Origin: Adineta vaga
Lineage: Eukaryota; Animalia; Rotifera
Direction: 5' to 3'
Length of the DNA stretch: 64,000 nt
NCBI GenBank assembly: GCA_021613535.1
Contig: CP075496.1
Span: forward strand, 13,888,001 to 13,952,000
The notes beneath the pieces are model-generated. The model was not told the origin of the DNA. It ran no database searches and worked only from the letters and a program-made list of their open reading frames with translations. Made by a program: the position numbers and the translations under genes. Shown in pieces: positions 1-64,000 of the stretch (the first letter of the stretch is position 1; each line of letters starts with the position of its first letter).

Positions 1-3000
1 GTTGACGAATCTTGTAAACGTATATAATCATTATTTAATGTTTCTTGTAATAATTCTTTGAGTAATGTTATATTTCTTGTACAAGTTAATGCCAGACCAA
101 AACGATTCTTTTCTACCTGATCATTCATTTGTCTGTATTGTTTTTGAATATATTTATAATCATCAATGGTACCATTTTTAATTCCTTGACAATAAACTGT
201 CGTACGATAATCTGGATTAATTGAATAACTTTTCGGATTTAAACGCCAATTTTGATATTGTAAAATTGCTTCGTTTGTACAAGGTTCGTAATCATTGGCA
301 CAAAGATCACTAATAACAAGTGATCGTAATTGACGAGATAAATAATCCGATGTATTTTCTCCAATTGTCCAACCAAGAAGATGATAAACAGGTTCTTCAA
401 CTGTACGAATATATTGTTGTAATTGTTTATATTCGTTACTATTTTCATTTTGTCCAAACATGATTATGGCATGTTGAATATTAGTTGAAAAAGCTGAAAA
501 TGGAATAAAATTCAATTCTTGTGAAAGATATGTGCATAAACTTAATGGGATTGTAATATTTAAATCTCGTGAACGTGCTAAACTAAATGCATCATCGATT
601 AATTGTGCACGTGAAACAACAGGAAATTGTGAATAATTCGATTTTAAACCAGAAATAATTAAATTCCAATTGTCATTATCATAATTAACACGATAGAAAC
701 CAAATTCATTGATATTAAATATAATCCAATCAGAATTCGAGCCAATTTCATTTAGTTGATCTGTTCGATTCGGTGGTAACCATTGTATTGTTGATAATTT
801 CGAATGAATTAGATAATCATATGGAATATACCATTGAAATTCTAAAGGTTTAAATGGATTGATATAATTCGAGATTTGGCTTTGATTATTAGGATCAAGA
901 AGAAAACGTTTTTGATTCAATGTTAACGAATGATTTTGATAATTTCGTGTTACCATTAGAACAGGATAACCTTCTTGTAATGTCCATGTATCCATAATTT
1001 GTTTTATTGTATAACCAGCTAATCTTGTTGGATTAGTTACATTAGTTAAAAATGACCATAATTCATCTTGAACAGCATTACTATATTTAAAATGATCTAA
1101 ATAATTACTAATTCCATGAAAAAAGGTTGTTTCATTAAGAACTGTATAAATCATTCGAAGAATTGATCCACCTTTGTCATCTATTCGAATTATAGAAAAG
1201 AATTTTACTATAGAAAGAAAATTAAACTTAAATAATTACAAGATATTGTATCGAATATTGAATTGATTTCATCGGGATGTGTGACATCTACACTTATTGG
1301 ATGACTTGTATAAAGACTATCCATGACAAGAACACGTTGAACAGTTGCTAATCAGAGAAAAAGAAATGAAAATTTTTGAAAAACAAAAAAGATTTCCAAA
1401 TCATTTTACTTGTAACAAAAACACTCAATGCTTGAAATTCTGGACTGACATGATTAAGACCAAGAATTTCCACCCATGATGCAAAACCTTCATTTAACCT
1501 AAAAAAAAATCAACCTCAAAAATTCGCTTAAAACGTTCTTCCTCTTCTTCTTCTTCTTCTTCTTTGTCAATTACCAAATATCATTCCACCATTTTGGTGT
1601 AACTATATTTCCAAACCATTGATGTGCAACTTCATGTGAAACAACTTGACCAACACGAAGTTTATTTGCTAAATTTCCTGTTTCAGTATTATAAAGTAAT
1701 GCTGTTTCACGATAAGTAATCATTCCCCAATTTTCCATCGCTCCTAAAACTTAATATTTTGTTTCAACATTTTCAATTGTTCGTAACTTACCGGCGGAAA
1801 AGTCTGGTATTGCAAAATGATCACATTTACTCAATGGATAAGGTAAATTGTATGATTGTTCAAAATAATTAATAACATTTGTACCGACAAATAAAGCGAA
1901 ATCTCCTTCACCTTTACTCATCGCTTCTGGACGTCCGCAAACACTTACACGAATCTTATTAGCTGAAATATTAGATATACATTGAAAATCTGTTAGAACA
2001 AAAGCAACGAGATATGTTGACATGGGAGGTGTTTGTTCAAAACGTGAAATTAATCGACCATTAGGAAGAATTTCCGGTTGATTATTGTTTAACATTTGAC
2101 CGTTCGAACGAACGACAGTAAAACTTGGATCATGTGTTATTGATATTGTAAAATTTGCTTTGAATAAAGGTTCATCAAAACATGGAAATACACGACGAGC
2201 AATCGTTGGCTAAAAGCATCAGCAGAAAACAGATAAACATTTTTGTTCTTTTCAATTTCATTACCTGCATATGTGTCGTACCAATGTTATGTGTAATAAT
2301 TTGTCCCGTATTTGGATTTGTAACATTATATCTACTTAGATAAAATCCAGCCATTTCTCGATCTAAATCCGAAGTATATTCGGATTGAAATTCATATTCT
2401 TGATCTTTTATACATCGTTCTCTTAAACGACATATAATTGTTTCTGATGCTGTAATACTTGTCCAATCACTAATTAGATTATTTATTGTTCCTAAACGTT
2501 TTAAAATCACATAAGATAAACGTAATTGTTTCGTATGAATACGAAGTTCATTCGTTGAACGTGCACAACGCATTCTTATTTGTGTAAAACCCGAAAATCT
2601 CGTGTCAGGTTCAGCATTATTTGGATAAGTTGAACGAAGTTTAACATCAAAATCGATTTTATATGTTAAAGGAAACCAATCTAATGGTAAACGAATAGCT
2701 GCAGTTCGATTTAAAAACCAGATTTCTAAATTTGGTTTCGATTTTGTAACCCATTGTATATTTGCACGAATTCGTTCGATTGATGCTTTAAATTCTACTT
2801 CCACTGCACCCTATTCAAAAGAATAAAACAATTTGAAAAAGAAAAAATGAATTTATTTCAATTTACTTTCTCATTAATTTGTTCAGCAAATCGTTCAAAT
2901 TCTTCCAATTGTGTTAAAGTATTGAATCTACCTGTTACATCTTTAATTAATTCAGCAAAATTTAATGATCTACCATAATCACGAAATAATTGTGTCCATC

Positions 3001-6000
3001 TTGCACGTAAAAATGTCCAACATTCTATTTCTGCTATTAAATTTCGACATATCGAACGAATTCCACTGAGAACATCTTGTCGATGAATAATATTTCGTTC
3101 CGAATGAATATGTATATCGAGTAAATGTCGAATTAATTCAATATCTCTTGTACATGTTAAAGCTGTTTGTATTCGTGCTTTTTCTTGTGGATCATTCGAT
3201 GATTGATATTCTCGTAAAAGAAATTGAAATCGTGCTCGATCACCTAATCGAATACTTGTACAATAAACGACTCGTCGTTGATTTGCCTCAATTGTATTAT
3301 TTGATGGAGAATTAAACCATTCTTCAAATAAATTCTGTGCACGTTGTATACAATGATCAAGATCATATTGACATGCAGTTGAAATAATTATATCACGATG
3401 AAGTGTATCGAGCCATTTATCTTTCAATGGATTATCTACCCAACCAAGTTTATTGTAAATGGGTAGAACAAGATCGACCATATATGAACGAAAACGTTCG
3501 TAAAGATAAAAACCTGGACTATTTGGTGCAATCATTTGTTCCATATATTGAAGACCGGAAAGAATACGTTCCCAAACAATGTATGATTCTTCGGAATGAC
3601 TGTATTCGAGTAAATCGAACACAAGTGATGCAGGAAGAATGTCTAGAACAAAAAGTTTCAAATGTTTAATATTCAATTCGAAAATTCTATGAAGAAATTT
3701 TACTTGCACGTGCTAAATTAAGTGCATCATCAACAAGACCAGCACGTTCAACAATGGAGAATGTATGATGATCGATTTTTAATTGTTGAATAAGTTTAAT
3801 CCAATTCTCTCGGTCATAATTTGTTCGAAAGAATCCTAATAAGTCTGGATTGATTAAAATCCATTCATTCGATTGTACATCAATTGATATTGTTCGATGT
3901 TTTTCCGAAAACCATATGATATTATGTGATAAACTTGTTAATGATTTGATTTTTACTGGAATTGACCATTGATAATTATGTGGAGATTTGAATGGTTGAG
4001 CTTCAGCATCGAATAGAAATTGATGTTGAGTAATATCAATTGTATTTTGTTCATAATTACGAATGATTTCAACGTAAGGATAACCCATTTGATCAGTCCA
4101 TGTACTCATTATATCAGCTAAACTTGTATTCAGAGGTAATTCAATATGATCTTCAAGCATTTGTTCACCTAAAGTTTCCCATAGATCTTTTTGTGTCGCC
4201 GTCGAATATAAATGTTTCGATAGATATTTTGATATTCCACGATTAAATGTTTTATTTCCCATAAAATTTCTCATCATACGTAATATAGATGAACCTTTGG
4301 AATATGTTATTGAATCAAATATACCTGTTAATTGATTATTATGTGTAATTTTCATATTAATTGGATGTGAAAATGAAATAGCATCATTTTGCATAACGGC
4401 TAACCAACGTTTTGCAATAAATTGTTCATATAAATTCCATTCCGGATGAATTTTATCTGTACTAACAAATTCCATCCATTTAGCAAAACCTTCATTTAAC
4501 CATAAATCATTCCACCAAGCTGGTGAAACAAGATCACCAAACCATTGATGTGCTAACTAAAAAAAATCTCAATATAAAATTATACAAAACAAAAAAAGAA
4601 CTATGTCGATTATACTTCATGAGCAACAACTAAAGCAACTTCTTGTTTATTCGATGAAGTTGATGTACGATTATTATAAAATAAACGTGTTTCACGATAG
4701 ATAATACAACCAAAATTTTCCATTGCACCTATGTTAACAGAAGAAAAACTTTCGTTTGTCAACAAGTGTTTTCTCTTACCGGCATCAAAATCTGGTACAG
4801 CAATATGATCAACTTTAGCCAGAGGATAATTCACTTGATATTGTTCTTCGAAATCTTTGAGATTTTTCGTTGCAACTTCTAATGCATAGTACAAATGATT
4901 TCTTTTCTCTGGTTGAGCACAAACACTTGTTGTTATATTTCGATATCGACCTGTATTTTTTTCCGTTAAACAATCGAAATCTGCGACAACAAGTGCTAAT
5001 AGATAAGAACTCATTGGTACAGATTTTTGAAATGTTGTTTTCATCCATCCATTAAAAAGATTTTCTGTTGATTGAATTGGCATATTACTCCACACACGAT
5101 ATTGTTGTTCATGTTCGACAATAATTGTAAATGTTGCTTTCAATGCTGGTTCATCAAAACAAGGTAAAGCTCGTCGGGCTGATATTGGTTCCATTTGTGA
5201 TGCAACTAAATAACGTCGAACTTTATCTTTAGGTCGTATATATGAACTTAAATAAAATCCAGCTGTATCATTTCTTAAATCTCCAATATACATTATTGTC
5301 AGAGAAAATTGTGTATGAATTGGTAATGTTTGATTAAAAATAATAGTAAAAAAATCACGTTCCTCATCGAATGTTGTTCGAATAATTGAAAATTTTGAAT
5401 TATCGATATGAAATGGAGGAACAACAGTTATATAACGTTTGTGTAAAACAATTCGATTCGTTGATTGAACAATGCGTATTTGAATTGTTACTTCACCTTC
5501 GAATATTGAATAACGTTGTGTAAAATCCGTTATATTTAAATAAGGTTTTATATAAAGATTATAATGAATCGGTATTGCAACTGTTGGTAAACGATGTGTT
5601 GTTACATCAGTTGCGAGATTGTCTGGACGAAGAAATGAAGTAATTGCTTGTAGATTAGCATGATTCCATTCAATAGCAGCATTGATTTTTTCAAGAGAAA
5701 GTTGAAATTGTCGATAAGCCGTACCTAATCATGTATAAAAAAGAAATCGAATAAAGAAAAATGTCATTTACCTTTATCAGTAATTGTATTTGCAAATGTA
5801 ATAAATTCTTCTTTTTGTCGATTAGTAACAAATCGACTTGAAACAGCTTCAATAATTCCTGATAAACTTGAAACTGATTTTCCCCATTTGGGAAAAATCT
5901 GTTCCCAATTATCGCGAATCCAATTCCACGCGATTTGATTACCATGTGATGAACGTGCAATACGTTGAATCGATGCCGCTAAATCTTGATCACGAATAAT

Positions 6001-8980
6001 TGGATTTGCTTTCAAATGTTGATTGAGAAACCAAAGAATTAAAGATGGATCTTGTGTACAAGCTAAACCATTTAATAGATTTAATGTTTCACTTGCGACA
6101 TTTTCTTGTATTAAACGTTCCCATAGGAAATTAAATTCTACTCGTGAACCTTCACGAACAATTGTACAATAGACAGTTGAACGAAGTGTTGCAGGTATTT
6201 GATTCAATGCAGGATTTGATAACCAACGTCGATAGGATTTCTTTGCTTCTTCAACACATTCTCGATGACCATAACGACAAGCCGATGATAAAATACTTGG
6301 TTGAAGTAGAGCACGTAACCATTCTTTCGATTGATCAATAGGTGCCCAACCAATTTTATTATATAATGGTAAAACAAGTCCAAGAAAATAACGTTGAACA
6401 TCAAGAAGAATTTCTTGTCCAGTTAATAAATCTTCTTGAAGTCTCATTGCAGAAAATGCCGCTGTCCATGGAACGAATTCATCTTCATCTTTTAAATAAC
6501 GAATTAATTCATAGGCATCACTTGTATTAACAATTGATGTACGAGATAATGCAAAGATATCATCAATCAGAGCACCGCGTGTTATCGTTGGAATACGCCT
6601 ATGACCACTTAGAAGTTGACTGATAATTAAACGAAAATTTCTTGAATCATATTTTGTACGATAAATACCAAGATAATCAGGATTGGCTAGAAGCCAATCA
6701 GAATCGGATGTTGTTATTGGTAAACGTGTGAAGGTGTCATTTAACCAAAGAACAGGATTTTCATTTAATTTCTATTAAAAACAAGGGATATTCTTTTTCT
6801 TTGCTTATTCAAAAAATTGACATGATAATGTCAGACAGAAAAGACATTTGCCCTTTTTAACTTTTTAATAAAGGTTATTAGGATCTGCTCTTTTGTCCTT
6901 AAATCTTAAATAAACAATTCTATCGAGGTAATTGAGAATGTCAGTGGGTCATATCATACATCTCTATCTATATATCTTACTTGTGTTGATGTTGAATCAA
7001 AATATTTGAATGGTATCCACCATTTTTCTTGTTTGGTTGTTGATGAAAATAAATTAAACGGTTTTTGTTGAATTGTAATGTAACTTGTTTTATTCGATCG
7101 TTGTTGTCGACGTAAAGGTGAAGCATATTCTCTATTAAGTTCAATAATTGGATAACCTGCTTGTTGTGTCCATCCATTCATAATTTTCTCTACATTAATT
7201 TTATTTTCAGCTGCATCACTTAAATATCTCCAAAGATCTTCTTGTGTTGCTGATGCATAACTTAAATTTCTCAAATAATTTTGAATACCTTTCTGAAAAA
7301 TATCTTCACCTAAAAACATTGACATCATACGAATTAATGTTGCACCTTTATCATATGTTATAGAATCAAATAATTGAAATATATCAGCAGGATTTGTTGA
7401 ACTTATACTTATTGGACGTGATGTTGGTAATGAATCAGCTTCCATAAATGGAAAAATCTTTTCAACTACAATTCGTTCATCTTGCATCCATGTTGGTTCA
7501 AGAGCATCCGATGCTAAAGTTTCCATATAACTAGCAAATCCTTCTTTTAACCATCTATATCAATAGGAAAATGTAGTCAAATATATTTCTTTGTTAAATA
7601 ACTTACAATTCACCCCACCATGCTGGTGAAACGAGATTTCCAAACCATTGATGTGCAACTTCATGTGCAACAACTGTTGTAATATATTGTTTTCGTGATG
7701 CTGAAACAGTTTTTTCATCAAAAAACAAACCAACTTCTCGATAAATAACTAAACCTACAATGAGAAAACAAAACTATCTTTGAATAAATCTCTTCTACGA
7801 AAGAAAAACAAAATTCATTTTCTTACCATAATTTTCCATTGCTCCAGCACCAAAATCTGGTACAGCAAAATGTTCTATTTTCGGTAGAGGATAAGTTATA
7901 TTAAAATAACGATTAAATAATTCTAATGATTTCGATGCAATTTCATCGGCATAAGCTAATTGTGGTAGAATATCAATTCTTCCACAAACTCGAGATTTAA
8001 TTTTCGTTATTCCAATAAGTCGATCAGGTCGACAATCGAAATCCGATTTCGGTGCAACAATTAACGCTAATAAAAATGTTGACATATTCAATGTCGGTGT
8101 AAAACGTGATAAAATTCTTCTATCTTTCAATCGTTCCGTCGATTGAATTTCTCCATTGGACCAAACACGTTCCGATGGATCATGAATAACATTTATATAA
8201 AAGATTGCTTTTCGTGCCGGTTCATCAATACATGGAAACATTGTTCGAGCATGTGTTGGTTCCATTTGTGATGTCATAAATGTTTTATTCATTCCATTTA
8301 TATCCATATATTTACTTATATAAAGACCATGTAATTCATGTGAAATATTTGCTGAATAAGTTAAATATAATGTATAAGTATGAGTTGGAAGAAATGATAA
8401 TGTAAATTTTAATTTAATTAATTCACTATAATGATCATATGTCCAACTTTTAATCAATGGTAATGGTGATGTTGTTGAATTAACGATTCTTATTGTTGAA
8501 TTATCTAAGAATAAATCTTTTAAATGAAGAATAACTTCATTCGTAGATTCAAGACATGTAAATGTATATAAAAGTGTACCTAAATGAGAAAATTATTCAA
8601 TTAGGAAATGCTGAATAAAAAAGAAAAATAAACAAACCAGTAAATGTTTCTGCTGTTATGTTTGGTGCAATTGTTAATCGGTAAACTTCTTGTTTTAAAT
8701 TCGTTGGAATACGTTCTACAGGTAATGCAATGGGTGTTGTTGTTTCAAATGGTTGTCTTGTTGTTGTTATTAAACTTGTTGAATTTGAATCATTCATTAT
8801 TCGTCGTTGTTTAACACCGAAATAGATTGTTAAAACTAATAGAATAATGAAGATAGCAATAATAAGAGATAGAATAATCCAAAAAAGATTCTTTTTCATT
8901 TGATATGTATTTTTTGTTGAGGATGATGAATGAGTCATTGGAGGATCTGTTATTGTTAAATCAAATGATTCGGAAACCAT
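1..8980 (-). CDS. Multi-exon type II membrane M1 (aminopeptidase N-like) metallopeptidase with >=3 tandem complete peptidase units in one ORF; 3' end lies beyond the window
   Basis: Single N-terminal signal-anchor ([25 protein letters not shown]) after ATG at 8980. Three sets of GAMEN / HE(V/L)AHQWFG / WL(K/N)EGFA / catalytic Tyr in Y(D/S)KG, each followed by an ERAP1-like C-terminal region. Unit junctions read through without a stop (..[41 protein letters not shown].. near 5700-5580; ..[38 protein letters not shown].. in ORF 2175-2804). ORF fragments join via GT-AG introns. Confidence 0.9.
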
Positions 8981-9843
8981 GATAATTAAAATTAAGTATT
9001 ATGTGAAGATAAATTTGTGGGAAAAATCGATTGAGATTACATAGAAAATTCGATTTTTCAACGGAATTTGTTCGATGTTGTTGATCTTCTAAATAGAAAT
9101 GAATTGTCAAGACTTTTCAAGAATGATTTGTATAGACAATTAGATTAGAAAAGACATAAGATGTTCACAAGCATTATTTTTTAATGGATTTCATCATCGT
9201 CGATGTTGTTGTTTTTATGAAACGAGAAGAAGAAGAAGAAGACTAGGCGTATATCGAACTAGACGTGTGTGTCCTTTTCATTAAGGGAGTAATCTTTTGA
9301 AAAAGGCAAAGAAAACTGATTGACTTCACTGTTCTTCTTTTGTCTTTCTCTAATCTTTCGAAGACAATGAATTGACATTCAAATACATATCTATAAAGGA
9401 ACTCTTTTTTTTCTTTCCTAAAACAAAAACGTCAGTAGGATATAAATGATGATAAACATCCTGATTTTTAATTTGAAATCGATCAAAACAACAAGATTTT
9501 TATCAACATACTTGAACTAGATTAAGATTTGTAAAGCGTTGAAATTGATGGGAAATATATATTTATCTGTATTGAAGAAGAATGATGATTATATCTTCGC
9601 TTATATTTCATTGAATAATAGCAAGAAACGTATGATGATACAATAATGTGTAACTCAACAAGAGATAACAATGTGTTCTTAGAAAAGGAGTCAATCTATC
9701 ATCACAGTAGGCAAAAGTAGTTGACAGCATTGATAGACAAGAGAAGACCAAGGAAAAACACATATCTCTCGTCAGAATATATTCTCCTATTCTATTGAAT
9801 AAGAACAAAAAAAAAGGTTTTTTATCTGTTTCTTCTTTTAAAG

Positions 9844-12800
9844 ATAACGGATCAAGCTCGTTTGAATTATGAAGAACAAAATCAATATAAAATTCGTGTT
9901 CAATTTTTCAATCAAACTCAGTTCATTGAAGAAGCATTTTTGATTGAAATTCAAGATATCAATGAATCACCTTATAATCTACAATGTTCCCGTATGCATA
10001 AGAAAATACAGGGGGGAAAAAGGAGAGAAAGAATTTCGTTTCTATTCTTTAGATCAAACAGGTTTTTGTACGGCAATAGATGATGATTTGAATCAAACAT
10101 TGAAATTTCATGCGAAAACTATTGAAAATTATCTAAATGAAACATATACGGAAATCATCTGTACTGATAATGGTCAACCACCTTTATCGGTAAAAGTTTC
10201 TATTTGATTTCTTTTCCCTAAAACTTCGTTTCTCTCTCTTTCTCTCTCTCTCAGATATCAACATGGATAAAAGTTTTATCTAATGAATTAAACTTAATAT
10301 TCGTTCCTGTTGTTCCTTTAATCATACCAATCATGGATGAGAATACAAACAGAGATAAACCAACAAGAGATGTAAGTAGACATATATTCTTAATGATCAT
10401 CAAGGAATTCTTTTACTTCATCGTCTTTTATCTTTAACCTTTCTTTTCCTCTGAAATGGAATGGAAATCTGATTAGAATCTTCTTGTTTGATCATGACAG
10501 AATGATAAAATTAACAGTTAATTTAGTTAACGAATCATTGTTTAGAATATTGTCATATCAGATTTCAATGATGGAGACAACACAGAACGTCATCGACGAC
10601 AAGTTAATTCTCCACCTCAAGTAAGCAACAAAGAGAAATATTCAAAAGATACACGAATTTGTGCGGTTTTTTTTTCTTCTTTTCTTCATAGGATATACAT
10701 TTCAATATGTTCGATTTAACTGTTCCAGAAAATGCACGAGATGTTGATATTGCCAGTGTTTATGTTATTGATGATGAAAATGATAATTATGTATGTAATG
10801 TTGATACTCATGATGCACCGAATGATAGACAACCATTTGCAATTGTCAATGGAATATTACGTACTTCAATATTTATACAGAATCAACGTGAGTTTTGAAA
10901 TTAAATCCAATGATAAACATCGAAATATTTCGTTCGTAGTTTATGATCTTGATTATGAAACAATGCCAGTTTATCATATAACAGTGATGTGTACTGATCC
11001 AATTCATCAGTTTACTATTAGTAAAAATTTTAGTATTGATATAAGTGATTTAAATGAAGCACCAGTTCAATTAAGAATCGAACCAAATACAGTAAGAAGA
11101 GAATTAATGTTGATTGGTTTTTGTTTTTTCTTCATGAAAATATTTTAGCTTCCAGAAAATTCACCTATCGGATATGTTATTGGTCGATTTCATACAACGG
11201 ATCCTGATTTATCTTCACTTAATCAATCATTTACATATTCAATTATAACAGATCCTAAACATAGTTTTCAAATCAATAATGATCAATTAATTGTAAGTAA
11301 ATGCCTCTTTATCTTCATTAAATCAAATCTTATTCATTAGTTAACACGTACCAATAATGTTGAAATGTGTATTGATCAACCGGATTTATGTCCACATGAT
11401 TATGAACAAATAAGTTCAGTATTAATTCGTATACATGTCGAAGATAATGGTATTCCACGTGAAGGACAAAAATTTTGGATACAAATTCCAATAACGGATG
11501 AAAATGATCCACCAATTGATTTACAATTAAATCAAAATACGGTGAGAGAAAATTCACCAAATGGAACATTGATTGGAACATTTTCCGTAAAAGATCAAGA
11601 TTTATATCAAGCACATACATTTATATTGCTCTTTCAAAGTTCATTGATACATAATGAAGAAGTATTTACAATTGAAGATAATAGTTTACGTTTAATTAAA
11701 TCACCAGATTATGAAAAAGAACAATCCTATCTTATTACTGTTCAAGCAATTGATAATGGAACGATACCATTAAGTGTAAGATGAACCGTTAGAATCTATC
11801 AGGAACCGTTTTTTCCTCTGTGAATTGTTTCTTTTTAGGTTACAAGTGATTTTCTTATTCAAATACTTGATGTCAATGAACTTCCGAAAACATATGCATT
11901 CATTTCAAATCTTGATGATATTATATCAAATAATACAATAAATGATTTATTAAACGATACAAAACAATCAGTTCGAACGATTTATTTATCAGAAAATGCC
12001 TATTTTCAATCGAAACTTGGACGTATTGTATTTTTAATGGAAGATCGTGATCGTGATTTGAATTTAAAAGGATCTGATGATTCAAATGAATTAAGTTTTT
12101 CTAAACCAACATGTGAATTTTTATCAACAATTTCATATCGTTCATTATGTACTTCGATTGTTACCATTGAAAATCATCAATCAATATTAAATGATAACAC
12201 ATCTCTCGGTTATATTATCAATACTCCATTAATCTTAACAAGTAATGCTCAAACATGGATATTTCCACGAAATTTACGAATTAAATTTGAAAATATTGTA
12301 AGTTAAATCTAATTAAGAAGAAACTATTCGATTACATTGTTTAGTCATTAACAATAAATGGTCAATTGACTGAATCAGTTGATATTCTTCGAACAAATTC
12401 AACTGGAAAGGAAATCGGTAAACTCAATGCAATTGATTTAGTAACAACGGAAAATTCTATCGAGAGTATTATACTAAATCCTGATAGAACTTTATCGTAT
12501 CCATTAGAATTGACAGATTCCAAGATGCTCAAAGTGAGTAGTTTTGTTTTTTCAATGATCAATTTCTCGAAGTGATAAAATAGATTCGTGATGATGTGAA
12601 TTTATCTTTACCGGATTCTCCACGGACATTCAATGTAAGTGTGTTAATAGCAATACGATATGAAGATGAAGACGAAAATCCAAACATTGAAAAATATTTC
12701 ATTGTAAATCTCAAAGAAAAAAGTGATTTTTTCCTTACATTATCAAATAATCAAGTAAAATGAAGAAAAAAAAAGTCAATGAATTCTATTCATATTCGAT

Positions 12801-15800
12801 TTTGAAATTTAGGTCGCTGAAAATGCATGTGAAAATACATTAATTGGTTCGTTAATCTTAGTTGATGGAATCGGTGATTATGCATTTGATCTTATCGATA
12901 ATGCAAATGGACGATTTAAATTAAATGGAACAAATCTCTTCGTAAAATTTCTTTTAAAAAAATCGAATTTTCTTTTGTTATTCTTTTTTTCTTTCTAGAC
13001 GAATCAAACTTATATTGAACATTGCCATTTAAATCATACATGTCCATTAGATTATGAAATCGAACCAAATATTAATATAACTGTTGCTGTTCGTGATCCA
13101 TCAACAAATGAAATTCTTCGTCAAATTGTTTATTCAATTCAACTTCAAGATGAAAATGAAACACCACATAATTTAACTTTATCAAGTAGAATTCATTCTT
13201 CTTTGTTTACATAATATATTTTTGAATTTTAGCTCAATCTACTCCTGAAAATACACCGGTAGGTTCAGTTATTGCTTTCATCGATGTTCATGATGATGAT
13301 ATTAATCAAACAATAACTTATTCAACGACTAATCCAATGTTTACAATAAAAGAAAATCAATTGATTTTAAATAGTCCATTAGATCATAGTTTAAGAGAAA
13401 ATGTTTCAGTTTATATTCGAGCGACAGATAATGGTCAACCACCAACATTTGTAAATATGAAGTTTTTTTTTTCGAAATAGAATAAAGAAAAATATGAAGT
13501 TGTCTTTAGACGGAAAAATTGTTTTTAATTAATGTTACACCAAGAAATCGTGCACCGATTAATGTTACTTCAACACCAATGATATTATATATATCTGAAA
13601 ATTCAGATCCAATTCCATCTATTATTGGACAAATACTTATTATTGATCCAGATGAAAATGAAATTTTCGATATTAAATTTGATAAAGCAAATTTTTTGGC
13701 ATTAATTCCATCAACAGATCCATATTCATTGATTTTAGATGATGGATCCGTTGTTTATGTAATAAATAGATTTCATCTTTTTGTTTTTTCTTTTCATCTA
13801 CTGATTTTCTAGGCTCAATTATATAATATATCTGTTGTGGATTTACATCCTCCATTAGTACAATCGAATACATCTTTATCAACAGATGTTACAGCAACAA
13901 TTACTGATTCATATAATCATTCAATAACATATAAATTTACAGTAGAATATCTACCGAAAACAAGTGAGAATTCCACAATATCAACAACACCATTATTAAT
14001 AACAACAACGGTAAGTTAAGAAGAAAATATTTTGTATTTATAAAAATCATGAAAACAATCTTCTTTGTAGATTGGATCATTATCACAAGCTTTACATATT
14101 CATATTTATGAAACAACTCCGTCGAATACTCCAATTGTTCGTGGTGTTCTAAGTACTTTAACAATTAATCATACATCAAATTGTACAGTTATAGATGAAA
14201 ATTATAATTCATTTCCAATAAATTTAACTCAATTATCATTTATTATATCTCTTCCAATGAATTATACATTAAATTCAACGATAACTCCACAAATATTTCT
14301 TGATGTTCAATGTATTTTTTCGAATAATTCAACTATGGATCAAGTAAGTTTGTTTAGATAAAAGAATTGTTTGAATTTATTGAGATTAGGCTATTGTTAT
14401 CGATGTTTTACCGACTCCACCTCCTCTACAAATCAATTTTAATCAAACAAAATCATTCGATGCAACGAATAACATTACTAATCAAACGATATTAGGTCAA
14501 TTTTATTTGACGGAATCAATAAATCGAACATTTAATCTTGAATTAATTAATAATGAAGATATTTTTCAAGTTAGTTTTCTTATATTTCCAAGAAAATAAA
14601 AGATTTCTTTTATTTTAGCTTACATCAAATTATAGTCTCATTCAAATCGGTCCCTATCCAACGAATATCATCGAATTAGATGAACCAAATATTAATCTAA
14701 CAATACAAGCAATTGAAATAACTCCTAACTTACCAACGCGTATCGTTCAAACAACATTCAAGATTCCTGTTATTGTCAATGCAACAATTCCAATCATTAC
14801 ACTCAGTGCAACATCAATACTATACGATACAAGTTTTAATATAACAATCGGAAATTTTAGTGTGTATAGTATTAAAAGACCTTATCGATTGACATTACTT
14901 GAATCGTATGATAATGGTCTTGAATTAGATTCATTAACAAATAGTTTGATATTAAAACGACCAATAAATACATTTCCATTGAAAGATAATAATACTCGAT
15001 TACGAGTTACAGTTGCCTTAGTAAATGAAACAAATGGAACAATTCTTTTCACAACATTTCCATTAACAATAACTCATTCATTACGAACAGATTTATGTGC
15101 AACGAAAGATTGTGGTAATGGTTCATGTATTTCTTTAAATGAAACGTAAGAAAAGATTAAATGAAATCAAAATTGAGCTTTATTTTCAAAATTAATTCTA
15201 GTTCATCCTATTGTTTATGTACAAGTGGATATATCGGGTTAGATTGTCGAACAATTGATCATTGTGCTTATAATCCATGTTTAAACAATGGTATTTGTGA
15301 TCAATTATCGATTGAAAATGATTTTTCGTGTCAATGTTTACCAAATCATTCTGGTAGATTATGTGAAATCTATGTTGATGTTTGTCAATTGAATTTATCA
15401 CTTTGTTCATCAAACGATATTTGTATTCCAATCAATGATAATCTTACAAAGTATATTGAAATTGTTCATAGAAGAATTTGTATTTGATTTATTTTAGTTT
15501 TTATCAATGTTATTCGCGAGATGAATTATTTTATTTCGTATTTGATTATATGAATAATTATGAAACAATCGATATAACAAATGATGTAAATTTATCAAAA
15601 CAAATTGAAGAATTTCTAAAATTAAATAATTCGGAAATAAAAAATATTTTTATTTCTGAAAGACAAATACTTGGACCATTGAAATATAATCGAGCTGCTT
15701 TAATATCAATTGGAATTGAAGATGGAAATGAAAATAAAACAATATTTCAAAGAATATGTACTAATCAATCGTTCAATAGTAAGATCAATATTTATACGAG

Positions 15801-18800
15801 AAGAATCTTTTGGCTAGATGATTTTATTTTCTATTCTAGTTGATACATTTAGTCGTGAATTATGTATTGGTTATGATCAAGCTATTCAATTAACGAATTA
15901 TTTCAAATCATTACCAGATTTTTGTCCGAATTGTACTTTTACAGAAGCAGCTGATAAATTCTATTGGTTTGATAAAACACTTCCATTTTTACCTTTATGG
16001 TTAACTTTAATCCGTAAAAATTCATTCGAATTTTTCATCTTTATCTAATTTCATTTCGTTTTTATAGTTGGATCTTTTCTATTGGCTGCTCTTCCATTCC
16101 TTCCACTTGGTTCAAATGTTCCAAAGAAAGTTGAATTGCCATTAATGAAAGCAAAAGTTAATCTTGAAAAAGAAGAAATTGAAAATCCAATGTAAGTTTC
16201 GGTTTTTTGAATGTTTGTTTCATTTAATCCTTTAAAGTAAAATAAATATTCTTCTGATTGATTTGAATTGTTGATGCGTTATATTTTATCTCTAGATTAT
16301 TAAATTCCGTTCGATTAGCAGAAAAATCTAGGCGAGAAAGACATGATTCTGGTTACGAGAGTAATGAGGAGAAAGAAAACTATCTCGATCAAATTATAAC
16401 GAATTATCAGCAAGAAAATACTTTTCATGTTTATCCAATTTTACATGGACCACGTTCAACATCCTATGAACGTCGTGGTACAACAATAGATGATATTCTT
16501 TCATCACATTTAACTTCTCGATCTCGAACAAATTCATCAAGTCTTCCTCAACAACGTGTTCAACGTTCGAAATCTATGTCTCCTCATCAAACGAATCGTC
16601 GATCAACAACAACAGGAAATAGTCAAACATTAAAACCAATTATTCAACGTCGTTCAGAAATATTTGAATCAAGTATTGGAACATTAATTAGTTTAGTTGG
16701 TACACCACGATTAAATCGAGACGATGATACATATGTTTCATCAACATTTCGAAGTGAAAATACATCGAAATTTGTTATTGGAACATTGTGGAATACATTT
16801 GCATTAGTCAATAATCTTTTCCTACAACGACCACGAAAACGACGAAATGCTTTATCAGGAAATTTCAATATTCAAGCAGATGAATTAGCACGTTTACAAG
16901 AATTATATTCTCTTGCTGAACGTGAACAAGAGAGTCAATTTTCAACAATAAATCTTCAAACAATTCTTCGTGAAGCTTTATCACAACCGAATTCGAATCG
17001 AACAAATCATTTACAAGCAATTCTTTTCGATATTTTATCAACAAAAAAAGTCCATTCATGTACTTGTTATGGAAATCGTCATGTTCCTTCCTGTCTTTAT
17101 TATGATCATTCTTTACCTTATCTTCATTCTTCTCCACCGAGAACATCCAATCTCGAAAATATTTACGATTCAATTCTCAAATCGAATAAACCACATCGAC
17201 AAGATGCAACAACTCAATCAAATCTTGAAAAACCCATTCGATCTTCTACATATTTCAAATCAACAAATAATGTTTCAACACAATCAAGTCCAATTATATC
17301 ATTTAAACAAATTCATTCCGATAAATTCAATGTTTCAACGCAAACAATTGAAAATCGTTTTCTCGATGTTTCAACACAATTTAGTCCCAATGAATCCAAA
17401 CCAATTGTCGATCATATCTACGTCAATATTTCCACACAAGAAATTCAACCAAAACAACAAATCAATTCAAAGAAAATCATTGAAACTAATCAACGAAATA
17501 ATCTTCTCAATGAATTAAAAGACGTCTTTTCATCATCAACAACAAATGAATCTATACCAAATCATTCCGTTCGAAGTCTTGTTTCAATATTTGAAACAAC
17601 TTCACCAAACAAGTCGAATATAACATTCCCATCGAAAATATCCATTAAAACATTTCCTACTTCATCACAGATTGTATCAACATCGAATTTGAATCTAGTC
17701 AGTGAAGAAAATCTTGATCAAATCGAAGACTATGCAAATGAACTATCATCGAAAATCGTTGAAAATGCGGTTAAAACAACGATGATTCATTCTAACGAAC
17801 AACAAACTCAACGACGTTTTTCATCGTATAAAAATGCTGGTGAACATGGTAAAAGTTTATTATTTCAATCGAATACATTTGTTCCATCGATTGATAATAC
17901 GAAACAAGAAATCGATGAAAATTTTCAGGGTATTTCAAATCGTTTTTTGTTGTTGTCTCCATTCATTTGTTCTTCTTTAGTTGAAGGAAATGAACCTTTA
18001 ATTTCATTAATTTCTCTTCCAACTCAACATACATTAATTGTCGGTCGACATATCGATGGAAATCATTCCAATCGATCACGAAGAACTAAACATCGTAGTT
18101 TAACATTGGATACAAACAATGATTCATCATCTTTATCATCCTTTGATGATGAACAACAACAACAACAACTCGATCCACGACAATTTCTTTCCAATAGTCA
18201 ACTTTTTTCTGCGCATGAATTATATATTCGACCATGGCTTGTTCGTCGTGCAACAGCACCTGATATTCATTGTCTCGATAATAATATTAACGATACATAC
18301 ATCGAAGCAAATACATCATCTTCTTTGCAAATTTATTTTCCTATTTTTCCGCGTCATTCAAATTGCGATCTCTATACGCAATATACGTGTTTAATAACGA
18401 TCTTACTCTATCTTCGCGATATTCATGATCCATATTCTAATGGAATTTTATATGAAAAACTTGATAAAATTGAAAAAGAATTCAATAGTCCAAGTTTTTC
18501 CCCGCCTACGATTCAATCGAATGTATTTGAAACGATAAATCCCGATGGAAGTAAACGATATCGAACAGGATTTGTTCTTGATATCAATTCTATTGATTCA
18601 CCAATGACTCGACCGAAAATCTTCACTAATCAAATTGATTGGAAATACGTTAAACTTGTCACACGTCGTTTTAGAAAGAAATATCAACATTATAAACAAT
18701 TAATAAAGAACGATGAAATAAATAAATCGAACCCATCGACTATAGACAATTATCTCAGATCATTTGATTCGATTTCGAAACGTCGCATGAAGAAATATGC

Positions 18801-18825
18801 CAAACATTATGCAGAAAAAATCTAA
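9844..18825 (+). CDS. Cadherin-repeat + EGF-like single-pass membrane protein (Fat/protocadherin-like, multi-exon; 5' end uncertain)
   Basis: Repeated cadherin motifs: LNYEEQ/LDYE/PDYE, DINESP/DLNEAP/DENDPP, VPEN/LPEN/VREN, DPD/DQD, DNGxPP. EGF repeats at ~15095-15450 (CAYNPCLNNGIC..CQCLPNHSGRLCE). Hydrophobic segment spanning ~15980-16110 (LPFLPLWLTL|VGSFLLAALPFLPLG). Exon from 16296 is in frame with the 749-aa ORF ending at 18825. Confidence 0.75.
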
Positions 18826-19193
18826 TAGAAAAAATTTTGTTTATTTCTTTTAGAAATTAATTCTCAATACGAACAATAACAATGAACATTTCTCTTTTTG
18901 CTTTATTTACGAAATAAAATTCATTCTTTTCTCATTGGTTGGTAAAATGTATTTTCGTACTCGATTGACCGTCTATACTAGTAGGCAAGTTTGAACATAA
19001 AAGTTTGTTTTCTTTGTAAGAGAATAGTAAGATTAGCTTTGTCACATGGCAGAGATTTCGTCTATCCAGGGTGAAAATAGCGAGAGAGAAAAATATGTAT
19101 AAATATGAAGCGAAAGAAAAGGAAAAAGTCGATTTACTATTTCTTCTTTTTTCGATCGATTGTTGAGGGTAATAATTTGAAAATTAGAAGAAT

Positions 19194-22030
19194 ATGGAAC
19201 GACACGAATCTCGAGAGATGATTGATGAACAAGAAGAACATACGATTGGAAGTTTAGATACATCAATGGATAGATATTTGGAAAATCATGGACTTTGGAG
19301 AAAACGAATTCCACAAGGTAAAGAAATAGCGAAAAGATATTTCATTTTTAATGTTCTGTTCGATTTAGATGGATCAAGTTTATTTCGTGCTGTATCAGAA
19401 GCTGTAGGAATATTTCATATGTTATTCAGTTTTGTTCTTAGAATTTGACTTTGTTTAGTTATTTTCTACACAAGTTCATCATTATGATGTACGATTGAAA
19501 TGTATTGATCATATGGAACTATATGGAAATGAATATAGTCAAGTAAGAGAGAGAGAAAATGTTTGAAGATAAAAACATTTGTTGTTTTTAGTTTATTACA
19601 ATGAATTTATCGGAATATTTAACTCGTTTAAAAGATCCAACAGTAATAAAGTTTTTTTAATCTAATTTAAATGAAAGTTTCCGTTGAATTGTTTAGACAC
19701 CGGGTGGTATGCTTGAAGTTGAAGCACTTGCACGATGTTATCGGTATGATTTGTTTTAATTTATTCAAAATAGAAACCTCTTTTCTCTCGTTTTAGTGTA
19801 CGAATTGTTGTTTATTCTGGTAAAGATCATTCGCCTGTTGAATGTCAATATGGTTCAAAAAAGATTATGTTATCATTAATTGGATATCAATTCGATCGAG
19901 TTGTTACTGAAGAACGTCGACGATATTTGGGCATTGTACAAGGTAAAATATATCTTTTTCGGAATAAAATATTCGTCCGATTGGATCAAATTGATATTGA
20001 AATGTTTTGATTTGATTTTTCTTCTAGCTTTTATTTACAAACTTATTTATAGTGATGTATTTAATCAAGCAAAAGTTTATGAGCAAGGCATAGCAATTCT
20101 ACGTAAATCGGATACACTTTATTATGGAGTGAAAGGCGCTAGCATGCAAAAGTAAATTAAGAAATTTGAAAGAAGCAAAAAACAAAAAGAAATTTTGAAA
20201 TTTTTTTTTGTTAGAAAATCTGATCGAAATGAAAAGAAAACAACTCATGAATCAATTCCTGTACCTTATCGTACGGCAAAAGCATTTGATCCAGCTATTT
20301 ATCGAAATGTTGCATATGATGTTTATATGAATGATCATTTTAAGAAGTATTTTGATCGAAATCTTGCAAAAACACATCCACAAATTCCATTTATGACACA
20401 TAATCGATTAATCGAACGATTTGGTTTGAAGAAAAGTCTTGAAAAAGAAAAACAAAACTTTCAAAATTCCTATTTTTTCTTAGGCGTGAAAATGCATTTG
20501 CCTGTTTCCTATATAAATCTTCCCGGTTGTCAACGAGTGATTGTTATTTTATCGAATTCTGATGAATTATTTGCTTATTACGTTGGAGAAGATCCCGATA
20601 TTAACATGCATAATGTTTATGTTGTCAAATATGGTTCAATGTAAAGATTTTTTCCGAGAGTTTTGTTTTAGATTATCAAAATTTGGATTTAGGATGAAAA
20701 CAACAAAGGAAAAAATGGTGGAATTTCCACCCTCACCTGGTCGTCGACCAGTTACATTTGCAGTTTTGAAACGTAATACAACTATTTATCGAAAATTAAA
20801 ACCTTGTTGTAAGTTTCATGAAGTTTTTCTTCGCGAGATTCTAATGAAGAAAATCTATTGAATCTAGTGGATGCAAGTTTGCAATTTTTTGAAGAACGTT
20901 CATCAAGACGATTACGACAACAAGGTACTGATTATGGAAATAATCAATCAGTTCAACTGTAAGAATTTGTCATATAAAGAATTTTAAAATTGATTTATTT
21001 TATTCTTCGAAGTTTTCGTCCATATCAATCATTAATGTCACCCATGAATCCAACTGTTCTTTGTTCACCACCACTTGACAATTATGGTCCAAATTCGAAT
21101 TGGATTCCATCAAATCGTCAACAAGTACCAATCTTAATGCCAATGAATAATTCTGATCAAATGCAATTACATCATCGTCTCAGTGTGAATGTTACTGATC
21201 ATTATGAATGGACAACAAATCCATCAAATTATTTTTCAAACTATCCATCATCAGCAACAGCAACGAATTCATCAAATTTAGATACAATGTCAGTTAATGG
21301 AAGTTTAAGTAGTAATACAAGTACAAATGAAAGTCCATCTTATCCAATCTTAGCACCATTACCAACAGTTTATTTTAATCAATATCCTCAACAATCACCA
21401 ACCGAACAACAACAACAACAACCACCGTATGTACAATCAACGGTTTATTTTCCACAACAAATTTCACCGAGATTAATTCATGAACAAAATGATCCTTCAA
21501 ATAACAAGTATGTATTTGTGCTCTTTTGAAAGATATTTCAATGTCTGTTTCTTTAGATTTCTTTCTGGTCAAACTCCATTTGTTGTAATGGTAAGAATCT
21601 TTCTTAGAAAATCAACAATTGATTATTTATCTTTCATTTTTAGTCTCCATCACATCCATTAATTGGTCCCGGACCACAACCGCCAGCTGCTGCTGGTAAA
21701 AATTCTCAATTTTCTTTGATCTCGTTGATAATCTTCTTTTTTCTACTAGGATTTCATCCTATTTCAATGATACCACATATGTATATGGATCCGATGGCAT
21801 GTTCTTCAAACGGTACTAATATTTATCCTCCAGCACAGCCTCCTCTTCCTCCTCCTCCTCCAAATCAATCAATGATTTCTCCTCAACATCAATCTTCACC
21901 TTCATTTCCTATATATTATTCTTCATCTCCTACAACTCCATGGATTTCCACAGTTCCACCTGCAACACCTTATTTCATGTTATCTAATCCTCATCAAACA
22001 CCTCATTTTCCATTTCAACAGTTAATTTGA
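19194..22030 (+). CDS. OTU-domain protein of the OTUD4/ALG13/ovarian-tumor family, likely catalytically altered, with Pro/Gln/Ser-rich C-terminus
   Basis: Spliced translation: MDRYLENHGLWRKRIPQ|DGSSLFRAVSEA..GGMLEVEALARCY..GYQFDRV, then PVPYRTAKAFDPAIYRNVAYDVY, resembling the conserved PYKVxKALDPxIYRNVExDVW motif of OTUD4/ALG13; low-complexity P/Q/S/Y tail. Confidence 0.8.
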
Positions 22031-23735
22031 ACTATGTGTGTGTGTGATTTGTTTTCTTTTTTTTCATTGTTTCAGTTGTAAAAATTTTACTCTTGTACAT
22101 TGATTAGATCTATCTATCTATTATTGTTTGTGAACTAAAGACTTCTATTTTTCTTTCCTTATGGAATCTATTTGTATATATTATCTATCTTTGTGTCTTT
22201 GTGTGTAGTTTGTTTAAGTTAGCTTTTTTTTTTAATAAGCGTATACACCATGTGTATTAAACAAGATATATGAAAGGAAGAAGAATTAATACAAAGATGT
22301 ACACATATAAATTTCACTGATTATTATTTGACAGAAGAGCGCATTTTTCGATCATATCAAACAAAATTTATTTGATGTGATTAACAAAATCATTATTGAC
22401 TAGATTTTATAATTTCTTGATTCTCTTTTCTTATGGTTTCGAAAATAAAAATTAAATCAGTTCTCGCAGAGTTAAATTTGACGTAGAAAATCCTAAGGAT
22501 TTGACATGCAAATCTAATCGATGTTCTGAAAGTTCTCGGAATTATTAAGAAAAGAATATTATTTTCTTCTTGTTGTTCAACTCGTCACGTTCACTTTGAT
22601 AAACTACCATATCATTATTCACACGACGTGATTCGAATCTAAAATCCTCACGTTGCATGTTCATCTTTGACTTCATATTAAACTATAATCTTTCCTATAT
22701 TAATTACGAACATTTGAAATCTATTTTTGATGATTATATTTCTTCGATCATTATCAACAATCAATTTGAATAGGGAAATGTACTCATGAAATCAATATTG
22801 ACTTGTGTACAGGAAATGGTTTTTAACAAATCAAATTAAATATCTGATGTTCTAGGAAAATATCTTTTTGATTAATTTATAAAAGTTTTTATTTGATTTT
22901 TTTGTTCCAATAAAATAAAATTATTAGAGAACGTGATAGATATAAAGAACTAAGGAAAAAGGAAGTTAACCATAGCATTTTCTTTTTTTCTTCCTTGACA
23001 TCGACCTATGTGGTAACAATTCTGAACAAAACATTCCGACAAACTCATATAAAAGATATACGAGAAATTTTTTTCCTTCTTTTTCTTGATTAGAATAGAT
23101 CTTATCCCTTCAATTTTTCTCTACTTATACAAGAGAAAATCTTCATAAGATCAGATTAGATATATATATATATATATGTGTGTAGCATTCAAGAATCTGA
23201 TCTTTTTTTAACGTATAGCTTCTACACTCTAACAAAAAAGGTATGATTTTTGAAATGTTAATAATCTGTCAAGAATATCCGGAATATATCGTCTTTAAAA
23301 CCAAAAGAATCAACTATCTACACAAAACCTGTTCATAGATAGTGAAAACGCTTTTGGATATACTTAAATTTTCAAATGTATTGTAAAAGCTATACATAGA
23401 AAGAATTCATGACCGGACGATTTTAACCCCTGAAAATGCGTATTTAGAACACACCTTTTCTTTCTATTTGAAGATGTAATAATTAATATTCTCTTGTATT
23501 ATTAGAGTAAATATAAGTGTGAAAAACAGAAGTATTTCTCTCTCTCTCTTTCATTCTTATTTCCTCTTCTTTTTTTGACTCAGTAAATAGACTTTATGAA
23601 CTACATGATAATGAAAAGATTGAATAACTGTTAAGATAAGAAATCATCTTCTCATTAAAATAGATAACCATCGAAAGATGTTGATCTTATTTAAAGACAG
23701 ACTGACAATGCAAACTTTCTTTTCTTTTAGATCTT

Positions 23736-24332
23736 ATGTCGCATAAAGTTCATAAATTACCTCATATTCGACGTGATGATGTGGAGAAATCTCATTCATC
23801 CAGATCAACATGTCGACCATCAAGTGCTAAAACTACTCATGAAACAATAATCAATACAATAACGGGTTATGAAAATGATCTTGGCGATAAATTAGCACAA
23901 ATTGATCGTGAAGCTGAAATTCAAGTTCAACAAATTGAATTAACTGAATGTCTTCTTCTTATTGCCCAACTTGTCGAATTATTTAAACATACAATAATAA
24001 CATCTGAACTTCAAAATCAAGATGATTGGCATAAAGATACAAGTCATCATTTACGAAAACAAAATGGTGCAACTGGAAATACGTTAATTGATGATAAAAT
24101 CGAAGAAATCGTTCTAAACAAAGGTTTAACTAAACAACAATGGACTTGTCTTCTTTATATATCATTTAGTAATAGTGATACAATTGAAATTACTAAAACA
24201 AACAAAAAACATCTACAAAAAATTCATGATAAAGCATTACGTCTTTTAGAAATCGATGAACGTGATGCAGTTTTTGCGCTTATTCATGCAATTGAAACAT
24301 ACATGTCCAAAGATCATTTTAGTCATCAATAA
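23736..24332 (+). CDS. Hypothetical protein (198 aa, mostly helical-looking), no family recognised
   Basis: Uninterrupted 198-codon ORF with coding-like composition, preceded by a polypyrimidine/AG acceptor 5 nt upstream of the ATG. Confidence 0.55.
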   Translation: MSHKVHKLPHIRRDDVEKSHSSRSTCRPSSAKTTHETIINTITGYENDLGDKLAQIDREAEIQVQQIELTECLLLIAQLVELFKHTIITSELQNQDDWHKDTSHHLRKQNGATGNTLIDDKIEEIVLNKGLTKQQWTCLLYISFSNSDTIEITKTNKKHLQKIHDKALRLLEIDERDAVFALIHAIETYMSKDHFSHQ

Positions 24333-24505
24333 CATTTGGAAAAACGAACATTTTATTCAATATTGTCATCATGTTTTGTTTTGTCATGTGAATTTATTTT
24401 GTCATTTAGAAATGAATATATTTCAATCAGAAAAATTCGTCTTCAATAATTAATCTGGTAAAATAATGAACATTCTACCAAGAAACATAGACATCCTCAC
24501 AGTAC

Positions 24506-24601
24506 CAGTGTCTTATCCAGCGGGGGGCAATGTGCTTTTGGCCCTCCCAGAGGTAACATTTGCCCCCTCGGCAGTTTATTTTGCACTCCTGAAAAATACT
24601 G
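24506..24601. mobile_element. Short non-autonomous DNA transposon (MITE), hAT-like
   Basis: Exact 8-bp direct repeat CACAGTAC at 24498-24505 and 24602-24609 flanks a GC-rich 96-bp segment. The segment starts CAGTGTCTTATCCAG and ends CTGAAAAATACTG (imperfect TIR CAGT..ACTG). Internal inverted repeat GGGGGCAATGT / ACATTTGCCCCC. Confidence 0.75.
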
Positions 24602-24992
24602 CACAGTACGTGTAAAGTTAATTCGAAACACGCAGCAATCGAACGAATGCTTTAGCGTAGAAACTGATAGTAAGAACTTGGAAATACTGAACAGTGATCT
24701 ATATTTTTATATATAATATTGAATAGACTTTAATCTTAGAATAAAGGAATGACGTTAATATCTATTCAAGTCGAATAAAAGATCTTTTTAAAGAAAAATA
24801 AAACGGAAATTCATTTGTCTTGAGAGTTGAACAAAAATATTCTATATAAAATAGTTCAAATGAAACTTATAAATGTCATCAAATGATCCTTATAGATAAT
24901 TAATTACATATTTTCTCGAAGGAATTTTTCTTTAGTTTAACACAATAAAATGATTTAATATTTTATTTTTAAGAAGACAAAATTTTCTTCAA

Positions 24993-26000
24993 ATGACAAC
25001 CTTAAATTATACATCGTATTCTCAAAATTTGACTGTTTTATATGATCGTCATATGCCATTGTCCATTCGATTTTGGCTTTATCTTATTCCGAATATCTTC
25101 TCAATTCTCTGTTCAATCTTTGTTTTATTTCATTTTCTATTTGATCGAAATTTACGACAAGCATTAAATAATCATATTATCATTATTTTATTAATTATTA
25201 GTTTAATTTATGAATTAACAAGTGTACCTTTAATGCTTCATTATTTTCGGTTTGCTTCAACTTGGAAATTATCACAAAATTTTGCACATTTCTGGACTTT
25301 TATTGATTATTTATGTTATTCAAGTCAATTAGTTGGTTTTGCTTGGGCGTCAATTGAACGACATATACTTATATTTCATTCTCGATGGATATTAACGAGA
25401 AAACGATGTTTTTTTCTTCATTATTTTCCAATAATTCTCTTATTTAGTTATTGTTTTATTTATTATTTTATTCTAATTATATTTCCATTTTGTGACGATT
25501 TACTTATTCCATCACCATTTAATGGCGTACCTGTGTCTTGTATTTTATTTAATTCGATTTTATTAACATATGATACATTGTGTCATCAAATTCTACCAAC
25601 GTTAATTATAATTCTATTGAGTACGACACTTTTTATACGAATTTTATGGCAAAAATCTCGTTTACATCGATTTATTGAATGGAGAAAACAAGTGAAAATG
25701 ACTGTACAATTATTATCGATATCAATTCTCTATTTAATATTTATGGGACCAAGAACAGTTTTACAATTTTGTTTATTTATCGGTTTAATTGGTGAAAACA
25801 TCTTTTTATTATATCTTCATAGTGGATTTTTTGCCAATTATATTATATTTCTCTTTCCATATTTCTGTTGTGTATCAATGCCTGATCTTCATAAACGTCT
25901 AAAACGTTTCTTCATATATCGAAAACAACGTTCAATTCTCATCCGTGAAACTTATCCAATGCATCGAAAAATTCAAGTTATTCCTCTAGTTGATCATTAA
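24993..26000 (+). CDS. Intronless class A (rhodopsin-like) 7TM GPCR, orphan
   Basis: 335 aa with seven hydrophobic segments; LRQALNNH after TM1; WASIERHILIF (DRY-equivalent ERH) at end of TM3; N-glycosylation sequons in the N-terminus. Confidence 0.85.
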   Translation: MTTLNYTSYSQNLTVLYDRHMPLSIRFWLYLIPNIFSILCSIFVLFHFLFDRNLRQALNNHIIIILLIISLIYELTSVPLMLHYFRFASTWKLSQNFAHFWTFIDYLCYSSQLVGFAWASIERHILIFHSRWILTRKRCFFLHYFPIILLFSYCFIYYFILIIFPFCDDLLIPSPFNGVPVSCILFNSILLTYDTLCHQILPTLIIILLSTTLFIRILWQKSRLHRFIEWRKQVKMTVQLLSISILYLIFMGPRTVLQFCLFIGLIGENIFLLYLHSGFFANYIIFLFPYFCCVSMPDLHKRLKRFFIYRKQRSILIRETYPMHRKIQVIPLVDH

Positions 26001-26107
26001 GATCATTTCTCTCCGAATCCCATATACAAAAAAAAAAACAATCATACACAAATCAACGTTAATATTTTTTTATTTCAAAAGTAAATAAATGAAGTTAATT
26101 GACTATA

Positions 26108-27394
26108 TTAAAGTGATCTATTTTGTGAAATGAAATTTGTTATAATTTCACTACGAATTTTTTCGATTAATTCATTTTGTAACTGATAATGTTCGCCCGT
26201 TTTAATTAAACAAATAATTAGATCGAGAAAATTTTTTATTATCGCTGCAAAATGTAATACGGCATCTCGTGAACCGTAACGATATAACATATATTTAAAT
26301 AGAATTTCAATATAATCATTTTGAATTTCAAGTAAATCTTTGATATTTGTTGAACAAGAAGTTTTATCCATGAATATTTCATCTAAAAATCGAATTTATC
26401 TTTTCATAAGAAATAGATGCTATCGAAAGACAAGCAACTTACTATTAGAAGAAGAACTTCTTGGTTGAACAATATCAGTACATGTTGAAAAGATTTGTGT
26501 GACAAGAAATAATTTGAGAATAGTTCCATCAAAATTATGTTGATGAACAATACGAAGATTCTCTTCAAAGATATCTGAACCACAATGAAATGAAAATGTA
26601 TTTTGATATAATGGATCTGTATGAACATTCGTTTCACGTAGAAGATAAACACTATGAAATCCTCCGATAGTTCGAAAATGTCGATGAAGAAGTTCGATTT
26701 TTTCGCCAATTTGTAACGTTGAAAATCGTGGTAATCGTTCGAGAAATGATCCAAATGAACGATAGATTAAATTTAAAAGATTCGAAAATTTTTCCGAACC
26801 AATTTTCAGTCGAATTTTCGGTGGATACGTTGATTGATTATTCACAAGTTCAAGAATATTTGATTTCGAAGATGTATCATCATAGGTATGAGCAATATTC
26901 GACAAAATATTCCATTCATCAACATTTAACAATAAAGGATCATTTTGAAATGAATCTGTCTGAGAAAGATCAGATAATTGCGGATTCTGAAAGATATTTC
27001 AATCAAAAAAACAAAAATCAAACATTGAATTAGCTTTTTTCTTTCATTTACTTGTGAAGTTCTACTTGGAAGACGGGAAGCACGAAGTAATTCTTTTTCC
27101 ATTCCAATTTTTAAACATTTTTTAAACCTACAAATCCGACAAATATGTCGAGTATTAACTGTAACATCACATGAATCACCAAATTGACATTGTTGATTTT
27201 CCTGAAAGAAAATTTCATCTTATGTTTCTTGCTGAATGTCAATGACAAAATCAACAAACCAAATTGTATTGAACATTTCGACGAAAGAACATTTTACATG
27301 GAGCACAACATATTCCACCGAAATGTCTTTGTGCACCGGATTTATGACAAACTTGACAAACATTTAAATTCGTATCGTCATCATTCGAAGACAT
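26108..27394 (-). CDS. Nuclear hormone receptor (C4 zinc-finger DBD + divergent ligand-binding domain), multi-exon
   Basis: ATG at 27394: MSSNDDTNLNVCQVCHKSGAQRHFGGICCAPCKMFFRRN|..CQFGDSCDVTVNTRHICRICRFKKCLKIGM. LBD exons at 26420-26990 (FLERLPRFSTLQIGEKIELL) and 26108-26380. Confidence 0.9.
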
Positions 27395-30139
27395 TCTAAA
27401 GAATTACCAGTTAATTGAAGAATTTCCTTTTAAAAGATTGAAAGAAATGCATAAATGCTTTGTAGAATGACTTGTTTTTATTCTTGGAATGTTCGAGGCT
27501 TACAGGTGTTATGTTTTCTTTCAAGTTTATCGTAAATACTATCTTCTCTATTTATCCTTTTCACGCATAGAATGAACGATAAAGTCAAATTTCTGAAGCA
27601 TTGTCTAATGCTAAGCACAAATCTTTTTTTACATTATCAAACCACTGAGCATAACGGAAAAGCTAATGAACTAACCCATCTGTTTCTCTTCTTATTAGAC
27701 TTTGTGGATGCATTTTCATGTTTTGCCTTGAGTAAGTTTTTATGAACGATGATGTGTCATTTTTAAATTCATGTAAATATAACATCATTTTATAATTAAT
27801 TGCTTAAAAGATAGAAATCCTAAACGAATATTTCTTTAATTTCATTCTCCTGAAAAATTCATATCAATGAATTATCGATGAATTTTCGTATTGAAAAACA
27901 AAAGTATTCATTAGGATTTTCTCGAGAAGAATTTCAGTGAAAAATCGTATTCTTTGTTGTACATACTTGGAACGATTGCGTACAAATTTCTGTAATTGGA
28001 TTGGTTCTTTCAAGTTCATGAAGTAGATTGCGATGAAAAATAAACTGTTTAACTCGTGTAGCGACCACTGATCGTAAGATTAGTTTTCTTTTTTTTCTAA
28101 CTGATAATAGAATATATTTTTAATTTTTAAAAAGAAAATTTTGTGTATATTATCGTGAATTACTGTGATACGTTGATATGCTGTTGACGAGATCAAAAGC
28201 GCACACTATTTTTCTTTCTGTCCTTCGTCTTCTTCAGTATAAACGAGAAACATGGCTTTTTTTCTTCTTTCTTTTCTTTTCTTTTCTCTCCTCTCCTCTT
28301 TCGTTCTATTCACCTTGTTGCTATATTTAGTTTAAAATAACCATATCGTATTCTATGAATGTCTATGCAAAGAATTCGTCGTTATTTATCAATCTGATCG
28401 AGATATTTCGAAACAAGATTCTATCTTTGTGATAAGATTCTAGAAATATATCCATCATTTTCGTTACATTGTTTAACTAAAATAAAACGATAATTAGAAT
28501 GTTTTCTTATAAAGAAACGATTTCATCGTAAAAAAGTTCAATATTATAAATATTCGAGATGATTTCTCTATCGATGTACTCGCAATTGAATAACCCGAAT
28601 CGTTAGACATTGCGTATTAAGATCGATGCTCATTCTTTATAGGTGATAATCGATTGATTCATGAGGTTTATCAAACGATGGGATAGAATTATGCACGGAT
28701 GATTGATTTAGATATGAATGTATCGAAACTTGAATGAGGTGTTTTATTTTATTTGATTTCTTTTCCCTTGAATTTAATCATTTGATGTGTTGAAAGGTAA
28801 TATTAAACTTGCTCTTCAAAGTTATTGAAAATGAAATGTCATTAGATTGAGAAGAATTGATATATTATTCAAATGAATATTTTCAAGGAAAAAATATCCT
28901 GGACAAGTTTATCATACTCTAGTTGATTGTTGTACCTAGTGTTGAATGATTGATGAATAATTAACAAAAGAAATCTAGAATAATCATGGTGAAAAGTCAG
29001 AAAATTGAAGTGAGAAATTATGATAAATATAGGAAATTCAAATTCTTTTATTTATAGTTACTCGAGATTGATAGTGATAAGTACATGATTATTTTTTGCG
29101 TTTGAATTTTTATTTTCTTCTAAACTATCTGTATATTTAAACGTCGATATTTTGTTGTGAATCATGTTCACAAATCTTCATGTATAGATTTTCAAAATTA
29201 ACTAGTTAAGAAATATACACATGTCATTTCTGATCACCAGTAATATTAGTGTGGAAAAAAATGATCTCATAATCATTATTGATATAGATATATCTTTCTG
29301 AATTATTTTGTAGGATAACGTTACTTTATTTTTACGAGTAAGATAGTATTGTTATCCAGAAAATCTTAGAAAAGAGAGAAGATAGAGATGCAATCATGAT
29401 GATCAATCACTGAAGAATCTTATTATCTGATAAATTTTTCAAGTCATCAGGAAAATCAAAAACGATTTGTAGTCGACAGAGGTCGATAGTTGCAGCTTCC
29501 ACTGTGCTTTGAAGACTATAACCTTAGTATCTATCGGTGATTTTATCGTTGGTTCAATAATCACAGAGTCTTTCAGAACAAATGTAATGATTTTCGAAGG
29601 CGATTATCATCACTATTGGATTTTCAAAAGAAGATAAATAGATACATCAATAATATGTTTATAGAAAATATTTGTCCTCCGATTTATATTGTAATCCACT
29701 GTCTACGCAATATGATTTCATAAAATTTAGGTCGCGAAAAATCAGTTCAAATTTCTAACATCAATATGCTAATCCTGCATACAATTATCCAGACAATACT
29801 TGACTAAAGAAACATTTGTTTCATTTTAAAACCTTCTTGTAAAACAATAAATATTTGTGATTAATGACAAAAGGACATATCTCATAACAAAGTCTATTGA
29901 TAATTGATTGGAAGACAGAGAGAGAGAGAGACTGTAATTGGCTCGTTAAAATGCTTCAAATCATTGCTATAGATCAGATTTCTTTTTAAAAGTTTGTTTC
30001 AAGGTATATTGTCTAGCAATACATTCAAAATACTTTCATCAGAATTTCTCTTTTGATTAAGCGACACTTCAAAATTCTGATATTTTTCTTACAACAATCA
30101 ACAAATGGAATAATAGTTTCTAAAAATACTCAAAGTCAA

Positions 30140-30340
30140 ACGGTACGCTCCGTATACGGCCATTTGCGACATTAAAACAGACCGCATACTGACTATAATA
30201 ACGGGCGCCGTAATACGATTCGTTCTGAATCCGTACATAGCCGTATAGTAACCATTTTGAAGGAGAATACAGCGCATTTACGATGCCATAAAACTGCGTC
30301 CGTGATTACAGAACGAAATGGTTCATCTATTGCCGTAAAG
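30140..30340. repeat. Degenerate CCGTA/TACGG-rich interspersed repeat remnant
   Basis: Locally CpG-rich patch in AT-rich intergenic DNA with palindrome CCGTATACGG (30150-30159) and further CCGTA/CCGTG copies at ~30208, 30231, 30241, 30300 and 30333. Confidence 0.4.
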
Positions 30341-31506
30341 ATTTCATGTTGTCATCGTTTACATTCCGATAAGATCGATTTGATTTCAAATTTATTGACA
30401 ACATCTATTCATATAGTTCTAGATAATTTATTATCAAATAGTGAACATCTGTTACTTTAAATCGATACCCAACTTTCCCTTCTTCGCCTATTTGATGTAA
30501 ATCAAAATGTACTAATTTAGTGACTGGTTGAGTAAAATTGACTTTATGTCATTGCGAAAACTTGTTTCGTCAATATTTATTTAACATAGGTATGCGAGGA
30601 ATGAAGAAAGAAGCCTTTAGATGGATAAAAAAGAAAAGAAAAAAACATCGATTCTCATAACTGAATATTTATTCTTAATCCATTTGGATTAGAAAAATTT
30701 CATATTCAAAAATAAAAACAACAAGACATTTTACTCGGGTTTTTATTAAAGAAGAGGATTTTTTTTCTTCTTCGAAGGGGGTTTTTTCGTTTCTACAAAA
30801 GACACTTCGGCTCTTCCTATGCGAAACGAAATGACATAGTTCATGTTTCTTTTCATCATTATTCTTCGTCGAAAAGAAAAACGAAATAATATCTTTGTAC
30901 AAATCAAGAAAACGAAGAGAAAAGAAATAAAACATAGGGAGCAACAAATTTAGAAGAAAAAACGAAAGCAATATGAGCTGCAGCACCATAATCAAACATA
31001 TTCCCTGCAACATATTTCTGTTTATTCTTTCTTATTGACAAAATTTCCCGCATCTTGAATAAAAACATCGCGCACAGTGATACATTGAAGCAAGCCATTC
31101 ATTATACATTTTTAAAAAAAAAACGAAATGAGAAGAAAAATAGATAGATTTATATTTATATATATATATATATAGAAGATATAGAGATACGCATGAATGA
31201 TAAAATTCACCGAGAATGTTGGAAGGTAAGCGGGTTGTGTGTCTCAGATCTGTCCCTATGCCCAATAAAAGTCCGAAATCAATCTGACCGACAGTCCACA
31301 ATTGAAAAAGAAAAACATGAACAGAGAACCAAGCAAATAAAGTGGATAGAGAGAATAAGCAAAAAAAATGAGAAAATGAACAACTACGGAAAAGAAAAAA
31401 AGATCAAGCAAGGAGAGAGAGAGAGACGTTGATTTTTTGGCTGCATGCGTATAATTATATGTAGAGAGAGAGGTTTAAAAAAATAGCAATCGAGATTTTC
31501 TTTCAC

Positions 31507-34500
31507 TTAATGATTTTCATATGTATCATCATAAAATGGCATCAAAAGTTCACGAGCAAATCCATCGTTAATAAATCGTTTGAATTCTTGAAGAAAATAA
31601 CGAATTAAAGTTCGAAAAAAACAAAAAAATTATTTTACCTTCGAAATTAAGTTTTCCACGTGATGATAAACGCGAAATCATATCATAAACTTTATAATTT
31701 GAATCTGCTCGACCAACAACAAGAAGTAAATTCTCAATTTCTTGTTGATTTAAATAACCATCATTATCCGAATCTAATTTTTCGAATGTTTTACGTAATT
31801 GATAATCATTGTATTGACCTGTGATAATCGGTGCTAATAATTCGCAAAATTGTTCAAATGTTAAACGACGAACATCTAATCAAAAGACAAATTTTGATAT
31901 TTTAGAAAAAGAAGAGAAAAAAAACGATTTTCTTACGCGGTAATCGATCATTGTATCGATCGAATGTATCCTTGTTGATTTCAAGACGAAAATGTTTATC
32001 TCGTTGTGAACCAAAAGATGAAGGTTGGCGATTTCGACGATCACCACGTTCGAACCATTCGTACATAACTAAACAAAAACAGATAATGAAGATAAACAAG
32101 AAGAAAAAGATGTTTTCTTACCTTTAATCATTTCACCATTAACACGTTTTGTATATTGAGCATATTTTTTAACAATATCATCCCGAATTTTATTGTTAAT
32201 GACTTGCATGATCTTCCAATCTTGTGCTTGATGGGCTATTAGAGATAATAGATAAATATAGATGAAAGAACAGAAAAAAAGGAGTTTTTTTTCCTATTTA
32301 TTATGTGATAAGGGCAATTTGATAAGAAAAATAAAAAAAAGGAGAATTGATTTTATTGATAAGAACAATACTTTTCTTTTCGATTCTCAGTCGAGTTTTT
32401 GTTGTTTTTCTATTAATAAAACTAGAGAGAAAAAGTGAGATCCTCTTTAAAAAAAACACCTGTGTCTATTATAAAATCATTTTTCTCTTTTACGACTATA
32501 ACACAATCCATCTAGCGAGCATTTGACGATGGTTTATAGTGAAGGTCGTTTATACTAGCTTAGAAGACAAGTTCATAATCTTGTTAGTAAACCTTGACGT
32601 TCGCTTAGGTATATATACATATATGAACTACACACCGAGAACATTATTGGGTGTCGTTGGAATAATCACAGGTGGATGATGATACTCCATTTAATATAGT
32701 AGGTTCCGTTATACCAAATGCTTGTTGTTACGACCAAACTATCGTCGATTGTGTCGATGAAGACGAAGAAAGAAGAAGAAGAAGAAGAAAAAACAGACCG
32801 TAGTCGTTACTGCAACTCATGGCATCGCCTATACACAGGCAGAACAGCAGCAAAACGCAAGGTAAGTAAGAAAAAAAGAAAGGTAGGGATGTATGTAATT
32901 GAAGACACAACGAGAAGGAGAGAGAGAGAAAGAGAAAGAGAAAAGGAAAGGTAAAAAAAATATGAATGGAATTCGATGCTTGTATCGATGGAAGCTGTTC
33001 GAGTACGACGAATTTTCAATTCTTCCTTTTTGCTCTTGTTTCTTTTCCTTTCCCTTGAATCACGAGTTGCATCACACAATATATACGAAAAAAGAGAGAA
33101 AGAGAGAGAGTAAACGAGAAAAATGCATATTCAATATTTGGAATTTTTAAAGAGGTAAACGTACTCTTTCTCTCAAGTATGTTTGTATATCCATCGTAGT
33201 GTCAGTGAATTGGATAATTTGTGTTATTCACTATTTTCTTTCTCTCTTTTTTTTCATGAAGGGTTACAAAAGGAAAAAAATAAATTCAAGGATAAAAGAG
33301 AAAGACGAAAAACCTTAAGTATACTCTTTTTTTCGGACATAAATATCCTATGACAGAAAGAGAAGAGAAAAGAAAAGAATCGAGACAGACCTTATGAAAA
33401 AAAAGAGGTGAGATGGAATGACACGAAACCTTCATCATGTTCTAAGTCTCATTGCTTTTTTTCCTTTCTTCACTCCATTACTTTTATGATGATTATTATC
33501 ATCACCGAAAAACGAGAAAAAAACTCAATTTCATAACATGATCTACGAAATACATATCTTTGTGTAAAGGTCAGTTTAATAACTGTAAAGAGAATTCGTC
33601 CAAAGATGAATAAGACCTTTGAAAAAGATTTCTCATTGTAAAAATACATATATAGAGAACGAATGATTATTTTCATATGATTAATATCCAACTTACCACT
33701 CCTTTTTTTATTAGCTGTAGTAAATCACCTAGTTTAGTTGTCGTCTTCACGTTACCAATATTGACCACGACTACCAATAGTATATACGACTTTGTCTGCA
33801 CGCACTTCAACTTATACGTATACAGAAGAAAAAAATCCTCTTCTCTCTCTCTCTTCTCTTTCGCTCTCTTGTTATGCACTGTTCAGTCAGTTCATATGTA
33901 TTTATGTTCTTTTTCTTTTGTCTCGATTTTGACTTGAATATACATATATATGCATATATATTACGCCATCGGAAATATTTCTTGTAAACATGTCAATTGA
34001 CATAACCTATTTGTTGGACAAACCATAAAATCGTATGAGAGTTAAAACAAGGTTAGAACAAACTGAACATTTAAAGTTTAATTAGTTGATAAAACAATAA
34101 AAATCAACGAAATATTCATTGCGGCAAACGAATAGAAGAAAACAAATGATCAATGAACATAAATATACAGCGAGAGACTCTCTCTCTCTCACACATATAC
34201 CTATTTCTCTCTATGAACTTTTCAACGTGATACCGATGTGGAGAACGAGAAGCCTTTCTTTCGTTTTTTTTACATATGCTAATAGGCACATAATTATCGA
34301 TAGAGAAGAGAGTTGCCTATGATGCTAATTGATATGGTCAGACCACCCACACACCCCTATCAAGCCGAGACGAGTCTAATGTATTAACCTTTCTTTTCTT
34401 TTTTTTTATATATATGTATCATTTAGTATTCTTTATTTGAGTCTTTCTCTGTTGTCTATATCAAGAAAGAAACGAATCTTTTCATATTACCATATTGTTC

Positions 34501-36531
34501 ATTCGAACGTTTACACACATATAGACATCTTACTTATGTACAACTATGGAATGTGAAGGAATAGTAGTGCATATTTACTCTTCATTTTTTCTATTCAAAA
34601 GACTAATGATCATATGTAATGGTAGAATAAACAAGTTTCACTCTCTTCAGACAATTATGTATAGTTAATTGGTCTGTCCTCTTCTTCTTCTTCTTCTTTC
34701 TAAAACATAACGTTTTCTATTGATACTTCTAGTTATATATATAAATGAAAACATTCTCATCAAGAAAGTAAAGAACAGAGTGTTGTCATAACTATTTCGA
34801 GTTTTATATCCTGCAGATAAATATCGGCGAGACAAGAAAATAGACTTGATATGTATGTATGTATATAGATGATGAAGGTTTTGAATATGATCAATCTTAT
34901 GATGAAAGAAATCGTACATTTTTTTCTTTCTATCGATCAAATTGATTAAAAACTGTTAGTCAATGGATCAATTTTATTTTCTTCCATCTATTTAACATGT
35001 AATTGATCGCTTCAAAGAACAAAACCAAGATATTTTTCCCCCCTCTAAAACAATAACATTATCAAAATCTACCCTGATCAATTATTTTCTTTTTCTTTTC
35101 TTTTTCTTCGTACAACTCAAATCTATTGAATATTTTTCGTGTTATAATTATTATTCTAACTGTTCTGTCGCATATTTGCACAGTTGCTTGACTGCAACAA
35201 GCACCTTGACATATCAATCACACTTCGCTACAACACGCCGAGATATACCGAGCGTTAATCATTACTACATTCATATTCCCACTAGATCAACGGAAATAAT
35301 TAATCGGAAAACAAACGAAAATATTTTCTATATTAATTGTCCTCTACTGATTCTTCGATAACATAAAAAAAAGAAAATCTTTCAATAGAATGACAATAAT
35401 GAAAAACAACGATAGATTATCAATAAAATAACGATCATTAATATTGATGTCGTTGTCCTTGACTGAATGTATATACACACCTTACATATCGGACCGATTA
35501 GCATGAAGATCAAAGCAAAGCATAAGAAACATTGCATTGATAAAATAAAAAAAAACCTTGACTAGCGATTGAATTTCATCATTATTGATCCATTGTAAAT
35601 GAATATTAGTCATTTATCATCTTAGCCAATAAGAAATTCGAAATAGTTAATAATATACAAAGAGAAATGAACAACATTGAATAGTACTGGTAATCAAAAA
35701 GTCATCGTACATATGACGCGTCTGTCATCGAAGCAATTCAATCGATATTCACATGATCACAAACGACAACACAAAAACACGTCGTTGGATGTTTTTTTGT
35801 TGTTGTATATAATCAAATTTAAGACGAAGACATGCAAAGAACAAAATATGCTTATGTTCTCTCGTATGAGAACATACGTTATTTATTCATGATAATTCTT
35901 TCTGTTTTTCTTGTACTTTGTCTTGTTATTTTTTAATGCTAACAGGTAAAACAATAAATGACATGAAGGAAAGTTAAAATTGAAGACATAAACGTCAGCT
36001 GTCAATTAAAATACGTCAAGAAAGGGGGAAAAAAAGTAAAATCAATCCTTGAAATCGATACGAATATTTCGACTGTTGAAGCTATTGATAATGATAATGA
36101 TGGGTAGCAGATGCATGATCAAAGCCTATTCTCTCAATTTTCAAGGACAACTATTTCACGTACACGCATAGATTCTTCATTAACTTAACAATTCAACATA
36201 TTCATCAGAAACAAATCACTATTGAAGGTCAAATTAGAAGAGAATTAAGTTCGAAAGAATAAAGACGCGTGCCTATTACTCATTTTTCGAATATCTTAAA
36301 TAAATAGTCAAATGTATTTTACCGAGAAGAAGAAATGATACTAATTTCTTTCTTAAAAGAAACTGATTAGAAAAGAAACATAAACTTACGAAGTTTTTCA
36401 TAAGCTTCATTTCCGTATAATGCATGAAATAACATTTTTTCTCCACCAACAACAAATTCGGGAACTTGATATACTGATACAGATGAATCATGAGCCCGAT
36501 AGGGATTCATTGTTGTAGTAGTAGTAGCCAT
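31507..36531 (-). CDS. EF-hand calcium-binding protein (calmodulin-like C-terminal lobe), with distant first exon
   Basis: Canonical EF loop [17 protein letters not shown], degenerate partner loop SSRGKLNFE|EF, stop at 31507. Exon 36390-36531 ([19 protein letters not shown], donor C|GTAAGT) is phase-compatible with acceptor TAG|CC at 32236. Alternative start at ATG 32209. Confidence 0.75.
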
Positions 36532-38594
36532 TGGAGTTGTTTTCTTTCGAAGTGCGTACGAATAAAATAGATAATCAAATGATTACTCTTCCTCTTTCTT
36601 TCTTTTTTGCCGATAGGTGACTATATTCGTGCGTATATATATATATATATACACGCAAGAACGAGCGATGTTGTTGATGATTTCAGAATAAGAAGAGGAA
36701 AAAACAATGCATAATAATTTTTCTCGGCTTTCTCTCTTCTCTTCTCTCTTTCTGGCCGATGATGATGAGAACGTGAGGAAGAGAGCTTACACGTATTTAT
36801 ATATATTTATACAGAGAAAAAAGAGAGAGAGAGCGAGCGAGAAAACCGACTGCTGTTGCTTCTGCTAGTGTTCGTCCTCCCATCATCGTCATATGCGTGT
36901 TTTTTAGATGTAATCGATTTGTTCTCTATTATTTTTCTTCTTTTGTATTATAGATTTTGAGAAAAAAACATGAAAATAATTTTCTTTCTCTTCAGTTAAA
37001 GACACAAATGGTTTTCACATTTGATTAATAAAGCATCAGCATCGACTGTCATTAAAAAAACAAGGAAGACGAGGAAAAAACTACGAAAGCAAATAGAAAA
37101 GAAAATGTCGAAATGATTTTTTTGACAAAAATATTGTTCTATTCAGGTGACAATTAGAATGAAAGGAATGTGTGTTTATATAAGACAAATGTGTTTTCTA
37201 ACTAAAATAATCTTGGCATAAAAATAAAGATAATTATCTTTTTGCTTTTTGACAATTTCCAGATCAACAAGACAGAATCGATTTTGGTAGTTATTCCTGA
37301 ATAAGATTAGATCGATCGATCGATCGAATTCAAAAGACACCGATCGTGGTGTGATAAGAATATGAGAATTAAAACATATCGTTTACTTACCAATGTTAAA
37401 GACGATTGACCGTGTCTAAAGCACGTTTATGTCTCTTTCTCTTACTTAATACCGTCGTCGGACTGATGTCTTGTATAAGATGTGTAAAATCGTTTGTCGC
37501 CTCATCGTTTTACTAACAAAGTCGTCGATAGAAAAAAAAAGGAGAAGAAATCTACACATAGGAGTAGAATTCTTGATTCACATAACTAATCCCGTTTGGT
37601 AAGGGTGACGATTGTTAAGACAATTGTAAATATGAAATCGAATTGAACTGAACTGAAGACAATGGCATTATTGACAAAACGATCTGATTTGATCATTAGC
37701 TTAATGAATGAGAAAGATTATTGCAATGAATTCTTTCCTAATTGATCAAAATCAACAACTATTCGAAAGTTTTTTCTTTCTTTCTTTTTTTGTCATACGA
37801 AACAAGGTTAATCATTATGTTCGAAAGATGAAAATCTTTTCATTACTAATCAAGGCGAATTCTATTTTATGATTATGTCATTCGACTCAAATGTCAACTT
37901 GAATATTTCATGAAAATTACAATTCAACATACATCGTTTTCTGTTGCTTAAACATGAACTATTTACAAAGATTCAATCAACTACTTGTCTAATCGAATTC
38001 GACAATGGACTAAGAAAAAGAAAGAACACGAACGACTATATATTTGACATATAAAAGAAATCGACTAATGATTAATGATGCCAATCAATATCATTTATCA
38101 GAAATTGTCAATGAATTTCTTTACATTTAATGATTGGATGAAAACTTCATATTGAAAAGACGTTACTGACAAAATAAAACGCATTTCAGTTGTTCGTCTA
38201 CTTATTAAGACAATTCGTGACTATGTTATGTTTTCAAGATGACACACTTGGGCTTGATGAATGTGAGAACACAAATATCAATGATTGGTATTGCACGTTT
38301 CTTTTTTTCTTTTGAGTAATCGTTTCGGCGCATGTCAATACGATCACATGATTTGATACATGGAATATTTCATCAGTCAAAAGTCATAGTTTTTTTGAAT
38401 TTTAATTTGAATAAATTGAGAAAATAGGATGCAAATGATATAGACGAGTATTTTGCTTTGATAGAAGAAACGACACTCTAGATCAGTATGGCGTGATATT
38501 TATTTATTTGATTTCTTTTCAATAATAAACTTTGACAAAGAAAAGTTGTAAAAATTGTTAATTTGTTTTTACTTTTATAAGAAAAAAAAGGAAA

Positions 38595-39366
38595 TTAGAC
38601 ATTTTTTTTAAAATAAGCAATTGCATCTTGTATTGCTTTTTTACTTTGTTCAAATACGTTTGGAGAACCATTTGGTCGAATAATAAATCCATGTATAGTA
38701 CCAGGATATTTAAGAAATGTACCAAGACCAAGTGTAGTTAATTCTTTTTCAAAATATTCTTCAACATCTGGCGGAAATTTTTCATCAGTTTCAGCACAGA
38801 GAAAGAGAATTGGTCGTTTAATTTGTGCAGCATCTTCTTTGACTAAAAGTGTTGGATGTCCAACAATTGCTGCTTTAATTGTTGATGATAATTCCTGATG
38901 AGTAATTAGATAAATCACTACTTTCGCACCATAACAAAATCCAATAATCTAAAAACAAAATGCGAAAAAAAATATTATCGAAACAATCTGAATCAAATCT
39001 AACTTGAATGGATTCATAATGTCCTTTAATAGTTGAAATAAATTTATCTGCTAAAATACATGCATCTTCTGGCCGATGTTTTTTCAACCAATCCGGTAAA
39101 CTATCTCGAAAATTTGGTACATTTGGATCAACTGGATCACCATTGAAATAATCTGGAATCAAAACAGTCACACCAATTTCCTTAGCAAAACAATCAGCAA
39201 TCTTCCGTGTATTAATAAATTCATAACCAAATATATCAGTAAATATAACAATTGCTGATTTTCCATTACCAGTTTTATATGTATTTATTCCTGCTATTTC
39301 TTCGACATGTCCTTCGGATACATGAATTTGTTTGGCACCAGGTTCAGCACAACACGAGCTGAGCAT
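38595..39366 (-). CDS. Dienelactone hydrolase family alpha/beta hydrolase, one intron (~38949-39002)
   Basis: IFTDIFG, LIPDYFNGDP, nucleophile elbow IGFCYGAK after splicing, AETDEKF acid, YPGTIHGF His. Confidence 0.9.
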
Positions 39367-39571
39367 TTTGATATGTTAAATTATAACGTCTCAATGAAAT
39401 GTAATACCTTGATCATATGAAGAGCAAATAGAAGACTGACGTCTTATCATCGTTTTCTACTTACCAATCGTTTTTTTGAAAATATCTAGATATCGCTTCA
39501 TGTCAACATGAAGAAAGATATCAACTTTAAATGAAACATAGAATTCAAATCTGATCTTCATTCTTTTTCTC

Positions 39572-40642
39572 TCATATAAATTTATTAATAAGAATTTCAA
39601 TTCGTCTTAATTTAGAATAATCAGTTTGAGTCCATTTTACTTTCATTATACCATTTAATCGATTAGCTCTTTCATATAATATTTTACGATTGTTTTCTAA
39701 ACTTATTTGTGCAACATCATCATTATCAATATTGATGAATAAATTACCTTTTATATCAATATGAATATAAGAAATTTGTTCGAGAATTGGCCACCAAGAC
39801 AATGTAAAAAAGTTGACAAATAATTCGGGTAAAATATGTTTTTCGTAATATAAATCGAAATGCTTTAGACAAGGCATAGTTGAATGTAATTCTTTGAAAC
39901 AATTCGATATAAAATGAGCATTTGATAGTTTAAGTTTAAGAAAACGAAGATCAGGAAGAAGAAAAGTTAAATTATTGAAAATTGTTTGATCCAAAAAACT
40001 AAAATATGAACCAAAGATTTTCACACGTCGTAATTTTGGCATTGATTTTAAAAGTAAATTGATTATTTGATTATCAACATTTTTTAAAAATGTGATAAAA
40101 AGTTGTTTAATATTATTGATTTTATCAATTCGATCATCTATTACAAATACTGAATCTTGTAAAATCAAATGACAAATACGTAATGTTGGAATAGTAAGAA
40201 TTGACTGAAGAGATGATTTATCTAATATGAAATTTAATGATAAATATTCTAAATGTGAAAATCCATTGAAAATTTGACAAATTGATGATTTATAGGATTG
40301 ATCTTGAGAAGATATATGAATAAATAAAGTTCGTAATTGGGTCATTTTTTGAGAATATAATTGAAGAAATTGAAGTAAATCAATTGATCGATATTCTAAA
40401 GGACATCGAAGATATTTTACACGATGAAGTATTGTTTCAATCGAATAGGATCTATTTTGATTGAAGAAATTTTTATGATCTATTTTTCTCAATCGAAGAT
40501 TAAAAAAAAGATAATTTGATGAAAGAATTTCATTGAAATACGAATTTAAATCATGAAAAGCATGGAAAAGATGATGAACTTCGAAATATTGAAATATCAT
40601 CAACCAGATTTCAGAAGGTAATTGTTCAGCATATGTCGACAT
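39572..40642 (-). CDS. F-box domain protein with LRR/RNI-like repeats, intronless
   Basis: N-terminal EQLPSEIWLMIFQYF..LFHAFHDLNSYFNEIL (F-box-like); repeated LxxLxL motifs (LRTLFI, LEYLSL, LRICHL, MPKLRRVKI, LPDLRFLKL, MPCLKHFDL). Confidence 0.75.
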   Translation of the reverse strand: MSTYAEQLPSEIWLMIFQYFEVHHLFHAFHDLNSYFNEILSSNYLFFNLRLRKIDHKNFFNQNRSYSIETILHRVKYLRCPLEYRSIDLLQFLQLYSQKMTQLRTLFIHISSQDQSYKSSICQIFNGFSHLEYLSLNFILDKSSLQSILTIPTLRICHLILQDSVFVIDDRIDKINNIKQLFITFLKNVDNQIINLLLKSMPKLRRVKIFGSYFSFLDQTIFNNLTFLLPDLRFLKLKLSNAHFISNCFKELHSTMPCLKHFDLYYEKHILPELFVNFFTLSWWPILEQISYIHIDIKGNLFINIDNDDVAQISLENNRKILYERANRLNGIMKVKWTQTDYSKLRRIEILINKFI

Positions 40643-40957
40643 TCTTGTAATGTGATAGTAAAAGTAATTGAGTAAGTACGAAAGGTTTTAATAACGTTGA
40701 GTATTTCGCCAATATAGATTTCACGAAATAGAGGGAGCTGTATGAAATTTGACATACGCGAAAAGATAAGAAGAGAAAATCAGTTGTTTTGAATCGTTTT
40801 CCGAAGGTTTTGAAAAAAAACAAAACCTTCGATTGAACTAAATTTGTTTTTTTTTTATTTTCTTCTCAATGCCACACTGGCTGTCTGAATATAACAAACA
40901 AAAAACAAGAACAATAATGGAAAAATGAAACAAATAACGAAAGGCTTTTTCTTCATT

Positions 40958-43007
40958 TTAATCGGAATCTTCTTTCGTTTTCTTCTTATGTTTTTTATGT
41001 TTTTTTTCACTTGTTGATTCACCTAATGTCTAAATTATACAAAATAAAAACGAATAATTGAAAATAATAGCAATCAATTAACTTACTGAATTATCAGCAG
41101 CGGATGATGTTTGCATTGGTTCTTCTTCATCTTCTTCAAGTTTTTGTTTTTTTTCTTTCTTTTTCTTTTCGGATTTCGAATCATCGAGATTACTTGTCGA
41201 AACAATTGATTCATCATGTGAACGCTGGAAAAGAATCAAATCTATTTTATATGAATTTTATTTTGAATTTATTTACTTTTGAAGCTGCTGGATTTGCATT
41301 AACATCATAAAGCATATCACGCCAATTTTTCGGTGTTTGTTCAGTTGGTTTACCGAATTTACCGAGAATACCTTCTTTAATCATTAATTTCTTTTTCGAT
41401 GCCTAAAATAAGATTTCACTTTTCTAAATTATTCATCAACATTAAAATGAAACTTACAACTGGACCAAAACCCCATTTTCTTGGATAAGTATCTCGTTCC
41501 ATAACAACACGTTTGATTTTAGCAGCAATACCATGATCACATGTTGCCATAGTTGCTGTTGTCATTAAAGCAATACCTAAAGCAACAGCTTCACCTTTCG
41601 TTGTTGTAATAACAATTTGTTCATTTATTTCAATTCCATCTTCATAACGGAGAATACCAGGTAATAATAATTTCGCACCATAACAAACTGCATTAACCTG
41701 AAACAGCACAAATCGAAAAAATTAAACTCCTAAAACAAAAGAATTTCAATACATACAGCACTGTCTTTAATAATAATACGTTTATGTGAAACAAGTAATG
41801 CTTCTAATGGTTTAATAACACGACGAAGATATTTTTCATCTTTATTATGCATATAATCATATGTTGCATCAATTACATCGTGCATTGTTACCATTCCTTC
41901 CTGAGAAAATAAAATTGAAATGAATTGATCAAAGAGAAATCGTATTTCTTACTCCTTCGGATTGAATACCCGATCGAACACGGCGTAGTTCTTGCATAAT
42001 ACCACCAACACCCAATAAAAGACCCATATGAACACATAATGTTCGAATATATGTACCCGCTTCGCAACTAACCCAAAAGATACCTAGATAATAAGGAAAC
42101 ATTTTCTTACGAAAATATCAATGAATTAAATAAATTCTTTACCAATATTTCGTCGTTGATCAAATTCTAATAATTTACTTTCATAAATTGTTCGAATACG
42201 TAATTGTTTTTTAACAGCAGCAATTACAGGTGGTTTTTGAAATACGGCACCAGTTAAAGATTCAAGTGTCTTTAAAAACATTTCAATTTAATTTCAAAGA
42301 AACAATTTATCAATTATTAAACTTACACGTTCAACTTTTTTCACTTCATCAATTGGCGAATGAAAACGTACAACACCAATATATTCTTTACCAGCTGATT
42401 GTTGAGATTTAACAAGACGTGTTGCACGTTCAATACAAACGATTAAACAACCCGATACTTTCGGATCTAATGTTCCTGAATGACCTGTTTTTGAGACGGG
42501 TAATGCTTTACAAAGAATACGTTTGACCCAAGCAACAACTTCATGAGATGATGGATTTACTGGTTTATCCAAATTAATAAATCCTGATCTAATTAACAAT
42601 GAAAATTCATTTCTTATGTAATAAATTCTCTAAATCTATTAATTTACTTGATATATTCATCAATTGGTCGTTGTAACGGTGAACAGCCAGCAGCGATTGC
42701 TAAAACAAATGAATTACAAAAATCAATCAATCAATCCTACGATCTTCTTACGTGTATAATGATTCGAACGAACATTTAAACGATCGAAATTCTAGAAAAA
42801 AACATAATTCGAACAAAACTTATTGAAAACAAAAACGAAGTCAAATACTTTGAGAAGAAGTGGCCAATCGGATGTATTTAATTTTCCTGCAGATGATGAT
42901 GGTTCAACATAGAATTTACCTTGATGTTGAATATCCTAATAAAATCAATCGGAAATCAGATGATAATCTCGATATAGACGACTTACAGCAATACTTTTGC
43001 TTGCCAT
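40958..43007 (-). CDS. DKC1: Dyskerin / Cbf5 H/ACA RNP pseudouridine synthase
   Basis: WPLLLK|[13 protein letters not shown]; [19 protein letters not shown]; [16 protein letters not shown] (catalytic Asp); PUA domain [15 protein letters not shown]; [15 protein letters not shown]; Lys-rich tail. Confidence 0.97.
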
Positions 43008-43761
43008 GAACAAAGTAATATAAGAATTAAACTAAAGCGAGAAAAAGAATTCTTCTTAAAAGTTTACGATATAGTTCTTATGAAATGAACTTATTGGATG
43101 TGCACTCGAAAAAGTTTCTATGAAGAACAATGGGAATCTTATCGGTATGGTTAAATCTTAACGAATTAAGTTTGGAGACGAAATTTTTGGAGGAAGAATT
43201 TAAGATTGAATTTGAAAAGATTATTTATCTTTTCAAAAGGAAAAAAAACTCAAGAAATCAAATAAAATTAGCGATTGTAGAGAAATATATTTTCATAAAT
43301 AATCAATGAAATAATGTTTTACAACGACATCTATGTTATACTATGAAAGTTTATTGAAATCTTCATGTCATTTTAACACCACTCATTCCACCTTTGAACT
43401 TAATTTAGAAAAAGTACAAATTATTGTATTAAGCTCAGTTTATGTTATTATGACGTATAGATAAGCAGACATATAAAGGACACTTTGTCAAAAAATATGA
43501 TTTCCTTTTTAAGATCTTTTATATATCATCAAGAGAAGACAAAAGAAACATTAAAGTATTGATTTTATCAGATTTCTTCGAAGACATTCGCGTAATAAAC
43601 CATTCATTTCAACATCTATCACCTCTGATGGAATTAATTCAATACCTTTTTTTGCTTTTTAGTTTATTTTAAGGATCAGTTTAATCAACCGAAGAAAGTA
43701 AAGAGTGCAGAAATAGTGAAACTACCTTTTTATTAATTTCTAAAGTCTAAATGTTTTTTTC

Positions 43762-43787
43762 TTGTTGTTGTTGTTGTTGTTGTTGTT
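43762..43787. repeat. (TTG)n microsatellite
   Basis: ttgttgttgttgttgttgttgttgtt. Confidence 0.8.
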
Positions 43788-44662
43788 ATTGAATGAAGTG
43801 AAAAAGACATGTTTTTTCTCATTTGGAATTATCATTCTAATGACTTCTTTCCAGAAAGAGAAAGTAAAACTAATCTTCTATGGAAAACGTTGATAGTTTA
43901 TTTAAAACCAATGAATTGAACTAACAGTTATTTTATTTCTCTAATGATATTGAATATCTATGAAATAATTTCATTTGAATGAACATAATTAAACTTGATC
44001 TATTTATAAATAGAACGCCCTCATTAGATGACACTATATGACTTAGAAAGATATTTTAGCAGGAGATTTTGTTTGATGAAAAACTTTTACAATGACTTAA
44101 CTGACGAGAGTTGAGGAGCAAAAATTATATATTTTTTTTCTCTCTCTCTCTTTCTCTCGACTTAATTAAAGTCTTTTATCATTACCCTAACATCGTCTTT
44201 CATAAGATGAGAATATTTTCCTTATCTTTCGTGATATTAAAGAAAAGCAGCTTAACAACACGTTCACTTCTATGATAGATAATTAATAGATAGATAGATA
44301 GAGAAAGTGAGAGTGAGAGAGAGGAAAAAAAGAAGTTAGTTAAAAAAAAAGGCAACTGCGTAAGATGAAACCTTCTTCTTCTTCTTCTTCTTTACTTAAT
44401 AGAAAACGTCACGAACAGAACAGTAAAAAGAAAATTTTTTAATGGTTAAATAGAAAAAAAAAATTAAAATTTACTAATTCTTCATCCAAGGTTAATGATG
44501 ACGTCAGTTATCTATGTATATACCTTGAAGAAAAAGAAAGCTTTATTTGTTGCTCACGGTAAATTACGCACAAATGAATGTGTGGTTGAAAGTCGTTTTT
44601 ATTAATAAAAAAAAAAGAATGAAGATTAAAAAAAGAGAGAAAACAAAAATAGAAGATTTATA

Positions 44663-45422
44663 TCACGACAATGTTTTCTTTGTTGTTGCTGTTGATGGTG
44701 TTGCTGATAGAAATTGACTTGTTGTTAACGTAAATAATTTTGTCCATGCTAATTCATGTTTTATTGTCCATTCTTTTCCGTTCTGATACATTGAACTTTT
44801 TAAACTTTCAAGAAATGATTCACAAATAACCTAAAATAAACAATGAACAAAAATGAACTTTCCAAACAACATTAAATTTACATCCACATGATTTTGAGTG
44901 ATTTTATATTCAGCATGAGATTCAGCGACGCGACGAAAAGATTCATTCATTACATTTGTATTATTTGGATTCGTTGGCGTCATTCGTGTTACCATTGTCA
45001 TTATAACTTGATCAACTTTTTCTAAAATCTTATAACCATGTTGACAATAAACTTGTTTTGCTAATGCATCTCGATTAATACTTGAATCATTTTCACTAAA
45101 TGTTAAATTATTACTTTGTTCAAGATAAGCATTATACCAATAATTGATTAATGTTGAACTTTTTTTCAATGCTCTATAAACGCAACAAAAAATGCACAAC
45201 ATTGAAATTCTTTTTGTTTGAAGGAAAATGTGAGAAAAAATGTTCTTTTTACCTATCCATTATATCATCGCCTAATTTCTTCATATTATTTTGTTTAACG
45301 ATAACCCAAACTTCTTTCAATTTGATTTTTTCGTCGGCATTAAACGTCGAATCATGATTAACTTCTCCATCTTCAGCTGGCTTAATCGCTGTTGGTGGTC
45401 CAATTGATGGTGCACATCCCAT
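44663..45422 (-). CDS. Globin with N-terminal Gly2/Cys3 acylation motif (globin X-like)
   Basis: MGCAPS start; A-helix FNADEKIKLKEVW; distal QHGYKIL; proximal VAESHAEYKI; H-helix EWTIKHELAWTKLF; introns at positions matching B12.2 (AG|A) and G7.0 (HVD|VIC). Confidence 0.85.
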
Positions 45423-46170
45423 AGTTTTTTGTTTGTTCGATATCAAACAGCTAGAATATATAAAATGCTCGTACCAGCTAACATTCAGACTAGGAAAAAA
45501 AAGAGAGTAGAATCTTCTTTTGCTTCTCTCACTCTGTCTCTCTCTTTCTCTTCACTATTTTTTTTCTTCTCTTCACAGAATCTAATTGTGAAACGAATGC
45601 ATAATCATGTTTTTCATCCTTCTCTTTTCCCGTTGACAGAAGTCATCCTTTACTATTCTCTTTTCTTTTCATCAACTTTTTTCTTCTTCTCGAGATGTTT
45701 CTCAACTCTGTTTAGCAAATAAACAGAACTTTTTAACTAATCGTCTCTAATATACTTTGTTCCAAACTAATTGAATCATAGTTTTCTTTTATTAAAACAG
45801 ATATTCAATTGGTAAGTTACCGATTTTAGTCTTCACGTTAAGATAGAAGTAAAGTCTATTACTTCAAGAATAGTACATTGTTTCAAATCTCTCTCGCCCA
45901 CTCTTTCTTCTCACTCTATTCTGGTTTCGATGACCGTAAGACAGACACAGTTTGAAATGTCTTTTCATAGAATTTCTTTGTCAATTAATCGATTTCGATT
46001 GGATCCTAGTTTATCATTACTATTCCTAACAACAGTCAAAATTCTGAATCATGAAAATTGAAATTAGAACATCGTTTTTATTGAATAAAAATGAAAAGAA
46101 AAATTTCGCGCTTTAATTTCTAAGTGTTAGTTTATCTTTCATCTAATACAAATATAAATATACAAATCCA

Positions 46171-49100
46171 ATGGCACCATTGAAACAATCGAAGAAAAAG
46201 AAGAAGAAGAAGAAGAAATCGAAAAAAAAGAAAAATATCAATGGAGAAATCTTGTCAAATCCATCAGTGATAACTGACGAACAAAAAGAGTTCTATTTAG
46301 ATCAAATTAATTCTTTGGAACCACGTTTAATCAAGTATGTTTTACATTTGACTGTATTCACCGAGATCATTATATCCAGCTTGAGATAATTCTTTGCGTA
46401 AATCATCATATACAGTTGGATCTTCGATAGTACTTGGAATACGAAATGATTTACCATTGAGTAAAGCAGCTAAGGTATTTCGTGCAACTTTTCCCGAACG
46501 AGTTTTTGGTAAACGTTTAACAGCAACAAATTTTTTGAATGCAGCAACAGGACCAATTTCTTCTCGAACAATTGCCACAATTGCTTTTTCGATGTCTTTT
46601 GGACTTGTTAAAAAGAAAGTTTTCGATAAGATTAGAAAAAAAAAATGAAATTTTCTTTTTAACTCACTTCGTCTTTTCCTCGGATTTATTTAAGACAATG
46701 AAAGCAAATGGTTGTTGACCTTTGACATCATCTTTTAATCCAATAACTGCACATTCAGAGACTTTTCCACTTTCAACAATTGCCTGTTCAATATGTCCAC
46801 CTGATAAACGATGACCAGCAACATTTAAAACATCATCAGCACGAGATGATGTTTCGATAAAACCATCAGATGTTCGTATTCCAACATCCATTGTATCATA
46901 ATAACCAGGATATTTTGTAAAATAAGTTTCATGAAAAAGTTTATCATTTTTCCATAATGTTGTAAAACATCCAGGAGGTAATGGAAGTTTAAGAACGATT
47001 CGACCTAATTCATCACTGGGACATTCATCTTCTTCAACAGAATTTTTATCAGATGAAAATAAATGTAGATTATAACCGGGACATGGACGTCCAGCACAAC
47101 CTGGTGGACCGAGATCCTTCGAAGAAAATGATTATAATATAGATAAATCGAAAAAAAAGATTTCTCTTCTTACTGTTTGTTTTCCAAGACCTAAACAAAC
47201 AGCTGTAACAGGTGCTCCTGTTTCTGTTTGCCAATAATGATCGATTACAGGTCGATGTCCAAAAATATCTCGTGCCCATAATAATGTATCTCGATCACAA
47301 TGTTCACCAGCAACAAATAAAGCTCGAAGATTTGTCATAGGATATTTCGTTGCATGTTTATTATCGGGATCATTTTGACGAATAATTCGTAATGCTGTTG
47401 GAGACCAAAATGAACTAACAGCTTTATGATCATTGATTACACGAAAGAATGCGGAAGCATCTGGTGTACCAATTGGTTTACCTTCATAGATAACTGTAGT
47501 AGATCCATTCAATAATGGACCATAACATCCATAAGAATGACCTACAACCTTCATAATAGAATAAAATTGATTGGTTTTGTTTTAACATAAGAAACAAAGA
47601 TTTACCCATCCAAGATCAGCAGCAGACCACCAAACTTCTCCAGGATGAACATTATATAAATATTTCATTGTCCATTGTAACATAACAGCATACCCACCTG
47701 TAGGACGAACAATCGCTTTAGGTGTACCAGTTGTACCTGAAGATAAAGAATGAGATTTCTTTTTGACAAATAATTCGTAGAAAGTGATATTACCCGATGT
47801 ATAAAGTAAATAAAGTGGATGATTAGATTCTACTGGTTCACAATCATGATGATCACGTGCACTAGCCATGATATCATTCCAGTCATGGTCTCTTCCAGAA
47901 ATTAATTTTGCTTGTTTTTCTTCCGATCGATTATAAATAATACATCGAATTGAATCATTGTTCAATCCACTTTTTTTTATTGCTTCATCAACAATTGTTT
48001 TATAATTAATAACTCGTTGAGGTTCAAATCCAGCGTTAACTAAACAAATAATAAAAAAAAAAGAAACATTTTCAATCCTATATATATATATATATCTTCT
48101 ATTCCTTGTTACCTGAAATTAAAATTTTTGGTTCAGAATGTTTAATTCGAACTGCTAATTCATTTGAACTAAATCCACCAAAGACAAGATTATGTATCGC
48201 ACCAATTCGAGCACAAGCTAACATTGCAATAATTGCTTGTGGAATCATCGGCATATAAATTAAAACAACATCACCTTTTTTCACTGCAAATTTTTTACTT
48301 AAAACATTTGCCATAAGTTTAACTTCATGCAAAAGTTGTTTATATGTTACATGTTCTACTTTTCCAGTCATTGCTGAATCATGAATAATAGCAGTTTGAT
48401 TACCATGTTTGGGAATATGTCGATCAAGACAATTATAAGTCATATTCAATTGACCATCTTGAAACCAATGTGGTCTAATAAGATTGTCTTTATTATAAGT
48501 TGAGTTCCATTTTTTAAACCAAAAAATCTTTTGTGCTTGTTCACTCCAGAATTTTTCGGGATGTTCAATACTTGATCGATAAACATTTGTATAAGTCGAA
48601 CTACGACGAATGAATGTTCGATACATTTGAATAATCTTGAAAAAGAAGAAAAAAGAAACCCGAATCTTATATTTAGATATGAAAAACGTTGTGATGAATT
48701 AGAATTAATGTGTCGTTCATATGGTGATCAATATGAAATTTTATTGAAAGATAAACGTGATATATCATCGTATTTAAAAAAACAATTAGAATTACGTAAT
48801 GAACAAGTGTTTGATTTAAATGATCGATTAATTGGTTTACAAAAAGCCAAAGATCAAGAAAAAGATTTCTATGAAAAAACTTTTCAAGATTTCAAAGAAA
48901 AAACTCAAAAAGAAATTGAAAAACTTGAAAATGATAATTTATTACTAAGTATTTTCATTGATAAAGCAAAAAGAATTTCCTTATTCATTTATAGAAACAC
49001 GTTTAATTGCTTTGGATGAATTTAAATATCAACGTCAAACAATGGAAACAAGAATTGAAGAATTAGAAAATTTAATTCAACAAAAAGAAGATGCTTATCG

Positions 49101-49793
49101 TTTTGCTCTTGATCAAATAGAAATTGCATTGATTCTTTTTAAAAATAGGTTCAAAATCGATTGTAAAGAATGTATTTCATTCGAATTCTTTTCAGATTAA
49201 AAAAAGAAGCAATTCAATATTTAAATGATCTTGCTATTGAATTTCATCGAACTACAAAACATCAATTATCTCAAACAATTCAACGTACAATTCATGAAAA
49301 CTTTTATCTTAACAATCAAATTAAGAATTTATCTACTCAATTAGAAAAATCATTTGAAACAAATCGAAAAACAGAAGAAAATAATCAACAGTTAACACGA
49401 ACCATTGCTATTCTTCAAGATATTGAAACACAATCAGCAAATCAAATTTTTACTACAGAAAATGTCAAGTTTAATCGTATGAAAAGTAAAATAATGAACA
49501 AAATTTTCTCATTTCAGATTATTCGAATGCTCTGTAAACAATTGAAAGAATGTAAAGAAGAAAAAGTGATGAAAACAAAAATCATTGAATTAAAAACAAC
49601 GAACGAAAACAAACCGGATGAATTGAAACCAGAAAGTATATGTAAAAAAAACGAAGAAGAATCGATCGAATTAAAAAGTTTCAAAGAAGAAAATTATCTA
49701 TTAAAAAATATTATCGATCGTGCAGCAATTGCTATTAATAATGTTATTCAGGTATTCTTTAAAACGATGACTTACATGAATATATATAGATAA
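46171..49793 (+). CDS. CFAP157: Cilia- and flagella-associated protein 157 homolog (exon 1 46171-46334, exon 2 from 48677; 3' end uncertain)
   Basis: MAP + Lys-rich start; EQKEFYLDQINSLEPRLIK|YEKRCDEL..KDKRDISSYLKKQL..DLNDRLIGLQKAKDQEKD..ALDEFKYQR..LAIEFHRTT..TIQRTIHEN follows the CFAP157 coiled-coil pattern; phase-2 donor AA|GTATGT at 46335 matches acceptor TTTAG|A at 48676. Confidence 0.85.
46342..48626 (-). CDS. ACSS3: Acyl-CoA synthetase short-chain family member 3-like (acetate/propionate-CoA ligase), probably mitochondrial; nested in CFAP157 intron 1
   Basis: Arg/Ser/Thr-rich presequence-like start; WFQDGQLNMTYNCLDRH; MLACARIGAIH; YTSG|TTGTPK; ADLGW|VVGHSY; DHYWQTETG; RADDVLNVAGHRLS; LPKTRSGK; PSTIEDP. 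Confidence 0.92.
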
Positions 49794-50500
49794 ATTGACT
49801 GTACTGAGATTTTAAGTACATAATTTCGATGACAACTCGATTGAGGTTAATGTACTTCGGGTGAAGAATGAACCAATGAAGAGAGAGAAAAGACAAGATT
49901 TTGAATAACAACTGATATCATAACTAAATAAGTAATCGATTGTCCTATCGAGCGATAAAATCACGTGTATGTGGTTTGGATATAAAGCGACACATGGCAG
50001 GTATTTCTATTGGATATACGAAAACGAACAGGACGATTTTAAATATATATATAAATACAATAGGAAACAAGTTTTAATAATGATAAAGATTAAACAGTAC
50101 ACATTCGTTGTGTAATGAACATTGATATCTATATTTAGTCTGAAGATAATCCGAATGAAATGTTAAAGAATGAAAAACGTTCTGAAATGCTTGAAGAATT
50201 TTTATCGATTCTTTTAACTTCACATCATTTGGGTCGAATTGAATTATCTTTTCAAAATCAATCATCTTTAACAAAAGGAATCTTTCCAGCAACACGTTTA
50301 GATTTACATCGAATGTATGTTTCAACTTAATTTATGAATTATCATCTAGAAACAAATCTTTCTTTAGTAGAACAGATCATCGTACTAAATCGACTAGTCA
50401 TTATCATCTTGGTGATTTAGGAATTGTTCCTTCTAATTGAATATTGTTTTGTTTTTTTGCTTTGAATATAAAAATCAAAAGGCGCTCTTTTGTTCGTATT

Positions 50501-51498
50501 ATGTCAATATTAGTCAAACGATATCCTTGGTCTGCTAATACAAATGTTCATAGTGAAACAAGTTTCACGACTGATAATACGAGTCTTTCAGATCTTAGTC
50601 CATCAGAAATAAGTAGAACGAATTATTCGAAACCAGTTCGACATTTATATCTTATTCGTCATGGTCAATATCAACGAGAAAGAAGCGAATCTGACGGACA
50701 TTTAACTGCTAAAGGACAGAAACAAGCATTGTATGCAGCAAATTTTCTTATCTCACAATTACCTGAAAATGTTCTATTTGATTCATTAACACATTCAGAT
50801 AGTAAAATGTGATTGTTCGAATGAAAATTCGTGACATCAATTTTGTCTTTCTATAGTGATTCGAACACGTGAAACAGCAACAATTATATATAAACAATTA
50901 AAATTAATGAATAAAATTGATATTGAATATTTTTCAATTGATACAGATTTTCGAGAACATAATTTATTATTTGGATTTTTAATCGAAGGTAATTTTAATC
51001 AATATTGATAATCTATAGACGAACTTTTTCAGCGTAGTCTTATTGAATTAGGTAATTGGCATGCATTAAAACGTGATTATTTTCATTTAAAAAAACAATT
51101 TCTCAAAAATAATCAAACAACATTTGAAATTATCGTTGCACATCGAAATATAATTGGTCATTGTATTGAATTATTAACCATGATTCAACCTGATAAATCC
51201 GTTGCTTACAATGCTTCGATTACAGTTAGAATATCCAATAGATTTTTCTCTCAATTTGTCCTCTTTCTTTTTTTCTTTCTTTCAGCATATTATTGTCGAT
51301 GAACGAAGTGTTCTAATTGATTATGCTTATAAACATGATTTTATTCCAGATGAACTTTTAACCATGTGGGAAATTTATCTTCCAATTCAAGAAAATCATC
51401 ATCATGAACAACAATATGTTCATTCCGATATCAATGGTATTCAAGGTCGAGAAAGAAAAGGTTGTTGTATTCGTTTATTTCTTTCATGTTTTCGTTAA
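50501..51498 (+). CDS. Histidine phosphatase superfamily, PGAM5-like protein phosphatase
   Basis: RHLYLIRHGQY, GHLTAKGQKQA, HSD|MIRTRETA, FEIIVAHRNII; exons join in frame with introns 50802-50856, 50989-51051 and ~51225-51285. Confidence 0.8.
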
Positions 51499-51519
51499 AT
51501 GAAAATGTTTTTATTGAAA

Positions 51520-52998
51520 TTATAAACGAAACAATTGATCAATATTATCAAAGACATGTTTTAAAGAATCTTTATTATGCATAAAATATCCTTGTAATTG
51601 TGCAGCACTTAAACATTTTGAATAATTTTCAGTTAAAGCTTCGATTTGTTTACTAAATCGATTGATTTCATCAGTTGTCGATTGAGGATAGAAACGAATT
51701 AACATTTGTTCAACTTGATATTGTGTTAATGGACCAATATATTGTTTACAATCAACTCGACCAGGACGAATCAATGCGGGATCAAGACTTTCAAAACAAA
51801 GGAAATTCGATTTATCGAAAACATATTTCAAATCTTACCGTTCAATAAAATTTGTTGTCATAAAGATAATTCGACCTTCTGTTGATATAACACCATCGAG
51901 TGCATTTAATAATCCACTTAAAGTTAATGGTTTCATACCTTGATATCGAATAGAATCTATTTAATAATAATGAAATACTAGAGAAACGATGTTTTTTTTA
52001 AAATGAAATCTTTACCTTCTTTTTCATAATGTCTTCCAACAGTTGCGGCATCAATATCTTCTAAGAGAATAATACTTTCTTCAGGAACATTACTTAATAA
52101 TTGTTGAAGACGATCATCAGTCATTGTACCTTGACTTAAATTAAGTGTACTTATACTTAAATCAAAATGTCCTAAAGATAAAAGACGAATTGAATGAAAA
52201 GATTTCGATGAATAGAAAAACCTGCAAGTGCCATAATTGCTGATGTTTTTCCTGAACCTGGTGGTCCGTAAAGAAGATAACCACGTCGATAAGGTATTCC
52301 TCGATCAATATACCAATGTGGATTGGAAAGGAATTGATCAACATCATTAATTAAACTTTGAAGAATTCCTTTATCAAGTATAACAGAATTCAATGGTCGT
52401 TTTCGTCTTGGATGACCAAATAAACGCCATTCATTAACTAAAATCGATTGAATGATTAAAAAGAAAACCTTGAATTCAATTTACTTGTTGGACTATAAAC
52501 AAGTGTTTTGCCTTCATTTGCTAATAGAGCAGCATCACGTGCTTTTTCTAAAATATCAATATAGATTTGTCGATCTTGCCCAAATGCTGTTAATTGTACA
52601 GATTCAAATGGTACACCGGAATTAATCATTTGTTCACGTGTACGTTCAACTTTTATGAATTTTCCTTTATAACGAAAATAATGTGTGCCAACCGATGGAA
52701 CAAATGTATAGGATGCTTGAATACGCGATGCTGGATCATCATTTTTAACTAATGTTGTTCGAGCACTTAAATGACGACTTGAATGACGTAATTGATGAGA
52801 AATCCATTGTAATAACCATGTATAACTTATATCATTATTCGGTACTTCAAGTGTAATCATATATTGACGACGGAAAAAGATTAAACCATATTGAGATGAA
52901 CGACGAAGAACAGCTAAAGCTGTACCAATACCAAGCAGACCAGCACCAGCACCAAAATATGGATTTGATGAAAGGGATGTCAATAAATCTGATAACAT
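51520..52998 (-). CDS. BCS1L: Mitochondrial chaperone BCS1 (AAA+ ATPase)
   Basis: [17 protein letters not shown]; [12 protein letters not shown]; [25 protein letters not shown] (Walker A); ILLEDID (Walker B); [11 protein letters not shown]; [12 protein letters not shown]. Confidence 0.97.
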
Positions 52999-53257
52999 TT
53001 ACTATCAGAAGTAAAACGGTTTCATCAGAAAATGAGATATTCCATCGATTGATTTCATTGAAGGAAAAATTCACCAATAGAATTTCATAGGACAGTTTTT
53101 TTTTATTTAGTTATGAAAACAAGAAATTATTATCATCAAAACAAAATTCTTTATTCCTTTTTAAATGGATTAAAACGTGAGAAAAATGTGGCTAATTTTG
53201 ATCTAAAACAGAAAGATTAGTAATTATTTCTTTTGAATAACCATTTTTTTTGTGTAT

Positions 53258-55459
53258 TTACTGTGTATTCACGTTTTTTGAATTGTTTTTAGTCGTTTTC
53301 GTATTTGTATTATCTTTAGAAAGAACACATACATTGACATATAAGCAAATAATGAAATGTATTTACTTGATGGTTTTCTAGTGGAGTTACGTGTTTCTGA
53401 ATTCGAGTTTAAAACTATATGAAATCGAAGAAATAGAAAGAAAGAAGAAAATCTTTATTACTGTACATACCTGGAGTTGAAAAGGAACGTTTTTCTAATA
53501 CGACTGATCGATTCTTCGACGAATTCAATGAATTTAATACACAATCATTCTATGAAAAAGATAAGGTTTTAAAAGATGAATCGTTGATAAAATCTATTAC
53601 TTCATGATCATTAAGATCATCGATTGAAAATTCTCGATTACAATGTTTGCACACAATTTCTATAGCATTTTTTTGGCTTTCGATTTGTCTAGAAATGAAT
53701 TTTAAGTTAATAAAATAGTTTTATCATCGATACAAACATTCTCTTTTTTTCAATTCGATCTTGATCTTGTTTGATACATTTTGTCTAAGCAGAAAACGAA
53801 TTGTGAGAAGAGATGATCAGGTCAGTATTCTTTGTTTTTTTAAATTACTTGATGTTGTGAAAGTTCGGAACGAAGAAAGAGTTTGTTACATATTTCACAA
53901 GGAAATTGAGTTGGTCTTTGAAAATATTTATAATGAATGAAATAATGAGAATGAAAAAGATTTTACGGAAGATTTTCTATTAGATGAATTGATAATTTTG
54001 GTATGAAATTCGTATTGGTTTTTGGATACGAATTTTGTGATGAACGATTCTTCGATTGGTCGAATGATGATGAATATTGTTTATTTTCTCGATACAATTG
54101 ATTTCTATCTAAATTAGAAGTTTATGATGATATTCCTAAGAGAATTTGTTCGTTACTTGAATTCGAAGATGTAATCTTTTTTCGTCGATTTTTCGGACAA
54201 TTTTCCTAAATAAATCAATGTTTAAAATGAATTATATTTATTTAAATAAGATTCAATACTTGATGAATCGTCAATTGATCAATTCGAAATTGTTCATAAC
54301 AAAATTCACATGGACCAAAATCATCAATATCTGTTCTACATTGATAAATTCGATTTATTTATCTTTTTTCTCCTTTAGAAATCAACGAACTCAGATAATA
54401 TGAATGTCTGCTGGAATCTTCTATTTCAAAATTTTGATTTTGTTCGTTCTTAAAATTCAATATCTTTTCTGATTGTTCGAAAATATTCCGATCATATTCA
54501 TCCGAACTCGACATTCTTCAAAATTAAAATAAAAACATTATCAATAAATAAACTTGACTTTGTTTTTACTTTGTAATTGATAATCCTTCATTTCTTTGAA
54601 TCTCTTTTAATCGTGAACATATCATCTTAAAATCAGGTCGATCTGTTGGTTCATTCTTCCAACATTCTAACATCAATGTCCAAAGCTTCGTATTACATTC
54701 GTCTGGTCGTGATAATAATTCTCCGTTTAATTTTCGTTGACCAACATCATTATCATCCGAGATCGATCCATAAGGAATCTTATATCCCGATGAACATGCT
54801 TCCCACATCAAAACAGCAAACGAATAAACATCTGATTTTTGTGAATAACCTGTTCGACCATGATTACGAATGATTTCTGGTGCTGCATAACGAATAGGAT
54901 AAATGATATCAGTTATTGATAAATTCGATAAATTTTGTGCTAAACCAAAATCAATTAATTTAACTAAATTCTTTTTCGGATCTTCCGGATGAGATTTGAT
55001 AACTAAAACATTTCGACATGCAAGATCACCATGAATAATGTTTTGCTGTGAAAGATACACCATTGCATTGGATATTTGAATAAATATTTCCAAAAGAACA
55101 GATTGATTTGGAATAAAAAATCGTTCTTGTAGAAGTTTACAGAGATCACCTGCTTCTGCATATTCTTGTAAAAGTAAAACAGATTCAGTATCGAATATTT
55201 GTTTACCATTTGGATTAACAAGACCATAAGTTTTAATAATATTTGGATGATCAAGTGTAATATAAAGTAAAACTTCATTAGTCGCATTTTGACCTTTCAT
55301 TTCTACAACAACAATAGGTGATGTATCGCCATTTAACCATTTGGCTTTACGAACAATTTTATCGAATCCTCCAATTAATTTTTCACCTATTTCGATATTA
55401 ACATCCTGTTCATATCCATATTGTTGTCGTAATGTTTTTAAAGAGGGTAGATCATCCAT
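53258..55459 (-). CDS. Atypical tyrosine-kinase-like protein kinase domain followed by three C2HC zinc fingers (spliced model)
   Basis: Kinase ORF 54566-55459 (HGDLACRNVL, DFG, YPIRYAAPE, SDVYSF, MLECW..RPDF). A 54-nt GT-AG intron 54516-54569 joins it in frame to MSSSDEY... Downstream exons encode PCEFCYEQFRIDQLTIHQ|ENC, FPCEICNKLFLRSELSQHQ|TKC and IVCKHCNREFSIDDLNDHE|NDC. Final stop position is approximate. Confidence 0.7.
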
Positions 55460-55672
55460 TTTTCATATAGTAAAATTCATTAGTAAAATAATTTCAAGTA
55501 AAAGTTCTTCGAATTTAAAAAACAACAAAAACATCTACTCTGTTATTTAAGATAACATTCTTACAGTCCACGTGAGATGCAAAGAATTGGTGGATGTTTT
55601 TTTTTCAACATATATTTTACTTTTTTTCTCTTCCTCGGCCATTTCTTATCGAATTGTAATCGTAAATCTTAT

Positions 55673-55791
55673 GCTTACGGCCATACCACGTTGAATACAC
55701 CAGTTCTCGTCCGATCACTGAAGTTAAGCAACGTCGGGCTCGGTTAGTACTTGGATGGGTGACCGCCTGGGAATACCGAGTGTCGTAAGCT
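55673..55791 (+). rRNA. 5S ribosomal RNA gene (single copy in window)
   Basis: GCTTACGGCCATACCACGTTGAATACACCAGTTCTCGTCCGATCACTGAAGTTAAGCAACGTCGGGCTCGGTTAGTACTTGGATGGGTGACCGCCTGGGAATACCGAGTGTCGTAAGCT: ~119 nt, terminal stem GCTTACG/CGTAAGC, typical metazoan box A/box C region. Confidence 0.98.
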
Positions 55792-55795
55792 TTTT
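55791..55795 (+). terminator. RNA polymerase III oligo-T terminator of 5S rRNA
   Basis: TTTTT at the 5S 3' end. Confidence 0.85.
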
Positions 55796-56372
55796 ATTGT
55801 TCTTATCAATATGAAAAATTTTTCACTACAAATAATTTTCAATTTTATTTCATCGTTTTTAATTTGTTTTCTTCTTTTTTCTTGCCAAAAACAAAATGCA
55901 ATAGACACAAATAAACAAACATACATTCATATATGTATATATATATATATCCATATACTGTTCAAAACAAACAAAAAAAAAACAAACGTTTTTCTTCGGA
56001 TGATAAATCATAAACAAGTTACGAACGGTAACAATAGAGCAACACACACCACAGCAAGAATGAACCAGAAAAAAACGAAAAGAAAAATGTCCGCGCAAAT
56101 TGCTGACATCATTTGGTTGATATTGAAACGAATAACAGAGGGAAAGAGAGAAAGAGAACAGAAAAATCTTTCAAGCCCATATTTATAGATACAATGTTGA
56201 TAAAGGAAAAGTCAAAACAAAAGAAGTTGAAGAAATTACAAAGTATGATGTTACTGTTCAATAAAGAATGACAAGAACAAGAACAACGAAAAATACCTGA
56301 GCAATTTGTATGTATGTGTGATTTGTTTTCTTTCGAAAGAAATAAAAATAGAATGGCACACATAATTTCCAC

Positions 56373-59300
56373 CTAGTAGTGATCATCAATGGTTAATTTT
56401 GTATCTTCAACATCGATATCTTCATCATCTTCTCGTTCGGTCGATGTTGAAGTTTGAGGATCTGTTTCAATTATCATTTCTTCATCATCATTAACTTCTT
56501 GTTTAATTTGTTGTTCATCAATGATTTCTTCTTCTTCGACTTGTTCATCATCTTCCTCTCGTTCAGCTTGTGCTTTTTGATTTAATGTATCAACGATATC
56601 ATCTAAACAAGCTTTTTTATGTGGACTGGATTTTTTCGATAATGATCCATCGTTGTCTAATGTGGAAATTTGTTGTTCAGCTGCTAATAAACGTCGTTTA
56701 CGATCAAAATATTTCGGTTGTTCAATAGTTGTTTCATGTGCAATTAATGATGATGTACTATGAGATGATACATTAGAATCCATATCATCTGAATCTCCGA
56801 CAATACTATCGTGTTGAGGATTATTATCATTGGATGAAAATTTACTTCGACGACTACTTGTACTTGCATTTGATGAAATTTGATTCGTTTCAAGTTTCGA
56901 TAAACGTTCACGAAGTATTTCATTTTCACGCTGAAATAGAAAGAATTACAATAGATTGATGCATATTGATCTTTTCAAAATACGTACGCGTAAACGAACG
57001 AGGTCTTGATCACCGTTTGTTGATGTCGTTCGAGATGATTGAGTAAATGTGTGTATTTGTAATTGAGATATGTAAGTTATTAATTGTTGACGAGCGCGAG
57101 GAGAGGAAACAGTAGATTCAACAATTTGTCGAATGCCGTCACTTGTAAAATCTATTCAAAAGAACGGTTAGTATAAAACAAAAAAGGTCATTATGTTCTT
57201 CTGTTGGAAAAAGTAGACAAAAACATGTTTTTTCCGCTCAAACATCAATAACGATTAGTATTCTGTATCGGATATGGGCGGAAAAATGAGTTCGAACCGG
57301 TTTCTTTTTTCTTACCATTGAAATTTGTTATCGATGGATTTGTTGGTTCATCTGTTGGTCCTGGAGAATCGGATTGAACAACACGCAATGGTGAAGGTCG
57401 AGCACAACTAAATAAAAAAGAAGAAAAGCAGATGAAAATATATGAAATGAAGAAAATATAAACCTGTTCGATGTTGATGTTTCAATTGGTAATGCTAAGG
57501 GCAATGGTGCAGGTACTAATGAAGGTCTTGGTAAACATGTTCCAAATGAATAATCTCCGTAAGGATTATCTCGTTTCATTTGATTGTATGAATAAGACCA
57601 TGCAGCATCTGTTGATGAGGATGGATTTAATTTCGTTCGTTTTTCATTTGATATTAAAGAATCCTTTAAAACAAAAAAGAACAAATGAAAATTTTTCCAA
57701 TCGAAAGAAAAATAATTCTTACTGATGATTGTGTAAAACGTTTCTTTTGATGTTGATGATTATTATTTGTATTTGTATGAAGAAATCTTTCTTTAAATAA
57801 TTCAAATTCTTCTCGTCCTTTCAAATCTTCAGTCGAACGAATTTTTAAATATGAACGCCAATTATCCGAATTAAATCCCCAATGACAAATACGATTCTCT
57901 TCCGATTTATGTCCATGTGAGACGAATGTTTTCGGAGAAAACAAAGCTTGACAACTATCACATTGAATACATTCAGCTTGTGCTGCGATGTATAAGGTTG
58001 GATATAATGTTCCCGAGCATTTACCAAAACATTTATGTTGAACTTTAATTGAATATAAACGTTCATATGGATTTGTTGTTGTTGAATTAACTGTATGTAA
58101 TTGTCCTTTATAATGTAATTGCAAAAGACTTGCGCATAAACGTTCTGCATCTGTTTGAGTAATTAAACCACACGATGGCGCATTTAATGGTAGAACTTGT
58201 GTCTTTTTAAGTATATCTAATTGTTCATTTGTACAACGTGAACAATAAATATGTAAACGTTCACATGCGGCATTGATTTCTTGTAAGCAAAAATCTTTCA
58301 AAACGGTATTCAAAATTTCCGGTAAACATAAACGTTTTTCACCGCCAACAACAAAACATGTAATTCTTTCACCTAGATCAAAAGAACAACAAAATATAAC
58401 AATCTACTCAAATGAAGAAAAAAAACTAGGGCAAAAACCTGTTCGAATTACATTCATATCATTACTTACAAGAAACATGATTCAACTGTCTCATTTTTTC
58501 CTTTCAGATAATTCTTTGCAAGTAGACGAAAGCTTCGACGTAAATGCTACGCTTCAATAGTTCAGCATGTCTATCTTGTTTTTTTCTTTCGTATTAAGCT
58601 TCTTTTTTTTCTCGCAAGGTAATGAGATGTGTTTAGTCAATTCTAATTATAAGGAAGAAAAAAGAAAGATTTTCTGATGTTTAATAGAATATTTTATTTC
58701 CTTTCTGATGGCGAAGCTAGAAAAAGAAAGTGTGTTAATAAAATAAAATGCCCTTAAAATAATTTGAAAATAAAACATTTTTAATAGAAATTAAAGTACT
58801 CAATTCGTCACGTTTATTTTTTTTTAACTTTGAAAGAAAAAATGATGAGAATCTTTATACAGACAAAGGAAATATTATATTTACTTAAGTCAACCGTGAA
58901 CTGAAATGATTCAATTGTGTCTTTTCTTTCGAATAACAAAGGTATTTTTGAGTAAATGTCTATGAGATATGTTCTTATTCTTTATCATATTATCGAAGAG
59001 AGAAAAAGAAAAGATTTCGATTGATTTGATGGCAACTGTTTTGTTTACTACGTTGTTCACGTGAAAGTAATTCGAGATACCTATCAATCAAGCGAGTAAA
59101 ATTTGATCGCTAGTCTCATATAATCGTTTATTTAGAGTTATTCGATGTCCTTCGATCAAGATAGAAATGTTTAATCTTCGATCTTGTCGTTGAAAATCAA
59201 TATTTGCAAAGAATTGATATTCGGAGGAGGATAAAAAATATCAATTCTCATACCTGATGATAATGTTGTTTCACATTTCGAACCTGCTGTTACAGATGAT

Positions 59301-59758
59301 GATGTCGTTGATGATGATGATGATGTGTCAGCTTGTATGCAGGGTGGACCCTGTATAACAGAACCTAATGGTGGTTGAAGCCATTGATCAAATGACGATG
59401 TTTCTTTGCTTTGTTGTTGGTTAATCGGTTTTTTTAATGGAGTATTAGTTGGTGAGATAATTTGTTGTTGATCAAGTTTACCATTCGTTAATGTTGAAGA
59501 TGATAATTTTAAATTTGTTGATGAATTTTCTGTATTTAATTTTGATAAACCATTACTAAGATGATGTCGAGGTGATAGAGTAGCTACAGCATTTGGTGGT
59601 GGATGATTGAAATAAAAAGCATGTTGAAGAAATTCTTTTGCACTGGATTGTTGATTAAAATGGTGATGATGACGTGCAAGAAGTTTGAGTAATTGAGGAT
59701 CAAATGATGAAATTGGAGGTGCCACTGAATTTGTTGGAGTCGACGTTGTCGTCGTCAT
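56373..59758 (-). CDS. SKI: SKI/SnoN family transcriptional co-repressor
   Basis: CETTLS|GERITCFVVGGEKRLCLPEILNTVL..SCGLITQTDAERLC (Ski/Sno/Dac domain); HKCFGKC..CIQCDSC..FSPKTFVSHGH..CHWGFNSDNWRSY (SAND-like SMAD4-binding domain); short coiled coil ENEILRERL; acidic tail. Confidence 0.93.
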
Positions 59759-62304
59759 TCGGTTTTGAGAGAAAAAAACTGTGATTGTATAGAGATGGTC
59801 TACAATAAAGAAGTATATGGGAGTAAGAGAGAGAGAGAGAAAACTCGACGAAATGAAGACTATGAGCAAATATGTCTCTTTCGGAGCGACGACGACGACT
59901 GCCCCCTAAGTTGTATAAGAGAGAGAGAGATGGAGAGTGACGGTCCGGGCAATACACGTAATCCTCTATTCTCTCTTTTTCTTTTCTCTTCTTTTTCTCC
60001 GTCGGTCGGTCGCTTTCGGATGGTTGAACTTATGTATGTGCATGTATGTTCAATAAGAGAGGCGACGACTGGCGAGGCGAAGAAAGGGCCGAATACAATA
60101 TTAGTAACATTCGCCAACACAGAAAAATAGACGAGAAGGGAAAGAAGCAATGAGCGCGAGAGGTGAAGGTTGAACAAGCGAGAGCGGGCAAATAGTAGCG
60201 AAAGAGGGTGGTCGTTTCATAACAACATATATACATATAGATGTATATATATATATATATGCATCATACTGGACAAACAGAAATAGAAACATGTCGTGCC
60301 AAACTACGTAATTCTTTTACATAAAATAGCATCAAGTTAGTCAAATAATATACTGTTGATTTTGTTATCAGTCTAACGGCAAAGAAAAAAAACAAGAAAA
60401 TAAACTCATTTTTTCATCGTATTATTGAAAGAGAGAAATGTCAGATCGAGGGGCTTTACAATCAAAGATAAGTACATAAAGAATATGTGTTCGTTTGTTC
60501 TTAGAAGAAAAACAAGAACCGATCTATGTGTATAGTCGAACAAATGACGAGACACATTGATGTCTGAGAACCATCTAATGACGATATGTTTTGTCTCATA
60601 TTTTTCCTCTTAGCTAGAAACAGAACTGCAAGAACATACTTTGTTCTTTTCTTATGTCACGCAAAACTCAAAGTAGATGAGAGAAAAAGAGAGAAAAAAA
60701 GGGAGAAGCTAAGGATCGACGATTGTAGAGTAGAAAGAAAGAAAAGGAAAACGAGACGCAAAAAAATGGGGGGTTGTTGGCTGTCGAACTGCTTACTTTT
60801 ATGGTTTTATATACTGAGACGTAAAGAAAAAACATTGATAATGAGAAAAATGCAATCTGTCTCGTTTTTTTCTTCGTCTTCTATGTTATTCGGTTTTATT
60901 AACAGATCTGAAAAGACGAGAACGAAGAAGAAAAATAAGATTAAATGCACTTTACCATGTCTACTGCGTGTGTTATGATGATGATGTCTATCGTCTAGTC
61001 AACAAAAACGTCATTATCGGGCGTTGTTGTTTTTCTGTTGTGCCTAGTTCTATTATCAACCAAATACGAGACATTTTTTTATTCTTAATGGAGCGAGAAA
61101 ACTATCTGATAGATGACGAACAAATTTCGAGATAAAATTCATGAAAATAATTCGAATCTAATGTTTGTTGTTTTTCTTTTACCTATACAAAATTTTATAA
61201 TATCAAAAACAACATGTACTGATTTTCAATTGGTTCAAATGAATAATCCAATGAGAATGAGAACGACATTTTTTAATAACATGATTCAATTGTACTTCAT
61301 CTCTATATAATCTCGTGCTTTTTCTCACTTAGGTCATCAAGTCATTTTGATTGATAAGAAGATTAAATGAGTAGGTGAAAACTCGAGGAAAAGAAGAAAA
61401 ATGGAATGAACAAAACCTGTCCTTAAATATTATGACGTCAATCAAATAGATAAACATCAAGGACAAAATGAAAAAAACTTTTTTTATTATGTATTTACCT
61501 GTCGTAGTCTGAAAAATAATAACATCAAGTGCGTTCTTACTTTCTAACGTTGAAAGAGGAAAAAAACAAATTATTTGTTTCTAAGAGACATATGATCAGG
61601 TTTTTCTTTCGTCTATACTGACGTTATTAACTTAAAGAGACGGCGACGACGACGGCGACATGTTTGAGTCTTCATGGACGCTGTTTGTCACCTATATTTT
61701 CTCTTAACAAGATATGCACCAAGAAAGAACAAAAGCAAATAATATTAATAAGTTTTTTTTTTCTCTTTTTTTTATGAATATTTATTTGAACTAAAATCTT
61801 CTTAAAGAATTTTTAATTTGTTGTTCAAAGAGCATAAAATGTACGTGCGTCATTCATTTAATCATACCAATATTCGTCTTTTATTTGACTGACTAATGCA
61901 TTCATCGGATAATATCTTATACGATTCAACGAGAAAATGCATTTATATTTTAAGTAAATAAGTGAGGGATGACTGACTGTGACCTGCACTTTTTTATTTA
62001 AAAAAAAGTACTTTGAATAACAAGAATGTGTTTTACTAGAGGATATTTCATGTGAATAATCATGTTTTTATTTTGATAATTAATAGAATAAAAAAAAGAA
62101 GAATTTGATGATTGTGTTTGGCTAATTTACTGAAGAGAAATTAGATATGTGCATAAAGTAGAAATGATTCGTGTTAATCGTTTATTAAGGAAGAAATTAT
62201 TGTTCGATAAAATCGTTTTTATAAATGAAAAATTATGAATTGGAAATGAATTTCTAGAAGTAAAAATGATGAGAAAATGAAAAGATTTGGATAATAGTTT
62301 TACT

Positions 62305-63360
62305 TTATCTTTTTTGATGAGTAGATTTTGTCGTTATTTTATCTATTTTATGTTGAGGAGAATAGAAGTCATCATCGGAAGCAGATGAAGAAGTGCTGGT
62401 TTTACATTGTGGGACATTGGGTAGAAGATTATGAGCTGATTTATTTAAATCTGAATTTAATAAAGATTTTCTTCGTTTAATTATCAAAGAAGAAATTACT
62501 TGGAGAAGGATGTTTTCCGTTTATAGGTGAGATTTGTAAAGTGGGATTTGAGGAAGAAGATTTTGATATAGATTTCTCTTTTTCATTAAGTTTGGATCCG
62601 GTTGGAATAGTCGAGATTAATGGACTTTTACCTACACCATGCTGATCAGGAAAAGTATGATCTATATTATCAATTTGAGAAAATATTTTTAGAATTAATG
62701 GAGTTTACCTGGTGATGATGGTTCATGATGAATTGATAAGTCTTTGTTCAGTTTTTGTTGATTTTCTTTCTTTTCGATGTTCGCATTAGATTGACTCAAT
62801 TGTGATTCAGTTGAAGCGGTTGATGATGTCTGAGTTATTGGAGATAAGGGGAATAAATTTTCAATAAAATTTGATTCTGTAAGAAAGTATTTTCGAACGA
62901 TGAAGAGATTCAATTTTGTTTACCTTTTGCAGTAGATGTTGTTTTCTGTGTTACATTGGATTTTATTTGTTTCAATGGAATATCTCGATCAGAATTTTCT
63001 GCGTTATTTTCAAGCGTGTTTTCGGAATCAGCTTGTTTCTTTTTTATATAAACTAGAGCAGCAAGTGCCATAACTGAGAGTAGAGCAAGGAATGGACCAA
63101 TGATCCACCATGGTGAGAAACCATTTTCCGTTGTACTCAATGGTACAGCAGCGTCTGCCATTGTACGTGGAGCAATTATATTAATAACTGGTGGTGAATG
63201 CGAAGCTGGTAAAGGTCGACTTTGTGGTCGATATATTGCATCAGGATGTGTTGGAATTGGTTCGTTTACAAGACCACTAAAGTGTATTTCTTAGATTTAA
63301 GAAGATAAAACTTTAGATCCAAACCTATTTCGTTTGAATCGATATCGAATGGACATGAAC
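62305..63360 (-). CDS. Putative single-pass membrane protein with Ser/Thr/Lys-rich cytoplasmic tail; 5' exons not resolved
   Basis: Hydrophobic stretch PWWIIGPFLALLSVMALAALVYI followed by KKK stop-transfer; Pro-rich stalk upstream; GT-AG bounded short exons downstream. Confidence 0.5.
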
Positions 63361-64000
63361 TAAATGTTCAACATACATCAGCACGATGATTTAATTTAAT
63401 AAGTGAAAGTTAATAAAGTAATCTTGATGTGAACTGAACAATAAGTTAAATCAAATCGAGATTAAATTATAGATAATGATATAAGAATCATGAATTCATT
63501 TAAACACAGTTGTTTTTTTAGAAATTATTATGAAAGAAAAAAATATTCGATTTATTATTTTATACCTTTAAACGAATATTTGAAAGGCGCGAACGTTAGT
63601 TATCAAAATAATATTTCATAGCGGGCAGGAATTCGTCTATTAATTTTCAGTTTTGCTTATAATTAGGAAAGGTTTCTCGTAGTTTCCATCGATTTCCAAC
63701 TTATGGATAAGCACAACTGATAGTTACATCGAGCGAAGAATTATTCAATGATTTTTGTTGTTCGTTTATTATAAAATGAATTTCATACAGAATTGAAAAA
63801 GTAATGAATATTCAATAGACGATATATGAAAATGAAAATCATCAAAAATAAACATTCAATAGAATAAAAATACAAAAATGAATAAACAAATCGAATATCA
63901 TCACAGTTCTTAGTTTTATCATACAAAAAAACATCAACGTATAATGAATATTTTCCAGAAGAATAGAGACAAAAGTCTTCAATCATGAACACCTTCTCTT

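Follow-up and report, generated by a model that had tools for sequence, protein, structure and literature searches.

Three M1 aminopeptidase units lie head to tail on the minus strand at positions 1-8980 of a 64,000-nucleotide stretch of Adineta vaga DNA (the window), and the question is whether they are separate enzymes or parts of one protein. M1 aminopeptidases are single-unit enzymes regulated via dimerisation and movement of domain IV; the known APN and APA enzymes have one unit and ~960 amino acids per chain, and pair non-covalently. An earlier reading of the window (hereafter the sequence-only reading) had proposed a tethered protein with at least three complete M1 peptidases, and had suggested a Pfam scan and a phylogeny of each unit as checks. 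Its core, namely one gene for a tethered multi-enzyme protein with diverged units, survives our analysis at the DNA level, whereas its expectation of further units and its implied claim of uniqueness do not. We consider it likely that a single bdelloid gene encodes a 2,778-residue type II membrane glycoprotein in which three APN-like M1 units follow one another on one anchor.

Gene structure

The spliced model on the minus strand joins 15 exons into one reading frame of 2,778 amino acids, close to the previous estimate of roughly 2,700 or more. The frame runs from an ATG at 8980, with an in-frame stop directly 5′ of it, to a TAA 321 nt beyond base 1 of the window, and an AATAAA lies ~160 nt 3′ of the TAA. 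All introns are GT-AG and measure 47-209 nt each. The host genome has ~30% G+C and the gene (copy A) has an ohnologue (copy B), the pair sitting on contigs 4 and 1. The start methionines of copy B and of the bdelloid loci L007 and L009 are equivalent to the ATG at 8980.

Exon 1 (8980-8638) encodes this methionine, a cytosolic tail of ~27 residues, the putative signal-anchor helix (residues ~28-55), a Ser/Thr-rich stalk and, in its 3′ part, the first strand of unit 1 (ERIPTNL...). The body of unit 1 occupies exons 2-5 between 8579 and 5772 (8579-7827, 7754-7607, 7554-6981 and 6771-5772), with the Pfam ERAP1_C domain in exon 5. A 47-nt intron (5771-5725, GTAAAT...GATTAG) precedes the junction 1 exon (5724-4780), where the terminal helix of unit 1 (5722-5630) is followed by a 12-residue linker (5629-5594), by RLP (5593-5585), with which unit 2 begins, and by the M1_N domain of unit 2. 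A stop-free 51-nt intron (4779-4729) is hidden in frame within the unit 2 open reading frame, the remainder of this unit being found in exons 7-9 between 4728 and 2867 (4728-4616, 4556-3704 and 3642-2867), with ERAP1_C after the Tyr segment. Following a 56-nt GT-AG intron (2866-2811), the junction 2 exon (2810-2265) takes unit 2 through its last helix, crosses the residues RTAAI (2708-2694) to the RLP with which unit 3 starts (2693-2685) and, in its 3′ part, encodes the N-terminal portion of that unit's M1_N domain. Exons 11-15 complete unit 3 between 2209 and base 1 (2209-1792, 1743-1575, 1498-1410, 1347-1240 and 1180-1), the last of them continuing for the 321 nt beyond the window, and the C-terminal end reads ...ANIRWMDTIGRDMRRWLSINTVKR before the TAA.

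The sequence-only reading had allowed that more units might follow, but the gene stops at this TAA, and no further M1 sequence occurs in the 10 kb beyond the gene end or elsewhere nearby on contig 4. Hence there are exactly three units, and a fourth is ruled out.

Catalytic units

The Pfam scan gave Peptidase_M1_N, Peptidase_M1 and ERAP1_C as three ordered sets on the minus strand of 1-8980, all above gathering scores, with E-values of 1.5e-34 (M1_N), up to 2.3e-33 (M1) and 4e-76 (ERAP1_C) for unit 1, and of 1.7e-47 (M1) and 2.4e-56 (ERAP1_C) for unit 2. Three full domain sets are present in one frame, as had been claimed, and the set is that of the aminopeptidase N-like (oxytocinase) subfamily. 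The nearest solved structures are the single-unit human enzymes APN (4fyq, 2.5e-61, unit 2) and APA (4kx7, 4.4e-61).

The GAMEN motifs of units 1, 2 and 3 lie at 7845-7831, 4728-4715 (with the first G on the preceding exon) and 1744-1730, corresponding to residues 360, 1255 and 2157 of the spliced model. The HExxH motifs are HEVAH (7665-7651), HE/LAH, which is split by the intron 4615-4557, and HEVAH (1636-1622). All of these positions, including the intron-split motif, had been located correctly from the unspliced letters. The full HExxH-18-E signature of family M1 (gluzincin aminopeptidases) is complete in each unit once 4615-4557 has been removed and is also found in copies B and L007; in unit 1 the distal zinc-site Glu is within WLKEGF, and the GAMEN of unit 3 reads GGMEN in copy B. 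A catalytic Tyr segment, F-D-x-I-(T/S)-Y-x-K-G, is present in all three units, as FDSITYSKG in unit 2 and as FDTIS/YDKGG in unit 3, where it is rebuilt by splicing of a 59-nt intron (1239-1181). Zinc-binding, exopeptidase and transition-state residues are thus intact in all three units, which are apparently active.

The units are only 33-38% identical to each other, in line with the divergence previously described. One difference between the units is conserved: copies A, B and L007 all have Glu (SQMEP) as the N-terminus-binding residue of units 1 and 2 but Gln (THMQP) as that of unit 3, which would fit a divided specificity.

Anchor, stalk and glycosylation

In a hydropathy scan with 19-residue windows, values above 1.6 were seen only for windows starting at residues 27-41 (peak 3.38), and the maximum elsewhere was 1.39. 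The predicted N-terminal type II signal anchor, a call made from hydropathy only, is therefore the sole hydrophobic segment of the chain. Unit 1 also has the sole ATG, as the sequence-only reading had noted; the first Met of units 2 and 3 comes no earlier than the middle of the N-domain, and these units have no stop, ATG or hydrophobic segment of their own. There are 36 N-glycosylation sequons in the 2,778 residues.

Junctions between units

Units 1 and 2 each share the exon of their last helix with the start of the following unit. Removal of the intron 5771-5725 gives ...TITDK-G-TAYRQF..., and 2866-2811 is the sole GT..AG pair found that keeps the frame at the second junction (...EQINEK-GAVEVEF...). 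Exons 5724-4780 and 2810-2265 are both open, so that unit 1 runs on into unit 2 and unit 2 into unit 3 as proposed, although the linkers, taken before to be ~15-20 residues long, are in fact 12 and ~5 residues. The next unit starts 0-5 residues past the expected C-terminus of a normal APN; when junction 2 is aligned to unit 3's own C-terminus, the RLP of unit 3 begins where the stop would be expected. The length of junction 2 is identical in copies B and L007. An AlphaFold2 model of the junction 1 exon shows a helix at residues 2-31, coil at 32-48 and a β sandwich from 49, with pLDDT below 50 for residues 27-43.

The low confidence over this linker, which is predicted to be unstructured, together with a linker dN/dS of 0.43-0.74 that exceeds that of the domains, would be expected if the protein were a polyprotein, translated as one chain and then cut at the linkers into one anchored enzyme and two soluble ones; sucrase-isomaltase and lactase-phlorizin hydrolase are indeed cut after synthesis. 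The fast-evolving linkers have nevertheless stayed open. Furin-type processing is mildly disfavoured because no R-x-K/R-R site exists in the entire 2,778 residues. Furthermore, the second linker has only ~5 residues, neither linker contains a conserved cleavage-like motif, and the linker sequences differ between A-type and B-type copies, where a recognised cleavage site would be conserved. We regard cleavage into three enzymes as unlikely, although proteases of other kinds might still act on the chain.

A different possibility concerns the in-frame stops that the sequence-only reading had placed inside the junction introns, at 5764 and 2858, both of which are present. Were either intron retained, translation would stop short with one or two units made, and shorter isoforms may occur in this way. 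If retention of the 47-nt and 56-nt introns were regulated, mainly one- and two-unit anchored enzymes could result, with the full chain as a minor product. Such a switch would suit the position of both introns next to a terminal-helix exon, the occurrence of the stops 1-2 codons from the donor, and the lack of an intron at the matching site of unit 3. Its products, however, would miss the last ERAP1_C helix, and in introns with 70% A+T chance alone would produce early stops. Nor is the early stop conserved, the first stop being 20 codons into the intron in the bdelloid locus L011 and 7 codons into the junction 2 intron of copy B. Purifying selection on units 2 and 3 is as strong as on unit 1 (see below). 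For these reasons an isoform switch of this kind appears very unlikely, and we retain the full-length chain as the main product.

Conservation of the fused frame

Copy B, on contig 1, likewise comprises three units, and both its junctions are open. The two copies share 54-67% amino-acid identity. Over the long alignments each unit of A matches its collinear unit of B at 51-62%, compared with 29-35% for other unit pairs, and a genome census found three-unit M1 loci only as copies A and B. On contigs of other bdelloids (L007 and L011) the helix, the linker and unit 2 are in one frame, as they are in ~25 metagenomic ORFs of 61-76% identity, and across relatives the linker length changes by whole codons only.

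The dN/dS ratios are 0.08-0.39 for every domain of every unit, at dS of 0.64-1.45; as judged by these values, purifying selection acts on each of the three units. Since units 2 and 3 are under selection they must be translated, which is only possible through the junctions.

The Rotaria Silwood1 locus L009 has a single unit followed by only a vestige of unit 2, and is uninformative on the junctions for this reason. No spliced long relative was found in the protein collections, where the word-search part of the search reached proteins of up to 1.75 times the query length; the bdelloid matches there are only DNA-derived ORFs, several of which start inside an intron. One candidate for a junction-crossing protein (P0203) proved to be a partial unit 2 model.

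These observations also bear on whether one frame could be mimicked by three adjacent genes, by an array of decaying pseudogenes or by an error of assembly. Tandem paralogues are common, gene predictors do fuse neighbours, and the Rotaria locus with its lone unit and vestige would suit such an account. Against this, no stop, ATG, signal sequence or intergenic space separates the units, and units 1 and 2 each end on the exon where their successor starts. The arrangement also recurs on two chromosomes, on contigs of independent assemblies and in metagenomes, with dN/dS well below 1 throughout, so that an explanation of this kind is hardly credible.

The preferred reading is thus of a single gene with an uncut three-unit product. 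The chain would comprise a short cytosolic tail, the signal-anchor helix, the Ser/Thr stalk and units 1-3 in that order; it would be made whole and would have every unit outside the cell, probably at a digestive or absorptive surface, where they may trim N-terminal residues from peptides. A single anchor would fix the dosage of the three diverged units at 1:1:1, and these probably differ in substrate preference.

Multi-unit M1 proteins in other invertebrates

The implied uniqueness of the arrangement does not hold. Among the best 150 database representatives, 43 exceed 1,300 residues and 23 have two or three full M1 units, and predictions with two to five units occur in Hymenoptera, beetles, flies, molluscs, echinoderms, nematodes and mites. 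These proteins are automatic predictions. Like the rotifer gene, those of Anthophora (CAK9796737, 2,686 aa) and Polistes (XP_043498883, 2,623 aa) keep all three sets of catalytic motifs, and full M1 units are also arranged head to tail in Eretmocerus (KAJ8681953, 2,733 aa), Haliotis (XP_067653450, 1,899 aa) and Acanthaster (XP_022081851, 1,840 aa). The joints are likewise very short, with a median of 11 residues between unit envelopes, but many of these invertebrate proteins, unlike the rotifer one, have some units without GxMEN or HExxH. A literature search found no published study of multi-unit M1 enzymes.

In the unit-by-unit phylogeny the three rotifer units form a clade of their own (units 1 and 2 together with support of 97, joined by unit 3 with 93-95). 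Hymenopteran units 1, 2 and 3 form a separate clade in which each unit is orthologous across wasps and bees, and the trees show no unit-by-unit orthology between the rotifer and hymenopteran three-unit proteins. An ancient fusion shared with Hymenoptera is thereby ruled out. Because the units of a given protein cluster together, the fusions arose separately and, as the trees indicate, by independent internal duplications in the different lineages. For the rotifer form, the branching shows an origin by internal duplication within the rotifer lineage, before the split of the A and B ohnologues.

A broader and more speculative idea, which we rate as possible but rather doubtful, is that invertebrates have joined APN-type units covalently again and again, at least a dozen times, as a selected design that is more than a curiosity of annotation. 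Bdelloids would then have kept three active, specialised units for very long, since before the A/B split, and the short, rigid joints might couple open/closed movements or serve a relay that trims peptides past residues poorly handled by any one unit.

Comparison with known systems

M1 fusions of this type arose repeatedly, in insects, molluscs, echinoderms, nematodes, mites and rotifers, and are apparently undescribed. They suggest that a class of multi-catalytic ectopeptidases has gone unstudied, some of them in pests and parasites whose APNs are toxin receptors or vaccine antigens. For annotators, this means that multi-unit M1 models should not be split. The three-unit chain, retained in both ohnologues and in many bdelloid lineages, also offers a natural system in which to study how covalent tethering affects specificity, dosage and conformational coupling.

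Each rotifer unit shares the domain set, GAMEN, HExxH-18-E and the catalytic Tyr with aminopeptidase N and glutamyl aminopeptidase, and the whole protein shares their type II anchor, Ser/Thr stalk and many N-glycosylation sequons. Those enzymes have one unit per chain, whereas the rotifer chain of 2,778 residues has three, of which units 2 and 3 are anchorless. Internally duplicated, multi-catalytic membrane ectoenzymes are known in sucrase-isomaltase, maltase-glucoamylase, lactase-phlorizin hydrolase, somatic ACE and carboxypeptidase D, and the rotifer three-unit chain would parallel these. The likeness is one of design only, as they belong to unrelated families (GH31, GH1, M2 and M14) and differ in the anchored end and in processing; what they have in common with the rotifer protein is a single anchor bearing two to four catalytic units that are homologous but diverged and are all translated from one mRNA.

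Gene model of the three-unit aminopeptidase

Six-frame translation of 1-9100 showed a chain of open segments on the minus strand, in which Pfam identified, in order, Peptidase_M1_N, Peptidase_M1 and ERAP1_C three times over, as expected from the sequence-only reading. GT..AG pairs were picked that kept the frame and restored family motifs; the proposed splice sites rest on sequence and homology. The resulting model of this gene (copy A) has 15 exons on the minus strand: 8980-8638, 8579-7827, 7754-7607, 7554-6981, 6771-5772, 5724-4780, 4728-4616, 4556-3704, 3642-2867, 2810-2265, 2209-1792, 1743-1575, 1498-1410, 1347-1240 and a last exon that starts at 1180 and extends 321 nt beyond base 1 of the window. 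The introns are GT-AG and mostly 47-76 nt, with one of 209 nt. The spliced frame encodes 2,778 residues with no internal stop and, set against eight single- and multi-unit M1 references, has no gap specific to any one unit and a single insert, of 9 residues. The joined model supplied the length and hydropathy values, the motif positions and the unit sequences used in the trees; database searches were made exon by exon.

More units had been thought possible after the third. The gene ends at '...ANIRWMDTIGRDMRRWLSINTVKR*', 321 nt before the window, with AATAAA about 160 nt after the stop, and further M1 sequence was found neither within the adjacent 10 kb nor elsewhere nearby, giving exactly three units.

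The earlier exon reading missed intron 4779-4729 (minus strand, 51 nt, GT-AG), which splits DFDAG|AMEN of unit 2. Because this intron is stop-free and in frame, an ORF scan reads 17 extra residues inside the motif. The counterparts of this intron in copy B, the ohnologue on contig 1, and in the metagenome contig L007 contain stops. The intron splitting HE|LAH of unit 2 (4557-4615, minus strand) is present in copies A and B and in L011, a contig labelled Rotaria sp. Silwood2, and is missing from the A-like L007 (L007:5743-6837), which indicates loss or gain of an intron among close bdelloids. The 76-nt unit 3 intron 1499-1574 (minus strand), between WWNDIW and LNEGF, contains an imperfect (GAA)n stretch of about 27 nt.

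Junctions between the units

The exon starting at 5724 runs from the last ERAP1_C helix of unit 1 through a 12-residue linker to RLP, the motif with which the M1_N domain of unit 2 begins. The exon starting at 2810 has the same layout for units 2 and 3, with RTAAI between them. Measured against the C-terminus of unit 3 itself, the next unit begins 0-5 residues past the expected normal stop at these joints. An AlphaFold2 model of the first junction exon (26-sequence alignment, mean pLDDT 62) folds residues 2-31 into a helix and those from 49 onward into a beta sandwich, with a low-confidence coil (32-48) between them.

Three separate genes would be an alternative reading of the locus, but the sequence itself contradicts it. 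Neither unit 2 nor unit 3 has a Met in the first half of its N-domain, and hydropathy of the spliced protein reveals no hydrophobic segment in either; values above 1.6 occur only in windows starting at residues 27-41, the maximum elsewhere being 1.39. The introns that precede the two junction exons, at 47 and 56 nt, are too small for a promoter and first exon. At the DNA level the gene has one frame, one predicted anchor and three complete, conserved catalytic units.

Conservation of the fusion

Genome G000 comprises 100.8 Mb in six contigs at about 30% G+C; the window, with copy A, is 13,888,001-13,952,000 of contig 4. Six chromosomes make up the published Adineta vaga AV20 assembly, in which chromosome pairs 1-3 are homoeologous to three other pairs (PMC8494291). 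In our census of M1 loci in G000, three units occur only in the two ohnologues, the roughly eleven others being single. Copy B (G000:C1:12579234-12588342, covered by L005 and L006) is 67% identical in nucleotides to copy A over the first 1.5 kb and has the same three units with both junctions open. Units of copy A share 51-62% identity with their collinear units in B over long alignments, against 29-35% with the non-collinear ones, and hence the triplication predates the split of the two copies. Upstream of copy A, beginning some 880 nt away from its ATG (8980), ORFs with cadherin-like motifs (…DINESPY…, …DNGQPPLS…; 9862-10207, plus strand) form a divergent neighbour gene; the upstream neighbour of copy B is a B-box-like zinc-finger ORF, so local synteny is not conserved on that side.

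The nearest named relatives of the copy A gene are Rotaria proteins (61-73% identity). L007 (10.4 kb, 72-86% amino-acid identity to A per block) contains all three units and has both junctions open; its first linker is one codon longer than that of A and two longer than that of B. In the B-like L011, junction 1 is open. A word search with the junction 1 exon added some 25 environmental ORFs (61-76% identity) that pass from helix through linker into unit 2; they fall into A-type and B-type groups, and their linkers vary in length by whole codons only. Nei-Gojobori dN/dS, computed for nine blocks that together span every domain of units 1-3, was 0.08-0.39 at dS 0.64-1.45. The linkers are looser than the domains (0.43-0.74), yet still open.

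In Rotaria sp. Silwood1 (CAJNZF010000185, L009:9342-12956) the relative of unit 1 (P0134, 61% identity) stands as a single unit. Next to it lies a short ORF, 'RLLPFDIPLHYDLYVKLYLNVTD', which is a remnant of the start of unit 2, and no M1 sequence was found for 8 kb past it. This copy has either secondarily lost units 2-3 or been misassembled.

The sequence observation is correct, and the proposal of one tethered three-enzyme protein has good support at the DNA and evolutionary level.

Catalytic residues and proposed function

GAMEN, HExxH-18-E and the catalytic Tyr are kept in all three units of copy A and L007, and in copy B except that unit 3 has GGMEN. The units of copy A are 33-38% identical to one another. 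The residue just before the conserved Pro-x-x-A-R differs between the units in all three copies: units 1 and 2 have Glu there, unit 3 has Gln. This position contacts the free amino group of the substrate in ERAP1 (Glu) and APN (Gln).

The best structural relatives of copy A are APN (4fyq, 2.5e-61) and APA (4kx7, 4.4e-61). The protein carries 36 N-glycosylation sequons. As in APN, the chain would be inserted in the membrane via its signal anchor, leaving the three units extracellular. It would trim N-terminal residues from peptides, the three diverged units acting at fixed stoichiometry and probably with differing preferences, and a digestive surface is the obvious candidate location. A rival is that the chain is processed into separate enzymes; no R-x-K/R-R site is present in the copy A protein. 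Isoforms arising from intron retention are another rival.

Multi-unit M1 proteins in other animals

The three-unit design had appeared unique. An exhaustive profile-free search with the junction exon does not uphold this: among the best 150 representatives, 43 exceed 1,300 residues, 20 have two full M1 units and three have three, with a median gap of 11 residues between unit envelopes in the multi-unit proteins. Those from other animals are automatic predictions, from Hymenoptera (Eretmocerus, Anthophora, Prorops, Polistes, Chelonus, Dufourea), beetles, flies, stick insects, an ostracod, molluscs (Haliotis, Solemya), a sea star, a hookworm and a mite. A description of multi-unit M1 enzymes was not found in the limited collection of literature searched.

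Trees were built with FastTree (130 units) and IQ-TREE (LG+C20 PMSF, 48 units). In both, units belonging to one multi-unit protein are most closely related to one another, so the fusions are independent. The rotifer units, with the Rotaria relative of unit 1, form one clade (units 1 and 2, 97; with unit 3, 93 and 95). Hymenopteran units 1, 2 and 3 form a separate clade and are orthologous across species. Concerted evolution could mimic independent fusion for very similar unit pairs, such as those of Musca, but not for the deeply diverged rotifer units. Recurrent M1 fusions would be more noteworthy if they prove functional.

Several units of P0004, P0012, P0018, P0023 and P0037, database proteins of other animals, lack GxMEN and/or HExxH-18-E. 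Multi-unit chains elsewhere may thus combine active and pseudo-enzyme units. Units that have lost GxMEN or HExxH occur in many of the foreign multi-unit proteins; the rotifer protein retains all of these motifs.
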